Source: Bdellovibrionales bacterium
GTDB lineage: Bacteria > Bdellovibrionota > Bdellovibrionia > Bdellovibrionales > JAGQZY01
DNA length: 64,000 bases
Reading direction: 5' to 3'
Assembly (NCBI GenBank): GCA_964230555.1
Contig: CAXRIX010000178.1
Coordinates: 141-64,140 of the forward strand
Numbering within the stretch: position 1 is the first letter of the stretch; each line of letters starts with the position of its first letter. The translations under genes and the position numbers were made by a program. The notes under the pieces are model-generated. The model searched no databases. It was not told the DNA's origin and saw only the letters and a program-made list of their open reading frames with translations. Below, piece by piece: positions 1 through 64,000 of the stretch.

Positions 1-1729
1 AGGCTTTTTTACCGATGTGTAAAGGGTAAATAGCATCGTAGTTGCCAGCAGGAGTCACCGCTATATTAAAACGATTTTTTGAATACCAGCGGAGGGGCGG
101 TAGAAACGCATTCGACGAAATATGCTGAGTGCTCCAGAGTCCCGTCTTTCCACTTTTGTGGTAGGCGTGCATGGTATTGCCTCTTAGCTGTTTTATTTTT
201 ACGACATTGACCTGATTGACAAGGTACTCACCGGTGATGGCATTGAAACGAGTGACTTTGTATTGCAACACGGTGCCTTCTGGTAAAGGCTTTTTCTCGC
301 CCGCCGGTACAGAAGACAGTTGGCGTGTGGCTGTATCTTGAAATTTCTTTTTTAAATCCTGAAGGCTGGTTGATTGTTCCTCGGCTTTTTCATCGGTATT
401 AAGTAAACCGGCGATCGTGTCAATTGGATCAAATTGCACACCGACCTTATTTAATATCTTACCAAAAGCAAATATATTAAAGCAGAGGAATGCCAGTATT
501 AAAGTTCCCTTAATAGCAAATTTAGGATTAAAAAGAGGAAAGGGGATTTTTGATTTTAGTTTATTGGAGTCCAGCTGAACCGTTGGAGTTTGAGTTTCAG
601 ATCCATTGAAGGTTCGAGTGTTGGCTTGCGATGTTTCAAAGTTTTCGATCGCAAGATTTAGACTCTCACGATCAATATGAACGGATTCTGGCCCTCCTGA
701 TAGGAGGTCGACAGTCGAATCGGCATCCACTTCTTGATTCGCTAATTTTAATTCGACAAGTTTGGCGGCCAGTTTGATGATGATATCGATTTCTTGTTCC
801 GTGTATCCCTGTTGAACCAGTAACAGACGGGTTTCCTCACGGTTGGTGACAATGACATCAGGTCGCAACGAAACTCCGTGGAAGTCTGGGAGGTTTTGGT
901 CGTTCACTTGTTCAAAATCTTTAAGGGCCTCAAGCGAACTCTGGTATCGCTCGGTTTTCTCTTTAGCAACCAGTTTAGCAATAATTTGTTGAAGCTCCGG
1001 TGGTATTAAGCGACATATTTCTTCAGGCAAATTCAACTGCTCATTTCTTATTTTATCAATTGTCTCAATCTTAGAGCTCATAACAAAGGGGTTGCGACCC
1101 GTTAAAAGTTCGTAAAAGACGACACCTGCCGAAAAAAGGTCAGACGCCGGAGTCGGTGGGTGACCCTTCAGAATCTCTGGCGCCATGTAGTTAAGTGTGC
1201 CAATAAAATGGTTTTCTTTGGTTAAGTTCTGATCGTCTTCGAGAAGACTTTTTGAAATTCCAAAGTCAACAATCTTGACCTGATTGTTGGCACCGACGAG
1301 AAGATTCGCTGGCTTGATATCCCGATGTAAAATGCCTTTTTCGTGGGCTTGCTGTAGGCCTGTGATCACTTGTTTGATGACATGGATTGAGTCCATCACC
1401 CCAAAGCTTTTCTTTTCAATAACTCGAGACAGTGTCACGCCATCGACGTATTCCATCGCTAAGTAGTGAATACCTGCGTAGGTTCCAAAGGTGTAGATGT
1501 TGACAATATTCGGGTGACTCAATGAAGCTAAAATCTTTGCTTCATTTTCAAAGCGAATAAGAACTTTGGGGTCAAGTTTTTGGCCAGTGCCGTTACCAAG
1601 AAATTTCAAGGCTACTTTTCGCGAGAGTTTAATATCCTCAGCTAAAAAGACCTGTCCCATGCCACCCTCGCCAAGGATTTTTAAAACTTTGTAATTGTCA
1701 AAAATTTCACCTGGTTGTGGTAGGCTCAT
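1..1729 (-). CDS. Hanks-type serine/threonine protein kinase, partial because the C-terminal end runs off the window
   Basis: Absent from the ORF track because it has no in-window stop. Reverse-strand ATG at 1729..1727 opens MSLPQPGEIFDNYKVLKILGEGGMGQVF (GxGxxG). Further motifs: VALKFL (VAIK Lys), HRDIKPANLL (catalytic loop), DFGIS (DFG), YMAPE (APE). A hydrophobic segment GTLILAFLCFNIFAF follows. The frame checked open at the window edge (..NYDAIYPLHIGKKA). Confidence 0.9.
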   Translation of the reverse strand, partial: MSLPQPGEIFDNYKVLKILGEGGMGQVFLAEDIKLSRKVALKFLGNGTGQKLDPKVLIRFENEAKILASLSHPNIVNIYTFGTYAGIHYLAMEYVDGVTLSRVIEKKSFGVMDSIHVIKQVITGLQQAHEKGILHRDIKPANLLVGANNQVKIVDFGISKSLLEDDQNLTKENHFIGTLNYMAPEILKGHPPTPASDLFSAGVVFYELLTGRNPFVMSSKIETIDKIRNEQLNLPEEICRLIPPELQQIIAKLVAKEKTERYQSSLEALKDFEQVNDQNLPDFHGVSLRPDVIVTNREETRLLLVQQGYTEQEIDIIIKLAAKLVELKLANQEVDADSTVDLLSGGPESVHIDRESLNLAIENFETSQANTRTFNGSETQTPTVQLDSNKLKSKIPFPLFNPKFAIKGTLILAFLCFNIFAFGKILNKVGVQFDPIDTIAGLLNTDEKAEEQSTSLQDLKKKFQDTATRQLSSVPAGEKKPLPEGTVLQYKVTRFNAITGEYLVNQVNVVKIKQLRGNTMHAYHKSGKTGLWSTQHISSNAFLPPLRWYSKNRFNIAVTPAGNYDAIYPLHIGKKA

Positions 1730-1877
1730 TATTCTTCCTTTTCATGTTTTTTATCGGAAGTTTGGATGGGATTTTTAAGCTCTATTCCTAACTTTTACGG
1801 CCTCAACACTAGACTATCGTCGATAGGTTTAATTTTTATTCTGGGATACTATTGTTTCAGTAACTTAGGAGACTCAA

Positions 1878-2357
1878 TTGGAAAGTTCTTGGCTAATATT
1901 TGCGGCGGCGTTTTTCGCCTTTACGATTCTTCTTATGGTTGTTTTCAGAATTGATCCATGGCGCAATCTGTATGCTGAGTTTCCGGCTTCAGATTGGCAA
2001 GACGGGGGTCCTGGTCTCCCATTAGAAAAATGGCGGGTTCCAAGCTTTCACATTGGTTGGGTACCCTATGCCGGTGTTCGTAAAAATCTTGTGCGCGGGC
2101 GTGATAACCTATTAATCGTCGAAGACACACATATAACAATGGTGTCGAATTTGAAAAACATATCCAACAAACCATTGCAAATTCCTTTTTCCCATATTCG
2201 AAATTTTCGTATTAAAAAACTTTATGGAATGATGGACTACTATGTTTTTGAAATAGTGGCGGCCAAGAGAACATACAAAGTCACGGTTCAAAAAACCGAG
2301 ACCTCGTCTCTTGTCTTTGCTGAGTTTGAAAAAAACTTACAGTATCGGACGGGTTAG
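1878..2357 (+). CDS. hypothetical membrane-anchored protein
   Basis: 159-aa ORF with a TTG start and an N-terminal hydrophobic helix WLIFAAAFFAFTILLMVVF. No family recognised. Confidence 0.4.
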   Translation: MESSWLIFAAAFFAFTILLMVVFRIDPWRNLYAEFPASDWQDGGPGLPLEKWRVPSFHIGWVPYAGVRKNLVRGRDNLLIVEDTHITMVSNLKNISNKPLQIPFSHIRNFRIKKLYGMMDYYVFEIVAAKRTYKVTVQKTETSSLVFAEFEKNLQYRTG

Positions 2358-3001
2358 TTTTCATCGACTCTAAGGTCGACCACACTTACTTTCTTGTTTT
2401 TTATCTCAGTCAAACCGAACGGCCCGACTTTAATAAAAGGCTCGTCTTTAAAAATAATCTTTTGCAAGCGGCGGTCGAAATTGACGTCCAAAGTCTCGGG
2501 TAAATCGGCGGTCCAGCGCACAAAAAGTTTCTTCAGTTTATTCTTAAATTCGAAGGCATAAACCCGATCACGATCATAAGAAACAAACAGTAACTCACTA
2601 AGACCGTCTTCGTTAAAGTCGTAAGCGAAAGGAATCGAATCCTGTAAGAGAGCGATTCGATTCGAATTGAAATTCACCAGTTCGCTATAGTCGACACCTT
2701 GTGTGACTCGTAAAATACTGTTTCGTTTGTTCGAAGAATTGGGAAGAACAGAGATAAAAACATGTTCTTGGGCCCCTTCGTTGTCCAAGTTACGAACCAA
2801 CACTTTTGACGTCACTTCCGACGATGTCTCAGAACTTGTGGTTTCGTTGGGCCAATGATTGTAGACGACATCGGAACTAAGAATTTGTTCAGAGCCGGCA
2901 CCCAGTGCGCCCGAATCAGAGCAGGCCGGCAGTAGAGCTAAGCTCAATGTCAGCGGTAGTAGAAATCTCGTAAATGTCTTTTGCAAAGGCCTGTCTATCA
3001 C
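2354..3001 (-). CDS. hypothetical lipoprotein
   Basis: 215 aa. Signal peptide plus lipobox (LALLPAC|SD). FG-GAP/VCBS-like stretch FNEDGLSELLF. Confidence 0.55.
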   Translation of the reverse strand: MIDRPLQKTFTRFLLPLTLSLALLPACSDSGALGAGSEQILSSDVVYNHWPNETTSSETSSEVTSKVLVRNLDNEGAQEHVFISVLPNSSNKRNSILRVTQGVDYSELVNFNSNRIALLQDSIPFAYDFNEDGLSELLFVSYDRDRVYAFEFKNKLKKLFVRWTADLPETLDVNFDRRLQKIIFKDEPFIKVGPFGLTEIKNKKVSVVDLRVDEN

Positions 3002-3307
3002 AAGCGCCTCCTTTTAAAGCCTGACCCTTTGATGCGTTCAGCGTCTGGTCTAGTTATCGGAAGTCTCTTGAGGGCCCCTCAATAATATCAGGAGAGCTTC
3101 CAAAAAATGGCTTTAGAAGCCAATTCTAGCCGAAATACGAGGCTTTTATCAGATCCTGTAAACAAGTTGGGCAGTCTCAATGGAATTCCGGTAAATTCAG
3201 TTAAGTAACTGAAAATACTATTTATTTTTCATATTGAAAGTCAATTGATTTCGGTAATGAAAAGCCAATGACTTTATTGAAAACAAAAATCATCTTTATT
3301 TTGCCCT

Positions 3308-3335
3308 CTGCTGAAGAAAGCATTAGCTTCAGCAG
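3308..3335 (+). other. perfect 9-bp inverted repeat (CTGCTGAAG-N10-CTTCAGCAG) in the 5' leader of the 3356 operon; function unknown
   Basis: Read directly. It ends about 20 nt upstream of the ATG and just before the AGGAGG ribosome-binding site. No U-tract follows. Confidence 0.3.
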
Positions 3336-3355
3336 CATTCGAACAGGAGGAATCT

Positions 3356-4915
3356 ATGAAATTCAATTTATTAATTGCCAGCACGCTTGCGTCCTTCTCG
3401 GCGTTTGCCAATGTGCAGCCGATGGACTTGCAACAGGCTCAACAACTTCTTAATCAACCGATCCCTGAAAACATTCAAACCGTTCTTGATCAAACGCCCT
3501 CGGATTACAGTTTTTCAACTGAGCAAGGCGAGAGTTCTGTCAATTATCAAGGTCAGGTCATGCGCAATGTTTTGATCAATGATAACAAGACTGGATTTTA
3601 TTCGTTAAAGTACGCTGAGCTGACCGGCGACAAGCAAGCCGCCACTGATAAATTAGACTCTTATTATCTATACGAAGTCGAAAAAGACGGTGGTTCTTTC
3701 TTTTCTACGCAAATTGCTGATGAAAACGGAACTGTTCAACCTTCGCCGTGGGAAGGTTTTGAATACAGTGCCATTTTCCCCCGAGAAATCAATTTAAAAT
3801 CAAAAATGGCCGGTGAAGACAATGCTCTTCGAAACGGTGAGCTTTTAGGATGGAACACGCCAGAATTGGGCGGGGTTGCTGTCGATCGCAATGGTGATGG
3901 TACCTTGATGCCAGCGGAATTGTTTGAAACTATGATCGAGGCTGTTGCCAACAACGCCAGCGGTAGTGAGGGTGGTTTTGTAGCTGCAAACGGAGCGATG
4001 GACGGTCAGCCTGTTGATTTGGCGGCCATTCTTCCAACCGGAGTTGATTTGGCTCAAATGTCGCAAAAACTTCTTCACAGTGCTGTTAGTTTTTCGCAAG
4101 CTGCCGGCGATTACCTCAGTGATGATATTATTCCCACACCTGATACACCCATTAACAGTCTCAAAGGTTTGTATGGCGACAATACTGCGCCGTTGGCGAA
4201 CCGAACCTACACCTACCTTCAGCATCATTGGGATGAGGCCTTCGGCTATTATGGTGCTGCTCGAAACTTTCTGGATTACACCGATATGGAAATCCGCTCG
4301 GGAGTCTCGATTGATGCTTACACGTCAGATGAAGTGATTGATCCAACCAATGGTAACATACTTTATATCTCTGCTCATAGTGAGCCGGACTTTGTTTATT
4401 CTCTAAGTTCTGAGAAAAACATGGGGCTTTCGGTGAATGCAGCCAAACGAGATCTTGGAGCCAAAACAGGGAGCGAGGACTTTACCCAGAAAACCATGAC
4501 AGCCTTTCTGAAGGGGCGACAATTGGTGCAACAACGTCCTGAAGGATACATGCCTTATGCCCAGGCTCATGCTGTCGTTGCATTGCACGAGTGGGAAAGA
4601 GTGATCGCGGCCACAGTTGTTCATTATATTAATGAAACAGCCGCTGACTTGAAAGTGTATGGAACGGCTGATTACAAATTCACAAACCTGGCCAAGCATT
4701 ATTCAGAAATGAAAGGTTTTGCCTTTGCGTTTCAATTTAATCCTCGCTCTGTAATGTCGATTGCTGATTTTAAAACACTCCATCAATTGATAGGAGATCG
4801 CCCCGTCGATCCCCAATCCGGTGACGTCGATCAGTATGTCCAAGATCTATTGTCGGCACGAGATATTTTGCAAGAAACATATGGTTTTAACCCGGTTGAC
4901 GTGGAGAATTGGTAA
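3356..4915 (+). CDS. secreted protein of unknown function; possibly the DUF4856-like partner often found next to imelysin genes (family call is from memory)
   Basis: 519 aa. AGGAGG RBS. Signal peptide MKFNLLIASTLASFSAFA|N. Its stop overlaps the next start (TAATG). Confidence 0.6.
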   Translation: MKFNLLIASTLASFSAFANVQPMDLQQAQQLLNQPIPENIQTVLDQTPSDYSFSTEQGESSVNYQGQVMRNVLINDNKTGFYSLKYAELTGDKQAATDKLDSYYLYEVEKDGGSFFSTQIADENGTVQPSPWEGFEYSAIFPREINLKSKMAGEDNALRNGELLGWNTPELGGVAVDRNGDGTLMPAELFETMIEAVANNASGSEGGFVAANGAMDGQPVDLAAILPTGVDLAQMSQKLLHSAVSFSQAAGDYLSDDIIPTPDTPINSLKGLYGDNTAPLANRTYTYLQHHWDEAFGYYGAARNFLDYTDMEIRSGVSIDAYTSDEVIDPTNGNILYISAHSEPDFVYSLSSEKNMGLSVNAAKRDLGAKTGSEDFTQKTMTAFLKGRQLVQQRPEGYMPYAQAHAVVALHEWERVIAATVVHYINETAADLKVYGTADYKFTNLAKHYSEMKGFAFAFQFNPRSVMSIADFKTLHQLIGDRPVDPQSGDVDQYVQDLLSARDILQETYGFNPVDVENW

Positions 4916-6078
4916 TGAAATTAGCTATCGCATCTCTCATTATTTTGGGTCTTTTTTTTGGTTGTTCAAGCTCGACCAATCCAGCAGAGCCAGAGGCCGC
5001 TGTTGATAAAGATAGAGAGCTCGTCAATCACCTGACTGAAACGATGCTGGCTCCTCGGCTTTCCACCATGGTGGTGGAAGCCCAGGGCTTGAAAGAAAGC
5101 GTTGCACGAGCCTGCTCCGGGGAGTCTGTTGAGGTTGCAAAACTGCAGGCGACATGGAAAAAGGCAATGCAAAACTTCCATTACACAGAAGTTTTCATTT
5201 ATGGCCCTTTGTTGATTGAGGAAGAAGACAAATTGGGTGATACCAACCCCATCAAGAACGTGATCTATAGCTTGCAAGATCCAGATAAACAAGCGGCAGT
5301 GATTGATCGGGAAATGCAAAAAGCTCACCTGCAGCAAGATAAGTACAAGTTGCGAACACGGCCTAATATCATTGGGCTGGATGCAATTGAATACGTTTTG
5401 TTCGCGGCACTAAAAGACCAAGATGAATTGTCTGAGACAAGCGAGTCTTGCATCTATTTGCGGGCGATCACAGAAGAACTCGTGATTTGGGTGGATAAAG
5501 TGCACTCTAATTTTCTGTCGAAAGTCTATAATCCGCTGCAGACACCCGATGGGCAAACTCGGTCTCGTTTCTTTATCAATCAATACACCAAAGGTTTAAT
5601 TACCTTTACGGACAAAGAGTTAAAAGATCGCAAGTTGGGTGCACCATTGGGCATTGCAACCTCTGAGAATTATGATTGTGAACTGGGAGTGAACTGTCAC
5701 ACCTTGTATATCGAACATCAATTCTCACAGACGGCTCATCAGTCGGCACTGGCCAATCTTCAGGCCATCCATGATGCGTTTGAAGGAACCAGTGAAGGCA
5801 CTGCGGATGGTTTTGGTTACTCGGACTACATCGACAACAGCAGTTCGGATCAGCTCAAGTCGTTTGCTGAAGAAAGAGTTGTTAAGCGTGTGAAGGTCCT
5901 GCCTCAAGGGGCTGACTATGCTGGAGCTTTTGCCAGCTATCAAGGTGATGAGAATCCTGATCATCCGGCTTATGCCGCTTATAAAGAAATACAGAAATTA
6001 ACCACTTGGCTCAAAACTGATTTTGTAGCAGAGATGAACGCGGAGTTGCCAGAGAATGTTCAGGGAGACAACGACTAA
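4915..6078 (+). CDS. imelysin-like (peptidase M75 / IrpA-EfeM fold) lipoprotein
   Basis: ATG at 4915 overlaps the upstream TAA. Lipobox LGLFFGC|SSS. Imelysin-like blocks TWKKAMQNFHYTEVFIYGPL and IIGLDAIEYVLFA, where the usual GxHxxE reads D in place of H. Confidence 0.65.
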   Translation: MKLAIASLIILGLFFGCSSSTNPAEPEAAVDKDRELVNHLTETMLAPRLSTMVVEAQGLKESVARACSGESVEVAKLQATWKKAMQNFHYTEVFIYGPLLIEEEDKLGDTNPIKNVIYSLQDPDKQAAVIDREMQKAHLQQDKYKLRTRPNIIGLDAIEYVLFAALKDQDELSETSESCIYLRAITEELVIWVDKVHSNFLSKVYNPLQTPDGQTRSRFFINQYTKGLITFTDKELKDRKLGAPLGIATSENYDCELGVNCHTLYIEHQFSQTAHQSALANLQAIHDAFEGTSEGTADGFGYSDYIDNSSSDQLKSFAEERVVKRVKVLPQGADYAGAFASYQGDENPDHPAYAAYKEIQKLTTWLKTDFVAEMNAELPENVQGDND

Positions 6079-8281
6079 CCAATTTTCATCTGTTCTGAGG
6101 AACCACAGCCTAAGTCTCCTGTTGGGGGTCTTGGGCTTTATCTGTTGTGCCTCGGTATCGGCCGACGATCGAACCGCGGTGGAAAAACTTTCAGTGATGG
6201 GCAAGCGCGAGGCTTTGCCTACGCGTCCGGGCTCAGCTCATGTGCTATCTGAACAGGAGCTAGAGAAGTTTGACTTCAATGACATTCACCGAGTGTTGCG
6301 ACAAGTTCCCGGCGTCAATGTTCAGGAAGAGGATGGTTTTGGTTTACGACCGAATATCGGCCTGCGTGGGGGGCATCCGCATCGGAGTAAGAAAGTCACT
6401 CTTCTTGAAGATGGTGTTCTTATTGGTCCAGCCCCTTATTCAGCACCAGCGGCTTACTATTTCCCACAAATGAGCAAGATCGCAGCTGTGGAGATTTTCA
6501 AAGGCGTGCCATCCACAGCCTTTGGGCCGAATTCCATTGGCGGGGCGTTGAATTTAATCACTCGCATGAATGAGCCCGGGTTGCGGCTGGGCGTTCAAGC
6601 TGGCAACTACAATTCTCAGCAGTACAATCTCTCGGCCGGCGTCGCCACCTACGGAGATTTTAGTTTTGACCTGAACCACACCAAGACTGAAGGTTTTAAA
6701 GAATTGGACAATCGGGATGATACCGGCTTCGAGCGTAACAACCTGACGTTTCGCTGGGATAAGTACTTTGTAACAAAAGATCAGAACCTTAATTTTAAAT
6801 TCAATTGGTCTGACGAGAAGTCCAACGAGACCTACGCTGGGTTGACCGAACAAGATTTTAATTCCAATCCCTACTACCGTTATCCCGGAACCGAACGGGA
6901 TGAAATGGATTGGGTTCACAATCAGTTTTTCTTGAGCTACGCGATCAGTCCGATCGATAACCTTCGTCATCGATTGACACTTTATCGTCACCGGTACAAG
7001 CGTTCTTGGTACAAGTTGAACGGTTTTGCTGGAACAAATCCTAACAATCCATCACAATCCATAATCGAAGTTCTGAACAACCCTGATTTAGCAGCCAATA
7101 ACTATTATTATCAAGTGGTCTCGGGACAAGCCGATTCGGGGGCTTTGAGTGATGATCGTGATGTTTTAGATCTAGGGAATAATCAGCGGCAGTATTTGTC
7201 CCAAAGAGTTCAGTTCCATACCGACTATGAACTTTCCGGCTTTGCTTGGGATCACAATTTTCAATTGGACTATCGTTTTCATCAAGATCAAATCAATCGA
7301 TTTCATGAGTCCGATTTTTTTAATATGGTTTCGGGGACCCTAGTGGAAGACACCAGTCGTGACCGACAAGTGACGGCTCTCAATAAGGGAGCGGCTACAG
7401 CCAACACCCTGGCTCTCACTTACGAGGCGCAGTGGCAAGAGTTAACCATTCAATCCATTGTCCGTGGTGAAGATATTCAATATGAATTTAACGGCTATCT
7501 TAATAATACAAGCAGTGAATCGGCAGACCACATTCTGGCTCCCGGTTTGGGTCTATTTCACCAAACCTTTGCGAAAACCGGTTTTTTGGCTGGTGTAAAC
7601 AAAGGTTTCACTCCCACGGGGCCTGGACAGTCTCCAGGTGTAAAACCAGAGGAAGCGATCAATTATGAGTTGGGGGTACGTCACACCGGCCGATTGGGAT
7701 TTGAGTTGATTGGGTTCCTCAGTGATTATCAGAATCTTCTTGGTACGTGCACCCAGTCAGGGGGCTGCACGGTGGGGGAATTGGATCGCAGCTTTAATGG
7801 CGGTGAGGCCCAGGTTTGGGGTGTGGAGTTTCTTTTACAAACTGACCTGAAGACTCGAACTATGAACTTTCCAATTCGTTGGAACTTCACCCACAGTCAA
7901 GCTCAGTTTAAAAATAGTTTTTCTTCGGCCCTGCCTGAATGGGGGAATGGTGACGTCGCCAGTGGTGATCCCATACCTTATATTCCCAATTGGCAAAGCA
8001 ATTTGGTGGTCGGTTGGGAGTGGCAAGATTGGTCCACTTATCTGAATGCGAATTATCTTGGTGACATGGCCGATCAAGCCGTGGCCAGCGGACGACGGAC
8101 AATTCCTGGGCGCACCGTTTTCGGAGCCGCCGTTGGTTGGTCATTCACTCCTCGATCAAAACTAAGATTGCGATTGGATAATATTACGAATGAAGAGTAT
8201 GTGGTCTCCAATCGACCTTTCGGATTGCGCCCCGGGCGCCCTTTTATGGCTTTTGTAGGAGTTGAGCATGTCTTCTTTTGA
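6056..8281 (+). CDS. TonB-dependent outer-membrane receptor
   Basis: 741 aa. Signal peptide, then plug-domain blocks (EKLSVMGKRE, VPGVNVQEEDGFGLRPNIGLRGG). Long beta-barrel region with the C-terminal aromatic end ..VGVEHVFF. The start is uncertain because it overlaps the upstream gene by 23 nt. Confidence 0.9.
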   Translation: MFRETTTNQFSSVLRNHSLSLLLGVLGFICCASVSADDRTAVEKLSVMGKREALPTRPGSAHVLSEQELEKFDFNDIHRVLRQVPGVNVQEEDGFGLRPNIGLRGGHPHRSKKVTLLEDGVLIGPAPYSAPAAYYFPQMSKIAAVEIFKGVPSTAFGPNSIGGALNLITRMNEPGLRLGVQAGNYNSQQYNLSAGVATYGDFSFDLNHTKTEGFKELDNRDDTGFERNNLTFRWDKYFVTKDQNLNFKFNWSDEKSNETYAGLTEQDFNSNPYYRYPGTERDEMDWVHNQFFLSYAISPIDNLRHRLTLYRHRYKRSWYKLNGFAGTNPNNPSQSIIEVLNNPDLAANNYYYQVVSGQADSGALSDDRDVLDLGNNQRQYLSQRVQFHTDYELSGFAWDHNFQLDYRFHQDQINRFHESDFFNMVSGTLVEDTSRDRQVTALNKGAATANTLALTYEAQWQELTIQSIVRGEDIQYEFNGYLNNTSSESADHILAPGLGLFHQTFAKTGFLAGVNKGFTPTGPGQSPGVKPEEAINYELGVRHTGRLGFELIGFLSDYQNLLGTCTQSGGCTVGELDRSFNGGEAQVWGVEFLLQTDLKTRTMNFPIRWNFTHSQAQFKNSFSSALPEWGNGDVASGDPIPYIPNWQSNLVVGWEWQDWSTYLNANYLGDMADQAVASGRRTIPGRTVFGAAVGWSFTPRSKLRLRLDNITNEEYVVSNRPFGLRPGRPFMAFVGVEHVFF

Positions 8282-9200
8282 TGCTTGGCTAGAGCCGTTT
8301 TTCTTTGTGGTGGATCCAAGTAAACGCCTGTTTTTTATTTACCTGCTTTCATCAGTGCTTATTGGCGTTTTAGTTCTGTATCGACAAAATGGCGGCAGTG
8401 GTCTGCAAGCCTTTGAAAATTTAATAAACCCCAAGGTTTGGTTTCATCGATCCAGCCGAGTTGATTTTCAGCTCCTAGTTTTTAACAGCCTCCTGAGAAC
8501 CTTTTTATTTTTCTTTGTTCTTGTCAATTCCCTATGGGTTTCGAAGGTGGTGATGCGCCAGCTGGTGGCGTGTTGGCCCAGTCATCAGGCTTGGAATGTT
8601 AGCTACCAAGAAGGCCTTTTAGCCTACGCCATTGTCAGTTTTGTGGTGTTGGATTTTGCTCGTTTTTTTCAGCACTATCTGTTTCATAAAATTCCCTTTT
8701 TGTGGCGCTTTCACAAGGTCCACCACACCGCTGAAGTTATGACTCCTGTCACCTTGTACCGCACCCATCCCATAGAAAGTTTAGTATCGGCGTTTCGGCG
8801 AATTTTCGTTATTGGTTTGATTTCGGGTGTGTTTCTTTTTACCACCCAATCCGTGATTGGACCGTTCGCGATTTTTGGTGTTAATGCCTTGGATTTTGCC
8901 TTTAACTTTTTAGGAAGCAATTTGCGTCACTCCCATGTTTGGCTTAGTTTTGGACCGTTGAATTACTTTTTCGTTAGCCCAGCACAACATCAGATTCATC
9001 ATAGTCGAGCTGAAAAGCACCACGATAAAAATCTGGGTTTTGCACTGTCGATTTGGGATCAGTTGTTTGGCACGTTCTACCAAGTGCGGCACAAAGAATT
9101 TTTGATCTTCGGAGTCAGAGGTGAGAAGCACCTTAACTTGCTGACCGCCCTCAAGGCCCCTTTCCGTTCGGTGAAGCTTAATAAATCCAAGACATTATAA
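8268..9200 (+). CDS. fatty-acid hydroxylase / sterol desaturase superfamily membrane di-iron oxygenase
   Basis: ATG at 8268 lies 14 nt inside the receptor gene. Multiple TM helices. Histidine boxes HYLFH, HKVHH and HQIHH. Confidence 0.8.
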   Translation: MSSFDAWLEPFFFVVDPSKRLFFIYLLSSVLIGVLVLYRQNGGSGLQAFENLINPKVWFHRSSRVDFQLLVFNSLLRTFLFFFVLVNSLWVSKVVMRQLVACWPSHQAWNVSYQEGLLAYAIVSFVVLDFARFFQHYLFHKIPFLWRFHKVHHTAEVMTPVTLYRTHPIESLVSAFRRIFVIGLISGVFLFTTQSVIGPFAIFGVNALDFAFNFLGSNLRHSHVWLSFGPLNYFFVSPAQHQIHHSRAEKHHDKNLGFALSIWDQLFGTFYQVRHKEFLIFGVRGEKHLNLLTALKAPFRSVKLNKSKTL

Positions 9201-9270
9201 GTAGTTAGCGAAATTCACCAAAAGGTTTTCAGGTGGACTTTAAGACCTGTGGGATTTATAGTGCCGAACC

Positions 9271-10155
9271 ATGAGTACAAAAGGAAAAATTGTTGCTGGA
9301 TGTATGGCTCCGCATCCGCCTCATCTTGTGTACGGGGAAAACCCGCCACAAAATGAACCGAAATCGGAGTGTGGTTGGGAGACTTTAAGGTGGGCTTATG
9401 AGCGCCTGAGAGACTCTTTAAAAGAGATCGACTATGATGTTCTTCTTGTGCATTCACCGCACTGGCGAACTCAGATTGGCACTCATTTTCTTGGGTATCC
9501 GGAATTTAAATCCCTTTCCGTGGATCCGATTTTTCCGCATCTGTTTCGATTTCATTATGATCTAAAAGTGGACGTGGACTTGGCGCGAAGTATTCACGAT
9601 CGCGCCAAAGAAAAAGGAATGATCGTTAAGATGATGGAGAATCCCGATTTTCGCATCGATTATGGAACCATCACAGCTTTACAAATGACGAGACCAGAGT
9701 GGGACAAACCGATTATCGGGATATCCAGTGTCGGCCGTTCCGCTTATTTCTCTATGGATGTGATGCAAGAGGAAATGATAAAGCTCGGCGAAGCCACCCG
9801 TGAGGCAATCGAGGCATCGGGTAAAAAGGTGGTCTTGTTAGCGAGTCACAGCTTGTCCCATCGCCATTTTATCACGGAGCCTGAAATTCCCGAGGACATG
9901 AGCCAAGAGCATATTTATCATCATGGTCAGTATTTATGGGATATGAAAATGATTGATTTAATGAAAAAAGGCGACGTGCAGACAATTTTTGATGTGATGA
10001 CTGATTTTACAGAGCAAACTATCAGTGAGTGTGACGGCGGCGGTTTGATGTGGATGCTTTCGGCTATGGGCATGCCGACCACACCAGCCAAAATTCATGG
10101 TTATGGAACCGTTATTGGAACCGGCAACGTGGTGGCCGAATGGAGGGGGCAATGA
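9271..10155 (+). CDS. class III (LigB-type) extradiol ring-cleavage dioxygenase, catalytic-type subunit
   Basis: 294 aa. LigB-family histidine blocks are present: MAPHPPH, VHSPHW, ASHSLSHRH. Confidence 0.8.
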   Translation: MSTKGKIVAGCMAPHPPHLVYGENPPQNEPKSECGWETLRWAYERLRDSLKEIDYDVLLVHSPHWRTQIGTHFLGYPEFKSLSVDPIFPHLFRFHYDLKVDVDLARSIHDRAKEKGMIVKMMENPDFRIDYGTITALQMTRPEWDKPIIGISSVGRSAYFSMDVMQEEMIKLGEATREAIEASGKKVVLLASHSLSHRHFITEPEIPEDMSQEHIYHHGQYLWDMKMIDLMKKGDVQTIFDVMTDFTEQTISECDGGGLMWMLSAMGMPTTPAKIHGYGTVIGTGNVVAEWRGQ

Positions 10156-11156
10156 AAGACGCTTTAAAAACTCCTGAATACACCGAAGCTCACTGCAAAA
10201 ATGTTTTAAAGGGTTTTGTTTTGCCCGGACTTCCTCATCCATTATTAAAGCCCGACGGGCGACCGGCTTGGAAAAAATTGCGCCAGGCCTACGATCGCGT
10301 CGCCAAAGAGGTGGAAGCTCTGAATCCCGACTTGATCTTAATTTACAGTACCTACTGGGCCAGTATTTTGGGGCACCAAATTCAAGCCTTACCCAATCCC
10401 AGTTGGACCCTTGTCGATGATGAATGGCACGACTTGGGAAGTATTCCTTACGAATTTTCAACCGATGTCGAATTTGCCAAAGCCTACAACCAAGCCAATA
10501 TTGAACGCGGCTTAAAATCGCGATTAACGGCTTATGAGGGCTTTCCCATCGATACGGGCTCTGTGGTATGCCTGAAACTTCTCGATCCGAACAACAAGTT
10601 CAAATCCTGTATTGTCTCTAGCAACATTTACTCGGACCGTGCCGAACAGATTATTTTAGGTAAGGGTGCCAAAGACGCCCTTCAAAGAACCAACAGAAAA
10701 GCTGTAGTGATTTCTATTTCCAGCCTTTCCAACCGCTATAGCATTGTTGAGCCTGAAAAATGTGAGGACGCTATATCTTCTAAAAAAGATGAAGAGTGGA
10801 ACCAAAAGTTTATTGAGTTTTTAGAAAAAGGCCGACTGGAAGATGTTTCGCAGTTGTCACGACAGTTTCACCGCGAAGCCCGCGTTACTAAAAAGGTGGT
10901 CAATTATAAGCCTTTTTGGTGGTTGGCCTCGGTGATGGGAGAGACCAATGCTTACGAGGGTGAGGTCTATGAGTACCAACCCGTACAAGGTACGGGGGCG
11001 GCCTTAATTGGCCTGACGCCCACCGCACAACCGGCGCCGGACCTAGAATTTGACGAAGACAATGTCGAAGTCTTTCAGGGCGATCGCAATGTGCTAGCTG
11101 GTGATCAAGAGGAATCGGGCGATGGTTTTGGTCGCGATGAGGAGCCATTGCAGTGA
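10152..11156 (+). CDS. LigB-like protein lacking the metal-binding histidines (non-catalytic, AmnA-like partner subunit) with an acidic C-terminal tail
   Basis: ATGA start/stop overlap with the upstream gene (an ATG at 10140 is also possible). Same fold-level layout, but the blocks read STYWAS and SSLSNR instead of SPHW and SHSLSH. Confidence 0.65.
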   Translation: MKDALKTPEYTEAHCKNVLKGFVLPGLPHPLLKPDGRPAWKKLRQAYDRVAKEVEALNPDLILIYSTYWASILGHQIQALPNPSWTLVDDEWHDLGSIPYEFSTDVEFAKAYNQANIERGLKSRLTAYEGFPIDTGSVVCLKLLDPNNKFKSCIVSSNIYSDRAEQIILGKGAKDALQRTNRKAVVISISSLSNRYSIVEPEKCEDAISSKKDEEWNQKFIEFLEKGRLEDVSQLSRQFHREARVTKKVVNYKPFWWLASVMGETNAYEGEVYEYQPVQGTGAALIGLTPTAQPAPDLEFDEDNVEVFQGDRNVLAGDQEESGDGFGRDEEPLQ

Positions 11157-12226
11157 AAGTCTATCCTTCCAGTCCTTTAGGAGAGAAAACAGATCTGCCC
11201 ACCGGTCGCGATGTAGAATGGGAACCCCTTGTCGATTTTCGACGCAATGGAGTCAGTGAAAACACCATTCATGGTGCTGTGTCGTGGTACAGCGGTGACC
11301 AGAAAATTCATGCTTGGGGTGGAAACGTTCTGTGTTACGGGCGTTCGATGATGAAGCCTTTTTATATCAAAGTGTTTGCTGAGGAATTGGCTGCAGTCAC
11401 AGACTGGAAACAAAAAGCTATTTCTTTAGCCAGTCACAACGGCACGGCTCAGCATGTGGAAGCGGCTCAAAGTTTATTGAGTGAAGGCGAGTGGGGCTTG
11501 ATGCTCACACCCTTGGATCTCCCATTGGTGCAATTTGGTCGACAAGTCCGCCGCCCGCGCCGATGGTATAACAACTCATCGGGACATCATGCGGCGATAT
11601 TAAAAGGGTGTCGACTGAAAGGCTGGAATCGGGCCGGATATACTTTACCAAATCACCCTGTGTTCAAAGCTTTCCTTGAAGTGGTCAAAGAGTATTTAGG
11701 GCCCGACTACGAAGCCAAGCGGGTTGCCCGTGATGGTGATGGCCTGCCAACAGTGGCGATGACGGTCAATGAGTTGGCTCAGTGCTATGCAAAATTAGCG
11801 CAGAAAAAACAAGAGGATTGGATTTGGGAGGCGTTCACTCGTGAACCCGATCTTATTGGTGGATTCAATCGTTTGGACACCACGGTGATTAAATCTTGCA
11901 AAGGTCGTGTCATTGCCAAAGAGGGGGCGGACGGTCTTTTGGGAATGGCGATTGAGCATCCGGATTATCCCGACGGTTTGGGTGTGGTGATTAAAATTGC
12001 CCATGGTTGGAATCCACAAGCCACTTGGTATGTGGCCCGTTCCATATTGGGTGTTTTAGGAATGGAGCTAAGAAATCCCTATCCACTGAAGAGACAAAAG
12101 GCCTTTGTGGTTCCGGGTATTGTACCGGATTCCCTAGTTTCAAAAATTGAAGAAGTACCGACTTGGGATGAGTGGGATCCCGATCATGATCGTTGGTATT
12201 TCAACTATCAAGACCATCAATGGTGA
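11153..12226 (+). CDS. asparaginase II family (Rhizobium-etli type, PF06089-like) amidohydrolase homolog
   Basis: GTGA start/stop overlap. Blocks resemble the family as I recall it: ENTIHGAV, GRSMMKPF, ASHNGTAQH, SSGHHAAILKG, YTLPNHP, DGDGLPT..YAKLA, AKEGADGLLGMAI, LGVVIKIAHG. Confidence 0.7.
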   Translation: MKVYPSSPLGEKTDLPTGRDVEWEPLVDFRRNGVSENTIHGAVSWYSGDQKIHAWGGNVLCYGRSMMKPFYIKVFAEELAAVTDWKQKAISLASHNGTAQHVEAAQSLLSEGEWGLMLTPLDLPLVQFGRQVRRPRRWYNNSSGHHAAILKGCRLKGWNRAGYTLPNHPVFKAFLEVVKEYLGPDYEAKRVARDGDGLPTVAMTVNELAQCYAKLAQKKQEDWIWEAFTREPDLIGGFNRLDTTVIKSCKGRVIAKEGADGLLGMAIEHPDYPDGLGVVIKIAHGWNPQATWYVARSILGVLGMELRNPYPLKRQKAFVVPGIVPDSLVSKIEEVPTWDEWDPDHDRWYFNYQDHQW

Positions 12227-12234
12227 GGTGAAAA

Positions 12235-12651
12235 ATGAGTCGAGTCATTAGTGAAACAGCTCCAGAGCCTGTGGGATCATACCCCCATGCCCGACGAGTG
12301 GGTGAATTTTTATTTCTCTCAGGAGTGGGGCCGCGAACTCGTGGCAGCAATTCCATTCCCGGGGTGGCCTTTGATGCTGACGGTAATGTTTTATCCCACG
12401 ACGCTGCGGCTCAGACCCATGCGGTGATTAAGAATATCGAAATGGTATTAAAGGATTCAGGCCTTGGTTTAGAAGATCTAGTCGACGTTCAGTGTTTTTT
12501 AACCAACATGGAAAGAGACTTTAAGGCTTTTAACAAAGTTTACGGTGAATACTTCTCGGTGGAGACAGGGCCCTGTCGTACCACAGTTGAGGTGGGCGCT
12601 TTGCCGACTCCGATAGCGGTTGAATTTAAAGCCATCGCAAAATTCAAATAA
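12235..12651 (+). CDS. RidA/YjgF/L-PSP family enamine-imine deaminase
   Basis: 138 aa with the typical RidA length and blocks (APEPVGSYPHA, FLSGVGP, R.TVEVGALP..AVEFKAIA). Confidence 0.85.
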   Translation: MSRVISETAPEPVGSYPHARRVGEFLFLSGVGPRTRGSNSIPGVAFDADGNVLSHDAAAQTHAVIKNIEMVLKDSGLGLEDLVDVQCFLTNMERDFKAFNKVYGEYFSVETGPCRTTVEVGALPTPIAVEFKAIAKFK

Positions 12652-13381
12652 TGGCTTGGTCGGGGACTTCGACTCGGAGGTCCTCATAGATCACACGGTA
12701 CCAAATATACTGGAAAATAAAAAAGATCGGCAGTCCGACTAAAAACAATGGCAGTACAAACAAAATAGTACTGACAATCAACAGTCCCATTAGAATCAGC
12801 ACGCCAAACGCAAAGGGTCCGATGTTTTTAATAATGCCATCAAGTGCTAGAGAAATTGTTTTTTGGTAAGGAAGATTTTGATTGAAGAAAAGAATGGGGA
12901 AGGCGACGTTCACAACCAAACTGATAGGCAGTGTGAAGAGACCAATCCATCCGAACATCACGTTGACGTAGGGAATTTGTGCGATCAATTGTGGGCCAGC
13001 GTAAGCCGCGGCTTGGATCAGCATCAGAGGCAGCATTTTTTCTAGCAAAGGGCGGTTTTTGACGGTATCGACCAGTTCATTAACATGACTTGCGTGTCCA
13101 TTTTCCCATTGTTTTGCCGCCTTTAAAAAAATCAGCGGAGACAAGGCGCTCACCAAACCACCAAGGAAAGGGCCAAGAAAAGGAATCGTTGAAAGAAAAG
13201 CCCCCAAAGCGATGAAAAAGCCGATAGTAAGAGTCAGTCCATAGTTAAACTTAGCCAGTTCCCAAGATTTTAAAATCATTGCCCAAACATCGTCGACGGT
13301 AATTCTATTGATATCATTTTCAGTCATGTTTTCATTCTCGTCGGAGGCTGCTGAGATTCCAAGATTTTTTTTGCGCCGCAA
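12644..13381 (-). CDS. hypothetical polytopic membrane protein
   Basis: 245 aa with several hydrophobic helices. Convergent with ridA, overlapping it by 8 nt. Confidence 0.55.
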   Translation of the reverse strand: MRRKKNLGISAASDENENMTENDINRITVDDVWAMILKSWELAKFNYGLTLTIGFFIALGAFLSTIPFLGPFLGGLVSALSPLIFLKAAKQWENGHASHVNELVDTVKNRPLLEKMLPLMLIQAAAYAGPQLIAQIPYVNVMFGWIGLFTLPISLVVNVAFPILFFNQNLPYQKTISLALDGIIKNIGPFAFGVLILMGLLIVSTILFVLPLFLVGLPIFFIFQYIWYRVIYEDLRVEVPDQAII

Positions 13382-13484
13382 TATTTCATCGGCATGGAAA
13401 ACAGGGAAAACTTGCCGTTTTCAAGGAAATCCATGATTGACGGGTGCTGATGTCCTGCGTAAATTTCCCTTGGGAGAGAGCCTC

Positions 13485-16160
13485 ATGAAAATATTGATAT
13501 GGATTGCCGTCTTCGCAAGCTTGGTTTCTTGCAGCTTTTTTAACTCAGAGAAACCTCCACGTGAACTGAAAGCTTTATTGACCGAAGAATACGCTCGCGA
13601 GCGCAGTGAAAATATTAGTGACGTTACCTATCAACTGAAGTTTGATCTCACCGGCGAAAAGTCATTTGCTGGAACAGCTGCCGTGCATTTTACTTTGAAA
13701 GAGAAAATGTTTCTTAGTTTGGATTTTGTCAGTGGCCAGGTCTTGGACATCACTATCAATGGTCAGCAAATCAGTTCACCTTCGTATAACGGTTTTTACA
13801 TTGAGTTGCCTGAACAGCTTTTGAAGCTTGGTAAAAATTCTGTCCTTATTAACTACACTCATGCCTACTCGAAAAATGGCGCTGGGTTTTATAAATACGT
13901 CGATGTAAAAGATAACCGAGTTTATCTCTATTCGAATTTTGAACCCTACCATGCCAACCAACTTTTTCCATGCTTCGATCAACCCGACTTAAAAGCCCGT
14001 TACACCACGCAAGTTCTCGCCCCAAAGGCATGGCATGTTATCACAGCCACCCGAGAAACCGAGAAAGTGGATAAAGGCCAATATGAGATGTGGTATTTTC
14101 CACAATCGGCGAAGTTTTCAACGTATACTTACTCTTTACATGCTGGTGAGTATGAGGTGTGGGAAGATGTTGCCAAAACAAAAAACCATGAAATTCCGTT
14201 GCGGCTGTTCGCGAGAAAATCACTGGCTTCATTTGTGAAGACAGAAGATTGGTTTACTTGGACTAAGCAAGGTTTCGATTTTTTTGAGTCTTACTATTCT
14301 TATCCTTATCCTTATGGCAAATACGACCAGGTCTTGGTGCCAGACTTCAATCACGGAGCAATGGAAAATGTTGCGGCCGTGACATTCAATGAAGATCGCT
14401 TTGTAACTAAAGGTGAAAAGACCCGTGAGCAAAGACGAAAGTTGGCAACGACATTGTTTCATGAAATGGCCCATATGTGGTTTGGAAACCTGGTGACAAT
14501 GAAATGGTGGGATGACCTTTGGTTGAACGAAAGTTTTGCAACTTACTCGTCTTATGTGGGTTTATCAGAAGTCACCGAGTTCAAAGAAGCTTGGAAGATC
14601 TTTAACAGTCGAAAGCAGCAGAGCTATCGTCAGGATCAATCGGCCACGACCCATCCCATTGCCCAGGGCTGTGCCCACACTCAAGCCGCTTTTGCCAACT
14701 TCGATTCAATCACCTACGGCAAAGGGGCTTCGGTTTTAAAGCAATTGTCGTACCTTTTGGGAGAGAAAACCTATCGCAAGGCTTTAAAAAAGTATTTTAC
14801 TGATTTCGCCACTCAGAATACGACTCTCGCGGATTTTATGGCGACAATGGAAAAAGTTTCCGGCAAACAATTGCAAAGCTGGGAACAGCGTTGGCTAAAA
14901 ACGGAAATGTTAAATCAGGTCGAAGTCTTCTTTACCTGCCAGCGTGGACGCATCGATCATTTTGAAATTTATCAAACAGGAACCCAAGAGCATCCGACGC
15001 TGCGAACTCATAAAACTCGCTTGGCCCTATTTCGGCGCAGCGGGGGGTTGTACAAGCTGAACGCCACGCAAGCTGTGGAATATTCCGGCGGGCAAACAAG
15101 GGTTAAAAAAATGGAAGGTCGTTTGTGTCCAGACATCGTCTATCCAAATTATGAGGATCACGATTATGTGGTGGTCAACTTTGATAAGAAGTCTTTGCAA
15201 AATATCGAGGCCAATTTGGTGACCTTACAAGATCCATTTATTCGAAGTGTGATTTGGTCGGATCTCTGGGCTATGGTGCTCAACCAAGAGATGAGTATGA
15301 ACCGCTATTTAGAAATTGTCGAGTTCAACGGTTTGGTAGAAAAAGACTTGGATATTTTAAGTGATATTTTTGACAACGTCGAAGTTGTTTTGAAAGAGTA
15401 CTTTCCTGACGCCGGACAACCCTGGGTTTCAAAAAGGGAAGTCTGGGTGAAGTTTTTCGAGCAGGCTATTATCACCAAGATGTACGAAAGTATCGATGAG
15501 CCAATTGTGCAAAGACATTGGTTTGGCTACTTGGTTCAGGTCGCAGAAAGTCCAAAAGTTTTGCGGCTTCTAGAGAAAGTGGTGAAAAGACATCGCTCGG
15601 GACTACCGATTAACTTTGAAGTGGGTCAGGATCTACGCTGGGATATTTTAAACACATTGGTCGCTCATAATTACAAGGGGGCGGTTAAGCTTGTGGCATC
15701 TGAACAAAAACGTGATTCGTCAAAACGAGGCGAGTTGAAAGCCCTTTTGGCGGAATCACTGGAGCCATCCCTAGAAAATAAAAAGAAAATGTTTTCGCGA
15801 TTGCTTGCTAAAAAAGAAGAGCTTAGTTTTGGAACCTTACGAACGATAATGGCCGGTCTTTTCCCATCACAACAAAAATATTTTCACAGAAAGTTTGTTG
15901 ATTCGTTTTATAAAAACCTATCTAAAATCTCAGAGAGTGGCGAAGAGTATTTTGCCTCGGAGTTTGCTGAGACCTTAGTTCCCACTTTTTGCGACCAAAA
16001 AAGTTCGACACAAATCTCCAAGTATTTGGCGGCCGAGAAAGATCTATCTTTTCCAGTCGTCAAGACTTTGCAGGCCGCTTTGTTCGAGAATCAGCGTTGT
16101 TATAAAATGCGAAAAATTCTTAAAGGCGATGATCCGGAAATGGTGGGAGCCGGTTACTAG
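13485..16160 (+). CDS. pepN: aminopeptidase N (M1 family), predicted lipoprotein
   Basis: GAMEN motif (NHGAMEN). HEMAH-N18-E zinc site (HEMAHMWFGNLVTMKWWDDLWLNESFA). ATG 13485 is preferred (GGGAGAGAG RBS, MKILIWIAVFASLVSC lipobox) over the TTG at 13437. Confidence 0.9.
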   Translation: MKILIWIAVFASLVSCSFFNSEKPPRELKALLTEEYARERSENISDVTYQLKFDLTGEKSFAGTAAVHFTLKEKMFLSLDFVSGQVLDITINGQQISSPSYNGFYIELPEQLLKLGKNSVLINYTHAYSKNGAGFYKYVDVKDNRVYLYSNFEPYHANQLFPCFDQPDLKARYTTQVLAPKAWHVITATRETEKVDKGQYEMWYFPQSAKFSTYTYSLHAGEYEVWEDVAKTKNHEIPLRLFARKSLASFVKTEDWFTWTKQGFDFFESYYSYPYPYGKYDQVLVPDFNHGAMENVAAVTFNEDRFVTKGEKTREQRRKLATTLFHEMAHMWFGNLVTMKWWDDLWLNESFATYSSYVGLSEVTEFKEAWKIFNSRKQQSYRQDQSATTHPIAQGCAHTQAAFANFDSITYGKGASVLKQLSYLLGEKTYRKALKKYFTDFATQNTTLADFMATMEKVSGKQLQSWEQRWLKTEMLNQVEVFFTCQRGRIDHFEIYQTGTQEHPTLRTHKTRLALFRRSGGLYKLNATQAVEYSGGQTRVKKMEGRLCPDIVYPNYEDHDYVVVNFDKKSLQNIEANLVTLQDPFIRSVIWSDLWAMVLNQEMSMNRYLEIVEFNGLVEKDLDILSDIFDNVEVVLKEYFPDAGQPWVSKREVWVKFFEQAIITKMYESIDEPIVQRHWFGYLVQVAESPKVLRLLEKVVKRHRSGLPINFEVGQDLRWDILNTLVAHNYKGAVKLVASEQKRDSSKRGELKALLAESLEPSLENKKKMFSRLLAKKEELSFGTLRTIMAGLFPSQQKYFHRKFVDSFYKNLSKISESGEEYFASEFAETLVPTFCDQKSSTQISKYLAAEKDLSFPVVKTLQAALFENQRCYKMRKILKGDDPEMVGAGY

Positions 16161-16612
16161 GCTTTTTTAAGCAGAGGTTTTTCCATCTGTATGATGAGAC
16201 CGGGAACGTGGGGCTTAGTCGAAACCCCGGTAATATCAAAGCCAGTTTTTAGGTTCAAAATTAACATTCCTCGGAAGCCCATGCGGGTTTTGGTTTGCAC
16301 GGCTTTGTAGCCTCTCTCCAGTAGAATTTGATGCTGCCTCTGCATCAATTGTTTGGCAAATCCCTGTTTTCGATACTGCGGATGCACACCTCCGACCCAG
16401 CTATAGAACAATTTCGATTTAAGCTCGTATCCCACTTTATAGGCCATCAATTGGGAATCCTGGTATCCTAATAGCGCCAGCAATTGCCTTTTTTGGGGAG
16501 CCTCATTAACAAAATGACCGGCACGAAAGCTGTTGGGGAAAACTTTTTTCTCTAAGTTTTCGATTTCCTGGCACTGTTCAGGGGTTAGACTCTCTAGACA
16601 TTGAATTTCCAT
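16157..16612 (-). CDS. GNAT family N-acetyltransferase
   Basis: 151 aa. Acetyl-CoA binding block VHPQYRKQGFAKQLM. Stop overlaps the pepN stop within CTAG. Confidence 0.85.
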   Translation of the reverse strand: MEIQCLESLTPEQCQEIENLEKKVFPNSFRAGHFVNEAPQKRQLLALLGYQDSQLMAYKVGYELKSKLFYSWVGGVHPQYRKQGFAKQLMQRQHQILLERGYKAVQTKTRMGFRGMLILNLKTGFDITGVSTKPHVPGLIIQMEKPLLKKA

Positions 16613-16695
16613 AGGCCTCCCTGTGACAAAGGTCCTAACGCCGTGCCACCTTATGATTCTTTGTCTGTTGAAGCCTCAATGGATAACATAGATGT

Positions 16696-17154
16696 ATGCA
16701 AAACAAACGTAAATTATCGTCGTTCCTTATCAATCCAGACTTTCAGGGAAAGTTCATTGCCATCTTTGTGATCTTTGGTTTTTTCCAGGCTTTTGTAAAT
16801 TACTATGCGATTTATTTTGCATTTAAGCAGATCCGAATTGGTATCGAAAAGTCAGAACTTCCATCGGACTCCACACTCCTTGAGCTGGTCGGGCTGCAAG
16901 AGTTTTACGTTGTCAGTTTTATTGGAGTTGCCTTCGCTATATCGTTTTTAGTTTTTGTAGTTGTTGGGTTGCGTTTTACTCACGGTGCTGCCGGCGCCCT
17001 CTACCGAATGAAAACCGAGCTGGATGCCATGAAAGCGCAGAAAGCGCTTCATCATATCACTCTTCGTAAAGGTGATTTTTTTAAAGACGTAGAAAGCGCC
17101 TTTAATGAAATGGTCGACGAAGTGGGTTCTAAAAATTCAGAAAAAGAAAATTAG
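16696..17154 (+). CDS. hypothetical membrane protein
   Basis: 152 aa with two hydrophobic helices. No family recognised. Confidence 0.5.
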   Translation: MQNKRKLSSFLINPDFQGKFIAIFVIFGFFQAFVNYYAIYFAFKQIRIGIEKSELPSDSTLLELVGLQEFYVVSFIGVAFAISFLVFVVVGLRFTHGAAGALYRMKTELDAMKAQKALHHITLRKGDFFKDVESAFNEMVDEVGSKNSEKEN

Positions 17155-17156
17155 AC

Positions 17157-17702
17157 CTACCGAAGTTTTTTGAAGATATCGGTCATGAAAGTTGTAAAAA
17201 TCTTTATTTCCTCAGAGCCGACGTTGGGCGAGTAAACAACCCCAAAATAAACAGCGAAAATTGTGTTGATTTGCGCTTTGCTGGCGGTCGGTGCGATTTG
17301 TTGGATTTTTCGATGAAAAGCTTTTTCTATTTTACTAAGGGCATCACCAATTTCATTCGGCTTTTCTCGATAATTCAAATAGAAGGCGCAGAGATAGGGC
17401 ATTCTCTCGTAAAACTGGCGAGCCTCAATCATTCCTTGTTCAAACTCTCCGCGTTTCCACATTTCCATGCGCTCTTCAGAAAGACCAATGAACTCTTCAC
17501 CAATGATGGCGACCGCGGCTTGGAGAATACTCATTTTTGAGCGACCAAAATAATAGTAGATCAACGAACGTGTGATTTTACTTTTTCTCGACAATTCGGT
17601 CATTGTCCATTTGAGGTGCCCTTTCTTAAATTCCAATTCAAGAGCGCAGTTCAAAACTTTCCAGTAAATCTCATCTTTTTTGTTTTTTTCTTCAGCGGCC
17701 AT
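17157..17702 (-). CDS. TetR/AcrR family transcriptional regulator
   Basis: 181 aa. N-terminal HTH block WTMTELSRKSKITRSLIYYYFGRSKMSIL. Confidence 0.85.
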   Translation of the reverse strand: MAAEEKNKKDEIYWKVLNCALELEFKKGHLKWTMTELSRKSKITRSLIYYYFGRSKMSILQAAVAIIGEEFIGLSEERMEMWKRGEFEQGMIEARQFYERMPYLCAFYLNYREKPNEIGDALSKIEKAFHRKIQQIAPTASKAQINTIFAVYFGVVYSPNVGSEEIKIFTTFMTDIFKKLR

Positions 17703-17832
17703 AGAAAAATGGTGTCACAGTTCTTCACAAAATCCAACGACCGGCTGGCTTGGATCAGCGACTCTGGTCCTTACATTCAAAGCCCCAAAAATCAGGGACC
17801 CAGGGATTGGTTTTCGACAGATTCCTTGATAT

Positions 17833-17902
17833 CTGTCAAAAAAACGTGTCATTTTGACAGGTTACAGGATTTACTGTCAGTGGAATCGATGGCTTTAGAC
17901 AG
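17833..17902. promoter_or_regulatory. cluster of CTGTCA/TGACAG motifs including a perfect 9-bp inverted repeat CTGTCAAAA-N10-TTTTGACAG; candidate TetR operator region
   Basis: Read directly: IR arms at 17833-17841 and 17852-17860, CTGTCAG at 17874-17880, GACAG at 17898-17902. It lies 130-200 bp upstream of the tetR start and overlaps a weak TTTAGA-N17-TTTAAT plus-strand promoter (17894-17922). Confidence 0.35.
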
Positions 17903-17928
17903 AGTATTTCAGTATCTTTAATGGTGTT

Positions 17929-18166
17929 GAAGGGGATGTTTGGGACCGAGTTTGGGGGCGGTCCGAAGCGGATCCTCAAGGTTTTGGGCCGAGTTTTTGG
18001 GGGCGGCCCAAAGCCGCATTTTAGGCTTAAGGCCCAGTTTGGGGGTGGCTTAAAGCCCAACCAACCAACGGATTGGTTTGTCGACTGACCTATTCAATAC
18101 GAGCTATCGTTCGTTTCAATTTCACTTCAATTTCAATAGCCCGCCGGAAGCGGGCTTTCTTTTTTA
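17929..18166 (+). ncRNA. candidate structured small RNA: three tandem stem-loops with a conserved loop AGTTT(TT)GGGGG and covarying stems, a fourth small hairpin, an 11-nt tandem repeat and an intrinsic terminator
   Basis: Stem-loops: GGACCG(17943-48)/CGGTCC(17959-64); GGGCCG(17986-91)/CGGCCC(18004-09); TTAAGgCC(18027-34)/GGCTTAA(18047-53). Fourth hairpin AACCAA-CGGA-TTGGTT (18063-78). Tandem TTCAATTTCAc/TTCAATTTCAa (18115-36). The 5' end is only inferred from the weak promoter. Confidence 0.4.
18138..18166 (+). terminator. rho-independent terminator
   Basis: AGCCCGC-CGGAA-GCGGGCT followed by TTCTTTTTT. The U-tract is on the plus strand only. Confidence 0.75.
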
Positions 18167-18206
18167 AAGCTTCCAACAAAATCCAAATTGAAAAGCAAAA
18201 ACGAGA

Positions 18207-18446
18207 CTATTTTTTTGCTTTTTTGTCTTTCTTATCTTTTTTGGGATCCTGGCCTCGCGCTTTGCGAGTCATGGCCTCAACCCTTTTGAGAGCGGCATCA
18301 GCTTCAGCCTTGGGATTGGGTTTGCTAGTGGATGAATCTTTTTCTTTGGTTTTTTTCACGCCGGCATGATCGTCATGATGAGCTGAAAATGCGGGCTGTG
18401 ACAGGCCAAAAATAAATGGCAATGTAATAAGTAGGTTGCGAATCAT
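18207..18446 (-). CDS. small secreted lysine-rich protein
   Basis: 79 aa. GGGGGAA RBS. Signal peptide ..GLSQPAFS|AHHDDH. Basic tail KKDKKDKKAKK. Confidence 0.55.
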   Translation of the reverse strand: MIRNLLITLPFIFGLSQPAFSAHHDDHAGVKKTKEKDSSTSKPNPKAEADAALKRVEAMTRKARGQDPKKDKKDKKAKK

Positions 18447-18582
18447 AAATTCCCCCGGTCCTAAATTAAATCCTCATCTTTTATTTTAAAACACAATGCC
18501 AAGGGTCTCTAGATTTGCATCCAAGTGGATCATTTTGAGACTGTCGCTGTCGAAAAGTTGATATTAGGAAACGAATTTGACG

Positions 18583-19791
18583 TTAAAACTGGGTCGCGAA
18601 TTGAATCGAGCCACCCTCCCAGGTCTCTCCACTCCCGAACTTGTCTAAATCAAATGTGAGAAGAAGGTTAAAGTGAGTGGTCTGATCGGTGACAATCCGG
18701 TAGCGCCAATTCATTCGGTGTTCAAGACCGTTATCCCGATCGAGAGTGCTGCGAAAAACTTTGGGCCCTTGGGCGCGATGCCAAGTCATTTCGTAACCAA
18801 AATCCAAGTGATGGAGGGACTCTAACGAAGTAAAGCCCCAGGGGTTCACCCAGAAATGGGGCAGCAGATCATTGTGAATAACACCGCCTTGTAGGGAATC
18901 CCAATGGCTGTAAAGCGCCCGCAAACCATAAAGTCGAAGCCAGGAATGGGGCCGTTGAATTTGCACCAGGCCGTCAAGTGTTTGATTGCTCCAGGCCCCT
19001 TCCGAATTAATGACCTTTTCAGTATCCTCTTCGCTGGATTGTAAAACATTGAATTCCGTTTGAAGATACTGGTCGCCATTGGAGTCCATTTGATGTCGGG
19101 ATTGCCACTGCAGTTGAAAACCACTGTAGTTATAAACTCTGCCATTTTCGAAGACCTGTTGTGTTTGCAGATCTTTGCGCACACTGGCTTGAATAAAAGA
19201 CCCAGAATCGAACCAACGCCAAATGGCGCCAAGGCTCGCAGGTTGTTTGGTGTAGCGATCGCTTCCTTCGTTACGCTTGTTATGGGAGAAGTCGACCCAG
19301 GTATAGTAGAGGCGAAGATTGGATTGGTCTGAAAACAAGATGGTACTAGCAAGCCCCATATCGTCTTGTTTCTTCAATGTTGAAGGTTCGCCATAAAGAG
19401 ACAGGTGCCACCACGAAGTTGGCTTCAAATAAAACTCAAATATCAACGACCTTCGACTTTGCTTTAATGAACCGACATCAACATAGGTTAACTGAAAATC
19501 AAACCATTCATTGAGCTGTTTGCGCATACGCAAACGGCCCTGAGTGAAAAAACGGGTCGGCCCCAAGCTGCCGGCGGTGTACTGAAAAACATTGTTATTG
19601 CTGAGCCAACTCTCCGTCCAAGGCAAGAGAAATTGATAGGTCAGACGATCCGATTCATATTCTGACCCGATCAATGAGGGACGATTGACCTCTGTCTTCT
19701 CATCTTCGCTAAGATGCTCGTACTCAGGGACAACCGCCCACCCTTTACCGCTTAAAAATACAATAAGAAAAATTGTTAAAGGGAGGCGCAT
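18583..19791 (-). CDS. putative outer-membrane beta-barrel protein
   Basis: Signal peptide MRLPLTIFLIVFLSGKGWA (ATG 19791). Alternating beta-strand-like composition. C-terminal ..IQFATQF with terminal Phe. Confidence 0.55.
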   Translation of the reverse strand: MRLPLTIFLIVFLSGKGWAVVPEYEHLSEDEKTEVNRPSLIGSEYESDRLTYQFLLPWTESWLSNNNVFQYTAGSLGPTRFFTQGRLRMRKQLNEWFDFQLTYVDVGSLKQSRRSLIFEFYLKPTSWWHLSLYGEPSTLKKQDDMGLASTILFSDQSNLRLYYTWVDFSHNKRNEGSDRYTKQPASLGAIWRWFDSGSFIQASVRKDLQTQQVFENGRVYNYSGFQLQWQSRHQMDSNGDQYLQTEFNVLQSSEEDTEKVINSEGAWSNQTLDGLVQIQRPHSWLRLYGLRALYSHWDSLQGGVIHNDLLPHFWVNPWGFTSLESLHHLDFGYEMTWHRAQGPKVFRSTLDRDNGLEHRMNWRYRIVTDQTTHFNLLLTFDLDKFGSGETWEGGSIQFATQF

Positions 19792-20591
19792 TTTTCTTTC
19801 AAAGACTGTATCAGCCACTGATGGGCGGCTGTTTTTTCGAGGTCAGTACGGAAGATCAGAGATATCTCAAACGAGGGTTTGAAGATTTGTAAACTTTTAA
19901 GGTCTGAGTTTTGGACTTTTAAGGTATTGGGGAGCAGTCCCATGACTTTGTTGTTCTCGAGTATCGCCATCAACACATCGTAGTCGTTGACCCAGCGCAC
20001 GCGATGTTTTTTGAACTTCTTTAGAATCTTTTCTGCGTTTATCATCGTCTGATTAACAAAAATAGTTTGTTCAAAATTTCCAGAGGCGGAATAAAGCTCA
20101 ATATTTTCTTCCCAAAGTTTAACTTTTTTTATGTCAGAGTGACTGAAGGTTGAGGCCACCACCGCAAAGTCACAACGGTACTCGGTGACCGCTTCGATAG
20201 CAGAGCGAGAATTCATGAACTGATAAGACAGATGCACTGCCGGTTGATCGGCCAACACCGATTCCAGTAAGGGGGCCACGGTTCGTCCTAAAATAGGGTG
20301 AACAGCCAAATTAATTTTACCGAAAATTTCTTCGCCTAAAGTTTCGCAAGCCATCTGTGCCTGTTCCAATTCTTGAACCACCTTGCGAAACGAAGATAGG
20401 TAAACTTCGCCTGTGGGAGTCAGGGCGACGCCAGTGGGCATACGAACAAACAGAGGGCGGCCGACCTCTTCTTCCATTTTTTGGATCTCACGGGTTAGGC
20501 TGGGCTGCGAGATTGCTAAGAATTCCGAAGCCTTAGAAAAGCTTTTGTGGTCGGATAGAGCTAAAAATCGTTTGATGTTTCGAATGTCCAT
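19776..20591 (-). CDS. LysR family transcriptional regulator
   Basis: 271 aa. N-terminal HTH MDIRNIKRFLALSDHKSFSKASEFLAISQPSLTREIQKMEEEVG. Confidence 0.9.
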   Translation of the reverse strand: MDIRNIKRFLALSDHKSFSKASEFLAISQPSLTREIQKMEEEVGRPLFVRMPTGVALTPTGEVYLSSFRKVVQELEQAQMACETLGEEIFGKINLAVHPILGRTVAPLLESVLADQPAVHLSYQFMNSRSAIEAVTEYRCDFAVVASTFSHSDIKKVKLWEENIELYSASGNFEQTIFVNQTMINAEKILKKFKKHRVRWVNDYDVLMAILENNKVMGLLPNTLKVQNSDLKSLQIFKPSFEISLIFRTDLEKTAAHQWLIQSLKEKCASL

Positions 20592-20697
20592 ACGTAATTC
20601 CTATAAGGGCTATAGCAAAAACGGTATTGAGAAACAAGTCCGCCGCAGCTAGTTTAAGTCAAATTCTGGTTCTTTAGCAATCCGAGGGGGAGGGAAT

Positions 20698-21057
20698 ATG
20701 AACAGAAGACGATTTTTTCAAGCCACAGGGGCGACGGCATTGGCACTCAGCTTACCTTTCAGTGCTCAGGCCATGGAAGCTGACAAACAAGTTCTGATCG
20801 ATGCGGCCATCAGCTCGAATCATGGACACGCACTGAGTTTAAGTATTGGTGATGTGGTCGAGATGTTGTCAAAAACCAAACAGGGTCAAAACCAAGAGAT
20901 CAGTATTCAAGGGCAGAGTGGGCATCCACACAGTGTGTCTTTAAATCAAGAGATGCTGTTGGCGTTGTTGATTGATCAAGAACTTGAAGTGGAGTCATCT
21001 GTGGATGCCGGTCACTCCCACGGTGTTTTAATAAATCTAGAGGTTGTTACTTCTTAG
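20698..21057 (+). CDS. small Tat-exported protein with three GHxH repeats
   Basis: GGAGGGAA RBS. Twin-arginine signal MNRRRFFQATGATALALSLPFSAQA. Three repeats: NHGHALSLS, SGHPHSVSL, AGHSHGVLI. Confidence 0.6.
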   Translation: MNRRRFFQATGATALALSLPFSAQAMEADKQVLIDAAISSNHGHALSLSIGDVVEMLSKTKQGQNQEISIQGQSGHPHSVSLNQEMLLALLIDQELEVESSVDAGHSHGVLINLEVVTS

Positions 21058-21066
21058 CTCATCCGA

Positions 21067-21092
21067 GGGCCTGTTCACGCAGGCCCTTTTTT
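21067..21092 (+). terminator. rho-independent terminator
   Basis: GGGCCTG-TTCACG-CAGGCCC followed by TTTTTT, directly after the 21057 stop. Confidence 0.7.
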
Positions 21093-21744
21093 ACATACTC
21101 GAAAGGTTTATAACCTGAAAACGTTCGCCACCATGCATTTCACAGTCCGTGGAATCGTCCTCGCAGATCACCAAGCGCAGGCAAATGTCAGAAGCTCCAT
21201 CACAATTACGCCATAGTTTGTTGCCGCTGCTAGGAACACGAATTCTTGTATGGCGAGCGCTGACCATGGAGGAGTAGTGACTCTGTTCAGTGCGTTGAGA
21301 CATGCTGCCATACTCTTCATCCGATTGGATTTCAATGGCTGAAGGTCGGCGTAGAGTTCCTGCGACTGGTATTTGTAAGGCGGCTATGTTGGTTGAAACA
21401 CAGAGTCTTTGTCCGGTTTCAGAATCGGTGGCGCAGAGTCCCCCAGTCTTAGGAAAACAGAAGGTATGACCATTGACGATGGTTGGTTCGAATTTATCAC
21501 CGTCGAATTGACTGGCGCAGCTTGGGTCGAGCTGACCCATGGTTAGACTTTTTTTCATCATTCGACTGACTTCTAAAAGCTGTTTGGAGGAGTTGAGTTG
21601 AGATTTTTGCCGGTTCTGTTGGTTGTTTAAAGTTCCAAAGGTTGAAGACATTTGGAAGATGACGATTCCGCTGATAGCTGCAACTCCAATAGTTAAGACC
21701 AGAGACATCGAACCTTTTTGGTTGTTTAAGAATTGGCTAAACAT
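21091..21744 (-). CDS. PilX/GspK-like minor pilin-like protein (no Glu+5)
   Basis: 217 aa. GGAGGAGG RBS. TAATG overlap with the upstream gene. N-terminus NNQKG|SMSLVLTIGVAAISGIVIF resembles the PilX N-terminal pattern QRG-x-x-LV + hydrophobic helix. Confidence 0.5.
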   Translation of the reverse strand: MFSQFLNNQKGSMSLVLTIGVAAISGIVIFQMSSTFGTLNNQQNRQKSQLNSSKQLLEVSRMMKKSLTMGQLDPSCASQFDGDKFEPTIVNGHTFCFPKTGGLCATDSETGQRLCVSTNIAALQIPVAGTLRRPSAIEIQSDEEYGSMSQRTEQSHYSSMVSARHTRIRVPSSGNKLWRNCDGASDICLRLVICEDDSTDCEMHGGERFQVINLSSM

Positions 21745-22574
21745 TATTGGCCTCCTCCGCCGGCACGATAATAGTAAACATCTCCGTAGACCGTTTCTTC
21801 TAAGTTGGAGCCGGTTTCGGCTTCAAAGTTACTTGTCACCACATTGTTTCGTAGTGGAATGTTGATGAGCTTGGTTATATCAGTGTACTGCGCGCCACTC
21901 CGACACTCGGCGGTTGTGTTCATTTCCATAGTCGGACACCAGCGCCATTCTGATTGCTCACTGGAACGAAATTTTCGAAACACAACCCTCATTTCAACCA
22001 TACGAACGGTATCACCGGCATCGACAGGAACACCTCCCGATGAGAGTTCGAATTCGACGATGTTGTCGAAAAACATTTCGGCGTTGCGAGAGGAAAGAGT
22101 GGTGATGCCGGCTCCCGGGTTCGATGAAGAGACAAAAAGAATACCTGGTGTGGTGGCTGTCGGATTTTTGAAGTAGAGGCCTGTGGCTCGCAAGTCACTG
22201 CCGGGGTTGGTCGAACTGGTGTAGCCGGCTTCGCGAATGAAGGCACCGACGGTGGTCGGAGGGGTTGCTAAAGCGGCATCACGCGAGGATCGAAACGTGC
22301 GAATCTCACCTGCGCCGCCGCCAATATTGGTGATATCAATATCAGTCCACTGCGCGTTGATGGCTTGGCCAACGTAGTGGGGGATATTCATTTCCAAAGC
22401 TTGGGCTGTTTCAAGAGTGTCGGCGGATCGTCGAGTGAAAGCATCGGCCTCAAGTATCGATGACAAGAGCATCGCGCCGCCAAGAATAATAAGAGTGGAA
22501 GCAGCCGTGGCGACCATCAGTTCCACTAAAGTCATTCCGTTTTGATTATGTAAAAAACGTTTAGTCGTCATCAT
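21744..22574 (-). CDS. type IV pilin-like protein with a prepilin N-terminal cleavage/methylation motif (PilW-like size)
   Basis: The tracked ORF extends to 23000 through a GC-rich shadow frame. The credible start is ATGATG at 22574/22571 (GAGGA RBS), giving MMTTKRFLHNQNG|MTLVELMVATAASTLIILGG with Gly-1 and Glu+5. Confidence 0.75.
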   Translation of the reverse strand: MMTTKRFLHNQNGMTLVELMVATAASTLIILGGAMLLSSILEADAFTRRSADTLETAQALEMNIPHYVGQAINAQWTDIDITNIGGGAGEIRTFRSSRDAALATPPTTVGAFIREAGYTSSTNPGSDLRATGLYFKNPTATTPGILFVSSSNPGAGITTLSSRNAEMFFDNIVEFELSSGGVPVDAGDTVRMVEMRVVFRKFRSSEQSEWRWCPTMEMNTTAECRSGAQYTDITKLINIPLRNNVVTSNFEAETGSNLEETVYGDVYYYRAGGGGQ

Positions 22575-24336
22575 TGTCGTTATCCTCGGCATCTTCTTTT
22601 TCTTGTGCCGCTTGTTCGGCGGCGGCGGCGGCTTCAGCGGCCAGTCGAGCCGCTTCCTCGGCGGCTTCGGCTGCGGCTTCGGCTGCGGCGGCGGCCGCTT
22701 CCGCAGCTTCCTGAGCCGGGCTTGAAATCGCGTCACCCAACGGGCCGGCTGTTGACGCGACGGCATCAGCAGCGGCCCGAGCCGCTGTCGCTTCGGCGCG
22801 CGCCGATGTTGCCGAAGCTTGCGCGGCATTGGCGGCACTGCGTGCTGCGGTGGCGCTGCTGCGAGCACTGGAAGCACTGGTTGTTGAACCGGTTGCTGAG
22901 GCCGCAGCCCCTTGTGCCGCTGACAAGGAAGATTGAGCGGCGGCGTTGTGTCCAGCGGCTGCCGAGGCGCTCGCTCCTGCTGAGCTGACATTCCCAGCAA
23001 CGCTATTCATCAAACTGTCCATGCCGACAGTTACCTCAGCAATGGTTTGCACAGGTAGACCACTGATGGCCGACGCTTGCGCGGCCGCCGCAGCGGTTGA
23101 AAACTGCGTGCCACCCACTTCGTAACCAACACCACCGGAATCTGAACTTTCATCAAAACTGGTGGTGACATTGGTGCTATTTCCATAGGCCGTGGCCGGT
23201 TGAGTGTCGGAAACGTTTCCGAGAGCGTCGAAGGTTTTGACTTCAACAGAAGCCGCGCAGTTGTCAGGAACATTGAATCTTTTTGTAATCGTCGCTGTGG
23301 AGCGCATGACAGTGGTGCTGCCTGATTCACCGCAAAGAGTGAGTTGATCACAGGGCCTCCACGGCGTTCGGTTTCCGACTCCGGTGGCAGATCCCATAGC
23401 CCGCCCCAGCGGGTTGGTGATAAAGTTATGGGTTGAGCGACAAACCATGTGAGTGCCGGCGTCCATAACATTTTGAAAAGTAAAGGTTCCGCCACTAGCC
23501 GTTAGAATTGGCATTTTGGGTTCTCTGGGTTGTCGGTCAAATTCAAATTTTTCTTGTACGGCGCAAGACACGGTACGCTCACCAGCGGTTTGATCGTTGG
23601 CTGGTCGGGTGGTGACTTGGACTTCGACTTCAAGACCTCGATCCGCTCGATACATTGAAAAATCAGCGATTCCCATTTGCTGAGCCATTGGCGGTTCGTG
23701 GCGGGCATACGGGCGAATTCTTAGAGGTCGGGTGCAGGGGAGAATTTGACGAGTGGACCAGTCATAGGGGCGAACAACGAGTGTCGCTTCAACACTTTGA
23801 TTTCCCACCACATCACCGGGGTACAAATTGGCCAGTTCGTTAGAGCTTGTTATGAGTGCTCCTGGGTCACAAACGTCTGCAACTCTATTGTAGATGGCAA
23901 GCAATCCGTTGATTGAAGAGTGAATAAGTCGAGGTGTGTGACTGCGAAACGGTGGTGAACCAGAGGAAAAATCGACGGCCGGAACGTTGGGCCATCTTTC
24001 TCTAAAGAGCTCGGAACTGACAGTCAATTCTGAAGTCACTCCATCGGGATTGTAATTGGTGTTTCCTTGGTGCCATCCTGAGCTGTTTAATTGCGTTCCC
24101 GCCGAATCGACGCGGGTTGGATAAAAGTGTCCCTGTACTCCATCGGCGCGAATTTTATTAATAATGTTGTGAGCAACCGATCGACAGACGCTGGGTGAAC
24201 CGTTGTTCGCCTGTTGTTGTTTTAGGGAGTTCAAAATTGTTGGCGCGGCCATGGACGCGACAGCCAAAAGCAGAACAGCGGAGATCAACACCGTCACTAA
24301 CGATTCACCGCGCTGATTGGTTATTAGCCGAAACAT
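22561..24336 (-). CDS. large pilin-like (PilX-type N-terminus) protein with a long Ala/Ser-rich C-terminal tail and acidic terminus
   Basis: The ATG at 24336 has a GGGGGGAAG RBS (tracked start is 24369). N-terminus MFRLITNQRG|ESLVTVLISAVLLLAV. The last roughly 190 residues are A/S/T/E low complexity ending EKEDAEDNDNDDD. Confidence 0.6.
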   Translation of the reverse strand: MFRLITNQRGESLVTVLISAVLLLAVASMAAPTILNSLKQQQANNGSPSVCRSVAHNIINKIRADGVQGHFYPTRVDSAGTQLNSSGWHQGNTNYNPDGVTSELTVSSELFRERWPNVPAVDFSSGSPPFRSHTPRLIHSSINGLLAIYNRVADVCDPGALITSSNELANLYPGDVVGNQSVEATLVVRPYDWSTRQILPCTRPLRIRPYARHEPPMAQQMGIADFSMYRADRGLEVEVQVTTRPANDQTAGERTVSCAVQEKFEFDRQPREPKMPILTASGGTFTFQNVMDAGTHMVCRSTHNFITNPLGRAMGSATGVGNRTPWRPCDQLTLCGESGSTTVMRSTATITKRFNVPDNCAASVEVKTFDALGNVSDTQPATAYGNSTNVTTSFDESSDSGGVGYEVGGTQFSTAAAAAQASAISGLPVQTIAEVTVGMDSLMNSVAGNVSSAGASASAAAGHNAAAQSSLSAAQGAAASATGSTTSASSARSSATAARSAANAAQASATSARAEATAARAAADAVASTAGPLGDAISSPAQEAAEAAAAAAEAAAEAAEEAARLAAEAAAAAEQAAQEKEDAEDNDNDDD

Positions 24337-24630
24337 ACTTCCCCCCAGGAATTGCTTCCAGATTAACATGGTCTGAAATCATTTAATCAAGGTGCCTAAA
24401 GCCTATACAAAATCACGTATCAGAATGGTTGAAATCACCGGCAAAATTACCAACATTGAATCAAAATGAGATTTTTTCTTTTTTATTTGAAACTGTAAAT
24501 TTACAGAACTTAAGCGACGGCGAGTTGAGCGTTCCGAAGTTGGGGTAGGGGTCCGTTTCTAGATCGGGTTTGCCGATAGTTGAACATCTTCGCTCACGCC
24601 ACCGAAAGACTTTCAAAGGCTGAGGAAATC

Positions 24631-25524
24631 TTATTCTTGCAAAGAGCTGGGGAGGTAGATTTTAAGAGTTTGTGGGCACATAGTGAGTTCTCCACTTTTT
24701 AAATCCATCTGCTCACCATCGAGGCTGATGGCGACAGGGGTTTCGGATTCAAACAAAAAATTTCTTGTGTTCTCGCAAACGACATTGAACTCACCCAAGT
24801 CTGGGTTGTCTTTCTGGAGTTCGATGCCTAGGGAAACCAATTCCGAAAGCGGCATCTCTCTGACTAAAAAGAAGTCGGTGGAATTTTTCGTTGGACTTTG
24901 ACTGGCCGAAACTTGAACGCCGCCGCCGGAAAAGCGACTTTTCGCAATGAAAAAGCCAAAAACTTTCTCGTCTGGCAAATCAAAATTATCTGATTTAAAG
25001 CTGCATTTAAAAGACTGCAAGTCGGTCAGCTTCTCCAAGCCTTTCAAATAATAGCTCCAACTTCCCAAAAAACTTTTTACTGAAGGATCAACCTCAGGAG
25101 TGATTTGCGCGAAGACTCCACAGGTCGCCATATTAACCAGTATTTTGTCATTTAATTTGGCCAAAAAGATTTCGGTCGGCTGACCTTTAGCAAGAAGCTC
25201 AATACTCTGTTGAAGATCCTTCGGTTTCAGGTTTACAGATCGGGCAAAATCATTGCCGGTGCCATCAGGATGATAGAGAACAACGACCTGATCCAGTAAT
25301 TTTTTTTCATAAAGCCAATTGGTGGCGTAGTTGAGACTTCCATCGCCGCCGCTGACTATCACTAAAGGTGAATCTTCGGGTTGAATTTGGTCTTCAGAAA
25401 TTTCTTCAAATCGTGTGTTATCAAAGTCACCGGATTCCGATAATTTTTGTTCCCAGTCAGAAAAGGGTTGAGGACGTTCACCAATAAAAAAAAATTTTTG
25501 TGTTTTCACGAGTTTTCCTGCCAA
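24631..25524 (-). CDS. diacylglycerol-kinase-family lipid kinase (YegS/BmrU-like)
   Basis: 297 aa. Motifs VSGGDGSLN and DGTGNDFARS. Confidence 0.85.
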   Translation of the reverse strand: MAGKLVKTQKFFFIGERPQPFSDWEQKLSESGDFDNTRFEEISEDQIQPEDSPLVIVSGGDGSLNYATNWLYEKKLLDQVVVLYHPDGTGNDFARSVNLKPKDLQQSIELLAKGQPTEIFLAKLNDKILVNMATCGVFAQITPEVDPSVKSFLGSWSYYLKGLEKLTDLQSFKCSFKSDNFDLPDEKVFGFFIAKSRFSGGGVQVSASQSPTKNSTDFFLVREMPLSELVSLGIELQKDNPDLGEFNVVCENTRNFLFESETPVAISLDGEQMDLKSGELTMCPQTLKIYLPSSLQE

Positions 25525-25733
25525 CGGTTACAGTTCTGCCGTTGATTATTAGGCCACTGTTTTAGCGCCAGTGAATATTTAATTCAACATGGATTTCGAT
25601 AATTCGACAAGGGGAGGATTGAATGTGTCAAAAACTACATAAGTCTGGTCGTCGCCTATCAAAGGTCCTGCTCGACTTGTCCACAGATTCAGAGATTTCC
25701 AATTCAGGCGTTCTATGGAATAATTAAGGTTCT

Positions 25734-26321
25734 ATGAGTGAAATTTTTGTTCCTAAAATTGATAACGTCCGCTTGGCTAACTCTGTTGTACAAACACCTG
25801 AAGGTGGCAAGCTGAAGCTGGGGCAAGTGTGGCAAAAGCGCCCGGCGATCCTTATTTTTTTGCGACATTTTGCATGTATTGCTTGTCGTGCCCACGCCAA
25901 AGAGGTTTGGAGTCGCAGAGATGAATATGAAAAGCAGGGGCAGATCGTGTTTATTGGAAACGGAGATGCCAATTACATCAACGAGTTTAAGAAAAGTATG
26001 AATTTAGACGGGGCCTTGGTGCTGACCGATCCCAGTCTTGAATCCTATCGGGCGGCTGGTTTTTATCATGGTTTTTTTTATGTCGTTCAGTTTCCCACCT
26101 TGGTCAATATTTGGAAAATGACTCGCCAAGGTCACAAGCAGGTGGCCTACACCAAGCGCGCTGGAACCCATTGGCAGTTGGGAGGGGTTGTGGTCGTCAA
26201 CATGCAGGGGCAGGTGACGTACCAGTACATCAGTGAATCGATGGGTGATTTTCCTGAAGAACCCGCTTTCGATAGAATCATTGCTGACGAAAAAGAAAGG
26301 GCCGGGAAAACGGGCTCCTAA
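25734..26321 (+). CDS. peroxiredoxin-like (AhpC/TSA_2, PAMM-like) thioredoxin-fold protein
   Basis: 195 aa. Block PAILIFLRHFACIACRAHAKEV with a CxxC. Confidence 0.7.
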   Translation: MSEIFVPKIDNVRLANSVVQTPEGGKLKLGQVWQKRPAILIFLRHFACIACRAHAKEVWSRRDEYEKQGQIVFIGNGDANYINEFKKSMNLDGALVLTDPSLESYRAAGFYHGFFYVVQFPTLVNIWKMTRQGHKQVAYTKRAGTHWQLGGVVVVNMQGQVTYQYISESMGDFPEEPAFDRIIADEKERAGKTGS

Positions 26322-26339
26322 CCGAGGGAGAAAAAGATC

Positions 26340-26786
26340 ATGATCCAACTTGTTTTTGCTTTCATATTCTCTGTTTTGAATTTTTCGGCTTGGGCCGGGG
26401 AGTCCTATCCAAAAATCATCAAAGACGTGATCGACAATAAAATAGAAAGTTGCCATGCCGAGAACAAAGGGCAATTAACAATCGCCAATCAAGCGGTGCA
26501 AAGTTTTTATTTAAACGATGATAAGGTTAAAGATTATTTAGTGGATTCCAGCGGATTCGAGTGCACATCGTCAGCCGCCATGCGTGCCGGATCAGAAAAT
26601 ATCCGTGTCCAACTTTATTTGAGCCAAACTAACAACAAATGGAAGTTGGCTTGGTCAAAAGAGGTTTTGGCTTACCAATTTCTGCGCCCAAAATCTCAGC
26701 TGGTGATCGAGTTGCGTGATTCAAAAGATCCTTTGAAGGTCGTTAAAAAGGCGCTTTCGATCAAAGGAACACAGGTGTCTTTTTAA
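26340..26786 (+). CDS. hypothetical secreted protein
   Basis: 148 aa. Signal peptide MIQLVFAFIFSVLNFSAWA. Confidence 0.5.
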   Translation: MIQLVFAFIFSVLNFSAWAGESYPKIIKDVIDNKIESCHAENKGQLTIANQAVQSFYLNDDKVKDYLVDSSGFECTSSAAMRAGSENIRVQLYLSQTNNKWKLAWSKEVLAYQFLRPKSQLVIELRDSKDPLKVVKKALSIKGTQVSF

Positions 26787-26856
26787 TCGATGAAAATGCC
26801 AATAATTTTTCATTCAGGGTTTGCCATATCGGCCTAAAAAACCCTACACTTATAAT

Positions 26857-27666
26857 ATGCGTCGACGTCCTTGGAGCTTAGTTATACTGGCGGTGGTTCA
26901 TTTGTTGGCACCGTTTGGCAATATTGCCATCAATGCCATACTAGCGAATCGAAGTTTGAGTGATTATTTCGCTATGGCCATGACTCCAGCCTACCTTGAA
27001 AAAAACTGGATTATGTTTGCATCCTTATTTGTTGCAGCTGTGTCGATTTATGCCTGTAAAAGGTGGAGTTTTTACGTTTACTTGCTTTCCATCACCGTCC
27101 TCTTTGTCTTTAGCTATGTCGGCTTTTTGAGTAAGGGCGGCGCGATTGGGTTTTTGCCTCTGTTTCTTGTTTATTTGGTAAACATCACTGTCGTTGTTTA
27201 CTTCTTGGTGCCGGCTGTTCGTAACATCTATTTTGATCGTCGAATGCGGTGGTGGGAAATCAAACCGCGCTACCAGTGTGACTACAAGGTGACGTGGCGG
27301 TTTGAACACAACCCCGTAGAGCATCAGGGGGATGTTGGTAATATTTCTGAAAACGGTATGTTCTTGCGGTCTGAAATCTACCCCAAGGATGAGCAAATTG
27401 TCGAAATCGACCTGAATGTTGATGATGCCGAACTTATTCCTTTGCAAGGGCGTGTGGTTTTTCATCGAACAGCTGATAAGATTGGATTTGGTGTCGAATT
27501 TCAGCATACCCGCGAGTCGCGTAAAACGCTTCATCATGTGATCCAGGCCCTCGAATCTGAAGGACGACGGATCAACGCCCTGGAGATCCGTCCTGAAGAC
27601 ACTCTCAGCTATTGGGCCCGCACCCTGATCACTACTGGAAAAGGCCTTTTTCCTAACAGTAAATAA
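26857..27666 (+). CDS. membrane protein with a C-terminal PilZ (c-di-GMP binding) domain
   Basis: Four N-terminal TM helices. PilZ motifs RRMRWWEIKPR (RxxxR) and GNISENGMFL (D/NxSxxG). The start is ATG 26857 or TTG 26821. Confidence 0.7.
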   Translation: MRRRPWSLVILAVVHLLAPFGNIAINAILANRSLSDYFAMAMTPAYLEKNWIMFASLFVAAVSIYACKRWSFYVYLLSITVLFVFSYVGFLSKGGAIGFLPLFLVYLVNITVVVYFLVPAVRNIYFDRRMRWWEIKPRYQCDYKVTWRFEHNPVEHQGDVGNISENGMFLRSEIYPKDEQIVEIDLNVDDAELIPLQGRVVFHRTADKIGFGVEFQHTRESRKTLHHVIQALESEGRRINALEIRPEDTLSYWARTLITTGKGLFPNSK

Positions 27667-27802
27667 CCTATATCAAAGAGGTTTTATCTGAATAGGCGCC
27701 TGTTGACATGGGGCGGCGATAGGGGTATGAAGCCGTACAAGGGAATCTGGATTTTGCTAAGTTCTCTTCAAAAAAGAACAATTTACCAAAGGCCCATACC
27801 CC

Positions 27803-29017
27803 ATGAAGAATTTTGCTGATGTCCATTTGCCTGTCACCCTTGCCCATTCTTTGGAGCAAATAAACTTTCACGAGCCCACGGATATTCAATCCAAAGCGAT
27901 TCCAATCCTCCTTGAAGGTAAAGACTTGATGGCCTGTGCAGAGACCGGTTCAGGAAAAACCGGAGCTTATCTTATCCCGATGTTAAAAAATCTGATCGAA
28001 GATCCCCATTCGCAAGGACTAATTTTGGCGCCCACTCGCGAGTTGGCACAGCAGATTTCCGAGTTTCTAAAAAAACTAATGCCTGATGAAAGAACGTTTC
28101 ACACCACACGCTTGGTCGGTGGCCAAGACATTCGTAAGCAGTTCAAGTCGTTACAAAGAAAGCCACGGGTGGTGGTGGCTACACCTGGTCGTTTGATCGA
28201 TCACCTCAAGCGAAACACTGTTCAAATTCATAAAATGAATCACTTGGTGCTTGATGAGGGCGATCGTATGATTGACATGGGTTTTGCCCCTCAGCTTCAG
28301 CAAATCCTAAAGTTTCTTCCGAAAGACAGGCAAACCTCGTTTTTTACAGCGACTCTTGATGATAAAGTCAAATCACTTGCTAAGCAGTATCTGAATAAAC
28401 CCGTGACCTTGACACTGAACAATTCACGTCCTGTGGCAAAGATTAAACAAACCATCGTTCAGGTGGAGTTTAAAGATAAAGACGAATGCGTTGTTGAAGA
28501 GTTAAACACCCGCAGTGGTTCAATTATTGTCTTTTTAAAAACCAAGCATCGCACCGATCGATTGAAACAGTATTTGTCGGACTATGGCTTTGCTGTTGAC
28601 TTGATCCATGGCGGACGGACCCAAGGGCAAAGAAACCGAGCCATCAATAGTTTTAAAAAAGGTAAAACCCGTATTCTGTGTGCCACCGATGTTGCCGCCC
28701 GGGGTATCGATGTTCCCCATGTCGAGCATGTCATTAATTTTGATTTGCCGATGCAAGATGAAGATTATGTTCATCGTATTGGCCGTACCGCCCGGAATGG
28801 CGCTGAAGGCGAAGCCATCAGCTTTGTGACGCCGCAAGAGCATCGCGACTGGAACCGTATTGCTAAAAAATATGAGATCCCTGATCTTCTTCCTGAAAGC
28901 TCGAAAAAAGATCGTAAGCCCCGTAAAAAAGGCGGATTTCGTAAAAAAGGCGGTAAGCCTTCTTTTGGCGGTAAAGGTCGCAAAAAGAAAAAAAGCTTTC
29001 GACGCGCTCGCGCCTAA
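27803..29017 (+). CDS. DEAD-box ATP-dependent RNA helicase with a basic C-terminal tail
   Basis: Q-motif region. AETGSGKT (motif I), PTRELA, VLDEGDRM (motif II, reads DEGD), TAT (motif III), HRIGRTAR (motif VI). KKGGFRKKGGK tail. Confidence 0.95.
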   Translation: MKNFADVHLPVTLAHSLEQINFHEPTDIQSKAIPILLEGKDLMACAETGSGKTGAYLIPMLKNLIEDPHSQGLILAPTRELAQQISEFLKKLMPDERTFHTTRLVGGQDIRKQFKSLQRKPRVVVATPGRLIDHLKRNTVQIHKMNHLVLDEGDRMIDMGFAPQLQQILKFLPKDRQTSFFTATLDDKVKSLAKQYLNKPVTLTLNNSRPVAKIKQTIVQVEFKDKDECVVEELNTRSGSIIVFLKTKHRTDRLKQYLSDYGFAVDLIHGGRTQGQRNRAINSFKKGKTRILCATDVAARGIDVPHVEHVINFDLPMQDEDYVHRIGRTARNGAEGEAISFVTPQEHRDWNRIAKKYEIPDLLPESSKKDRKPRKKGGFRKKGGKPSFGGKGRKKKKSFRRARA

Positions 29018-29255
29018 TTGCTTTAATTAATCTGTTAATCGAGACGCTTACATCAACGGAAGGAACTCCTCGCCGCCGTTGAAAGTCAAATGACTTTGAA
29101 TCTGAAAACTAACCATAGATGGCTCGTTTGGTAACTCGAAATGTTTTGAGTTCTGAATATATTTTTGTTTATTCTATGTGTGCGGGTTCGTGGCCTCCCT
29201 GTTTTACACGGCAGTGGTCTGTCGTAAGGACGTGATAGGAAAAATTAAAGGGCCA

Positions 29256-29882
29256 ATGAAGCGTTCTCTGCATGGGGGAAAATTGCGAGCATTTATATTT
29301 ATTCTGGTGTTGATACCAAATGGGGTTTTCGGACAAGCGGCCACCGTCGATGAAAATCAATTCTTTGTGGGGGGCACGTGGACGTGGGCTTATTCTCAGC
29401 AGAGTTCATCCGAAACAACCTGGGAAGCCCCCTATCTGTATGAGACTTACCAGGTGGTACAGGTGGAAAAGTCTAAAGTGACCATCGAAATGTCGAGTCG
29501 TAGCGATTGGAAAAATGGCAGTGCCACGGAGCCTCATCATAAGTTTGTTGTTGATATTAAGCAGTGCCTGAAAAGGGGAAAGTCGCTGGCTCAACTCAGG
29601 AGATTAAAGATTCAGTTTTTTACCAAGAGTTTTGGAAATGGATGGCAACTGGTGAGCAAAAACCATAAAGCTTTGGCTTTTACCGAAAAATTCAATTGCT
29701 TCCAAAACACCACGCATCCGCAAATGATAGATTCGATAGATTTAATTGAAAAAAATCTTCCCATCGTGAAATTTGAGAACTACTTCACAGACTCTTGGTA
29801 CCTAAGCGCGATGGATCATCCTTTGGCAGGAGTGATGATACGCAGACTTGCTGGTGATATTTTAGTCGAATTCGTCGAATAG
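29256..29882 (+). CDS. hypothetical secreted protein
   Basis: An internal ATG gives MKRSLHGGKLRAFIFILVLIPNGVFGQA. No family recognised. Confidence 0.45.
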   Translation: MKRSLHGGKLRAFIFILVLIPNGVFGQAATVDENQFFVGGTWTWAYSQQSSSETTWEAPYLYETYQVVQVEKSKVTIEMSSRSDWKNGSATEPHHKFVVDIKQCLKRGKSLAQLRRLKIQFFTKSFGNGWQLVSKNHKALAFTEKFNCFQNTTHPQMIDSIDLIEKNLPIVKFENYFTDSWYLSAMDHPLAGVMIRRLAGDILVEFVE

Positions 29883-30146
29883 ACTGGTGCTCGCGGTCTT
29901 GCAATCAAATGATGGCTTTTTTTTCGCAAGAATAAGGGCAAAACAGTGTGGCTAGAGTTTTAGTTCCTTTCAACGTGGCATTCATACAGCAAAAATGGGA
30001 AGCGTGAGAAGTTGAGTCAAGGTTGTTTGAATTATTGAGTGTGTAGAAAAGATCAAATTCTTTAATGGTTCAGTTGACGAATTCCAAGACATCTTTGGGT
30101 ATACCTAGAGCTGTTGATTAACTTAACTAATATAAAGGAGTTTACA

Positions 30147-30305
30147 GTGAACGAAGAAAAAGCAGAAGGTAAGAAAGACCAAGCTAAAGGATCATTGAAA
30201 AAGGCTTATGGAGAAATGACCGGAAACGATTCAAAAAAAGTTGAAGGTGAAGTCGATAAGCAAAAAGGTAAGGCCAAAGAGGCTTACGGCGATCTTAAAG
30301 ATTAA
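30147..30305 (+). CDS. CsbD-family general stress protein
   Basis: GTG start 7 nt after an AAGGAG RBS. CsbD repeats KGSLKKAYGEMTGND and KQKGKAKEAYGDLKD. Confidence 0.85.
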   Translation: MNEEKAEGKKDQAKGSLKKAYGEMTGNDSKKVEGEVDKQKGKAKEAYGDLKD

Positions 30306-30331
30306 GCTCTATAAAAATTTAAAAAGAAAAT

Positions 30332-30361
30332 AGGCAGTCGAGGACGACTGCCTTTTTTTTA
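30332..30361 (+). terminator. rho-independent terminator
   Basis: AGGCAGTCG-AGGA-CGACTGCCT followed by T8. Confidence 0.85.
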
Positions 30362-30553
30362 TATTAGATATGCCATGACTGCAGTCTTTCAGATATCCAA
30401 ACTTATAGGAATGAATGAAATTTCACCAGCACATCGACTAAGGGCTAGCTAGGTGCGTGCCATTTCAGAAACTGCCCTATTAATAAATCATATAATCATT
30501 GGAGTCTTAATTTCCTTGTATTAGACTTGAATCATTTCGTACCAGGGGGATTC

Positions 30554-31066
30554 ATGCTTCGATATTCGGCGATCATATTATTACTTTTCCTAAGCGCATG
30601 CGATACCAATGTGCATCCCAGTATCTACGTCTATAAATCCCAGGTTTACACTTCCAATGAGGTCGCGGAATTTGAAGTGGACCACTATAAAACCTTTGGG
30701 AATTCCAATTTTTTAGTCATCGACGATGAAAACAGTGCAAAGGATCTTGAACGCAAACAGGCCATCGATGAGCTCTGCCAGGAGTACCAGGTCACATGTT
30801 CAAAGCTGGATATGTCGCAAAAAAATGATCAGACTCTCTTTGATATCGTCAAAGCTTATCAAAAATATGGAGACCAGAAGTTCTTCGTCTTCTCACCAAG
30901 CCGAGAGACCACGGCTCGCTTCGCAGGAACCGTCAATCGACTTCTTCATCGAGGCAACGAAAAATCCATTGATGTTATTCTAAAATCCAACGGCATCGAA
31001 GATGCTCAACCACTGAAAGATTATCTAATGGGCCTTAAAAAGCTTGAGGGTATAAAAAAACAGTAA
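30554..31066 (+). CDS. hypothetical lipoprotein
   Basis: MLRYSAIILLLFLSAC|D lipobox after an AGGGGGA RBS. Confidence 0.5.
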   Translation: MLRYSAIILLLFLSACDTNVHPSIYVYKSQVYTSNEVAEFEVDHYKTFGNSNFLVIDDENSAKDLERKQAIDELCQEYQVTCSKLDMSQKNDQTLFDIVKAYQKYGDQKFFVFSPSRETTARFAGTVNRLLHRGNEKSIDVILKSNGIEDAQPLKDYLMGLKKLEGIKKQ

Positions 31067-31264
31067 ACAGTGGACCTTTCTAAGATTATTTGTAAGGTTT
31101 GGCTGCGAGATTTTTGAAGGCCTGGTCCGTCGGTCCCCTTGTAGTGAATAATTCTTAAACACCAAAACCTTTACAGTCCTTACTTTTTTACAGGTAACCG
31201 GGTGATTTCAGTAACTTGTGGAATTTTATGGTAGAAAAGTCTCAAGGATATATGGGAGTCGATC

Positions 31265-31621
31265 GTGATCAAAATTCTTTTTGGAATAATCGTTATTTTT
31301 GTATCGTCTTTCGCATCAGCCAATGATTGTGAAAGACAAGCGCGTTACGCCGCAATTGCGGCTTCGGAAGCTGCCTACGTGGCTGAGGTGAACGGAGAGG
31401 TCGCGTCTTTTCGTGTCGCTACGGGTGGGTACTTCACGCGTAAGCATTCTGGTTCACAGGCTATTGAAACCAGTGATGGACAGTCGGGCCGTCGCCTTAT
31501 TTATGACCTTTATGCGCAGTCCACAGCGGGTGATGTGTTCACAGCTCAGATTATGGTCGATGCGATCGGATCGGGTGCCGCCCAATATTGTTCCATTGTG
31601 AACGTGCGCTTTATCGATTGA
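31265..31621 (+). CDS. hypothetical small secreted protein
   Basis: 118 aa with a GTG start. Signal peptide IKILFGIIVIFVSSFASA. Confidence 0.45.
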   Translation: MIKILFGIIVIFVSSFASANDCERQARYAAIAASEAAYVAEVNGEVASFRVATGGYFTRKHSGSQAIETSDGQSGRRLIYDLYAQSTAGDVFTAQIMVDAIGSGAAQYCSIVNVRFID

Positions 31622-31804
31622 TAAAGTGCCAATCTCTAAAGAAATTACTGACCTTCAAATCCTCTGATTTATAAAATATTTAGGAGCCAATAGGCATTGT
31701 TTTAGTTCTTCCGCGCTTGGGGTAGACCCAAGCTAAGCGGGGGACTCAGTATTCTATATCTCATCTTCATCATTTTTTCGGTTTTTACCTCAGCCGCCCA
31801 TGAG

Positions 31805-32884
31805 ATGGCGTTTAAAAAGGTTTGGCCCTTGCAGCCCTCTCAGGCTCAGCCTTATCAATTAGACGTTAGCATTTATATTTCCGAGAAAAGCCAATGGCAG
31901 GAACATGAAATTCAAGAGCGCTTAATACGAGCCAACAGGGCCCTTGCCACTTGCAATGTCGGTGTACAAAATGTTTACGTCCATGACTGGTTACCTTCGC
32001 AAGAAAAACTGCGGGTCGATGACTACGTGTCTGAGGAACGGCACTACGATGGAATTCGACATGCGGCTTTAAAAGCTAAGCAGGTGGCTCCTATCAAACT
32101 TTTTTATTTTTCAACTTACCTTGAGAATTTCACCAGTGGACCGGCTCTGCCTTTGGCTCTGTACCCGGACCCCAATATTGAACCCGTGGCTTTTAACACA
32201 GCTTGGTTTCCCTATCAGTCGGCGCAACGATTGCGGACAGGAGCGGCAAGCTCCTACAGTGAGGAAGCCCATGAACTGGGTCACATCCTCCTTCAAGTCG
32301 GACATGATCACAGCGGCCAAGCCAATATCATGGCCAACGACTCCCAGAAACGGGCGCCCTATTTTACAAAGGCTCAATGTTCTCAAATTATCAATCACCC
32401 CAGTGTGATCCAAAACTTAAGGCAGCGCTTGTTTCCTTTATTTGCAAGTTACCACCAGCGCTATGGTATTGATTTCTATATGAACGACTGGTGTTCTCGT
32501 AATACCTTAAATTTAAGTCAAGCCATCGCCGGGCTCTTTGATTGGGATATTTTACAAGCGCGAACTGTCTACGCTATTCACCAAATCGAAGGCCAGTCGA
32601 TTCGACCTCAACGGGCCCGCAAATCAAAAGTCGGTTGGAAGTTTCATGCCTTTTTACTGATCGATGGTTATGTTTTGGATCTTGATTATGGAAAGTCTCC
32701 CCAGATCGTTGAGGTGGATGAGTATCTGCAAGCGATGTTTGGTGATCAGGCTCAGGACCTGAAATTTCAGTTGCGTGATCCTTTGGATGCGTCAACGATC
32801 ACTTATCTTGAGGTTAAAAAGAGTTTTGAGGCTAATGAAAGTCGCGTGATCTCGGCGGCGGCCCTCGTGGACTCTCAAATCTGA
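31805..32884 (+). CDS. hypothetical protein with an HExxH motif (possible zinc metallopeptidase)
   Basis: 359 aa. Motif EEAHELGHILLQVGHDH. The start is uncertain (see finding on 31706-31807). Confidence 0.5.
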   Translation: MAFKKVWPLQPSQAQPYQLDVSIYISEKSQWQEHEIQERLIRANRALATCNVGVQNVYVHDWLPSQEKLRVDDYVSEERHYDGIRHAALKAKQVAPIKLFYFSTYLENFTSGPALPLALYPDPNIEPVAFNTAWFPYQSAQRLRTGAASSYSEEAHELGHILLQVGHDHSGQANIMANDSQKRAPYFTKAQCSQIINHPSVIQNLRQRLFPLFASYHQRYGIDFYMNDWCSRNTLNLSQAIAGLFDWDILQARTVYAIHQIEGQSIRPQRARKSKVGWKFHAFLLIDGYVLDLDYGKSPQIVEVDEYLQAMFGDQAQDLKFQLRDPLDASTITYLEVKKSFEANESRVISAAALVDSQI

Positions 32885-32910
32885 AAACTGATATCTGTGC
32901 TCAGAGGTCA

Positions 32911-32989
32911 GATATCGGATCTCAAATCTCTAAACTCAGGCCTCAGACCAGACTCCAGCTACTGAATCTCAGCCATCAGATCCGATATC
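32911..32989. repeat. 12-bp perfect inverted repeat GATATCGGATCT / AGATCCGATATC separated by 55 nt, plus tandem GATATCC GATATCC
   Basis: Read directly in the convergent intergenic region. Confidence 0.7.
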
Positions 32990-33023
32990 CGATATCCTAT
33001 ATCTGAAAAGATAATCGTCCGGC

Positions 33024-33035
33024 GGGGGGGGGGGG
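33024..33035. repeat. homopolymeric G12 tract
   Basis: Counted directly: 12 consecutive G, intergenic, between two convergent gene ends. Confidence 0.9.
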
Positions 33036-33068
33036 CGCAACACCAGGTCCTGGTTTTTATTTGTAGTT

Positions 33069-33263
33069 TTAGTAGTGGGGTGGCGGGACCTCAAGGCTCG
33101 GGTCTTTTAAATTGGCGTCGTCCAGAATCTCGATCATCTTCTTATTCTGCGATTCCATTTTTTCCACTTTTTTTCGCAGTTCGATGACCACCTTGTTCAG
33201 GTCCTCAATGATTTGGTCTTGAAATGAAATGCGAATTTCTAGATCGTTTAATCGTTCTTCCAT
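33069..33263 (-). CDS. slyX: SlyX family protein
   Basis: 64 aa. LNDLEIRISFQDQIIEDLNKVV and the C-terminal PPPHY match the E. coli SlyX pattern. Confidence 0.85.
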   Translation of the reverse strand: MEERLNDLEIRISFQDQIIEDLNKVVIELRKKVEKMESQNKKMIEILDDANLKDPSLEVPPPHY

Positions 33264-33422
33264 AGGATCTTTCTAGCACTCTTCCTCAAGGGGGGTAAGA
33301 GATCGGGGTGGCATTGAAAAAACAACAGGATGGAAGACGCTGTTCGGGTGCCAAGGGTTGAATATTTTTGAGTTTTATACTACCTCTTAGGCTCAAACCC
33401 ATGAAAATAAGGATATCTATCC

Positions 33423-35018
33423 ATGATCAGTACAACGGACTTAGGATTGAAGTATGGCAGTCGAACGCTGTTTGAGGATGTGAATGTCAAATTCACCCCC
33501 GGAAACTGCTATGGTTTAATTGGGGCCAACGGTGCCGGTAAGTCCACATTTTTAAAAATTCTATCAGGGGATGTTGATTCCACTACGGGCACTGTTCAAA
33601 AAGATCGGAAACTGCGACTGTCATTTCTAAAACAGGATCAAAACGCCTATGACGAGCATACGGTTCTGGATACCGTTTTAATGGGCAATGAGCGCCTTCA
33701 CTCGATCATGAAAGAGCGTGAGGCCATCTATGCCAAGCCGGATTTTTCGGAGGAGGATGGTATTAAGTCAGCGGAGTTGGAGTCGGAGTTCGCCGATATG
33801 AACGGCTACGAAGCCGAATCCGAGGCGGGTATCCTGCTTGCTGGTTTAGGTATTCCGGCCGAAGACAATGAAAAGCTGATGAAGGATTTGGACGGCAGCC
33901 AGAAGGTTAAGGTTTTGTTGGCGCAAGCGCTTTTTGGTCAGCCCGATATCTTGCTTTTAGATGAGCCCACCAACCATCTTGATGTGTTTGCCATTCAATG
34001 GTTGGAGGACTTTCTTATGTCCTTTGAAAGCACGGTTATTGTGGTGAGCCACGATCGTCATTTTATGAACCGAGTCTGTACTCACATTGCTGACATCGAC
34101 TTTGCAAAAATAAAAACCTACGCCGGGAACTACGAATTTTGGCAACGCTCCTGTGAGTTAAGCCGACGTATGCAATCCGAGCAAAATAAAAAGAATGAAG
34201 CCAAGGCCGAAGAGTTAAAAAAGTTTATCGCCCGATTCAGTGCCAATGCTTCCAAGTCCAAGCAGGCCACCTCAAGACAGAAACAACTAGAAAAATTAGA
34301 ACTGGGTGACATGCCGGTCTCATCCCGTCGGTATCCGTTCGTGGGGTTTGATTCGGAACGAGAGGCCGGCAACGACATCCTCATCACTGAAAACCTCAGT
34401 AAAACCAGTGAAGGCGAAACTCTTTTAAAAGATATTAATTTTCGGGTTGAAAAGGGCGATAAGATTGCCTTTGTAAACAAGAACGATGTGGCAACCACCG
34501 CTCTCTTTGATATTCTCGCCGGCGAAGTAAAACCGGATTCTGGCGGCTTCAGTTGGGGGGTGACAATCACCACCAGTTATTTTCCAAGCGACAACTCGAA
34601 GTATTTTGAAGGGTGTGAGGACACTTTGATCGACTGGCTTCGCCAGTTTTCTACCGAGAAAGACGAATCTTTTATTCGGGGTTTTCTAGGGAAAATGCTT
34701 TTTAGTAAAGATGAGGCCCTTAAAAAAGCAAAAGTTTTGTCAGGCGGCGAGCGCGTTCGCTGTATGCTAGCCAAAATGATGCTGTCAGGGGCGAATGTCT
34801 TGATTCTTGATCATCCCACAGCCCACTTGGATTTGGAGTCGGTCACGGCTTTGAACGATGGTTTGGCTCGCTTTGATGGCACGGTTCTGTTTGCCTCACA
34901 GGATCACGAGTTTGTTCAAACCATCGCCAACCGAATCATCCATATTGATGAAACCGTTAAGTTCGACGATTCCACAACTTATGATGAGTTCTTAGAGAGC
35001 CAAAAACCAAAAAGCTAA
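33423..35018 (+). CDS. ABC-F family ATPase (two ABC domains, no TM domain; YbiT/EttA-like)
   Basis: 531 aa. Walker A GANGAGKST. Signatures LDGSQKVKV and LSGGERVR. Walker B LLLDEPTNHLD and LILDHPTAHLD. Charged interdomain linker. Confidence 0.95.
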   Translation: MISTTDLGLKYGSRTLFEDVNVKFTPGNCYGLIGANGAGKSTFLKILSGDVDSTTGTVQKDRKLRLSFLKQDQNAYDEHTVLDTVLMGNERLHSIMKEREAIYAKPDFSEEDGIKSAELESEFADMNGYEAESEAGILLAGLGIPAEDNEKLMKDLDGSQKVKVLLAQALFGQPDILLLDEPTNHLDVFAIQWLEDFLMSFESTVIVVSHDRHFMNRVCTHIADIDFAKIKTYAGNYEFWQRSCELSRRMQSEQNKKNEAKAEELKKFIARFSANASKSKQATSRQKQLEKLELGDMPVSSRRYPFVGFDSEREAGNDILITENLSKTSEGETLLKDINFRVEKGDKIAFVNKNDVATTALFDILAGEVKPDSGGFSWGVTITTSYFPSDNSKYFEGCEDTLIDWLRQFSTEKDESFIRGFLGKMLFSKDEALKKAKVLSGGERVRCMLAKMMLSGANVLILDHPTAHLDLESVTALNDGLARFDGTVLFASQDHEFVQTIANRIIHIDETVKFDDSTTYDEFLESQKPKS

Positions 35019-35105
35019 ATTTTAAATCTCAATACCAGGACTTATCCCACTGTTGAAGCCGAAGAGGAGTTGGCGAGTCCATTAAGACGGATCCTGGCAA
35101 TAAGG

Positions 35106-36350
35106 TTATCCAGAGACCATGCTTTGGGCGGCGAGCCAACCGGTGGTCCAAGCATTCTGAAAATTGAAGCCGCCGGTGATACCATCGACATCTAAAATTT
35201 CTCCAGCAAAGTAAACACCGGGAGCCTTTTTGCTTTCCATTGTTTTAAAATTAATTTCTTTTAATGAAACTCCACCACACTCGACAAACTCATCTTTAAA
35301 ACGGTTTTGTCCTTGAATTTCAAACTCACATTGGGTGAGGTTCTGGAAAATTCGTTGCAATTCCTTTTTCGAAACATTGGCCCACTGTTTATCGACATCC
35401 AGTTGCAACACATTCAACAACTGCAACCAAAATCTTTTTGCCAACACCGTTGGATAGGCATTTTTAATTTGGGTTTTGCCATTCTCAGCTTTAATTGTCT
35501 GCAGGGTTTCCAAAACATGGGTCTTGTCTTGGTCGGCGACCCAGTTAACGACTAAGATGGCCCGGTAGTCCGCTTTCTTCATTTCACGAGCCGCCCAAGC
35601 CGACAATTTTAAAATGCCAGGGCCACTCAGACCCCAGTGAGTTATTAAAGTGGGGCCGTTTTGCTTAAAACTTTTTTGATTAGGAATTTTCAATTGCAGT
35701 GATGTGTTGGGAAAGCTGAGACCCTGAAGGTCGGCTAGAAGGGGGTGGGAGATTTTGAAACTGAATAGTGAAGGGGCTCTCTCCGTTATTTTATGTCCCA
35801 AGCTTCCAGCCAACTGGTAGCCCCGCTCAGCACTTCCTGTTGCAATTAAAATGCGGTCACAAGCGAACACGTCTTGTTGTTTGGTCACCAGTTCCCAGGC
35901 TTTCTCTGATCCTTGCCGAATCTCTTGGATAGGTGAACGGTCGACTGTCCGAATTGCCAATTTTTTTACCAAATCCAAATAAGTGGAAATTATGGTTTCC
36001 GAGCTGTTTGAAGTAGGGAACATTCGTCCATCCGACTCAGCGACCAGGTCGACACCTTGACGGGCAAACCAGGCCACCGTGTCCTGGGCTTGAAACTTTT
36101 GCATCGGAGACAGCAGTTCCCGTTGACCCCTTGGATAGTTTTCACAGAACTTTTGCACCTCAAACAGGTTGTGGGTGACGTTGCAGCGGCCGCCCCCTGA
36201 AATTCTGACTTTCTTTAGGAACTGATGGCCCGATTCAAAGATCGTAATTTTGACAGGGCGCTGTCGCTCTTGTGCGAAAAGTGCTGCATTGATAGCACAA
36301 AAAAATCCAGCGGCACCGCCGCCGACGATACCAATTTCCAAGGGTTCCAT
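35106..36350 (-). CDS. HI0933/BaiN-family NAD(P)/FAD-dependent oxidoreductase
   Basis: GIVGGGAAGFFCA dinucleotide fold. Family block ISGGGRCNVTHN. Probable start at MEPLEIGIVGGG. Confidence 0.85.
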   Translation of the reverse strand: MEPLEIGIVGGGAAGFFCAINAALFAQERQRPVKITIFESGHQFLKKVRISGGGRCNVTHNLFEVQKFCENYPRGQRELLSPMQKFQAQDTVAWFARQGVDLVAESDGRMFPTSNSSETIISTYLDLVKKLAIRTVDRSPIQEIRQGSEKAWELVTKQQDVFACDRILIATGSAERGYQLAGSLGHKITERAPSLFSFKISHPLLADLQGLSFPNTSLQLKIPNQKSFKQNGPTLITHWGLSGPGILKLSAWAAREMKKADYRAILVVNWVADQDKTHVLETLQTIKAENGKTQIKNAYPTVLAKRFWLQLLNVLQLDVDKQWANVSKKELQRIFQNLTQCEFEIQGQNRFKDEFVECGGVSLKEINFKTMESKKAPGVYFAGEILDVDGITGGFNFQNAWTTGWLAAQSMVSG

Positions 36351-36595
36351 GCTGGAAGTATGGCGCAAACAAGAAAGACTGTCGACTGAGAATCCAGGCA
36401 GCGGTCAAATTTTCAATTTTCCTATTGTTTTCAAACCAAAAAATAGAGAGGTCACTGACAGTTCATTGCGTTTCGAATCACCAGTTGATTTTTAGCTCAT
36501 CGATGCAGACGAAAGGTGAGCGAAACGCCCCTTCCAACGTCTGGTTTGCCTAAAAGACTATCAATAAAATAGGCAATTTCTCCGAACCATTCAGT

Positions 36596-37840
36596 ATGAA
36601 GGTTCGATTCGCTTGTCTATTATCTTTGTTTTTATTCCTGGGTTGTCAAAAGTCCCCCCAACAGCTTCCTGAGATTTCCGAAAACGATCTTCAGAAGGCA
36701 GCGGTAATCGAGCAAACTTTGCAAAGGGAAATTGAAAAAGGCGAACTTCTTGAAGCTTTGCAGACGGACGACGATGAGCTTCAGCAGAGAGGTTTTTTGG
36801 TGAGTCGCTTTATTAAAAAACTAATCGACTTAATTTTACCTGCGCATTTAGAACATTTTGATAGCAATCATGCCGGACTCAGTGAAAAACAAGAAACTTT
36901 TGTAGAGTACCGAGGTGTGTACGGACGTTGTCACCAGTTCCGTGTATTTTATAAGTATAAGGACTCTCGGGTCGAGAATGTTGAATGGGCCTCCTCGGTG
37001 TTGTCGGTGCCTGTGAAAGACAAAGCCAATATCAACGCGGGTGTGGTGCTAGCACCGACTCTTGATGGTTTCACACCATTTATCGAGTCCGGTCTTTGGT
37101 TGAAGCTGTGTCGAAAAGGTTTGGCCACATTGATGCCGGAATCGCTCTATCGCAAACAAGAAGGGCACTGGCAAAAACTCCATTTTGATCCGACACCTCC
37201 TTATAAAACAGTCGATGAGTTCAGTCTTTATGAGGAAAGTATTCAGCGCTATGAGTTTGTATTGAATAAAAACATTGAAATTCTTCGCTCTTTTGACAGT
37301 CTGATGACAGACCGTGATGATCGGTTGACTGACCTTAATGTTATGAATGTTGAACCACAACGTGTCGGTTTTTGGGGATCCAGTTTTGGCGCCGTGGTAG
37401 GAGCTTTGGTGGTGGCGAAAGACCCCAAGATCAAGGCCGCTGTTTTAACAGTGGGGGGTGGTGATCTTCCCTATGTGGTCTCACGCTCAAAAATTTCACT
37501 TTTTAAAAAGACACGACAAGCCCAGATGAAATTGCTTGGGATCCAGTCGATCAATGAATATGAAACCTTTATTTCGCAGTACTTACAGAGTGATCCTTTG
37601 AGATTTGCAAAAAAAACAGATGCCAAAAGACTCTATATGATCCTAGCCAAAAAAGACCGGTCGGTTCCGACAAAAGCTCAGTATGAGCTTTATCAAAAAT
37701 TTGGCCAGCCCGAGAACAGCCGTCTTCGCGCTGGCCACGTGCTCACTCTTCTTTTTACGTCCTGGTTTAATAGTGGGATCAGTCGACGATCGATCGATTC
37801 TTTAATTCAAAAACTCGAAAAGCAACCGCGCAAACAGTAG
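36596..37840 (+). CDS. lipoprotein, alpha/beta-hydrolase-like
   Basis: Lipobox LFLFLGC|Q. GxSxG-type nucleophile elbow FWGSSFGAVVG. Confidence 0.55.
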   Translation: MKVRFACLLSLFLFLGCQKSPQQLPEISENDLQKAAVIEQTLQREIEKGELLEALQTDDDELQQRGFLVSRFIKKLIDLILPAHLEHFDSNHAGLSEKQETFVEYRGVYGRCHQFRVFYKYKDSRVENVEWASSVLSVPVKDKANINAGVVLAPTLDGFTPFIESGLWLKLCRKGLATLMPESLYRKQEGHWQKLHFDPTPPYKTVDEFSLYEESIQRYEFVLNKNIEILRSFDSLMTDRDDRLTDLNVMNVEPQRVGFWGSSFGAVVGALVVAKDPKIKAAVLTVGGGDLPYVVSRSKISLFKKTRQAQMKLLGIQSINEYETFISQYLQSDPLRFAKKTDAKRLYMILAKKDRSVPTKAQYELYQKFGQPENSRLRAGHVLTLLFTSWFNSGISRRSIDSLIQKLEKQPRKQ

Positions 37841-37912
37841 AGCGGACCGCCAGTGCTTTGGACGTCGTCGCTCTTTAGGTATTTTTGATTTTATAAAAAA
37901 ATCTTTGATGCC

Positions 37913-38326
37913 TTAGAATTCAGACCTGGGAAGGCACTTTAAAAAAGTTTTTGTTTGTTTGGGGCCATATTCTGACAGATTTTCAAAGGCCAAGCGTGCA
38001 AAACCTTTTTCGCCGGCAAGAATTGCGGGACTTAAATAAAGTTCAAAAATTGTTCGCTGTTCAGTGAATAGGCCTGTTTCCCAATTTGTGCATTCCGACC
38101 GCGGGTGGAGCATCTGCCAATCTTGGTAATTTTTCGACGTTTCTTCTGTGGGGATCCAAGAGGCCGTGCAATATTTCTGCGGCCCTCCAATACGGGGGTG
38201 TTCCTCGTTCCGTAAATCCAAGGTGAGAGGTTGTTGCAAAATGATGTCGTTATAACAAAGATAAAGAGAATTCGCCGCGGCTGGTAAACTGAAAACAAGG
38301 ATCAGTGCGAGTGCTAAAGATTTCAT
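37913..38326 (-). CDS. hypothetical secreted protein
   Basis: 137 aa. Signal peptide MKSLALALILVFSLPAAA. Confidence 0.45.
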   Translation of the reverse strand: MKSLALALILVFSLPAAANSLYLCYNDIILQQPLTLDLRNEEHPRIGGPQKYCTASWIPTEETSKNYQDWQMLHPRSECTNWETGLFTEQRTIFELYLSPAILAGEKGFARLAFENLSEYGPKQTKTFLKCLPRSEF

Positions 38327-38495
38327 GGGGCCCCCTTAAACGAATGGCAAATCTAGCACAAGACCGGGGCGGCGTTAAAGGAAATACCGAGGGGGTTATA
38401 TTGGGTTTTACAGAAATAGCCCATGGGTCAGGAATTACAGAGGTTTGAAGTACAATGACCGTTGCCAGGTTGCGAAAAGGTGGTTAATCTAGGGC

Positions 38496-39158
38496 ATGAT
38501 TGTTTTACATCACCTTGAACGTTCGCGGTCGCATCGAATTCTTTGGCTCCTTGAGGAATTGGGTCTTGAATATGAATTGAAAATCTATCAGCGTGATACA
38601 AAGACACTGTTGGCTCCTAAGGCTTTAAAAGATCTTCATCCCTTGGGTAAATCACCTGTCCTTCAGGACGGCCATCATACAGTGGCTGAATCCAGCGTGA
38701 TTATCGAATATCTTTTAGATCAATACGGCGAGGGCCGTTTGCGCCCAGTCGCCAAGAGCCCTGAATACTATGATTATCTGTATTTCCTGCATGCGGCTGA
38801 AGGTAGTTTTATGCCTTACCTTTTTCTTTCCTTCGTGATGAGTCGTCTATCGAAATCTCCGGTGCCTCTGCCGCTTCGACCCGTCGCTAAAATGTTGGCT
38901 TGGGGGCTGGACAAACAATTGCTTCAGCCTAATTTCAAAAACCAATTTCAGTTTTTGGATCGGAAATTGGCTGCCAACAATTGGCTCGCCGGTGATGCCT
39001 TTAGCGCCGCTGACATTCAAATGAGTTATCCTTTACTAGCAGCGCAATCGCGCATGGATCTTAGCGACTATCCGCAATTGGGGCGTTTTCTGCAAAGAAT
39101 TAAAGACCGGCCGAGCTTTAAAAAAGCTTTACAAAAAGGCGGCCCGGTTGAGCTTTAA
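38496..39158 (+). CDS. glutathione S-transferase family protein
   Basis: 220 aa. N-terminal thioredoxin-like block LERSRSHRILWLLEELGLEYE..HPLGKSPVL. C-terminal GST helix region. Confidence 0.85.
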   Translation: MIVLHHLERSRSHRILWLLEELGLEYELKIYQRDTKTLLAPKALKDLHPLGKSPVLQDGHHTVAESSVIIEYLLDQYGEGRLRPVAKSPEYYDYLYFLHAAEGSFMPYLFLSFVMSRLSKSPVPLPLRPVAKMLAWGLDKQLLQPNFKNQFQFLDRKLAANNWLAGDAFSAADIQMSYPLLAAQSRMDLSDYPQLGRFLQRIKDRPSFKKALQKGGPVEL

Positions 39159-39176
39159 AAAATCCAGGTCTTTTCA

Positions 39177-39692
39177 CTATTTTTTTAGAAGACTACGAAA
39201 CTCTCGAAACTCTGAGCGTAATTGGATATATTGGTTATTCGAAAGTAGCAATGCTTTTGAGATCGCTCGTATTTTTTCGTTTTCCACTTCTGAAATATCG
39301 TCATCACAGGCGATATGAAACAAGGCTCGGATGATGGAGATTTTCTGTTCCAAAGTGGCAAACTCATTGGTTAATGAAGTCACCCGTTGATGCTCAATGG
39401 AGTGGGCCAGCTCTTTAGATGTCGCAATGTCGACAGCCGCGACGGCCTCGTCCTGAGAAAGATGGGTGTCCTCTTTCAAAACGTCAATCATTCTGTTTTT
39501 CTCGCCATCTGAGATTTCTGAGTCAGCGCCAGCCACACGCGCTCCAAGAAGTGCTAAGCAGGCCACGTAGGGGATTCGATTTTCGTCAACCGACTGAAGA
39601 GCGTCTTGGATTTCAGAAATCTCAGTATGGGTGGTGGTTTCCACCGGGGAGTCATCGGGACTGTCACTAAATAATCGACTTAACCATGCCAT
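39177..39692 (-). CDS. TerB-like (tellurite-resistance TerB / DjlA N-terminal fold) protein
   Basis: All-helical. Block GARVAGADSEISDGEKNRM..LFHIACDDDISEVENEKIR is typical of TerB-family repeats. The ATG at 39692 is preferred to the TTG at 39734. Confidence 0.5.
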   Translation of the reverse strand: MAWLSRLFSDSPDDSPVETTTHTEISEIQDALQSVDENRIPYVACLALLGARVAGADSEISDGEKNRMIDVLKEDTHLSQDEAVAAVDIATSKELAHSIEHQRVTSLTNEFATLEQKISIIRALFHIACDDDISEVENEKIRAISKALLLSNNQYIQLRSEFREFRSLLKK

Positions 39693-39847
39693 AGATTTAA
39701 CCCTAAACCACCGTTGCAGCCTATGCAAAGCCAATATGCAAATTTATGACTTAAATATGAAAAAGTTTTTTAGAGGGCGTGCACACAATGTCAGGCATTC
39801 GAGCCGATGATTCGTATAGGATGGACGCTAACCAGGAAATCCCGTCC

Positions 39848-40756
39848 CTACGGCCCGTTGGGAACTGTGCACGAGGTTTCGTGTCTGTACTCATAGTAAA
39901 CCCCGATGGCATCACGCGATAGAGATTCGTAATAGTCAAGAGCGCACAAATGAAGTTCCGGTGATTTTTTTGACAAGGGCATAGTACCGTTGGTCGATTT
40001 TTTAATATTCTCAACGTTAAGGCTTTCTATTGGAATTGGATTGCCATTTTTGTATTGAGAAAGAGTCGCCCCTTGAAGAATGTTATCGAATTTTAAGATC
40101 GCCTGGGGAATGGTCCATTGCAGTTGATTTTTTTCTGGAGCAACTTGCAATTTCGGAAACTCAGCATTGGGTGGGTTTGATAGAAAGATAATAGGAAAGC
40201 TCCAGCGTTTGTTGTTTTCAGAAGCAATCTCAAACCGATAAACACCAGTTAAAGGCTTGTTGGGAAGGCGGGTGGAGCGGGCTATAATGATTGTGAAATC
40301 ATTATTTTTGGTTGGATAAACATTGGTGTTTTTAGTGCTAGAGTTCGGGAAAATAGTATATTGGAATTTTTTTGGACCATGGATTACGACACTTTTAATT
40401 TTGATCGGTTTGGCAAGGCGCGAGTTGTAGGAAAGCTGAAAATAGTTGTTTCCATTTTTGTCTTTACCTCTGATCATGGCGAACGTAAATGACTCAGACG
40501 GATCGGGTTCGAACACCGCTTTGGTTGAAGTCAGATAAATCTTTTGCGCGAGCAATGCTGCGGACTGTTGAACGAATGGATCTTCGCTTGCAGTTAAAAA
40601 AGCTTCAATAAGAAAATCGTGGGATTCTTTAAGATGACCCTGATTGAATTCTTTGTAGGCCTTTCGGGTCAGCTCAAGAGCCTGTTGAAAGTCTGAGTTC
40701 GCATGAGACTGTGAAAAGGACATAAGTAGAAACGTAAAAAGCAGGATTTTTCCCAT
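39848..40756 (-). CDS. hypothetical secreted protein co-transcribed with the two-component system
   Basis: The ATG overlaps the regulator's TGA by 1 nt. Signal peptide MGKILLFTFLLMSFSQSHA. Confidence 0.5.
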   Translation of the reverse strand: MGKILLFTFLLMSFSQSHANSDFQQALELTRKAYKEFNQGHLKESHDFLIEAFLTASEDPFVQQSAALLAQKIYLTSTKAVFEPDPSESFTFAMIRGKDKNGNNYFQLSYNSRLAKPIKIKSVVIHGPKKFQYTIFPNSSTKNTNVYPTKNNDFTIIIARSTRLPNKPLTGVYRFEIASENNKRWSFPIIFLSNPPNAEFPKLQVAPEKNQLQWTIPQAILKFDNILQGATLSQYKNGNPIPIESLNVENIKKSTNGTMPLSKKSPELHLCALDYYESLSRDAIGVYYEYRHETSCTVPNGP

Positions 40757-41412
40757 CAAACCGCCTTCAGTCGGTACCCGATGCCACGCAATGTTTCGAA
40801 ATAGGCGTCGCTGATCTTTTCTCGAAGTATTTTGACGTGGACATCAACCGTGCGCGTGCTTGGAAAGTTGTCGAAACCCCAAACCTCATTTAGAATCTCG
40901 TCTCGGGCCAATGCTTTTCCTGGGTTCTCCATAAAGAATTTAAGCAATTGAAACTCCATATTGGTGAGTTCAAGGGGGTGACCTTGAAACGTCACTTTAC
41001 GGGAGTAGTGGTCCATCCTGAGCTCACCATGGATCAAAACCTTTTGCGGGGTTTGGTTTTCTTTCAACTGGATTTTGACTCGCGCTACGAGTTCCCGTAT
41101 TTCGAAAGGTTTAGTCATGTAATCGTTGGCGCCAATCTCTAGTCCAAGAACTTTGTCGATAATATCAACTCGTGCCGTTAACATTATGACAGGTGTGGTA
41201 TCGCCTTGGATTCGCAAGGCCTTGATGGCTTCGATGCCCTCCCCATCAGGGAGTTCCCAGTCCATTATAACGAGAGAAAATCCTTGCGTGCCGGTGGTCT
41301 CGAATTCAGCAATCGAAACGCAGCAAGTGATATCGTAGCCCACTTTCGTCAGTTGGTTTTTTAGGCCCTCTCGAACGACTTCTTCATCTTCAACAATCAG
41401 GATTTTTTTCAT
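40756..41412 (-). CDS. OmpR/PhoB-family response regulator
   Basis: Receiver domain (KILIVEDEE, VIMDWELPDGEG, K at TKPF) plus a winged-helix DNA-binding domain (..TLRGIGYRL). Confidence 0.95.
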   Translation of the reverse strand: MKKILIVEDEEVVREGLKNQLTKVGYDITCCVSIAEFETTGTQGFSLVIMDWELPDGEGIEAIKALRIQGDTTPVIMLTARVDIIDKVLGLEIGANDYMTKPFEIRELVARVKIQLKENQTPQKVLIHGELRMDHYSRKVTFQGHPLELTNMEFQLLKFFMENPGKALARDEILNEVWGFDNFPSTRTVDVHVKILREKISDAYFETLRGIGYRLKAV

Positions 41413-42988
41413 TAATTGCTCCTCTGAGTGTTATCGTGAATCGCGTCGGGTTTTTCTTTAAACCGAGATCGCCACCCATCAACTGAATCACTCGGTACAC
41501 CAAGCTCAGACCGAGTCCGAGGCCGCTGGAATCCGATTTTTTAATCTGTGGATTCACCAGATCTTTAAGGTCTTTGCTGAGATCACGGCCGTTATCTTTG
41601 ACTTCCACGTCAATTTCATTGTCATGGTGGTGCCACGATACGACTATCGGAGTTGAGCCGTAAGTCAGCGCATTAATAACAAGATTTTTAATGCAAGTGC
41701 TGACCCAATAAGAGTCCAGGCAACACTGCAGATCCGTCGATGGGTGCTGAATTTCTATCTTCTCTGCGTAGCTGTCTAGGCAACTTTCTAAAAAGTCTCC
41801 GAAACTGGCAATATCGTTTTTCTGAAATAGAAACTGTCCATCTTTCATAAGAAGTTGCAGGTAAGACTGACTAAAATTCACAATCCGAGTCATTCGCTGA
41901 GAAGTCGAGGCCAATCTTAAGAATTCAAGATTCACTTCTTCAGGAAGCTGATCATAGAATGGTCGAATCGCTTCGACTGATAGCCGAAAACCGGTCACTG
42001 GATGTCTTAATTCATGGGCTAGGGTTTGCATAACAAGTTGTTGTTGGTCTCGAAATTGAGCATCCTCTTGATAGCGTCTCCAAAGGCCATAGAGGATAAA
42101 GACCACCAGGAATAGGATAAGAAAGATTAAAATATTTCTTAAAGACCTTTCAGTTAACAGAACTTTATTTTTTGTTAAGTAGGACCAACAGTAGTTATCG
42201 TTAATGACGACACAACCTGGTGAAGCCTGCTGATTAAGTGCTAAATTATGATTTTTCAAAAACACTTGCCAGCTTTTGATGGGATATAAATGATAGGCTT
42301 TTTTAGTCGGTTCGTAATGAGTCAGGAGCAATAAATATTTTTGACTTTCAACAATGGTTCGCCCCTCCATCAAACGCTTTAACGAGTCGGGAGTGAGGCC
42401 TGAGGCAACCTCTGTCCATTGGTCTGGCTTTTTTTCCTTTAAAAGAGAGTATTCTAGAATATGTAGAAAAGGTTTTTGTTTGCGAAGCCATTTGACGTCC
42501 TTGTCTTCTTCATTGGCGATCCAGGCCGCCCACGATCCGCCCAAAGGATGTTTGAAGGGGGGCTCCGACCACAGGCTTTTCTGTAAAGGTTCACTTTTGC
42601 ACTTATGTTTGAAGTACAAATGGTACTTTTTAACAGTTGCTGAGTTAGGGGTTTTGTCAGTTCCCTTGAATGGCCACGGTTCACACCGATCCAGTACGGA
42701 TGTTATTTTTTTCAATTCGGCGTCGGTGTAGGACAGGGAGGGGACGATAGCTTCAGGACGGAATAAGTCATCGGTGTATGTTTCGTTCCAATTGATAGGA
42801 AAGAAAAAGCGCTGCAAGGGTTCGTTTTGGTTTTGGAATTCCGACGAAAGTTTTGAAATCATTTGGTCGGTGATGGGCGTTTGGACTGCGCTCTTTTGCT
42901 TTTGAAAAACAAAGAGTAGGGCCACAGCCACTACCAAAGTCATCAATACAACTGTGGCTGAAGTCCAATAAAATGATTTTTTCCCCAT
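41390..42988 (-). CDS. sensor histidine kinase with a large periplasmic domain
   Basis: Two TM segments flank about 260 aa. H-box LAHELRHPV. N box and G box GLGLGLSLV. Confidence 0.9.
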   Translation of the reverse strand: MGKKSFYWTSATVVLMTLVVAVALLFVFQKQKSAVQTPITDQMISKLSSEFQNQNEPLQRFFFPINWNETYTDDLFRPEAIVPSLSYTDAELKKITSVLDRCEPWPFKGTDKTPNSATVKKYHLYFKHKCKSEPLQKSLWSEPPFKHPLGGSWAAWIANEEDKDVKWLRKQKPFLHILEYSLLKEKKPDQWTEVASGLTPDSLKRLMEGRTIVESQKYLLLLTHYEPTKKAYHLYPIKSWQVFLKNHNLALNQQASPGCVVINDNYCWSYLTKNKVLLTERSLRNILIFLILFLVVFILYGLWRRYQEDAQFRDQQQLVMQTLAHELRHPVTGFRLSVEAIRPFYDQLPEEVNLEFLRLASTSQRMTRIVNFSQSYLQLLMKDGQFLFQKNDIASFGDFLESCLDSYAEKIEIQHPSTDLQCCLDSYWVSTCIKNLVINALTYGSTPIVVSWHHHDNEIDVEVKDNGRDLSKDLKDLVNPQIKKSDSSGLGLGLSLVYRVIQLMGGDLGLKKNPTRFTITLRGAINEKNPDC

Positions 42989-43091
42989 GCCAAAATGCTA
43001 ACATTATTTGCCAATGCGTCCCATTGTTTTTTGCATAGGTTATCAACGCAGCCTTGAAAGGCTGTTTACAAATTGAGAATGAGATGAGGTT

Positions 43092-43120
43092 GAAAGCGAG
43101 GCCGCAACGACCTCGCTTTC
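43092..43120. other. perfect 10-bp GC-rich hairpin GAAAGCGAGG-N9-CCTCGCTTTC (terminator-like, no U-tract)
   Basis: Read directly. Lies between the end of gene 43139..43624 and the start of the kinase operon. Confidence 0.4.
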
Positions 43121-43138
43121 AGAAGGGTGATGATTGGG

Positions 43139-43624
43139 TTATTGAACAACCGCGCATTGCGCGTTGTTAAAATCCCCATGGGCGTTTTTCAGTTCGAAAT
43201 CGAAAGCCGAAGGCTGTTCAGCGACCATCGAAATATTCAAAAAATGTGTGGTGTTATCATTAAAAACGATGGCGCCATTTTGTGAGGCCTTTTGAACTTC
43301 AATTTGTTTGACTTGAAGTTGTTTTGAATCTTCGGTCTGATTGAGCATCAAATCGTTGGTGTATAGAGCGTCTTCATAAAGTGTCGCACCGTCACGATTG
43401 ACAGTGATCGAGACAAAAGCTCTTTTTCCGGATTCAATGGTGTAGGGAGCCGCTTGCTGGGTCCAAGCAGGATCGAGAGTGTAGTAAACGTTAACGATGT
43501 ACTCGTCACCTTCGTACGTCAAACCTTTACAATTGATTTCATGGGCCTCTTCAAGCGTTGTTGGCTGGTGGGCCAAGGCTGTAAATGAAAATAAAATAAT
43601 AGATAGTAATCCGAAAAATTTCAT
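43139..43624 (-). CDS. hypothetical secreted protein
   Basis: 161 aa. GGGGGAGA RBS. Signal peptide MKFFGLLSIILFSFTALA. Confidence 0.5.
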   Translation of the reverse strand: MKFFGLLSIILFSFTALAHQPTTLEEAHEINCKGLTYEGDEYIVNVYYTLDPAWTQQAAPYTIESGKRAFVSITVNRDGATLYEDALYTNDLMLNQTEDSKQLQVKQIEVQKASQNGAIVFNDNTTHFLNISMVAEQPSAFDFELKNAHGDFNNAQCAVVQ

Positions 43625-43822
43625 ATCTCCCCCTTAGAAGATTTAAACGTTAAGACAAAACTTTACAGAAAAGATCCCTACCACTCCTTCATCTCTCTGT
43701 GCAGGGAATGTTTAGATAAATTCACGTTTATCTGTCAGCTTGAAGACTATTTGTGCTTTTTATGCGCTTTATTCTGGTCGTAGGTCCGCAAGGTTGGGCT
43801 CGGAAAAAGCCGATCAGTCTTT

Positions 43823-45115
43823 ATGGTATTCGTCTCTGAAAATTGCCTGATTAAGAATGATCGACAAAGACATTGGTTATCCAATGCCGCTGTGAGATTT
43901 ATTGTCCTCTGGGGCGCGGTGCAGCTGTCATACCTTGATATCGCCAAGGGCTGTCAATTGCGCCCTGTGGCTGAAGTCGGAAGCGTTATAGTCTATTCAG
44001 AGCCCACCGATGATTCAGAGCGCGGCGACGCCGGCTCTATAAGCGTGATCTATCGTGACGGTCACGAATACGATTGCACCCGTGTCACGCCCGATGGTTG
44101 GGTTTTGATCAATCACGGCTGGAGACCTGACGCCAATTCACCCCGAACTTATAATAGCTGGGCTCCTGCGACCACATTTCAGGGGGACATTCGACTGTCT
44201 GACGGTCGCGTTTTAACGCAACAATCGATTTATCATCATCCAGGAGGTGCAGTCACACAGACTCCACAGGGGCAAGCACCATCTACGCCCGGCGCCCTTC
44301 CTGGAGAGACTCCAATCCCACGGCCACAACCGCGACCTGACGATCTGCCAACAATCGGTACTTCTGAAGATTTCATCAGTTTTTTTGAACGTATTGCCAC
44401 CCGAGGTGAAAATGGGCGCGATGGTTATCGCTATGAGCTACCGATGTCAGCAGAGAGAAATCTAGCAGTCCCGCGTTCGGTGCAGGGTATGGCACAACAA
44501 GGACCTTGTGGGGGATTGCATATTCGGTCGCAGCGGACCAATCCTTACATGAATCCAACAACCGCCTGTTTGTTTGCCGCGGTTTCCCAAGAGTGGCGAC
44601 AAAACCACTGCCCGGGGAATGGCCCCAATTGTCGTATTATTTATGGCGATGCGGGCCACGATGGCAGTCCGACCAGTTGGCCCCACGCATCCCACAATGA
44701 TGGTCAATGTATTGATCTGTGGCCGATGCGACAAAACTTACGAGTGATACGGAGTCTTGATCTGTCTCCGACCGCAACGCCTCCTTCTCAGTTTACAATC
44801 AATCATCCCAATTATTCGAGCGAACGAACTTCCCAGTTCACCGAGGTGCTAGCACGATGGGGCGTCGAAGACTCCGGAAGTACAAGACAGTTCTTTTTTA
44901 ACGATCAAGCTTTAATTGATGAGCATGGCTACCGCAGTCTATCAGCCCATGACGATCACATGCATGTTTGTTTTCGTAACAATGAAGCCAATAGAGAGCG
45001 TTGTCGGCAATTTCGTCGTGATCCCAACATATGTCACTTCAATCAACCTGTCCCAGATGCGCAAAATCAGCAAGGCCCTGCCACTGATAGCGATCCGGAT
45101 GACTCCATCCAGTAG
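43823..45115 (+). CDS. LAS-family zinc peptidase, MepA-like (penicillin-insensitive murein endopeptidase-like) C-terminal domain
   Basis: PHASHNDGQCIDLWP and SAHDDHMHVCF resemble the MepA zinc-site blocks HASHQxGLDxDIW and H..HxHVRL (from memory). Pro-rich linker PSTPGALPGETPIPRPQPRPDDLP. The start is uncertain. Confidence 0.6.
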   Translation: MVFVSENCLIKNDRQRHWLSNAAVRFIVLWGAVQLSYLDIAKGCQLRPVAEVGSVIVYSEPTDDSERGDAGSISVIYRDGHEYDCTRVTPDGWVLINHGWRPDANSPRTYNSWAPATTFQGDIRLSDGRVLTQQSIYHHPGGAVTQTPQGQAPSTPGALPGETPIPRPQPRPDDLPTIGTSEDFISFFERIATRGENGRDGYRYELPMSAERNLAVPRSVQGMAQQGPCGGLHIRSQRTNPYMNPTTACLFAAVSQEWRQNHCPGNGPNCRIIYGDAGHDGSPTSWPHASHNDGQCIDLWPMRQNLRVIRSLDLSPTATPPSQFTINHPNYSSERTSQFTEVLARWGVEDSGSTRQFFFNDQALIDEHGYRSLSAHDDHMHVCFRNNEANRERCRQFRRDPNICHFNQPVPDAQNQQGPATDSDPDDSIQ

Positions 45116-45136
45116 GAAATAAGCAATTTAAAAAAG

Positions 45137-46816
45137 TTAAAAGCGAGAAAGGCAGCGGAGGCCCGCAGATGGAAAGGTATTGGTCCATCCTTGATCCAAA
45201 GCAAAGCGCAGGCGTCCAGCCCCTGTGCCATCGGCCCAAAGACCGCCAACCAAAGCGCCTCGGGGTGTGCCATTGGCTGAAAAGAAGAATCGATCACCGT
45301 GAGCCAAATCACTTGTCATAGGAATTAAAGTATCATCGGCAGCGCAAGCGGGTTGTGGATCCGGACTGATTGCTGAGCATTGAAGGGGAAGGCCCCAGTA
45401 AGTGTTAAGAAACGGAAAAGTGGTTAAAGGCTGGTTGAAGGCTCCAGAGGGGCCCACTTGCCCGGAAAAATCCAAACCGTTCCATTCTTCATTTGTTGAA
45501 TCAGCCAGAGACGTAATCCCTGTATTGTTTTGAATCTGATCTGAGGCCCATTCGTAAAGATTGCCAACGGCGTCTTGCACTCCAAACTGCGAAACGCAGA
45601 GGTCTGTTTTGGCACTGCCGGAAATGAAGGTTGGCGTGCCCGAGCTTCCACCAAAAAAATCATCATCGGAAGGAGGATAAGTATTGTCCCAGGTGAGCCC
45701 GTGACCACTGTCAGTGTTGCAGTAGCCATTTGTCGATCCGCCGGCTTCAATGGCTTCGATTTCGCTATCACTGTATTCTGGATCCCAAAATGTGAAAGCC
45801 ACAAACTCTGAACGTCGAGGAAGGCCCATTGACTGCCAGCTGCCGTCACGAAGAACTTGTCTTTGATCGCAGGCTGCCGCAGCCGTTTGCTGACTCATCC
45901 GAAAAAGCGGAGGTTCATGGGCGCGGGGAGATTCCATTAACAGACGTTGCGAAGAAGACGCCGAATTGTAATCGACCCAAGTGGTTCCTCCGTCAGTATT
46001 AATATAGCAGCGACGTCCACCTCTTTGATAGAAAACGCTGTTCAAGGGCGCTGTTAAACCTGTTGGTGCGGTATCGCCCACACAGTCTGTCGTCGAAGTG
46101 CTATCTCCTGGATCATGGGCGGAGCAAACACTGACTGAATAGCCACAGCCGACCTCAAAGCGGTCGACAATCATATGTTTAGAAAAATCTAAATATCGAA
46201 CGTCACCATCAAGCTGACTTCCTAGTCCGTTGAAGGGACAGCGGTAGTTGTTGTCGACGTCGATTCCTGCGGTCGCCGAGAAACCTCTGTCAATTTGTTC
46301 ACAATTGACTTTGTTGACCATCCATCGATGCACGAATGCCTGATTGGCATCTGGCTTGAACACCATGATCTCTGGCAAAATTTCAGAGCTTCTATAAACT
46401 GTTCCATCGAAGTCCCAGCCCACCTGATAGTAATAGGTCGTCGCCAGATCGTTGCTGGTGTCGATGTAGTAAGAGTTGGTCGTGGTTCCTAAAGGTATTT
46501 CATAATTATAATTTTCGCCGATCTTGCGTCGAAAAACAGCGTATTGGCGAGGCGATTCGGATTCGGCAGTGGTGATCGGCTGCCAATCAATTCGGATACA
46601 GGCTTGACCACTTTCGCAAATCGAAGCGGCATAGCCGGTTTCGTCAAGCACTGTATCATTTCGGTCCACTTTCGGACCGATACTGAACACCCGTCGCCAG
46701 TAAGATGGGGAGACTGTGGGTGTTTGATCTGAAATAAACAGTGGCAGTTGGCTGTCAATCCCACATCCGGAACTCAATAACAGCAACCATAGGAACAACA
46801 ACTGACTCTGTTTCAT
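45137..46816 (-). CDS. lipoprotein with a C-terminal FGE-sulfatase (SUMF1-like) domain
   Basis: An internal ATG gives MKQSQLLFLWLLLLSSGC|G. SUMF1-type blocks GVQDAVGNLYEWASDQ and ..AGLRCLSRF. FN3-like segment IDWQPITTAE..YYYQVGW. Confidence 0.7.
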   Translation of the reverse strand: MKQSQLLFLWLLLLSSGCGIDSQLPLFISDQTPTVSPSYWRRVFSIGPKVDRNDTVLDETGYAASICESGQACIRIDWQPITTAESESPRQYAVFRRKIGENYNYEIPLGTTTNSYYIDTSNDLATTYYYQVGWDFDGTVYRSSEILPEIMVFKPDANQAFVHRWMVNKVNCEQIDRGFSATAGIDVDNNYRCPFNGLGSQLDGDVRYLDFSKHMIVDRFEVGCGYSVSVCSAHDPGDSTSTTDCVGDTAPTGLTAPLNSVFYQRGGRRCYINTDGGTTWVDYNSASSSQRLLMESPRAHEPPLFRMSQQTAAAACDQRQVLRDGSWQSMGLPRRSEFVAFTFWDPEYSDSEIEAIEAGGSTNGYCNTDSGHGLTWDNTYPPSDDDFFGGSSGTPTFISGSAKTDLCVSQFGVQDAVGNLYEWASDQIQNNTGITSLADSTNEEWNGLDFSGQVGPSGAFNQPLTTFPFLNTYWGLPLQCSAISPDPQPACAADDTLIPMTSDLAHGDRFFFSANGTPRGALVGGLWADGTGAGRLRFALDQGWTNTFPSAGLRCLSRF

Positions 46817-46939
46817 CCTATTGATTATCGGCGTAAATCTCCAATTCTTAAGAAAAAACTGATTTCCGTAGCCTTCCGTGGTGCAGTACAAAAGGCTGTC
46901 GGCTTGTTTCAAATGTAGTTATTGTTTACAGTCGAGACG

Positions 46940-47323
46940 ATGAAAGTGACTCTTCTACTTATCGTGTTTATTGTTTTTCCTTTGCGGGCACAAAGCTGTT
47001 TTATGACTAAGTATCAGTGGAAAAAGCGCGTCCTTGTTGTTAATGATAAAGCGCCAAAAGATTCGATCGCCAAACAAAAACAAAAGTTCTCTCTCAACAG
47101 TCAGGGCAATAGAGAACGTGACTTGATTTTGATTTTTTCGCAAAAAGGGTGTGACCAGAAATCTTTAAAATTGGATTTCAAGCCAGACGTTTTTAAAGCC
47201 CACCTGATTGGTAAAGATGGAACTATTAAGGCCACGTACAATCAACCCACTGCGATGACAGAGGTCTACCAATTGATCGACAGCATGCCGATGCGGCAAC
47301 AAGAAATTTTGCAGTCCCAATGA
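46940..47323 (+). CDS. DUF4174-like secreted protein
   Basis: Signal peptide MKVTLLLIVFIVFPLRA. Blocks WKKRVLVV and HLIGKDGTIKATY are typical of DUF4174 as I recall it. Confidence 0.6.
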   Translation: MKVTLLLIVFIVFPLRAQSCFMTKYQWKKRVLVVNDKAPKDSIAKQKQKFSLNSQGNRERDLILIFSQKGCDQKSLKLDFKPDVFKAHLIGKDGTIKATYNQPTAMTEVYQLIDSMPMRQQEILQSQ

Positions 47324-47469
47324 CGAAGGATAAGAACCTCTTTCCTGATAGGTTTTAGATCTTAAGGCCAAAACCAAAAACAAGCTGTTGGATTCTTGTT
47401 TATCTTAACTTTTCTTAAATTTAAAAAATAAATCGACGTTGACTATTAATTTTTAAGGCTTAAGTTACG

Positions 47470-47556
47470 GCCAAACCTAGGGGCGGCGTAAGCCTGAGAC
47501 ACAGTTTACTGTGAACCCTTGAACCTGATCCAGATCGTACTGGCGTAGGAAAGGAG
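47470..47556 (+). promoter_or_regulatory. TPP (thiamine pyrophosphate, THI-box) riboswitch
   Basis: CCTAGGGGCGGCGTAAGCCTGAGACACAGTTTACTGTGAACCCTTGAACCTGATCCAGATCGTACTGGCGTAGGAAAGG contains the invariant CUGAGA and ACCCUU-GAACCUGAUC..GCGUAGGAA cores. P1 is CCUA/UAGG. The 3' side abuts the AAGGAG RBS of the GTG start at 47562. Confidence 0.9.
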
Positions 47557-47561
47557 TTTTT

Positions 47562-49598
47562 GTGAAGATCTTCACTCTAATTGCACTCATTTGTATTTTA
47601 TCAAGCAAGGCCTTTGGTTCCAGTGACATGGAACATATCGAGGTTCGCGGTTCAGAATCGGAATTTTTCCATTTAAGTCAGCCGGCCCAAGAAAGTCTGC
47701 ATCGGCAACAATTGGAAGAACGAAGTCTGTTTCATGGTGAACAAGTGTTGAGCCAGTTTGCCAATATCAGCACCGCCAGTAGCACCAACCGTCTGCGCTA
47801 TTTTAAAATACGTGGCATTGGTGAACGAAGTGAATACGACACCATTCCATCAAATTCAGTGGGACTATTTTATGACCACATTGATCTGAGCGGCCTGGGA
47901 GGCATCCTGGCTCTCTATGATATTCATCAAGTTGAGGTCATGAAAGGTCCGCAAACCTTTTTGTTTGGCGATTCTTCCTTGGGTGGTAACGTTTTATTAA
48001 GTAGCTCTGAAATTTCAAGAAGCCACCGATCCCTTTGGGGCGGTCTTGGGTCACAGAATCGAAACACCATGGGTACAAGTCTCCATGCCGAGGTTTCGGA
48101 TATTTTTTCATTTAAGCTTGGAGTGCAAAAGCATGAATCCGACGGGTTTTTTTATAATTCCTATTATCAAAAATTCACTTCGGCACGGGATGAGCTTTTT
48201 GCAAATTTAGGCTGGCAATTGGATTGGGGAGCTTCACGCTTACGGGCCAGTCATATCTATGGGCATAACGATAATGGCAACGACCTGTGGAACACCGATG
48301 GCTCCTACACCGTGTTATCGGATAAAATAGGCGAGGATGACCAACTGACCCATGGTCACTCCTTAGAGTGGACGGGGCCGATCACTGAGACGCTACAGTA
48401 TTTAGTCATTGGTTCTTACAGTCTTTCGGATCAGTTGGTCTCTTATGATGAAGACTGGAATAACAATACCTTTTGGAACAGCGTGACGGGTTGGGAAAAG
48501 AATTATGATTATTTTAGATCCTACAACAGACGCAAAACCAATCTGCATTTAAAATCTCTTCTACAACATCAGTGGGGAGGGTGGAATGTGTCTTATGGCC
48601 TTCATTACTATCAAAAAACAGAGGCGACCGATGTTAATTCCTTTAGAAATGCAACACTAAGAAATAGCTTACAAGCCGAGTACCAAGCTGACAAAGTAGC
48701 CCTTTTAACCAATGTCAATTATCACCTGTCTTCCCATTCAAGCTTGAATCTCAGTAGTCGTGTTGAGGATCAGGATATCGAATACCAGGACACCAATAGT
48801 TTTTCGAATCAAAAAGACAACCAAGCTTGGGCGTTTAATCTTCTTTATAGCTACACCCAAGGACCTCATATTTGGCGGGCCTTGGTATCCCGCGGCTTCA
48901 AAGGGGCGGGCTTCAATCCGGAAATCAATCTAACCCCTGAGCAGCAAGAGTACGAGCCTGAGTACGCTATGAATTATGAGATCTCTTGGGAATTTCAAAA
49001 ACCCACTTTTAAAAACAATGTCAGTCTTTTCTACATGGATCGTCGCCATCATCAAATCACCACTTCAAGCCAAGATGACCCTTCTGACCCTAGTCAATTC
49101 ACATTGTTCGTTGATAATGCCGCTCAAAGCCACCACTACGGACTAGAATGGCAGGGGGATTGGAGTCCTTCGTCTTTTTTTACATTGCAAACCAGTGTTG
49201 GTTTGATGAAAGCACAATTCGTGGAGTATCAGTTGCGCAATCGTTCCTATGGGGGACGAGAACTGGCGCATTCGCCCTCTTATACTTTTTCCGTCACCAC
49301 TCATTTTCGTCTGACACCCTGGCTGTATTGGAATGTCAATTCGACCGGTCGCGATGGATTCTACTATTCCAACAGTCATGACCAAACCAATGGGCCGATT
49401 GGACTCATCAATTCCAGCTTGCATTGGATCGTCAGTTCCAGACTGCGGATGTCGCTTTGGGGAAACAATCTTTTCAGCAAACGCTACTCGCAAAGGGGCT
49501 TTTATTTTGGTAATGAACCTCCTGATTTTGAAACCCGTTTGTATCAACAAAACGCCAACCCTTTCGAGTGGGGTGTGCGGGCGCAATACCAGTTTTAA
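47562..49598 (+). CDS. TonB-dependent outer-membrane receptor (riboswitch-controlled; predicted thiamine or thiamine-precursor uptake)
   Basis: 678 aa with a GTG start. Signal peptide. Plug blocks (HIEVRGS, NRLRYFKIRGIGERS, VEVMKGPQTFLFG). C-terminal ..WGVRAQYQF. Confidence 0.9.
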   Translation: MKIFTLIALICILSSKAFGSSDMEHIEVRGSESEFFHLSQPAQESLHRQQLEERSLFHGEQVLSQFANISTASSTNRLRYFKIRGIGERSEYDTIPSNSVGLFYDHIDLSGLGGILALYDIHQVEVMKGPQTFLFGDSSLGGNVLLSSSEISRSHRSLWGGLGSQNRNTMGTSLHAEVSDIFSFKLGVQKHESDGFFYNSYYQKFTSARDELFANLGWQLDWGASRLRASHIYGHNDNGNDLWNTDGSYTVLSDKIGEDDQLTHGHSLEWTGPITETLQYLVIGSYSLSDQLVSYDEDWNNNTFWNSVTGWEKNYDYFRSYNRRKTNLHLKSLLQHQWGGWNVSYGLHYYQKTEATDVNSFRNATLRNSLQAEYQADKVALLTNVNYHLSSHSSLNLSSRVEDQDIEYQDTNSFSNQKDNQAWAFNLLYSYTQGPHIWRALVSRGFKGAGFNPEINLTPEQQEYEPEYAMNYEISWEFQKPTFKNNVSLFYMDRRHHQITTSSQDDPSDPSQFTLFVDNAAQSHHYGLEWQGDWSPSSFFTLQTSVGLMKAQFVEYQLRNRSYGGRELAHSPSYTFSVTTHFRLTPWLYWNVNSTGRDGFYYSNSHDQTNGPIGLINSSLHWIVSSRLRMSLWGNNLFSKRYSQRGFYFGNEPPDFETRLYQQNANPFEWGVRAQYQF

Positions 49599-49880
49599 AG
49601 CCCAGTTTCGGTCGAGCCAGAAAACTTAAAAAATTCGAAGCGTTTGTTTGTCAGCGGGGCACAATGACCAAAGGGACCTTGATCCATTAGCGATATTTTG
49701 ATCTGTCATTAAATCAAACGCTTCAAAACAGGCTGTCGAACTAGTGGTCGAAAAAAACGAGTCGACACCTGTGTCTCAAGTCGATTCACTAAAGCCATCT
49801 TACCTTCGAATTGAGTGATGGGCTCAGTGGCCCTTGCCTTGCATATTAAATCTATCAGTAGAACTTTGGCTGGAGGGCAT

Positions 49881-50867
49881 ATGAGGTTGGTTTTGGCATT
49901 ATTGACGATGGCTTGGGGAATAACGGCACTGGGCGCCTCAAATGAAAACAATTGGAGTTGTCGCGAGAAGATAAGCTCAAATTTCCGTAATTTTCTTTAC
50001 TCACATAACAAGGATTTGGACTACGCCTATGGGTCTGGTCGCAAAAATTTAGACCTTTTTTATCACCGCAACTACAGTCGACAGACACCTCTGGTGGTGT
50101 TCTTTCACGGTGGTGGTTTTACGCAAGGTGATAAGTGTAACTTTTTTAAAAACTTTGAATCTCAAATTCGAAGCCTCCTACAAAACAATGTGGCGGTGGC
50201 CTCGGTCAATTATTCTTTTCTCGTCAGCGGCGATGGCAGAGGAGCAACCCGGGCCTTCGATGACGGCAAACAAGCCTTTCGCTTATTGCAGCAGGTTGCT
50301 CGGTGGAGAAATATCAATTTGAATAAAGTTATCCTGTCGGGAAAGTCGGCCGGAGCAGGAATTGCCATGGCTGTTGGTTTGCACGATGACTATTCGGATG
50401 ACGTTGCAGGGCTCTTGCTTTTGGAAGCGCAAGCCAGTTATAGCACACATCAGTTGAGCCGTGTTTTTAATTCATATTTGGTGGCTGCCGGTAAAGATTT
50501 AGAGACAGTATTACGACAGACGTCGGGTCAAAATGGAATACTTTGGCATTTAAAAAAGATCTATGGGACCGATAACTCACACAAAATGTTTGATTATCGA
50601 AGCAACTCAATTGCGCGCCAATTGAATTTGTTGCACTTGATGGATTCTAATGATCCTCCTATTTACGTAGAGAACGTAAAGGAAAGTAATTCGATACGGA
50701 TCAGTGATTCGGGAAATATCTATCACCATCAGAAACACGCGGATTTAATAGCCGATGATGCTCGTCGAGCCGGGATCGACGTTGTCAAAACAGCCGGAAA
50801 ACAATTCGATAATGAAAGTGTACTAAAACAAAATCGACTGAATTTTATTTACGGTATATTTGATTAA
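49881..50867 (+). CDS. secreted alpha/beta-hydrolase (esterase/lipase, HGGG type)
   Basis: TGGAGGG RBS plus MRLVLALLTMAWGITALGA. Oxyanion block VVFFHGGGF. Nucleophile elbow GKSAGAG. Confidence 0.8.
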   Translation: MRLVLALLTMAWGITALGASNENNWSCREKISSNFRNFLYSHNKDLDYAYGSGRKNLDLFYHRNYSRQTPLVVFFHGGGFTQGDKCNFFKNFESQIRSLLQNNVAVASVNYSFLVSGDGRGATRAFDDGKQAFRLLQQVARWRNINLNKVILSGKSAGAGIAMAVGLHDDYSDDVAGLLLLEAQASYSTHQLSRVFNSYLVAAGKDLETVLRQTSGQNGILWHLKKIYGTDNSHKMFDYRSNSIARQLNLLHLMDSNDPPIYVENVKESNSIRISDSGNIYHHQKHADLIADDARRAGIDVVKTAGKQFDNESVLKQNRLNFIYGIFD

Positions 50868-51029
50868 TATAAAGATTATTGAAAAATTACTACAGATACT
50901 ATGGGCTACAAAACGACGGACTTCCTAATGCACTTAGAAGCTTTCTAAATTAGGTCCTTCAACCCTCAACTTAAAATAATAGTAAAAGTCTGGTTGGTGA
51001 TCTTAAGTTTTTCCAAGATCCGAAGCGAT

Positions 51030-52100
51030 TTATTTAATCGGGATGATCCAGTCGTTATCGTCTGTCGTTCGACCGTACTGGATATTGGTTAAATCATTAT
51101 ATAACTGTTGTGAGATTTCGCCGGTTTCACCATCGTTGATGACCATATCAAAATCGTCATTGCCTAGCTTACCCACAGGGCTAATAACAGCCGCGGTTCC
51201 AGTTCCAAAGACTTCTTTTAAAAGACCTTTTTGATGGGCGGACTTTAATTCTTCAAGGGATAGTTTTCTTTCGCTGACGGTGTGACCCATTTTGCGAAGC
51301 AGCTGGATCGCTGTGTCGCGGGTTTTTCCACCAAGGATGGTGCCACCCAGGCCTGGCGTTACGATTTCATCTTCAAAGACGAAGAAAACATTCATAGTTC
51401 CCACTTCTTCGATGTGTTTTTTATGAACATCGAGCCAAAGGACTTGAGTGTAGCCGCGGGCTTTTGCATTTTCTGAAGCTTTTAAGCTGCCGGCGTAATT
51501 GGCAGCCGCTTTGGTCGAGCCAAGACCACCGGGTGCCGCTCTGACGAATTCTTTTTCAATCCAAATTTTAACCGGAGCCAAGCCTTCAGCGTAATAGGGG
51601 CCAACCGGGGAGAGGATAATGAAGAATAAATACTCATTGGAGGGGCGGATTCCCAAAAAACCTTCGCTGGCCACCAAGGTGGGGCGAATGTAAAGCGCCG
51701 AATGAGGAGCATCTGGAACCCAATCTTGATCAAGACGAACCAGTTGTTTGATTCCTTCTAAGAATATTTCTTTGGGAGGCGCTTGCATGCAGAGTCTTTC
51801 GCAGCCTTGGACCATTCTTTTCCAATTGAATTCTGGGCGAAACAGCGCCACATTTCCATTGTCCCAACGATAGGCTTTCATGCCTTCAAACAAGGCCTGT
51901 CCATAATGCAGAACACAGGCGGCGGGGTTCAGGCTAAGGTTTTCAAAAGGCTGTATTTTTAAGTTGTACCAGCCTCTGTCTTTCGAATAATGGGCCACAA
52001 ACATGTGATCGGTAAAATGTTTACCAAAGCCAAGGTTTGATGAATCAGGCTTGCTTCCAGGGGCCGAGTTTTTTTGGATTTCAATATTAATGTTTTCCAT
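51030..52100 (-). CDS. ilvE: branched-chain amino acid aminotransferase (class IV PLP enzyme)
   Basis: 356 aa. Blocks YGQALFEGMKAYR, GGLGSTKAAANYA, VGTMNVFFV, FGTGTAAVISPV. Confidence 0.9.
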   Translation of the reverse strand: MENINIEIQKNSAPGSKPDSSNLGFGKHFTDHMFVAHYSKDRGWYNLKIQPFENLSLNPAACVLHYGQALFEGMKAYRWDNGNVALFRPEFNWKRMVQGCERLCMQAPPKEIFLEGIKQLVRLDQDWVPDAPHSALYIRPTLVASEGFLGIRPSNEYLFFIILSPVGPYYAEGLAPVKIWIEKEFVRAAPGGLGSTKAAANYAGSLKASENAKARGYTQVLWLDVHKKHIEEVGTMNVFFVFEDEIVTPGLGGTILGGKTRDTAIQLLRKMGHTVSERKLSLEELKSAHQKGLLKEVFGTGTAAVISPVGKLGNDDFDMVINDGETGEISQQLYNDLTNIQYGRTTDDNDWIIPIK

Positions 52101-52231
52101 AGAGATGCCGCAAGACCTACCACAGGAGTTACGCGGCGTAAACTAATGGATTTTACAGACGCTCCTTTATCGATAAGTTGAATTTGGGCACCAAGGAACT
52201 ATGAGTCACAACCTCAAATCCAGGAAAAATG

Positions 52232-52249
52232 TGTGCAAAGAATTGCACA
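52232..52249. promoter_or_regulatory. palindrome TGTGCAA-N4-TTGCACA upstream of ilvE; candidate operator
   Basis: Read directly, about 130-150 bp upstream of the ilvE start. No regulator assigned. Confidence 0.25.
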
Positions 52250-52332
52250 AAGACTGGGGCTATCAGCGGGGCCTGTCAGCTCGATTTGGAATCTTGGGAA
52301 CCCTGTGGGCTTCTATCTGTCGTCTTAACCTT

Positions 52333-53739
52333 TCAAGCGCGAGACGGCCAAAGCATTCGCAATAAAGCAAAGCTTAAAAATCCAGCGGCCATACCCGGCG
52401 CTGTTTCAAAGATGATCGAGCTATAACCCAAAAACTTCCAGGCAATAGAAGTCGACATTCCGGCGGCCATCATCGCAATCAATTGTTTTTGATCAAGACG
52501 CACAGAAAAACAGTAAAGAAAAAGTATGGGGCCAAAGCCAGAAGCCAAAGTTCCCCAAGCATAGAGGACGAGGTAAAAAACATTGCTACCGGCATAAAGA
52601 GCGATGAACATGGAGACAACAGTAATACTGAGGGTCACCAACTTAGTGATCCAATAATTGTCACTTTTCTTTTTAAAGAAGTCGCGGGTCAAAGCCGCTG
52701 AACAGCTTAAAATCTGAGAGTCAGCCGTTGACATTGTTGCTGCAAAAATACCGGCCAGCATGACCCCCACAAAAACATCAGGTAGCAGGGCTTGCGATAA
52801 TGTCGGCAAAGCCAGTTCCGGATCAAAGGTGTTTTCAGCGGGAATCAACAAACGCGCACTCAGGCCGACACCGATGGCTAACAAATAAAAGGCGGCAAAC
52901 CAAAGATAGTAGAATTGACGAAAAGACCCCATGTTTTTCGCATGATCCATAGTTAAAATACGTATCATAATATGAGGTTGCCCGATGATTCCGGCGCCGG
53001 CAAAAAACCAACCCATGACAAAGAAGAGGGTGCCGAGCATCGGCTGTGAAAATGGAGTTTGCGGTGTGAAGCTACCAAATTCTGTGGAGACGGATTGAAT
53101 ACCTTGCCAAAAACCAGACCATCCCCCGAGACTGGATAGGGCGTAGAAGAACAGTAAGGCCATAGACCCAAGCATCACAAAGGATTGAACCACATCCGTC
53201 CAGATCGAGGCTCGAATACCTCCGGCAAAGCAATAGGCCACCACCATAGCAGCGCCAAGATAGATACCTGTTGAAGTCTCCCAGTCAAAGAGGACTGTTA
53301 AAGCCTTGCCTCCTGCTTTCAATTGAGCGGCGGCATAGATGCCAAGAAACACCACTGTCAGCAAGCCAACGATCCGACGCACTAACTGGTAATCTTTTCC
53401 CCACCAATTGGAGATCAGTCCACCAAAACTGTAGATATCTCGCGAATCGGAGGTCTCGTGGATTTTTTTGTGGACGATAAGAGACATGATAAAATCACCA
53501 ACCAGCCAACCCACCATAATCCAGATGGAAGAGACACCAAAGCTATAGGTGAAGCCAATTTGACCAATAAACATATAGCCACTGTTGTTTGTCGATACGG
53601 CAGAAAGCGCCACCATCCAAGCTTTTACACTTCGACTAGCAAGAAGATAATCTTGATTTGATTTGCGACTTTTTCGGACTGAATAAAGTCCGACACCCAC
53701 AAATAGACTGAGGAAGACAATAAAACTTAAAACAATCAA
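52333..53739 (-). CDS. sodium:solute symporter family (SSF) transporter
   Basis: 468 aa with about 12-13 TM helices. SSF-like blocks (YLLASRSV, GGIRASIWTDVVQ). Confidence 0.8.
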   Translation of the reverse strand: MIVLSFIVFLSLFVGVGLYSVRKSRKSNQDYLLASRSVKAWMVALSAVSTNNSGYMFIGQIGFTYSFGVSSIWIMVGWLVGDFIMSLIVHKKIHETSDSRDIYSFGGLISNWWGKDYQLVRRIVGLLTVVFLGIYAAAQLKAGGKALTVLFDWETSTGIYLGAAMVVAYCFAGGIRASIWTDVVQSFVMLGSMALLFFYALSSLGGWSGFWQGIQSVSTEFGSFTPQTPFSQPMLGTLFFVMGWFFAGAGIIGQPHIMIRILTMDHAKNMGSFRQFYYLWFAAFYLLAIGVGLSARLLIPAENTFDPELALPTLSQALLPDVFVGVMLAGIFAATMSTADSQILSCSAALTRDFFKKKSDNYWITKLVTLSITVVSMFIALYAGSNVFYLVLYAWGTLASGFGPILFLYCFSVRLDQKQLIAMMAAGMSTSIAWKFLGYSSIIFETAPGMAAGFLSFALLRMLWPSRA

Positions 53740-53981
53740 ATGGACCTCGAAAAGCGCTCACCTTAGCGGGGAAATGCTTGCTTTTAAAGCTTAAAAAGTT
53801 AGAAGTTCATGTAAAAAATACGTGAATAAAGAAGATTTTCGAAAGATCTGCTTTTAATTCACTTAAAATCACTTTCAAAAAATTCGAAATCAGAGCAGTA
53901 AAAGAAATTTTACAAAAGTCATTGGAATTTAAATTGAGTATGGCAGTATCCATCGATTGTAAAACTTGGGAAAGGTGAATT

Positions 53982-55076
53982 GTGAGTCTGAACAGGCAAA
54001 GAGGACGAGGCAAGCCTATTATTGATATCCCTGTTGGTGAAGGTGCAAAAAGCAAAGTGTCTACCGACTTGGATTTTGAGGCCGATGGTAAACAAATCAG
54101 TTATCTTAAAATTCCCTACTCTCGAAATACATCGGCGTGGGGACAGGTTTTAATTCCGATTATACAATTCAAAAATGGCAAAGGTCCGACTGTCCTCCTC
54201 AGTGGAGGCGTGCATGGCGATGAGTATGAGGGCCCAGTGGCGCTCATTAAGTTGGTTCAGCGCCTAAAGGTGGAACAAGTGAGTGGTCGGATTATTATTT
54301 TGCCGGCGGTCAATCTGCCGGCCCATCTCAGTGCCACTCGGTTATCGCCTTTGGATCAGCTGGATTTGAATCGAAGCTTTCCCGGAGACAGCAAGGGGTC
54401 CATCACCCAGGTGATTGCCGATTATGTTAATCGTGAGCTGATCGGGCGCGCCGACATGGTTGTTGATATGCACTCCGGCGGACATTCCCTAGATTTTGTT
54501 CCCTGTGCGGTAATGCACAAACTTGATAATAAAAAACAAGAGAAGAAAATACTTGAAGCCCTCAAGGCTTTCGGTGCGCCGTTTGGTCTTTATTTGAAAG
54601 AAGGCGATCCAGATGGCTTGCTTGATACAGCCGTAGAAAGTCAGGGAAAGATTTTTATTTCCACTGAACTTCGGGGCGGTGGCTCTGTCACTAAAACCGC
54701 TGTCGATGTGGCTGACAATGGTCTGTGCAATCTGCTTCGCCATTTTGGTGTGGCGGAAGTGCGCCCTTCAAAATACACACGTTATCGGGCTCAGCGGACA
54801 GAGACTCTTTTGCATACCGACGATAAAGGATGTTTTATCAATTGCGAAGAGCAGGGACTGTTTGAGCCCTTGGTGGAGCTTGGTGAAACTGTAAAACAGG
54901 GGCAAGCCGTGGCTCAGCTGCATGGGATCTCGTCTCCCAGTCGGCGCCCCAAACTTTTGAAGTCGGCTCAAGAGGGTGTTGTTATTTGTCGAAGGGTGCC
55001 CGGCCGAGCCGAGGCGGGTGACTGTTTAATGGTGGTTGGAATTAAGAAACAATGGGAGGATCTCAATGGGAAATGA
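53982..55076 (+). CDS. succinylglutamate desuccinylase/aspartoacylase-family zinc deacylase (DoeB/EutE-like subgroup)
   Basis: GTG start after GGGAAAGG. Blocks NGKGPTVLLSGGVHGDEYEGPVAL, GRIIILPAVN, LNRSFPG, VVDMHSGGHSL. Confidence 0.8.
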   Translation: MSLNRQRGRGKPIIDIPVGEGAKSKVSTDLDFEADGKQISYLKIPYSRNTSAWGQVLIPIIQFKNGKGPTVLLSGGVHGDEYEGPVALIKLVQRLKVEQVSGRIIILPAVNLPAHLSATRLSPLDQLDLNRSFPGDSKGSITQVIADYVNRELIGRADMVVDMHSGGHSLDFVPCAVMHKLDNKKQEKKILEALKAFGAPFGLYLKEGDPDGLLDTAVESQGKIFISTELRGGGSVTKTAVDVADNGLCNLLRHFGVAEVRPSKYTRYRAQRTETLLHTDDKGCFINCEEQGLFEPLVELGETVKQGQAVAQLHGISSPSRRPKLLKSAQEGVVICRRVPGRAEAGDCLMVVGIKKQWEDLNGK

Positions 55077-56259
55077 TCAATTAAAAAATGCCGGTCGCGG
55101 AACACAGTCGGTTTGGGCTGGGGAAATGGGAAGTCTTCCCGGTGGGGCCTCGCAGATGCCCGTGTTTCACACGGTGACCTACAATTATGAAGACCTGGAT
55201 GAGTGGTATGATGTTGCTCTTGGCAAGCGTGAAGGCCATATTTACAGTCGCAATACCAATCCGACGGTAGCGCAATTTGAAGAAAAAGTGCGGGTTTTAG
55301 AAGGAGCTGAAGCAGCAACCAGTTTTTCCACTGGCATGGCAGCAATCAGCAATACACTGTTTACATTTCTCAAACCCGGTCAGCGTGTGGTCAGTATCAA
55401 AGACAGCTACGGTGGAACCAGTAAGATATTTTTAAACTTTCTTCCACCTCTGAATGTGGAAGTCGAATTGTGTGAGACGGGTGATCATGAGCAAATGATC
55501 GCTGAAATCGAAAAAGGGTGTGACCTGGTTTATCTGGAAACTCCCACCAATCCGACATTAAAAATTATTGATATTGAAAGAATTGCGAAAGTGGCCAAGG
55601 CCAACGGAGCTCTGGTTGTAGTGGATAACACTTTTGCAACCCCAATCAACCAGACGCCATTGGCTTTGGGTGCTGATCTTGTTCTTCATAGTGCGACCAA
55701 GTTTTTGGGTGGGCACTCTGATGCGATGGGAGGGGTCTTGTGTGGAAGCAAAGAATTGGTGCAGAAAGTTTTCCACTACCGTGAGATCACGGGAGCGACC
55801 CTGCATCCCATGTCCGCTTACCTTTTGAGTCGGGGGCTAAAGACTTTAGAACTACGAATTGCGCAACAGAATAAAAATGCTATGGCTGTGGCTCGCTATT
55901 TAAAAGAGCATAAGAAAGTCTCTCAGGTTTTTTATCCAGGACTGGAAGACCATAAGCATCACGATGTCGCCGCTCAACAGATGAAGGGGTTTGGTGGTAT
56001 GCTCAGTTTTGCATTAGCCGATGATTCCTTTGATGCCGTTAAAAAATTCTTACCCGCTTTAAAGTACGTTCATTTAGCAGCCAGTCTTGGTGCTGTCGGG
56101 ACATTGGCCGGCCCCCCCAAAGTCACCAGCCACGTTGAGACCACCGTTGAAGAAAGAGAAAAATTGGGAATTCCCGAAAGCTTGATTCGGTTTTCGGTTG
56201 GGATTGAAAACACCGAGGATCTTTTGCAGGACCTTGAACAGGCGTTAGATAAACTTTAA
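55066..56259 (+). CDS. Cys/Met-metabolism PLP-dependent enzyme (cystathionine gamma-synthase/lyase family)
   Basis: GGGAGGA RBS. Blocks YSRNTNPT, VVDNTFATP, HSATKFLGGHSD (PLP Lys), RFSVGIE. Confidence 0.9.
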   Translation: MGNDQLKNAGRGTQSVWAGEMGSLPGGASQMPVFHTVTYNYEDLDEWYDVALGKREGHIYSRNTNPTVAQFEEKVRVLEGAEAATSFSTGMAAISNTLFTFLKPGQRVVSIKDSYGGTSKIFLNFLPPLNVEVELCETGDHEQMIAEIEKGCDLVYLETPTNPTLKIIDIERIAKVAKANGALVVVDNTFATPINQTPLALGADLVLHSATKFLGGHSDAMGGVLCGSKELVQKVFHYREITGATLHPMSAYLLSRGLKTLELRIAQQNKNAMAVARYLKEHKKVSQVFYPGLEDHKHHDVAAQQMKGFGGMLSFALADDSFDAVKKFLPALKYVHLAASLGAVGTLAGPPKVTSHVETTVEEREKLGIPESLIRFSVGIENTEDLLQDLEQALDKL

Positions 56260-57422
56260 GACTTGATAACTAGATCTCGGGGAATGTCAAAAAACGACTC
56301 CGCCCCTTGATCGGTGACACGCACTGTTTCAGAGATTCCAACTACGGTTTTGAGCTCAGGAAGCTGCACCCAAGGGATTAAATGAAACACCATATTGGTT
56401 TCCAAAGGGGTGCTGTTTCCCTGCACCAGACTGATCACGTGGCCCTCGTCCCAAGCCGGGGCAAATGAAATTCCTAAGCCATAGCCCGTCCGAGAAATTC
56501 GGGTGGCGCCAATTTTTGCCAATCGTTCGGGGTTGCGAGTGAGGGTGTCAATTTCACCGGCGGTTATTCCGGGTTTCATATTTTCCATAAGAATTTGCAG
56601 TTCCTCTTGGATCAACTTTGCGCTCTCGACAATGGGAGCTGGAGGCTTGTCTCCAACATAAATCGTTCGCATCATGGCCGTGTGGTAACGCTGGAAGCAG
56701 CCACCGACTTCTACAAAAACGTTGTCACCCTTGTTGATTGTGCGGCCTTCCCAGGTGGCATGGGAAATCAAAGATCGGGGGCCGGAGGTGATATAGGGAG
56801 GGACCGATGGGTACTCGCCACCGGCTTTGTACATGGCATGGTGAACGTCAGCGGCAATATCATTTTCAGTGATTCCGGCTTGGGTGCTTTCGATGGCCGC
56901 CCAAATACCAGCTTCGGTGGACCGAGCCGCTTTTTTCATCAGTTCAATTTCTTCTTTAGATTTCACTCGTCGCAAGGGATGCAGCAGAGAGGTGCAGTCG
57001 ACGACTTGACGGTCGCCAAGAAACTCTAAAATTTTTGTCAGTTGGGAGTGGCGGAAGAAAAAGCTATCCATCTCGACCCCGACTTTTTTGGCTTTTTCAT
57101 TTTTTGAACGAAAAACACTTTCGGTCACTTGAATGGGGTCCTCATGATCTTGGAAGGTGAAGGATTCACTGACCCAAGTGCGTTCGACAACATTAATCTG
57201 CTCTAAAAGACGCGTCACCATGTAGCAGGAGCCTTGACTATCAAGTGCGAGAAGGGTGAAGGCATCGTAGCCACTGGTCTGATAGCCGGTCAGGTAATTG
57301 ATGATGTCGGGTGAGTTTAGAAGGATCACATCCAAACCTTGGTTTTCCATAAGCTGCAAAGCACCCTGGACGCGTCTTTGATATTCACCGATTGAAAAAA
57401 CCAAGCCTGCATGTTCTCGCAT
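56256..57422 (-). CDS. M24-family hydrolase with a creatinase-type N-terminal domain (Xaa-Pro peptidase / DoeA-EutD-like)
   Basis: 388 aa. Pita-bread fold blocks (GDNVFVEVGG.., GLGISF.., MVFHLIP). Confidence 0.8.
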   Translation of the reverse strand: MREHAGLVFSIGEYQRRVQGALQLMENQGLDVILLNSPDIINYLTGYQTSGYDAFTLLALDSQGSCYMVTRLLEQINVVERTWVSESFTFQDHEDPIQVTESVFRSKNEKAKKVGVEMDSFFFRHSQLTKILEFLGDRQVVDCTSLLHPLRRVKSKEEIELMKKAARSTEAGIWAAIESTQAGITENDIAADVHHAMYKAGGEYPSVPPYITSGPRSLISHATWEGRTINKGDNVFVEVGGCFQRYHTAMMRTIYVGDKPPAPIVESAKLIQEELQILMENMKPGITAGEIDTLTRNPERLAKIGATRISRTGYGLGISFAPAWDEGHVISLVQGNSTPLETNMVFHLIPWVQLPELKTVVGISETVRVTDQGAESFFDIPRDLVIKS

Positions 57423-57616
57423 AATTCACCTCGAAAAAGCATTAGCTAGCATCAGTCAATCAGGGGTGCAAAACAAATCGCAGTCTATCCACCAAGACTA
57501 TAGAATTTACTTAACTTTTCTTGAAAGTGAGATGAACCAATCAATGAGTTTTGCCGATGGATCTTAGTGGGCCGAACCTTTTGCTTGGTTCATAGCAGGT
57601 GTCGCATTTTTGTGGT

Positions 57617-57628
57617 GTACAATTGTAC
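57617..57628. promoter_or_regulatory. perfect 12-bp palindrome GTACAATTGTAC in a divergent promoter region; candidate operator
   Basis: Read directly, between the M24 gene (minus strand) and the AraC-family gene (plus strand). Confidence 0.25.
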
Positions 57629-57781
57629 TCATTGAAAATCGCTCTATTTTTTTGCGAATTTCTTAATTTTTATAAATATAAATAATTTAATTTGATCTCA
57701 TTATTCTAAAAAATCGAGTCACTTTGAAAATTAAACGTCACGGTTGTTGCCAATTTTAAAAAACGCTGCCAGAACTTATAC

Positions 57782-58933
57782 ATGGACTTTTTAATTGTAG
57801 TGATGCCGGGGTTTGCACTGGGGTGCAGTCTTATTATGTTTGGCCTAATGGCTGGGCAACTTTTTTTATACAATAAGAATGGTAATAAGCGCTCACGTGA
57901 TCTCGCTATTTTTTGTTTAGTAACGGGCTTATTTTCGTTACTTGAGGCGATCTTTCATTCGCGGTCCATCTCGATCACCCTATTTAAATATCTGTGTGAG
58001 GCGGGCTTTCCGGTTATCTTTTTGGCGTCAATTTTTTATCTGAGATCCATGACCTACTTTATCATCGTTCCGCGTTGGGTGCGTCGATCATTTTATTACG
58101 GCCAGGGGGGCCTAGCCTTTTTGGCAACCCTCCCGATTTTACATCTATTAATTTTCGGAACGTCGATTTTTGTTAACGAAGCCAATAAAGTAGAGACGGG
58201 GAACTACTTTATGGACACCTACTCGATGACACTGGGTAAAACCTATGCCTTTCCTCACATCATACTTTCATTATCCAGTGTTTTAAACATTCTCCTTGCC
58301 TTCGTGATGCTTTTTAGAATTCGAGAGAGTTCACGGGACTATATCTTAATCACTGGTTTGGTTTTCACAATTGTTGCTTCAGGAACAGAAATGCTTTTAC
58401 TGCCATTCACCGTCCAGTTTTTCGTTCCGGTTTTGTTTTTAAGTAATTTTTTTGAAGCCTTTAGAATGAATTATCTGGTTTTCAGCGAAGAATCTGAGGA
58501 GGATGTTGAGGAAAAGCCCAGGGAGGAACGATCAGAGAGTTACAAAGAAGCCAGTATTGACGAGCAAAGGATTGCGCAATTGGCCGCTCGCCTGAATCAA
58601 CTGGTGAAGTCAGAAAGCCTTTATCGAGATCCCAATCTCAATCTGGCTCGACTGGCCTCACACTTGAAAATACCCTCTTACCTGTTGACCCAGGTTTTGC
58701 GATTCGGTTTGAATACCAATTACTATGAATACATTAGTGAATTTCGGATTGAGGATGTAAAAGCTAAAATGCAGTCTGCTGAATACAAGCATCTGTCCAT
58801 TATTGAAATTGCCTATTCGGCTGGTTTTAATTCAAAGTCTTCTTTTAACGTCGCCTTTAAAAAACAAACCAACATGACCCCTAAACAGTTTCGTCAGAAA
58901 ATAGCTGCCGGCGAGCCTCAGCAGTCGATTTAA
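57782..58933 (+). CDS. membrane-bound AraC/XylS family transcriptional regulator
   Basis: About 6 N-terminal TM helices. C-terminal HTH_18 block IIEIAYSAGFNSKSSFNVAFKKQTNMTPKQFR. Confidence 0.85.
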   Translation: MDFLIVVMPGFALGCSLIMFGLMAGQLFLYNKNGNKRSRDLAIFCLVTGLFSLLEAIFHSRSISITLFKYLCEAGFPVIFLASIFYLRSMTYFIIVPRWVRRSFYYGQGGLAFLATLPILHLLIFGTSIFVNEANKVETGNYFMDTYSMTLGKTYAFPHIILSLSSVLNILLAFVMLFRIRESSRDYILITGLVFTIVASGTEMLLLPFTVQFFVPVLFLSNFFEAFRMNYLVFSEESEEDVEEKPREERSESYKEASIDEQRIAQLAARLNQLVKSESLYRDPNLNLARLASHLKIPSYLLTQVLRFGLNTNYYEYISEFRIEDVKAKMQSAEYKHLSIIEIAYSAGFNSKSSFNVAFKKQTNMTPKQFRQKIAAGEPQQSI

Positions 58934-59102
58934 AAACTGATTCCGTTTCGCATTCTTTCAGATTCTCACAACTTGCATCGTTGGCAATTGTCAATCAATG
59001 ACACTCGACTGTCAATTTTCGGCCGCAGTAGAAGTAACCCTGTTGAAGCTCTCATTTTGATACAAAAAATGAATCAAGTTGAAACACTTTTGGCAAAATC
59101 CA

Positions 59103-59118
59103 TGGCGCTTAAATTGCA
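59103..59118 (+). promoter_or_regulatory. sigma-54 (-24/-12) promoter candidate TGGCGC-TTAAA-TTGCA
   Basis: GG at 59104-05 and GC at 59116-17 have the canonical spacing. Lies 34 nt upstream of the ATG at 59152. Confidence 0.5.
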
Positions 59119-59151
59119 CTCTTTTTTATTGAACACATAGGGGAGAGGACG

Positions 59152-59916
59152 ATGGCTAAAATTATAATTCCTTTTATAGTTCTATTCAGTTTAAAGGGCT
59201 GGTCACAACAAACGGTCGGTGAAGCGGACTACCAGGAGATTGTGCAAGCGTCACGCTTGGTCGTCGGTTTTTTAGACAATGGCTTAACGGCAGAGGAAGT
59301 CTTTGCTGATGGCAATTCTTGCTCGAACATTCATAGTGAAGAGGCCATTGTTGAGAGAGTGCGCTGTGAGGAAAGACTGATTCGGCAGGCGGAAGCGGCC
59401 TCCGCCGTAACGGTTGCCAACCAATTACCCATCAACGATTGTCGAGGACCTGTGATGATTATGGCATCGGTGTCGGCCTTTGAACGTTCACGTTACAATC
59501 GTGGCCAAGGAAGTGTCATGTCGCGAGAGACCCAACGTGCCCGCTCCCTGTATCGAGCCATTATAAACCATTGCCCTAACAGCCAATTGGGTTTTGAAAA
59601 CGTTCTTCCTTACATTAATGGCGAGGACCTTTTTAGTTTAAGAGAAATTGTCGATGGCGTTCGTTGCAATCAAACCTCATTGTATCGTCTGGGGCATTGG
59701 TTTCGGGGACGCCAGGATCAAACTTTGGTGGAGTATTCTCAAGTTCAGCGACATACCTATTACGACTCTGAAACCCAAAGGCGCTTGTTTGAAGAGCGCA
59801 ATCAACGGTTAAATCAAATTCAATCAGCCATTGAAGAAAAATGTGGTCTGGCATTAGAGAGAAATACTGAGATGGAGCAGAGTTATAGCGAAGGTGCTGT
59901 ACCCACTTCACTGTAA
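59152..59916 (+). CDS. hypothetical secreted protein
   Basis: GGGGAGAGGA RBS. Signal peptide MAKIIIPFIVLFSLKGWS. Several Cys residues. Confidence 0.5.
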   Translation: MAKIIIPFIVLFSLKGWSQQTVGEADYQEIVQASRLVVGFLDNGLTAEEVFADGNSCSNIHSEEAIVERVRCEERLIRQAEAASAVTVANQLPINDCRGPVMIMASVSAFERSRYNRGQGSVMSRETQRARSLYRAIINHCPNSQLGFENVLPYINGEDLFSLREIVDGVRCNQTSLYRLGHWFRGRQDQTLVEYSQVQRHTYYDSETQRRLFEERNQRLNQIQSAIEEKCGLALERNTEMEQSYSEGAVPTSL

Positions 59917-60009
59917 ACGCAAAGTGAGCTCTCAGACTTTCTGCTTTGAGTCACAGCGAATATCAAGCGCTGGTTGACCCATCAGGCAATACCGTTGAAA
60001 ACCAAACCT

Positions 60010-60774
60010 ATGAAGATATTAAGTTGGAACGTCAATGGTATTCGTGCCTGTAGTAAAAAGGGCTTTTTAGATTGGTTTGCAGACGAGAAGGCCGACATTG
60101 TTTGTTTGCAAGAGGTTAAAGCCACTCCGGAACAGTTAGAGGAGAGCCTACGCAATCCATTAAATTATCATGCCCTGTGGAATCCAGCGAAAAAGTTGGG
60201 TTACAGCGGAACCGCTATTTTTTCGAAGAAAGAGCCACTGGAAGTGAAGTACGGATTGGGAATCAAGGAACTAGATAATGAAGGTCGTGTTATCATTGCA
60301 AAGTTTCCAAAGTTTACGGTCGTGAATTCCTATTTTCCGAACAGCAAGCGCGATCACTCGCGTTTGCCCTTGAAGCTTGAGTTCTGTAGCAAGTTTTTGC
60401 AAGAGATGGATAAATTGCGTAAGCAAGGTGAGAACCTTGTGATGTGTGCTGACTGGAATATCGCTCATCAAGAGATCGATCTTAAGAATCCAAAAACCAA
60501 CAAAAAGAACGCCGGATTTCTCCCTGAAGAAAGAGCCTGGATGACTGAGTTCATTGAGGCCGGTTATTTTGATACCTTTCGCCATTTCGAACCCGAGGGT
60601 GGGCACTACACCTGGTGGAGCTACCGACCGGGTATTAGAGAAAGAAATGTGGGGTGGCGATTGGATTACTTTATGATGAATGAAGAGGCCAAGGGCCGCT
60701 TGAAGCAGGCCTACAACCAACCTGGTGTCATGGGATCCGATCACTGCCCGGTGGCGATTCATCTAAAGTCGTAG
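60010..60774 (+). CDS. xth: exodeoxyribonuclease III (AP endonuclease)
   Basis: MKILSWNVNGIRA, CLQEVK, NSYFPNS, CADWNIAH, GWRLDYF, GSDHCPV: all ExoIII/EEP signature blocks. Confidence 0.95.
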   Translation: MKILSWNVNGIRACSKKGFLDWFADEKADIVCLQEVKATPEQLEESLRNPLNYHALWNPAKKLGYSGTAIFSKKEPLEVKYGLGIKELDNEGRVIIAKFPKFTVVNSYFPNSKRDHSRLPLKLEFCSKFLQEMDKLRKQGENLVMCADWNIAHQEIDLKNPKTNKKNAGFLPEERAWMTEFIEAGYFDTFRHFEPEGGHYTWWSYRPGIRERNVGWRLDYFMMNEEAKGRLKQAYNQPGVMGSDHCPVAIHLKS

Positions 60775-60777
60775 ACC

Positions 60778-61344
60778 ATGATTGTTTTTCGTTGGCTTGT
60801 TCGATTTATTTTTAAAATGTCTGGATGGCAGGTCGAAGGGGACAGACCTGCGGGCTTGCAGCAGGCGGTCTTGGTGGGAGCCCCCCATACATCAAATTGG
60901 GATCTCTTTTACACTTTGGGTCTGATGTACACATTGAATTTGAAATTTCGATTTTTAATCAAGAGTGAGGCTTTGGTTTTTCCCTTCACAAGTATTTTGC
61001 ACGCGATGGGCGCATTTCCAGTGGAGAGAAAGAGGTTGGGGGCCAACTCTGTTGAGCAGATTGCGAAAGTCTTTGAGGATGGTCAGGAGTGTTTTTTGTG
61101 TATTGCCCCAGAGGGAACTCGCAAGCCTGTGCAAACCTGGAAGACAGGTTTTTACCATATTGCTCGCGCCGCTAAAGTACCTATTCTTGTCGGTTTTTTG
61201 GATTGCCAACAAAAAAAGGTTCATATCGGAGACATCATTGACTCCGCACTGTCAGAAGCCGAGGTTATGGGTCGGTTGAAGGTTCTGCTTGAAAAAGCTC
61301 ATGCCAAAAAGCCAGAAAATTTCGTCTTACCTCAGACGTTTTAG
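60778..61344 (+). CDS. lysophospholipid (PlsC-like) acyltransferase family protein
   Basis: HxxxxD motif in GAPHTSNWD. Block APEGTR. Confidence 0.8.
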   Translation: MIVFRWLVRFIFKMSGWQVEGDRPAGLQQAVLVGAPHTSNWDLFYTLGLMYTLNLKFRFLIKSEALVFPFTSILHAMGAFPVERKRLGANSVEQIAKVFEDGQECFLCIAPEGTRKPVQTWKTGFYHIARAAKVPILVGFLDCQQKKVHIGDIIDSALSEAEVMGRLKVLLEKAHAKKPENFVLPQTF

Positions 61345-61363
61345 CTGACAGCGGAGGACGTCT

Positions 61364-61732
61364 TTAACGTAAAGTTCTTTCGCAGTCGTCAAGGCTGTGG
61401 ACTTCGAGATCCGATAGAGCGATCAGTTTTTGATTTCGCTTTTTTTCACTCTCGTTATTTTCCGTCAGCTGTTTTGGAGACTTTCTAGAGAGAATTTTGA
61501 GGTCATTCATCGACCCATTTTTTATTATCGCTTTCAGTGCGCATTGGCATATTGTTCGGGCATTCTTTAAAGAATGTTTTTTCTGAACTCTTTGGTGGCA
61601 GAAAGTCAGATAATTTTGGCGAATCACTTTTTCATTTTTTTCAGGACTGGGATTTTTCTTGTCTGCGCTCAATTTGGCATGGCCGATAGCCGTGGACAAC
61701 ATGACAGCAGACAATAGAATTACAATTCTCAT
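61364..61732 (-). CDS. small secreted Cys-containing basic protein, translationally coupled to the M23 peptidase
   Basis: ATGA overlap with the upstream stop. MRIVILLSAVMLSTAIGHA signal peptide. Confidence 0.5.
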   Translation of the reverse strand: MRIVILLSAVMLSTAIGHAKLSADKKNPSPEKNEKVIRQNYLTFCHQRVQKKHSLKNARTICQCALKAIIKNGSMNDLKILSRKSPKQLTENNESEKKRNQKLIALSDLEVHSLDDCERTLR

Positions 61733-62346
61733 ACTTCGACTCCTTGAGATTGATCGACACTTGGACCGGCTGGACAATTTCTTTGAATGTCGCCCTGAAA
61801 AAAGTTTTGTGGATCAATGGGAACACCACCAATTCTGACTTCATAGTGAAGATGAGGCCCAGTGCTTCGTCCTGTGCTTCCGCAGTAACCAATAATATCG
61901 CCGGCCTGAACTCGGGTTCCAGATCTTACAGCAATTCGGGATAAATGAGAGTAACTGGTTTCAATATCACTTTCAGGGTTGTAGCCACTGGTACCGCCGG
62001 CCAACATGACAAGGCTTGATCGAACGATCTCGACACGGTTGCCGTAGGCCCCTTGGGTGCCTGCGAACCGTACCACTCCAGATGACGAGGCTCTAATTGG
62101 AAAGCCGGGGGAGCAGGCGAAATCATGTCCGGCGTGCATTCTTCCCCAACGGGGGCCGAACCCACTTGTGGTCCGGCAGTTGGTGCACCCGCAAATCGGA
62201 GAAATCAGTTGTCGGCTTGCAGCCGAGCTCAATTGACTGGCTTGTTCAGGCGCCCGCGGTGGTAAAGCTTCGGCGTTGTGTAACGTGAAAATGGCGATTA
62301 AAAACAGTCCAGCTAAAAACGATAAAGTCATTTTGGAAATAAGCAC
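61729..62346 (-). CDS. M23 (LytM-type) peptidoglycan metalloendopeptidase
   Basis: Signal peptide. HAGHDFA (HxxxD) and GSTGRSTGPHLHYEVRIGGVPIDP (HxH). Confidence 0.85.
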   Translation of the reverse strand: MLISKMTLSFLAGLFLIAIFTLHNAEALPPRAPEQASQLSSAASRQLISPICGCTNCRTTSGFGPRWGRMHAGHDFACSPGFPIRASSSGVVRFAGTQGAYGNRVEIVRSSLVMLAGGTSGYNPESDIETSYSHLSRIAVRSGTRVQAGDIIGYCGSTGRSTGPHLHYEVRIGGVPIDPQNFFQGDIQRNCPAGPSVDQSQGVEV

Positions 62347-62482
62347 TTTTCAACGTCCCTGTAAAAAAGAGTTCATTATTCTCATCCTTAATACTGCCAT
62401 TGGCCCCAGCAAAACACCAGACGATTTGAGGCGATGGGGTCACAACGAAATCAGGCAAAGTGCCCTCTGGCTCAAGGTCCTG

Positions 62483-62926
62483 ATGGAGCGCAAGAAAGCT
62501 TTAAAACATGAGATTAGAAAGGTCTTTGCCTTCAATAAGGGGTGTGCTATTCGATGGGATATGGACACAGATTTTTTTGAAAGTCACTCCCACTCTGTGG
62601 ATAATCAGGGTCAAAAACGAACCTGGCAGGTCAAGAGATTGTGGGAGTTGACTCGCGATTTTCCCCGATTCCAATACCGAGTTTCGTCATTCGACAAGTT
62701 CGATGAGGATCTATGGTTTTGTGGCGTCAACAAGCCAACCGTCGGCCGCGTGTTGGAGCACATGCAAAGAATCGAAACGGCCGATCTTAAATATCCAATT
62801 ATTTTAAGCGAAGACGGACGGGTTATGGATGGTGTTCATCGAATATTGAAGGCACGTCGACTTGGACAGGAGTGGGTGAGTGCCGTGCAGTTTGAAATCA
62901 ATCCGAAACCGGATCATGTAGAATGA
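62483..62926 (+). CDS. ParB/Srx-fold (ParB-like nuclease domain) protein
   Basis: Block PIILSEDGRVMDGVHRILKARRLGQEWVSAV carries the DGxHR signature. The tracked start at 62276 overlaps the M23 gene, so ATG 62483 is preferred. Confidence 0.5.
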   Translation: MERKKALKHEIRKVFAFNKGCAIRWDMDTDFFESHSHSVDNQGQKRTWQVKRLWELTRDFPRFQYRVSSFDKFDEDLWFCGVNKPTVGRVLEHMQRIETADLKYPIILSEDGRVMDGVHRILKARRLGQEWVSAVQFEINPKPDHVE

Positions 62927-63762
62927 TCTCTGATAAACCGACGTCCCCGATTTTTGAAATTGTTAAAACAACCTTAGGTGTCACTTCAATTCGTAACAAC
63001 GTAGTGAATGAAGTTATGCATGCTCCGTTAGGCCCTTGGCATGAAGCCAATGAGCTTTACGTCAAGCAGTCGGGTTTGCAGGCAAGGCTTAAGCAAGGCT
63101 CTACCGAGGAATTTGTTATTTATGACGTGGGCCTGGGGGCGGCGGCCAATGCGTTGGCTGCGTTGGAGTGTGCAAAAAAGTGCGATCAACCTCTGCGCCT
63201 GGTAAGCTTTGAAGTCGACCTGCGTTTGTTAGAGTTTGCTTTGGCTCACAGTCACGAATTTGAACACTTCAAAGGCTATGAAAAGGCGATTGAATCTCTG
63301 CTCCAACATAAAGAATGGAATGAGGGCTTGGTGATTTGGCAACTCTTTGAAGGCGATTTCCTGAAATGCATTGATCATGTGAAACACAAATGTCATTTGG
63401 TTTTTTATGACCCTTATTCCCCAAAGCAGAATCAAGAGATGTGGACCACAAACTGTTTTAAAAAACTGAAAGCCAAGTGCCACGATGACGCCACTTTCTA
63501 TAACTACAGCCAAGCCACTCCAATTCGCGCCGCTTTATTGGAAGCGGGTTTTTATGTCGGTTATGGTCAAGCCATCGGTGAGAAAGAGACCACAACCCAA
63601 GCCGCCTGCCGCCTAAAGGACTTAGACCACCCATTGGATGAGCGTTGGTTTCAGCGTTGGAGTCGCTCGGACACGCCGTTCCCACCCTTATGCAAAGATA
63701 AAGACGCACTCAAAGAGCGCATAAGACAGCACGAACAATTTAGAGCCTTTAATCTTAAATAA
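62923..63762 (+). CDS. MnmC-type (DUF752/Methyltransf_30-like) SAM-dependent methyltransferase homolog
   Basis: ATGA overlap with the upstream gene. Blocks VFYDPYSPKQNQEMWT and ATFYNYSQATPIRAALLEAGFYV resemble the MnmC methyltransferase domain (DAWFLDGF.P.KNP.MW / ..T.T.A..VR..L..AGF.V). Confidence 0.65.
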   Translation: MISDKPTSPIFEIVKTTLGVTSIRNNVVNEVMHAPLGPWHEANELYVKQSGLQARLKQGSTEEFVIYDVGLGAAANALAALECAKKCDQPLRLVSFEVDLRLLEFALAHSHEFEHFKGYEKAIESLLQHKEWNEGLVIWQLFEGDFLKCIDHVKHKCHLVFYDPYSPKQNQEMWTTNCFKKLKAKCHDDATFYNYSQATPIRAALLEAGFYVGYGQAIGEKETTTQAACRLKDLDHPLDERWFQRWSRSDTPFPPLCKDKDALKERIRQHEQFRAFNLK

Positions 63763-64000
63763 AAAAACTCGGAACCAGTGGTAGAGGTCGTTCACAAGAA
63801 TGGCGCTTGTATGTTTGTAGATGAGATCACGTTCTTTCAATCTTGAAATGAATCATTGAAACAAAAGGCGAGCGAACCCAATGGACCGATGGGTGCATTG
63901 GTGTCATCAGGGTTTGTTCAAAGAGTCTCTGCCACAAAGTAAAATCTGTTATTGAAGTTTTTCAAAAAGTTTTAGGCCGATCCAAGCGTCGGTGGCGGCG

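What the first reader, a model, noticed from the sequence alone, without database searches (positions are those of the whole stretch)
17833..18166. TetR-divergent locus with no credible protein gene but three tandem covarying stem-loops and a terminator: candidate novel structured sRNA
Seen in sequence: about 500 bp between the tetR-family start (17702, minus strand) and the next gene carry no convincing long ORF. Positions 17943-18053 hold three tandem units with the same loop and different but self-complementary stems. They are GGACCG-AGTTTGGGGG-CGGTCC, GGGCCG-AGTTTTTGGGGG-CGGCCC and TTAAGgCC-CAGTTTGGGGGT-GGCTTAA. Stem bases change in a compensatory way (ACC:GGT to GCC:GGC to AAGGCC:GGCTT) while the G-rich loop is kept. 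Downstream come a fourth hairpin (AACCAA-CGGA-TTGGTT), an 11-nt tandem repeat (TTCAATTTCA x2) and a canonical plus-strand intrinsic terminator (18138-18166). Upstream is a weak TTTAGA-N17-TTTAAT promoter buried in CTGTCA/TGACAG motifs, including a perfect 9-bp inverted repeat that looks like a TetR operator. Inference: a roughly 240-nt TetR-controlled RNA whose repeated identical loops could titrate a protein or another RNA. TetR regulators normally sit next to an efflux or enzyme gene, so an RNA-only partner would be unusual.
Basis: partly seen in the sequence, partly recalled or inferred. Interest (0 to 1): 0.62.

Follow-up and report, generated by a model that had tools for sequence, protein, structure and literature searches.

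The report
Conserved modular small RNA beside TetR
The gap next to a TetR-type regulator gene holds a real, previously uncatalogued, roughly 240-nucleotide non-coding RNA gene, found only in a group of uncultured Bdellovibrio-like bacteria, which displays one to three copies of the same G-rich hairpin loop; its cellular partner is still unknown.

Summary
Window 17938-18057 carries three tandem hairpins with the loop AGUUU(UU)GGGGG. A GGA-loop hairpin, a small hairpin and a plus-strand intrinsic terminator follow.

The same hairpin lies divergent from the orthologous TetR gene in 14 other distinct Bdellovibrionales metagenome or MAG loci (TetR identity 66-98%), in 1, 2 or 3 copies.

- **Covariation:** across 28 distinct units the loop and the two C-G pairs near the top of the stem are invariant or nearly so. 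The lower stem covaries: 86.6% of cells pair against 71.3% in shuffles, and 10 of 12 pairs show compensatory changes.
- **Strand:** 32 G-U cells against 3 A-C cells place the RNA on the plus strand.
- **Not coding:** the 55-aa FGGG ORF is broken by frameshifts and stop codons in relatives.
- **Not REP-like in the DNA sampled:** a covariance model finds no other copy in the 64-kb window or in about 630 kb of related loci.
- **Not catalogued:** Rfam has no match.

This is a new sRNA family of a familiar kind: a modular stem-loop sRNA encoded divergently from a regulator. Most likely it acts in trans through its G/U-rich loops. I favour pairing with C/A-rich RNA targets; sequestering a protein is the close rival. 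TetR control and the partner are inferred, not shown. Interest is moderate.

The parts
17157..17702 (-). TetR-family regulator gene (181 aa), divergent partner of the RNA gene
   Evidence: ORF. Pfam TetR_N scores 22 bits, E 1.4e-4, just below the 24-bit cut-off. A profile of 20 orthologues hits the TetR-family structures 3egq_A and 6el2_A at E about 1e-5. There are 115 homologues, those named by a source being TetR/AcrR regulators, mostly from Bdellovibrionales.
17811..17880 (.). Array of four TGACA/TGTCA half-sites forming overlapping inverted repeats: putative TetR operator(s) and the tetR promoter (-35 CTGACA, -10 CAAAAT on the minus strand)
   Evidence: Repeat arms are 17811-17822/17831-17842, 17833-17841/17852-17860, and TTGACA 17854-17859 with CTGTCAG 17874-17880 (I2 and I11). 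The minus-strand promoter-like site spans 17880-17851. The half-sites are conserved in position in most loci that carry the RNA, weakly or not at all in the short-gap loci L004, L009 and L208, and also in L007, which lacks the hairpin. Protein binding is inferred.
17890..17918 (+). Putative promoter of the RNA gene: TGGCTT (17890-17895), 17-nt spacer, TATCTT (17913-17918)
   Evidence: A TATnTT-like box and an upstream TGGnTT-like motif recur at the same distance from the first hairpin in most of the 15 loci. The consensus scan did not call it. Inferred; the transcription start is not mapped.
17923..18166 (+). Predicted sRNA transcript, about 240 nt (5' end approximate)
   Evidence: Nucleotide identity to L001/L002/L003 is 88/81/79%. 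That is at or above the tetR coding sequence (86/77/76%) and above the spacer (71/72/49%). The consensus fold of six three-unit orthologues has six hairpins. G-U 32 against A-C 3 fixes the strand.
17932..17977 (+). Hairpin module 1, extended by pairing of the leader GGGG with the linker; loop AGUUUGGGGG at 17949-17958
   Evidence: -22.4 kcal/mol, z -2.8. Among nine unit-1 orthologues, 9 of 15 pairs show compensatory changes. Covariance model score 49.4 bits.
17980..18015 (+). Hairpin module 2; 12-bp stem, loop AGUUUUUGGGGG at 17992-18003
   Evidence: -20.6 kcal/mol, z -3.5. 50.8 bits. Inverted repeat I3.
18024..18057 (+). Hairpin module 3; top pair is C.U, loop AGUUUGGGGG at 18036-18045
   Evidence: 49.1 bits. 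Weak on its own (z -0.4), but conserved as a distinct unit type (GAGCCC...UGGCUUC) in L001-L003, L053, L202, L205 and L206.
18060..18081 (+). Hairpin 4 with the invariant GGA (18070-18072) in its loop
   Evidence: GGA is invariant in 11 of 11 loci, and the stem pairs vary with compensation (columns 16/23: six changes on both sides). Weak thermodynamically (z -0.4).
18099..18114 (+). Hairpin 5 (ACGAGC-UAUC-GUUCGU)
   Evidence: z -4.1. Five of its six pairs show compensatory changes across 11 loci.
18138..18166 (+). Intrinsic terminator (GC-rich stem, then UUUCUUUUUU)
   Evidence: Terminator scan. z -2.5. Conserved with compensatory changes in 11 loci.

Best explanation
Window ~17923-18166 (+) is the gene for a conserved, structured, non-coding sRNA, specific to a clade of uncultured Bdellovibrionales (several records are labelled Pseudobdellovibrionaceae).

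**Anatomy (shown).**
- It has a promoter in the intergenic region it shares with a divergent TetR-family gene.
- It carries one to three tandem hairpin modules; the window has three.
- Each module presents the invariant G/U-rich loop AGUUUGGGGG on a stem whose top (CCG/CGG) is fixed and whose lower part is free to covary.
- A hairpin with an invariant GGA in its loop follows, then a small hairpin and an intrinsic terminator.

**Mechanism (inferred).**
- The RNA is made as an independent transcript.
- Its level is set from the TetR-operator-bearing intergenic region.
- It acts in trans through its repeated loops as redundant contact sites.
- I commit to base pairing of the G/U-rich loops with C/A-rich single-stranded sites (CCCCCAAACU-like) in target RNAs as the most likely mode. 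This resembles the G/U-rich seed of GcvB; extra modules would raise valency.

**Probabilities.**
- Real structured ncRNA gene: about 0.9.
- Acts in trans through the loops: about 0.75.
- Partner is RNA reached by base pairing: about 0.45. Partner is a protein: about 0.3.
For: **Conservation**
- The hairpin sits at the same TetR-divergent position in 14 other distinct loci: L001-L005, L009, L053, L201, L202, L204-L208. L203 and L209 duplicate L202 and L208. TetR identity is 66-98%.
- Far-side neighbours differ between loci: a convergent 77-85 aa gene, MscL, a TAT-signal protein, tRNA-Asp.

**Covariation**
- 28 distinct units were counted. 86.6% of cells pair against 71.3% in shuffles (0 of 500 reach it).
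- 57 cells changed on both sides against 17.9 in shuffles.
- 10 of 12 pairs are compensatory. Slid controls give 32-54%.
- Orthologue-only tests agree: unit 1, the 3' domain of 11 loci, and the full length of 6 loci.

**Strand**
- G-U 32 against A-C 3.
- The plus-strand terminator is conserved.

**Selection**
- The RNA is as conserved as, or more conserved than, the tetR coding sequence, and more than the flanking spacer.

**Not coding:**

**Not dispersed:**

**Not in Rfam:**

**For base pairing (weak)**
- The loop is a 10-nt single-stranded stretch with eight invariant positions (UUUGGGGG), typical of a seed.
- Regulator-divergent sRNAs with G/U-rich seeds exist (GcvB, from my own knowledge).
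- Modular sRNAs in which one module is enough exist (NrsZ, PMC4253122).
Against: - There are no expression data. Every relative is a MAG or metagenome contig.
- No target was found. Duplex scans of 81 gene starts in the window gave no outlier: best -17.9 kcal/mol against a mean of -12.8, sd 2.9.
- No conserved complementary site lies in the neighbouring genes.
- The two C-G pairs just under the closing pair are invariant or nearly so (28/28 and 27/28), and a mismatch recurs seven pairs down the stem (17 of 28 units unpaired). A seed alone would not need this; it fits protein recognition better.
- Four single-unit loci (L004, L005, L009, L208) lack the GGA hairpin, small hairpin and terminator domain, so the family is heterogeneous.
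- In five loci a same-strand gene follows the element.
- TetR control rests only on linkage and operator-like repeats.
Confidence: 0.5

Rival explanations
1. Protein sponge or scaffold. The repeated hairpins are binding sites for an RNA-binding protein that reads the G-rich loop together with the fixed CCG/CGG stem top. The RNA would sequester or assemble that protein, as CsrB/RsmZ do for CsrA or CrcZ does for Hfq/Crc. The separate GGA-loop hairpin could additionally bind CsrA.
For: - The loop is invariant, and the two C-G pairs just under the closing pair are too (28/28 and 27/28). A mismatch recurs at a fixed position (17 of 28 units) while the lower stem covaries freely.
- Copy number varies from 1 to 3 between close relatives.
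- GGA is invariant in the loop of hairpin 4 in 11 of 11 loci.
- Bdellovibrio CsrA is functional, and its regulon is described as little known (PMC13443453).
Against: - No candidate binding protein is encoded consistently next to the RNA apart from the TetR.
- The G-loops lack the GGA that CsrA needs, and there is only one GGA hairpin.
- Most bacterial sRNAs act by base pairing (general knowledge).
Confidence: 0.3
2. Cis-acting leader or attenuator. The hairpins and terminator form a regulated 5' leader of a downstream same-strand gene, with read-through controlled by a ligand or protein.
For: - In L053, L206 and L207 a TAT-signal gene of about 119 aa follows on the same strand, 110-130 nt after the terminator.
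- In L202 MscL follows, and in L208 a Cys/His-rich protein follows.
Against: - In the window, L001-L003, L201, L204 and L009 the next gene is convergent. In L005 the next gene is a tRNA.
- The downstream genes differ from locus to locus.
- No alternative anti-terminator pairing is evident in the consensus fold.
Confidence: 0.07
3. Small protein gene. The 55-aa ORF 17921-18088 encodes an FGGG(P/L)K-repeat peptide, and the hairpins are a by-product of the repeats.
For: In the window and in L002 the three FGGG motifs are in one frame (spacing 45 and 42), with an ATG or GTG upstream.
Against: - Spacing is 45/43 in L001, 46/43 in L003, 44/44 in L202, 44 in L205 and 68 in L053.
- In-frame stops follow the first FGGG in L003, L202, L206, L004 and L053.
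- In L005 the conserved ATG is out of frame with the FGGG motif.
- The would-be codons TTT GGG never vary at synonymous sites in 28 units, and the two bases before the loop are read in different frames in units 1 and 2.
Confidence: 0.02
4. REP-like or other dispersed palindromic DNA element, or a purely DNA-level protein-binding repeat.
For: Tandem imperfect palindromes in an intergenic region.
Against: - The covariance model R1 finds only the three units in the 64-kb window (49-51 bits; the next hit outside the locus scores 12.8).
- It finds only TetR-adjacent units in 610 kb of 88 related loci (37-54 bits; the next hit outside the element scores 13).
- The pattern is the reverse of a REP or an operator: the loop is constant and the arms vary.
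- The excess of G-U over A-C shows selection on one RNA strand.
- A scan of viral contigs with a two-unit pattern gave 0 hits.
Confidence: 0.03

Closest known systems
NrsZ of Pseudomonas aeruginosa (modular, processed sRNA; PMC4253122)
   Same: One transcript built from three similar stem-loop modules in tandem, encoded next to its regulator's gene region. In NrsZ a single module is sufficient for function. That fits the 1-3 module variation seen here.
   Different: There is no sequence or Rfam relationship. NrsZ depends on NtrB/C together with RpoN; no GG-N10-GC sigma-54 promoter is present here (read from the sequences). The loop sequence differs, and processing is unknown here.
GcvB (G/U-rich seed sRNA divergent from gcvA); from my own knowledge
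   Same: An sRNA gene transcribed divergently from a transcription-factor gene. It has a G/U-rich single-stranded region, which in GcvB pairs with C/A-rich sites upstream of start codons, and it ends in an intrinsic terminator.
   Different: The GcvB seed is a linear stretch, not a repeated hairpin loop. Its regulator is LysR-type rather than TetR-type. There was no Rfam GcvB hit. Targets here are unknown.
CsrB/RsmY/RsmZ-type protein-sequestering sRNAs
   Same: Repeated hairpins display an identical short motif in their loops, and copy number varies between relatives. One hairpin here carries an invariant GGA loop.
   Different: The repeated loops are AGUUUGGGGG, without GGA. Only one GGA hairpin is present. 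No Rfam Csr/Rsm hit.
Guanidine-II (mini-ykkC) riboswitch; from my own knowledge
   Same: Tandem hairpins with conserved loops and freely covarying stems.
   Different: The mini-ykkC loops are ACGR tetraloops that dimerise, and the element sits directly upstream of the gene it regulates. Here the loops are 10 nt, G-rich and not self-complementary, and in most loci no same-strand gene follows.
REP/BIME elements
   Same: Intergenic tandem imperfect palindromes.
   Different: Not dispersed in the DNA sampled. The loop, not the arms, is conserved.

Membership tests
Any curated Rfam family (release 15) | Covariance-model score at or above the family's gathering threshold | tested here: not met
   At gathering thresholds the only hit in the window is the TPP riboswitch at 47469-47568. 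An E-value search of 17700-18250 gave only chance-level hits of 22.5 bits or less, all far below their thresholds.
REP/BIME dispersed palindromes | Many copies dispersed through intergenic regions of the genome | tested here: not met
   Model R1 with filters off finds 3 units in the 64-kb window, all here. In 610 kb of 88 related loci it finds only TetR-adjacent units. Limitation: no complete carrier genome could be scanned.
REP/BIME dispersed palindromes | Conserved palindrome arms with a variable centre | tested here: not met
   Eight loop positions (UUUGGGGG) are invariant, while 10 of 12 stem pairs vary with compensation.
Small protein-coding gene (55-aa FGGG-repeat ORF) | Reading frame, start and stop conserved in orthologues, with variation at synonymous sites | tested here: not met
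   Frameshifting spacings and in-frame stops occur in L001, L003, L053, L202, L205 and L206. TTT and GGG never vary in 28 units.
Csr/Rsm-type sponge sRNA | Several GGA motifs in hairpin loops or single-stranded stretches | tested here: not met
   Only hairpin 4 has a conserved GGA loop, in 11 of 11 loci. The repeated loops lack GGA.
Csr/Rsm-type sponge sRNA | Binds CsrA/RsmA | not testable with these tools
   Needs EMSA or co-purification. Bdellovibrio CsrA is reported to be functional (PMC13443453).
Modular stem-loop sRNA of the NrsZ type | Tandem similar stem-loop modules within one transcript that ends at a terminator | tested here: met
   Three modules are followed by a terminator in the window and in L001-L003, L202 and L206. 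Being a single transcript is inferred.
Modular stem-loop sRNA of the NrsZ type | Sequence homology to NrsZ and NtrC/RpoN-dependent expression | tested here: not met
   There is no Rfam hit. No GG-N10-GC motif lies at the conserved TGG upstream of the -10 box (sequences).
Type III toxin-antitoxin (ToxI-like RNA repeats) | Tandem RNA repeats, a terminator, then a toxin gene on the same strand | tested here: not met
   The next gene in the window is convergent (18207-18446, minus strand). Same-strand neighbours elsewhere are a TAT-signal protein, MscL or a Cys/His-rich protein.
Cis-regulatory leader or riboswitch | Always followed by a regulated gene on the same strand | tested here: not met
   A convergent gene or a tRNA follows in 8 of the 15 distinct loci.
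TetR family (for the neighbouring protein) | N-terminal TetR-type helix-turn-helix domain | tested here: met
   Pfam TetR_N E 1.4e-4, 22 bits against a cut-off of 24. An orthologue profile matches the TetR structures 3egq_A and 6el2_A at E about 1e-5. Many homologues carry PF00440.
TetR-regulated gene (for the RNA) | TetR protein binds an operator that overlaps the target promoter | not testable with these tools
   Four conserved TGACA/TGTCA half-sites lie at 17811-17880, just upstream of the putative -35 of the RNA promoter and overlapping the predicted tetR promoter. Binding is untested.

The most novel reading that the evidence does not exclude
The hairpins could be natural RNA ligands for a protein rather than seeds. 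In the most novel version they bind the neighbouring TetR-family repressor itself. The RNA would then be a decoy or anti-repressor that titrates its own regulator.

This has so far been achieved only with engineered TetR-binding aptamers (my recollection, not checked here).

Two observations leave it open. The TetR gene is the only protein gene strictly co-conserved with the hairpin across the 15 distinct loci. The hairpin's conservation pattern (fixed loop, fixed stem top, fixed mismatch) looks like a protein-recognition site.
Probability: 0.06. Interest if true: 0.85.

Novelty: new member of a known kind. Interest (0 to 1): 0.45.

Why it matters
Very little is known about riboregulation in Bdellovibrio-like predatory bacteria. 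A recent paper says as much for their CsrA regulon (PMC13443453).

This locus offers a well-supported new sRNA family with a simple anatomy: one invariant 10-nt loop, 1-3 modules, and a linked TetR-type regulator. That makes it experimentally tractable.

- If the loops are seeds, they define a C/A-rich target regulon under a TetR-sensed signal.
- If they are protein sites, they point to an unrecognised RNA-binding specificity.

It is also a clean example of copy-number evolution of sRNA modules. It does not by itself answer a long-standing question.

Tried and rejected
1. **Metagenome scan with the 16-mer CCSAGTTTGGGGGYGG.** None has the element's stem, and all look like chance matches in unrelated sequence.
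2. **Viral contigs with a two-unit pattern.** 0 hits.
3. **Rfam at permissive E-values.** Only chance hits.
4. **Target search.**
   - RNAduplex of the loop against 81 gene starts in the window found no outlier.
   - A search for CCCCCAAA or CCCCAAAC in the window and in all carrier loci found nothing conserved apart from the element's own opposite strand.
   - The region upstream of the TAT-protein gene in the window has a G-rich Shine-Dalgarno sequence, not a C/A-rich site.
5. **Pfam and NCBIfam on the neighbours.** The 79-aa, 411-aa, 152-aa and 119-aa proteins gave no informative family.
6. **Sigma-54 promoter reading of the conserved TGG.** Rejected: no GC lies 10 nt downstream.
7. **Folding of the minus strand.** It folds comparably in a single sequence. 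The minus strand is rejected by the G-U/A-C asymmetry, by lower model scores of 11-20 bits and by the terminator's orientation.
8. **L007/L008 (TetR 57%).** They have two AGUUUGGG motifs and a terminator in the same position, but a different fold and no model hit. Left open.
9. **TetR homologues at 61-70% identity.** L006 and L211-L214 lie downstream of an Nfu/NifU gene, and L210 has a different upstream gene. All six lack the element.
Full report
**1. What is in the sequence**

Between the start of a TetR-family gene (17157-17702, minus strand) and the next gene (18207-18446, minus strand) lie about 500 bp whose only ORFs are short and overlapping, in several frames.

The repeat finder shows three direct-repeat units starting 42-45 nt apart. 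Each contains an inverted repeat around AGTTTGGGGG; unit 2 has AGTTTTTGGGGG. The exact loop 10-mer occurs only here in the 64-kb window.

Folded alone:

| Element | Energy (kcal/mol) | z-score |
|---|---|---|
| Unit 1 with its leader extension | -22.4 | -2.8 |
| Unit 2 | -20.6 | -3.5 |
| Unit 3 | -11.7 | -0.4 |
| Fourth hairpin | not notable | -0.4 |
| Fifth hairpin, 18099-18114 | -5.9 | -4.1 |
| Terminator, 18138-18166 | -13.2 | -2.5 |

These values are; the terminator was also found by the scan.

The 11-nt tandem repeat is real but is not conserved in relatives.

- There is an extra conserved hairpin.
- The conserved -10-like box is TATCTT at 17913-17918, not TTTAAT.

**2. Relatives**

The TetR protein has 115 homologues; those named by a source are TetR/AcrR regulators, mostly from Bdellovibrionales. 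A profile of 20 of them matches solved TetR-family structures. Pfam TetR_N falls just under its threshold for the window protein.

I collected 80 genome loci through the TetR alignment and 14 more loci through exact-protein look-ups.

The same hairpin lies upstream of, and divergent from, the TetR gene in L001-L005, L009, L053, L201-L209. These are 14 distinct loci besides the window, because L203 duplicates L202 and L209 duplicates L208. TetR identity is 66-98%.

| Units | Loci |
|---|---|
| Three | window, L001-L003, L202, L206 |
| Two | L053, L201, L205 |
| One | L004, L005, L009, L204, L207, L208 |

TetR homologues at 61-70% identity either sit directly downstream of an Nfu/NifU gene (L006, L211-L214) or have a different upstream gene (L210). 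All six lack the element, as do all more distant homologues.

**3. It is an RNA structure on the plus strand**

I aligned 28 distinct units (A2).
- Loop positions UUUGGGGG are invariant.
- The two C-G pairs just under the closing pair are invariant or nearly so (28/28 and 27/28).
- The remaining pairs vary.

For the 12-pair helix:

| Measure | Observed | Control |
|---|---|---|
| Cells that pair | 86.6% | 71.3% in shuffles (0 of 500 reach it) |
| Cells changed on both sides | 57 | 17.9 in shuffles |
| Pairs with compensatory change | 10 of 12 | - |
| Pairing after sliding the partner 1-3 columns | - | 32-54% |

The units are related by both paralogy and orthology, so the shuffle control overstates significance. 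The slide control keeps relatedness and agrees. So do three orthologue-only alignments:
- Unit 1 with its leader extension: 9 of 15 pairs compensatory among nine loci.
- The 3' domain in 11 loci: hairpin 4, hairpin 5 and the terminator all show compensatory changes.
- The full length in six three-unit loci.

G-U cells outnumber A-C cells 32 to 3. The helix therefore pairs 86.6% on the plus strand against 78.0% on the minus strand. This agrees with the plus-strand terminator and with the model's much lower minus-strand scores.

**4. It is under selection and is not coding**

Against L001/L002/L003:

| Segment | Nucleotide identity (%) |
|---|---|
| RNA region, whole | 88 / 81 / 79 |
| RNA region, module part | 94 / 87 / 85 |
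| tetR coding sequence | 86 / 77 / 76 |
| Spacer next to tetR | 71 / 72 / 49 |
| Stretch from the terminator through the downstream 79-aa gene | 74 / 63 / 65 |

The 55-aa ORF keeps its three FGGG motifs in one frame only in the window and L002. Spacings are 45/43 (L001), 46/43 (L003), 44/44 (L202), 44 (L205) and 68 (L053). Stops follow the first motif in several loci. In L005 the conserved ATG is out of frame with the FGGG motif. The would-be Phe and Gly codons never vary at synonymous positions. The protein reading is rejected.

**5. It is not a dispersed element and not a known family**

A covariance model of the unit (R1) was run without filters on the window. It finds the three units at 49-51 bits; the next hit outside the locus scores 12.8 bits.

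In 610 kb of 88 related loci it finds only the TetR-adjacent units (37-54 bits); the next hit outside the element scores 13 bits.

Rfam gives nothing at gathering or permissive thresholds. A viral-contig scan with a two-unit pattern gave nothing.

Limitation: no complete carrier genome could be scanned, so the REP test covers 64 kb of this genome and up to about 8.5 kb of each relative.

**6. Anatomy of the family**

From the conserved -10 box, the order is as follows:
- **5' leader:** GUGUUGA(A/G)(A/G)GGG. Its GGGG pairs with a C-rich linker after unit 1, which makes module 1 a long irregular hairpin.
- **Modules 1-3:** each unit type keeps its own stem flavour across species (GACCG, GGCCG, AGCCC...UGGCU). 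A mismatch recurs seven pairs below the loop.
- **Hairpin 4:** its loop always contains GGA (11 of 11).
- **Hairpin 5:** CGAGC/GCUCG-like.
- **Intrinsic terminator**.

Four single-unit loci (L004, L005, L009, L208) lack this 3' domain.

Upstream, four TGACA/TGTCA half-sites form overlapping inverted repeats (17811-17880). They are conserved in position in most carrier loci and also in L007, which lacks the hairpin. The last two coincide with the predicted tetR promoter hexamers on the minus strand and lie just upstream of the putative -35 of the RNA promoter. This fits TetR autoregulation and possible co-regulation of the RNA, but the direction of any effect on the RNA cannot be read from sequence.

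**7. Context**

On the TetR side, synteny is kept in several loci: a small membrane protein, a GNAT acetyltransferase and aminopeptidase N.

On the RNA side the neighbours change:
- A convergent 77-85 aa secreted lysine-rich protein and an OMP-like protein: window, L001-L003, L201.
- The OMP-like protein alone: L204.
- MscL: L202.
- A same-strand TAT-signal protein of about 119 aa with GHxH motifs: L053, L206, L207. It is convergent in L009 and 2.5 kb away in the window.
- A Cys/His-rich protein: L208.
- tRNA-Asp: L005.

Only the TetR-RNA pairing is constant. This argues for a functional link between them and against a cis-leader role.

**8. Mechanism**

*Shown:* a conserved, structured, plus-strand, non-coding element with promoter-like and terminator signals, strictly linked to one TetR gene.

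*Inferred:* it is an independent sRNA acting in trans through its loops.

I favour base pairing of the G/U-rich loops with C/A-rich sites (probability about 0.45). The loop is a 10-nt single-stranded stretch with eight invariant positions. Most sRNAs act by pairing. GcvB is a precedent for a G/U-rich seed on a regulator-divergent sRNA (my knowledge). NrsZ is a precedent for redundant modules (PMC4253122).

The close rival is protein binding (about 0.3). It is favoured by the fixed stem top and the recurrent mismatch and by the single invariant GGA hairpin. That hairpin could be a CsrA site; CsrA is functional in Bdellovibrio (PMC13443453).

No target emerged from the window or the neighbouring genes.

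**9. Novelty and verdict**

This is a new sRNA family: it has no Rfam match, and a three-term full-text search (Bdellovibrio, small RNA, TetR) listed no paper on it. It belongs to a familiar kind, so I rate it a new member of a known kind and of moderate interest.

The most novel reading not excluded is that the hairpins bind the adjacent TetR protein as a natural RNA decoy (probability about 0.06).

Noticed in passing
window 47469-47568 (+): TPP riboswitch aptamer, Rfam RF00059, 65.6 bits against a gathering score of 54.3. An ordinary known element.
   Followed up: no
L007:3485-3800 (-) and the equivalent region of L008: Loci with a TetR homologue at 57% identity carry a different structured region of about 300 nt in the same TetR-divergent position. 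It has a strong terminator and two AGUUUGGG motifs, but no hairpin that matches model R1. It may be a distant relative of the sRNA or an unrelated RNA.
   Followed up: partly
window 20698-21057 (+); L053, L206, L207 and L009 next to the sRNA: A TAT-signal protein of about 119 aa with three GHxH motifs (NHGH, GHPH, GHSH) and no Pfam or NCBIfam family. It lies directly downstream of the sRNA on the same strand in three relatives, is convergent in L009, and sits next to a LysR gene 2.5 kb away in the window. The His-rich periplasmic proteins hint at a metal link.
   Followed up: partly
window 18207-18446 (-) and 18583-19818 (-): A conserved 77-85 aa secreted, lysine-rich protein carries the motif AEADAALKRVEAMT. 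In some relatives a His-rich stretch follows the signal peptide (AHHDDHAG in the window). Next to it is an OMP-like protein of 360-410 aa. Neither has any Pfam or NCBIfam match.
   Followed up: partly
window 17727-17737 and 18176-18186 (+): The 11-mer ACAAAATCCAA occurs twice: in the tetR leader region and just after the sRNA terminator (D8). A similar C/A-rich CAAATCACAACA follows the terminator in L053, L206 and L207. Meaning unknown.
   Followed up: no
window 22001-24000: GC content is 0.554 against about 0.44 in the rest of the window. Not examined.
   Followed up: no
L005, ~420-505 nt upstream of the TetR start, strand opposite the TetR gene: In L005 the single-unit element is followed about 230 nt downstream by a sequence that I read by eye as a tRNA (Asp, anticodon GUC), instead of the usual 3' domain. 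It was not checked with the tRNA tool.
   Followed up: no
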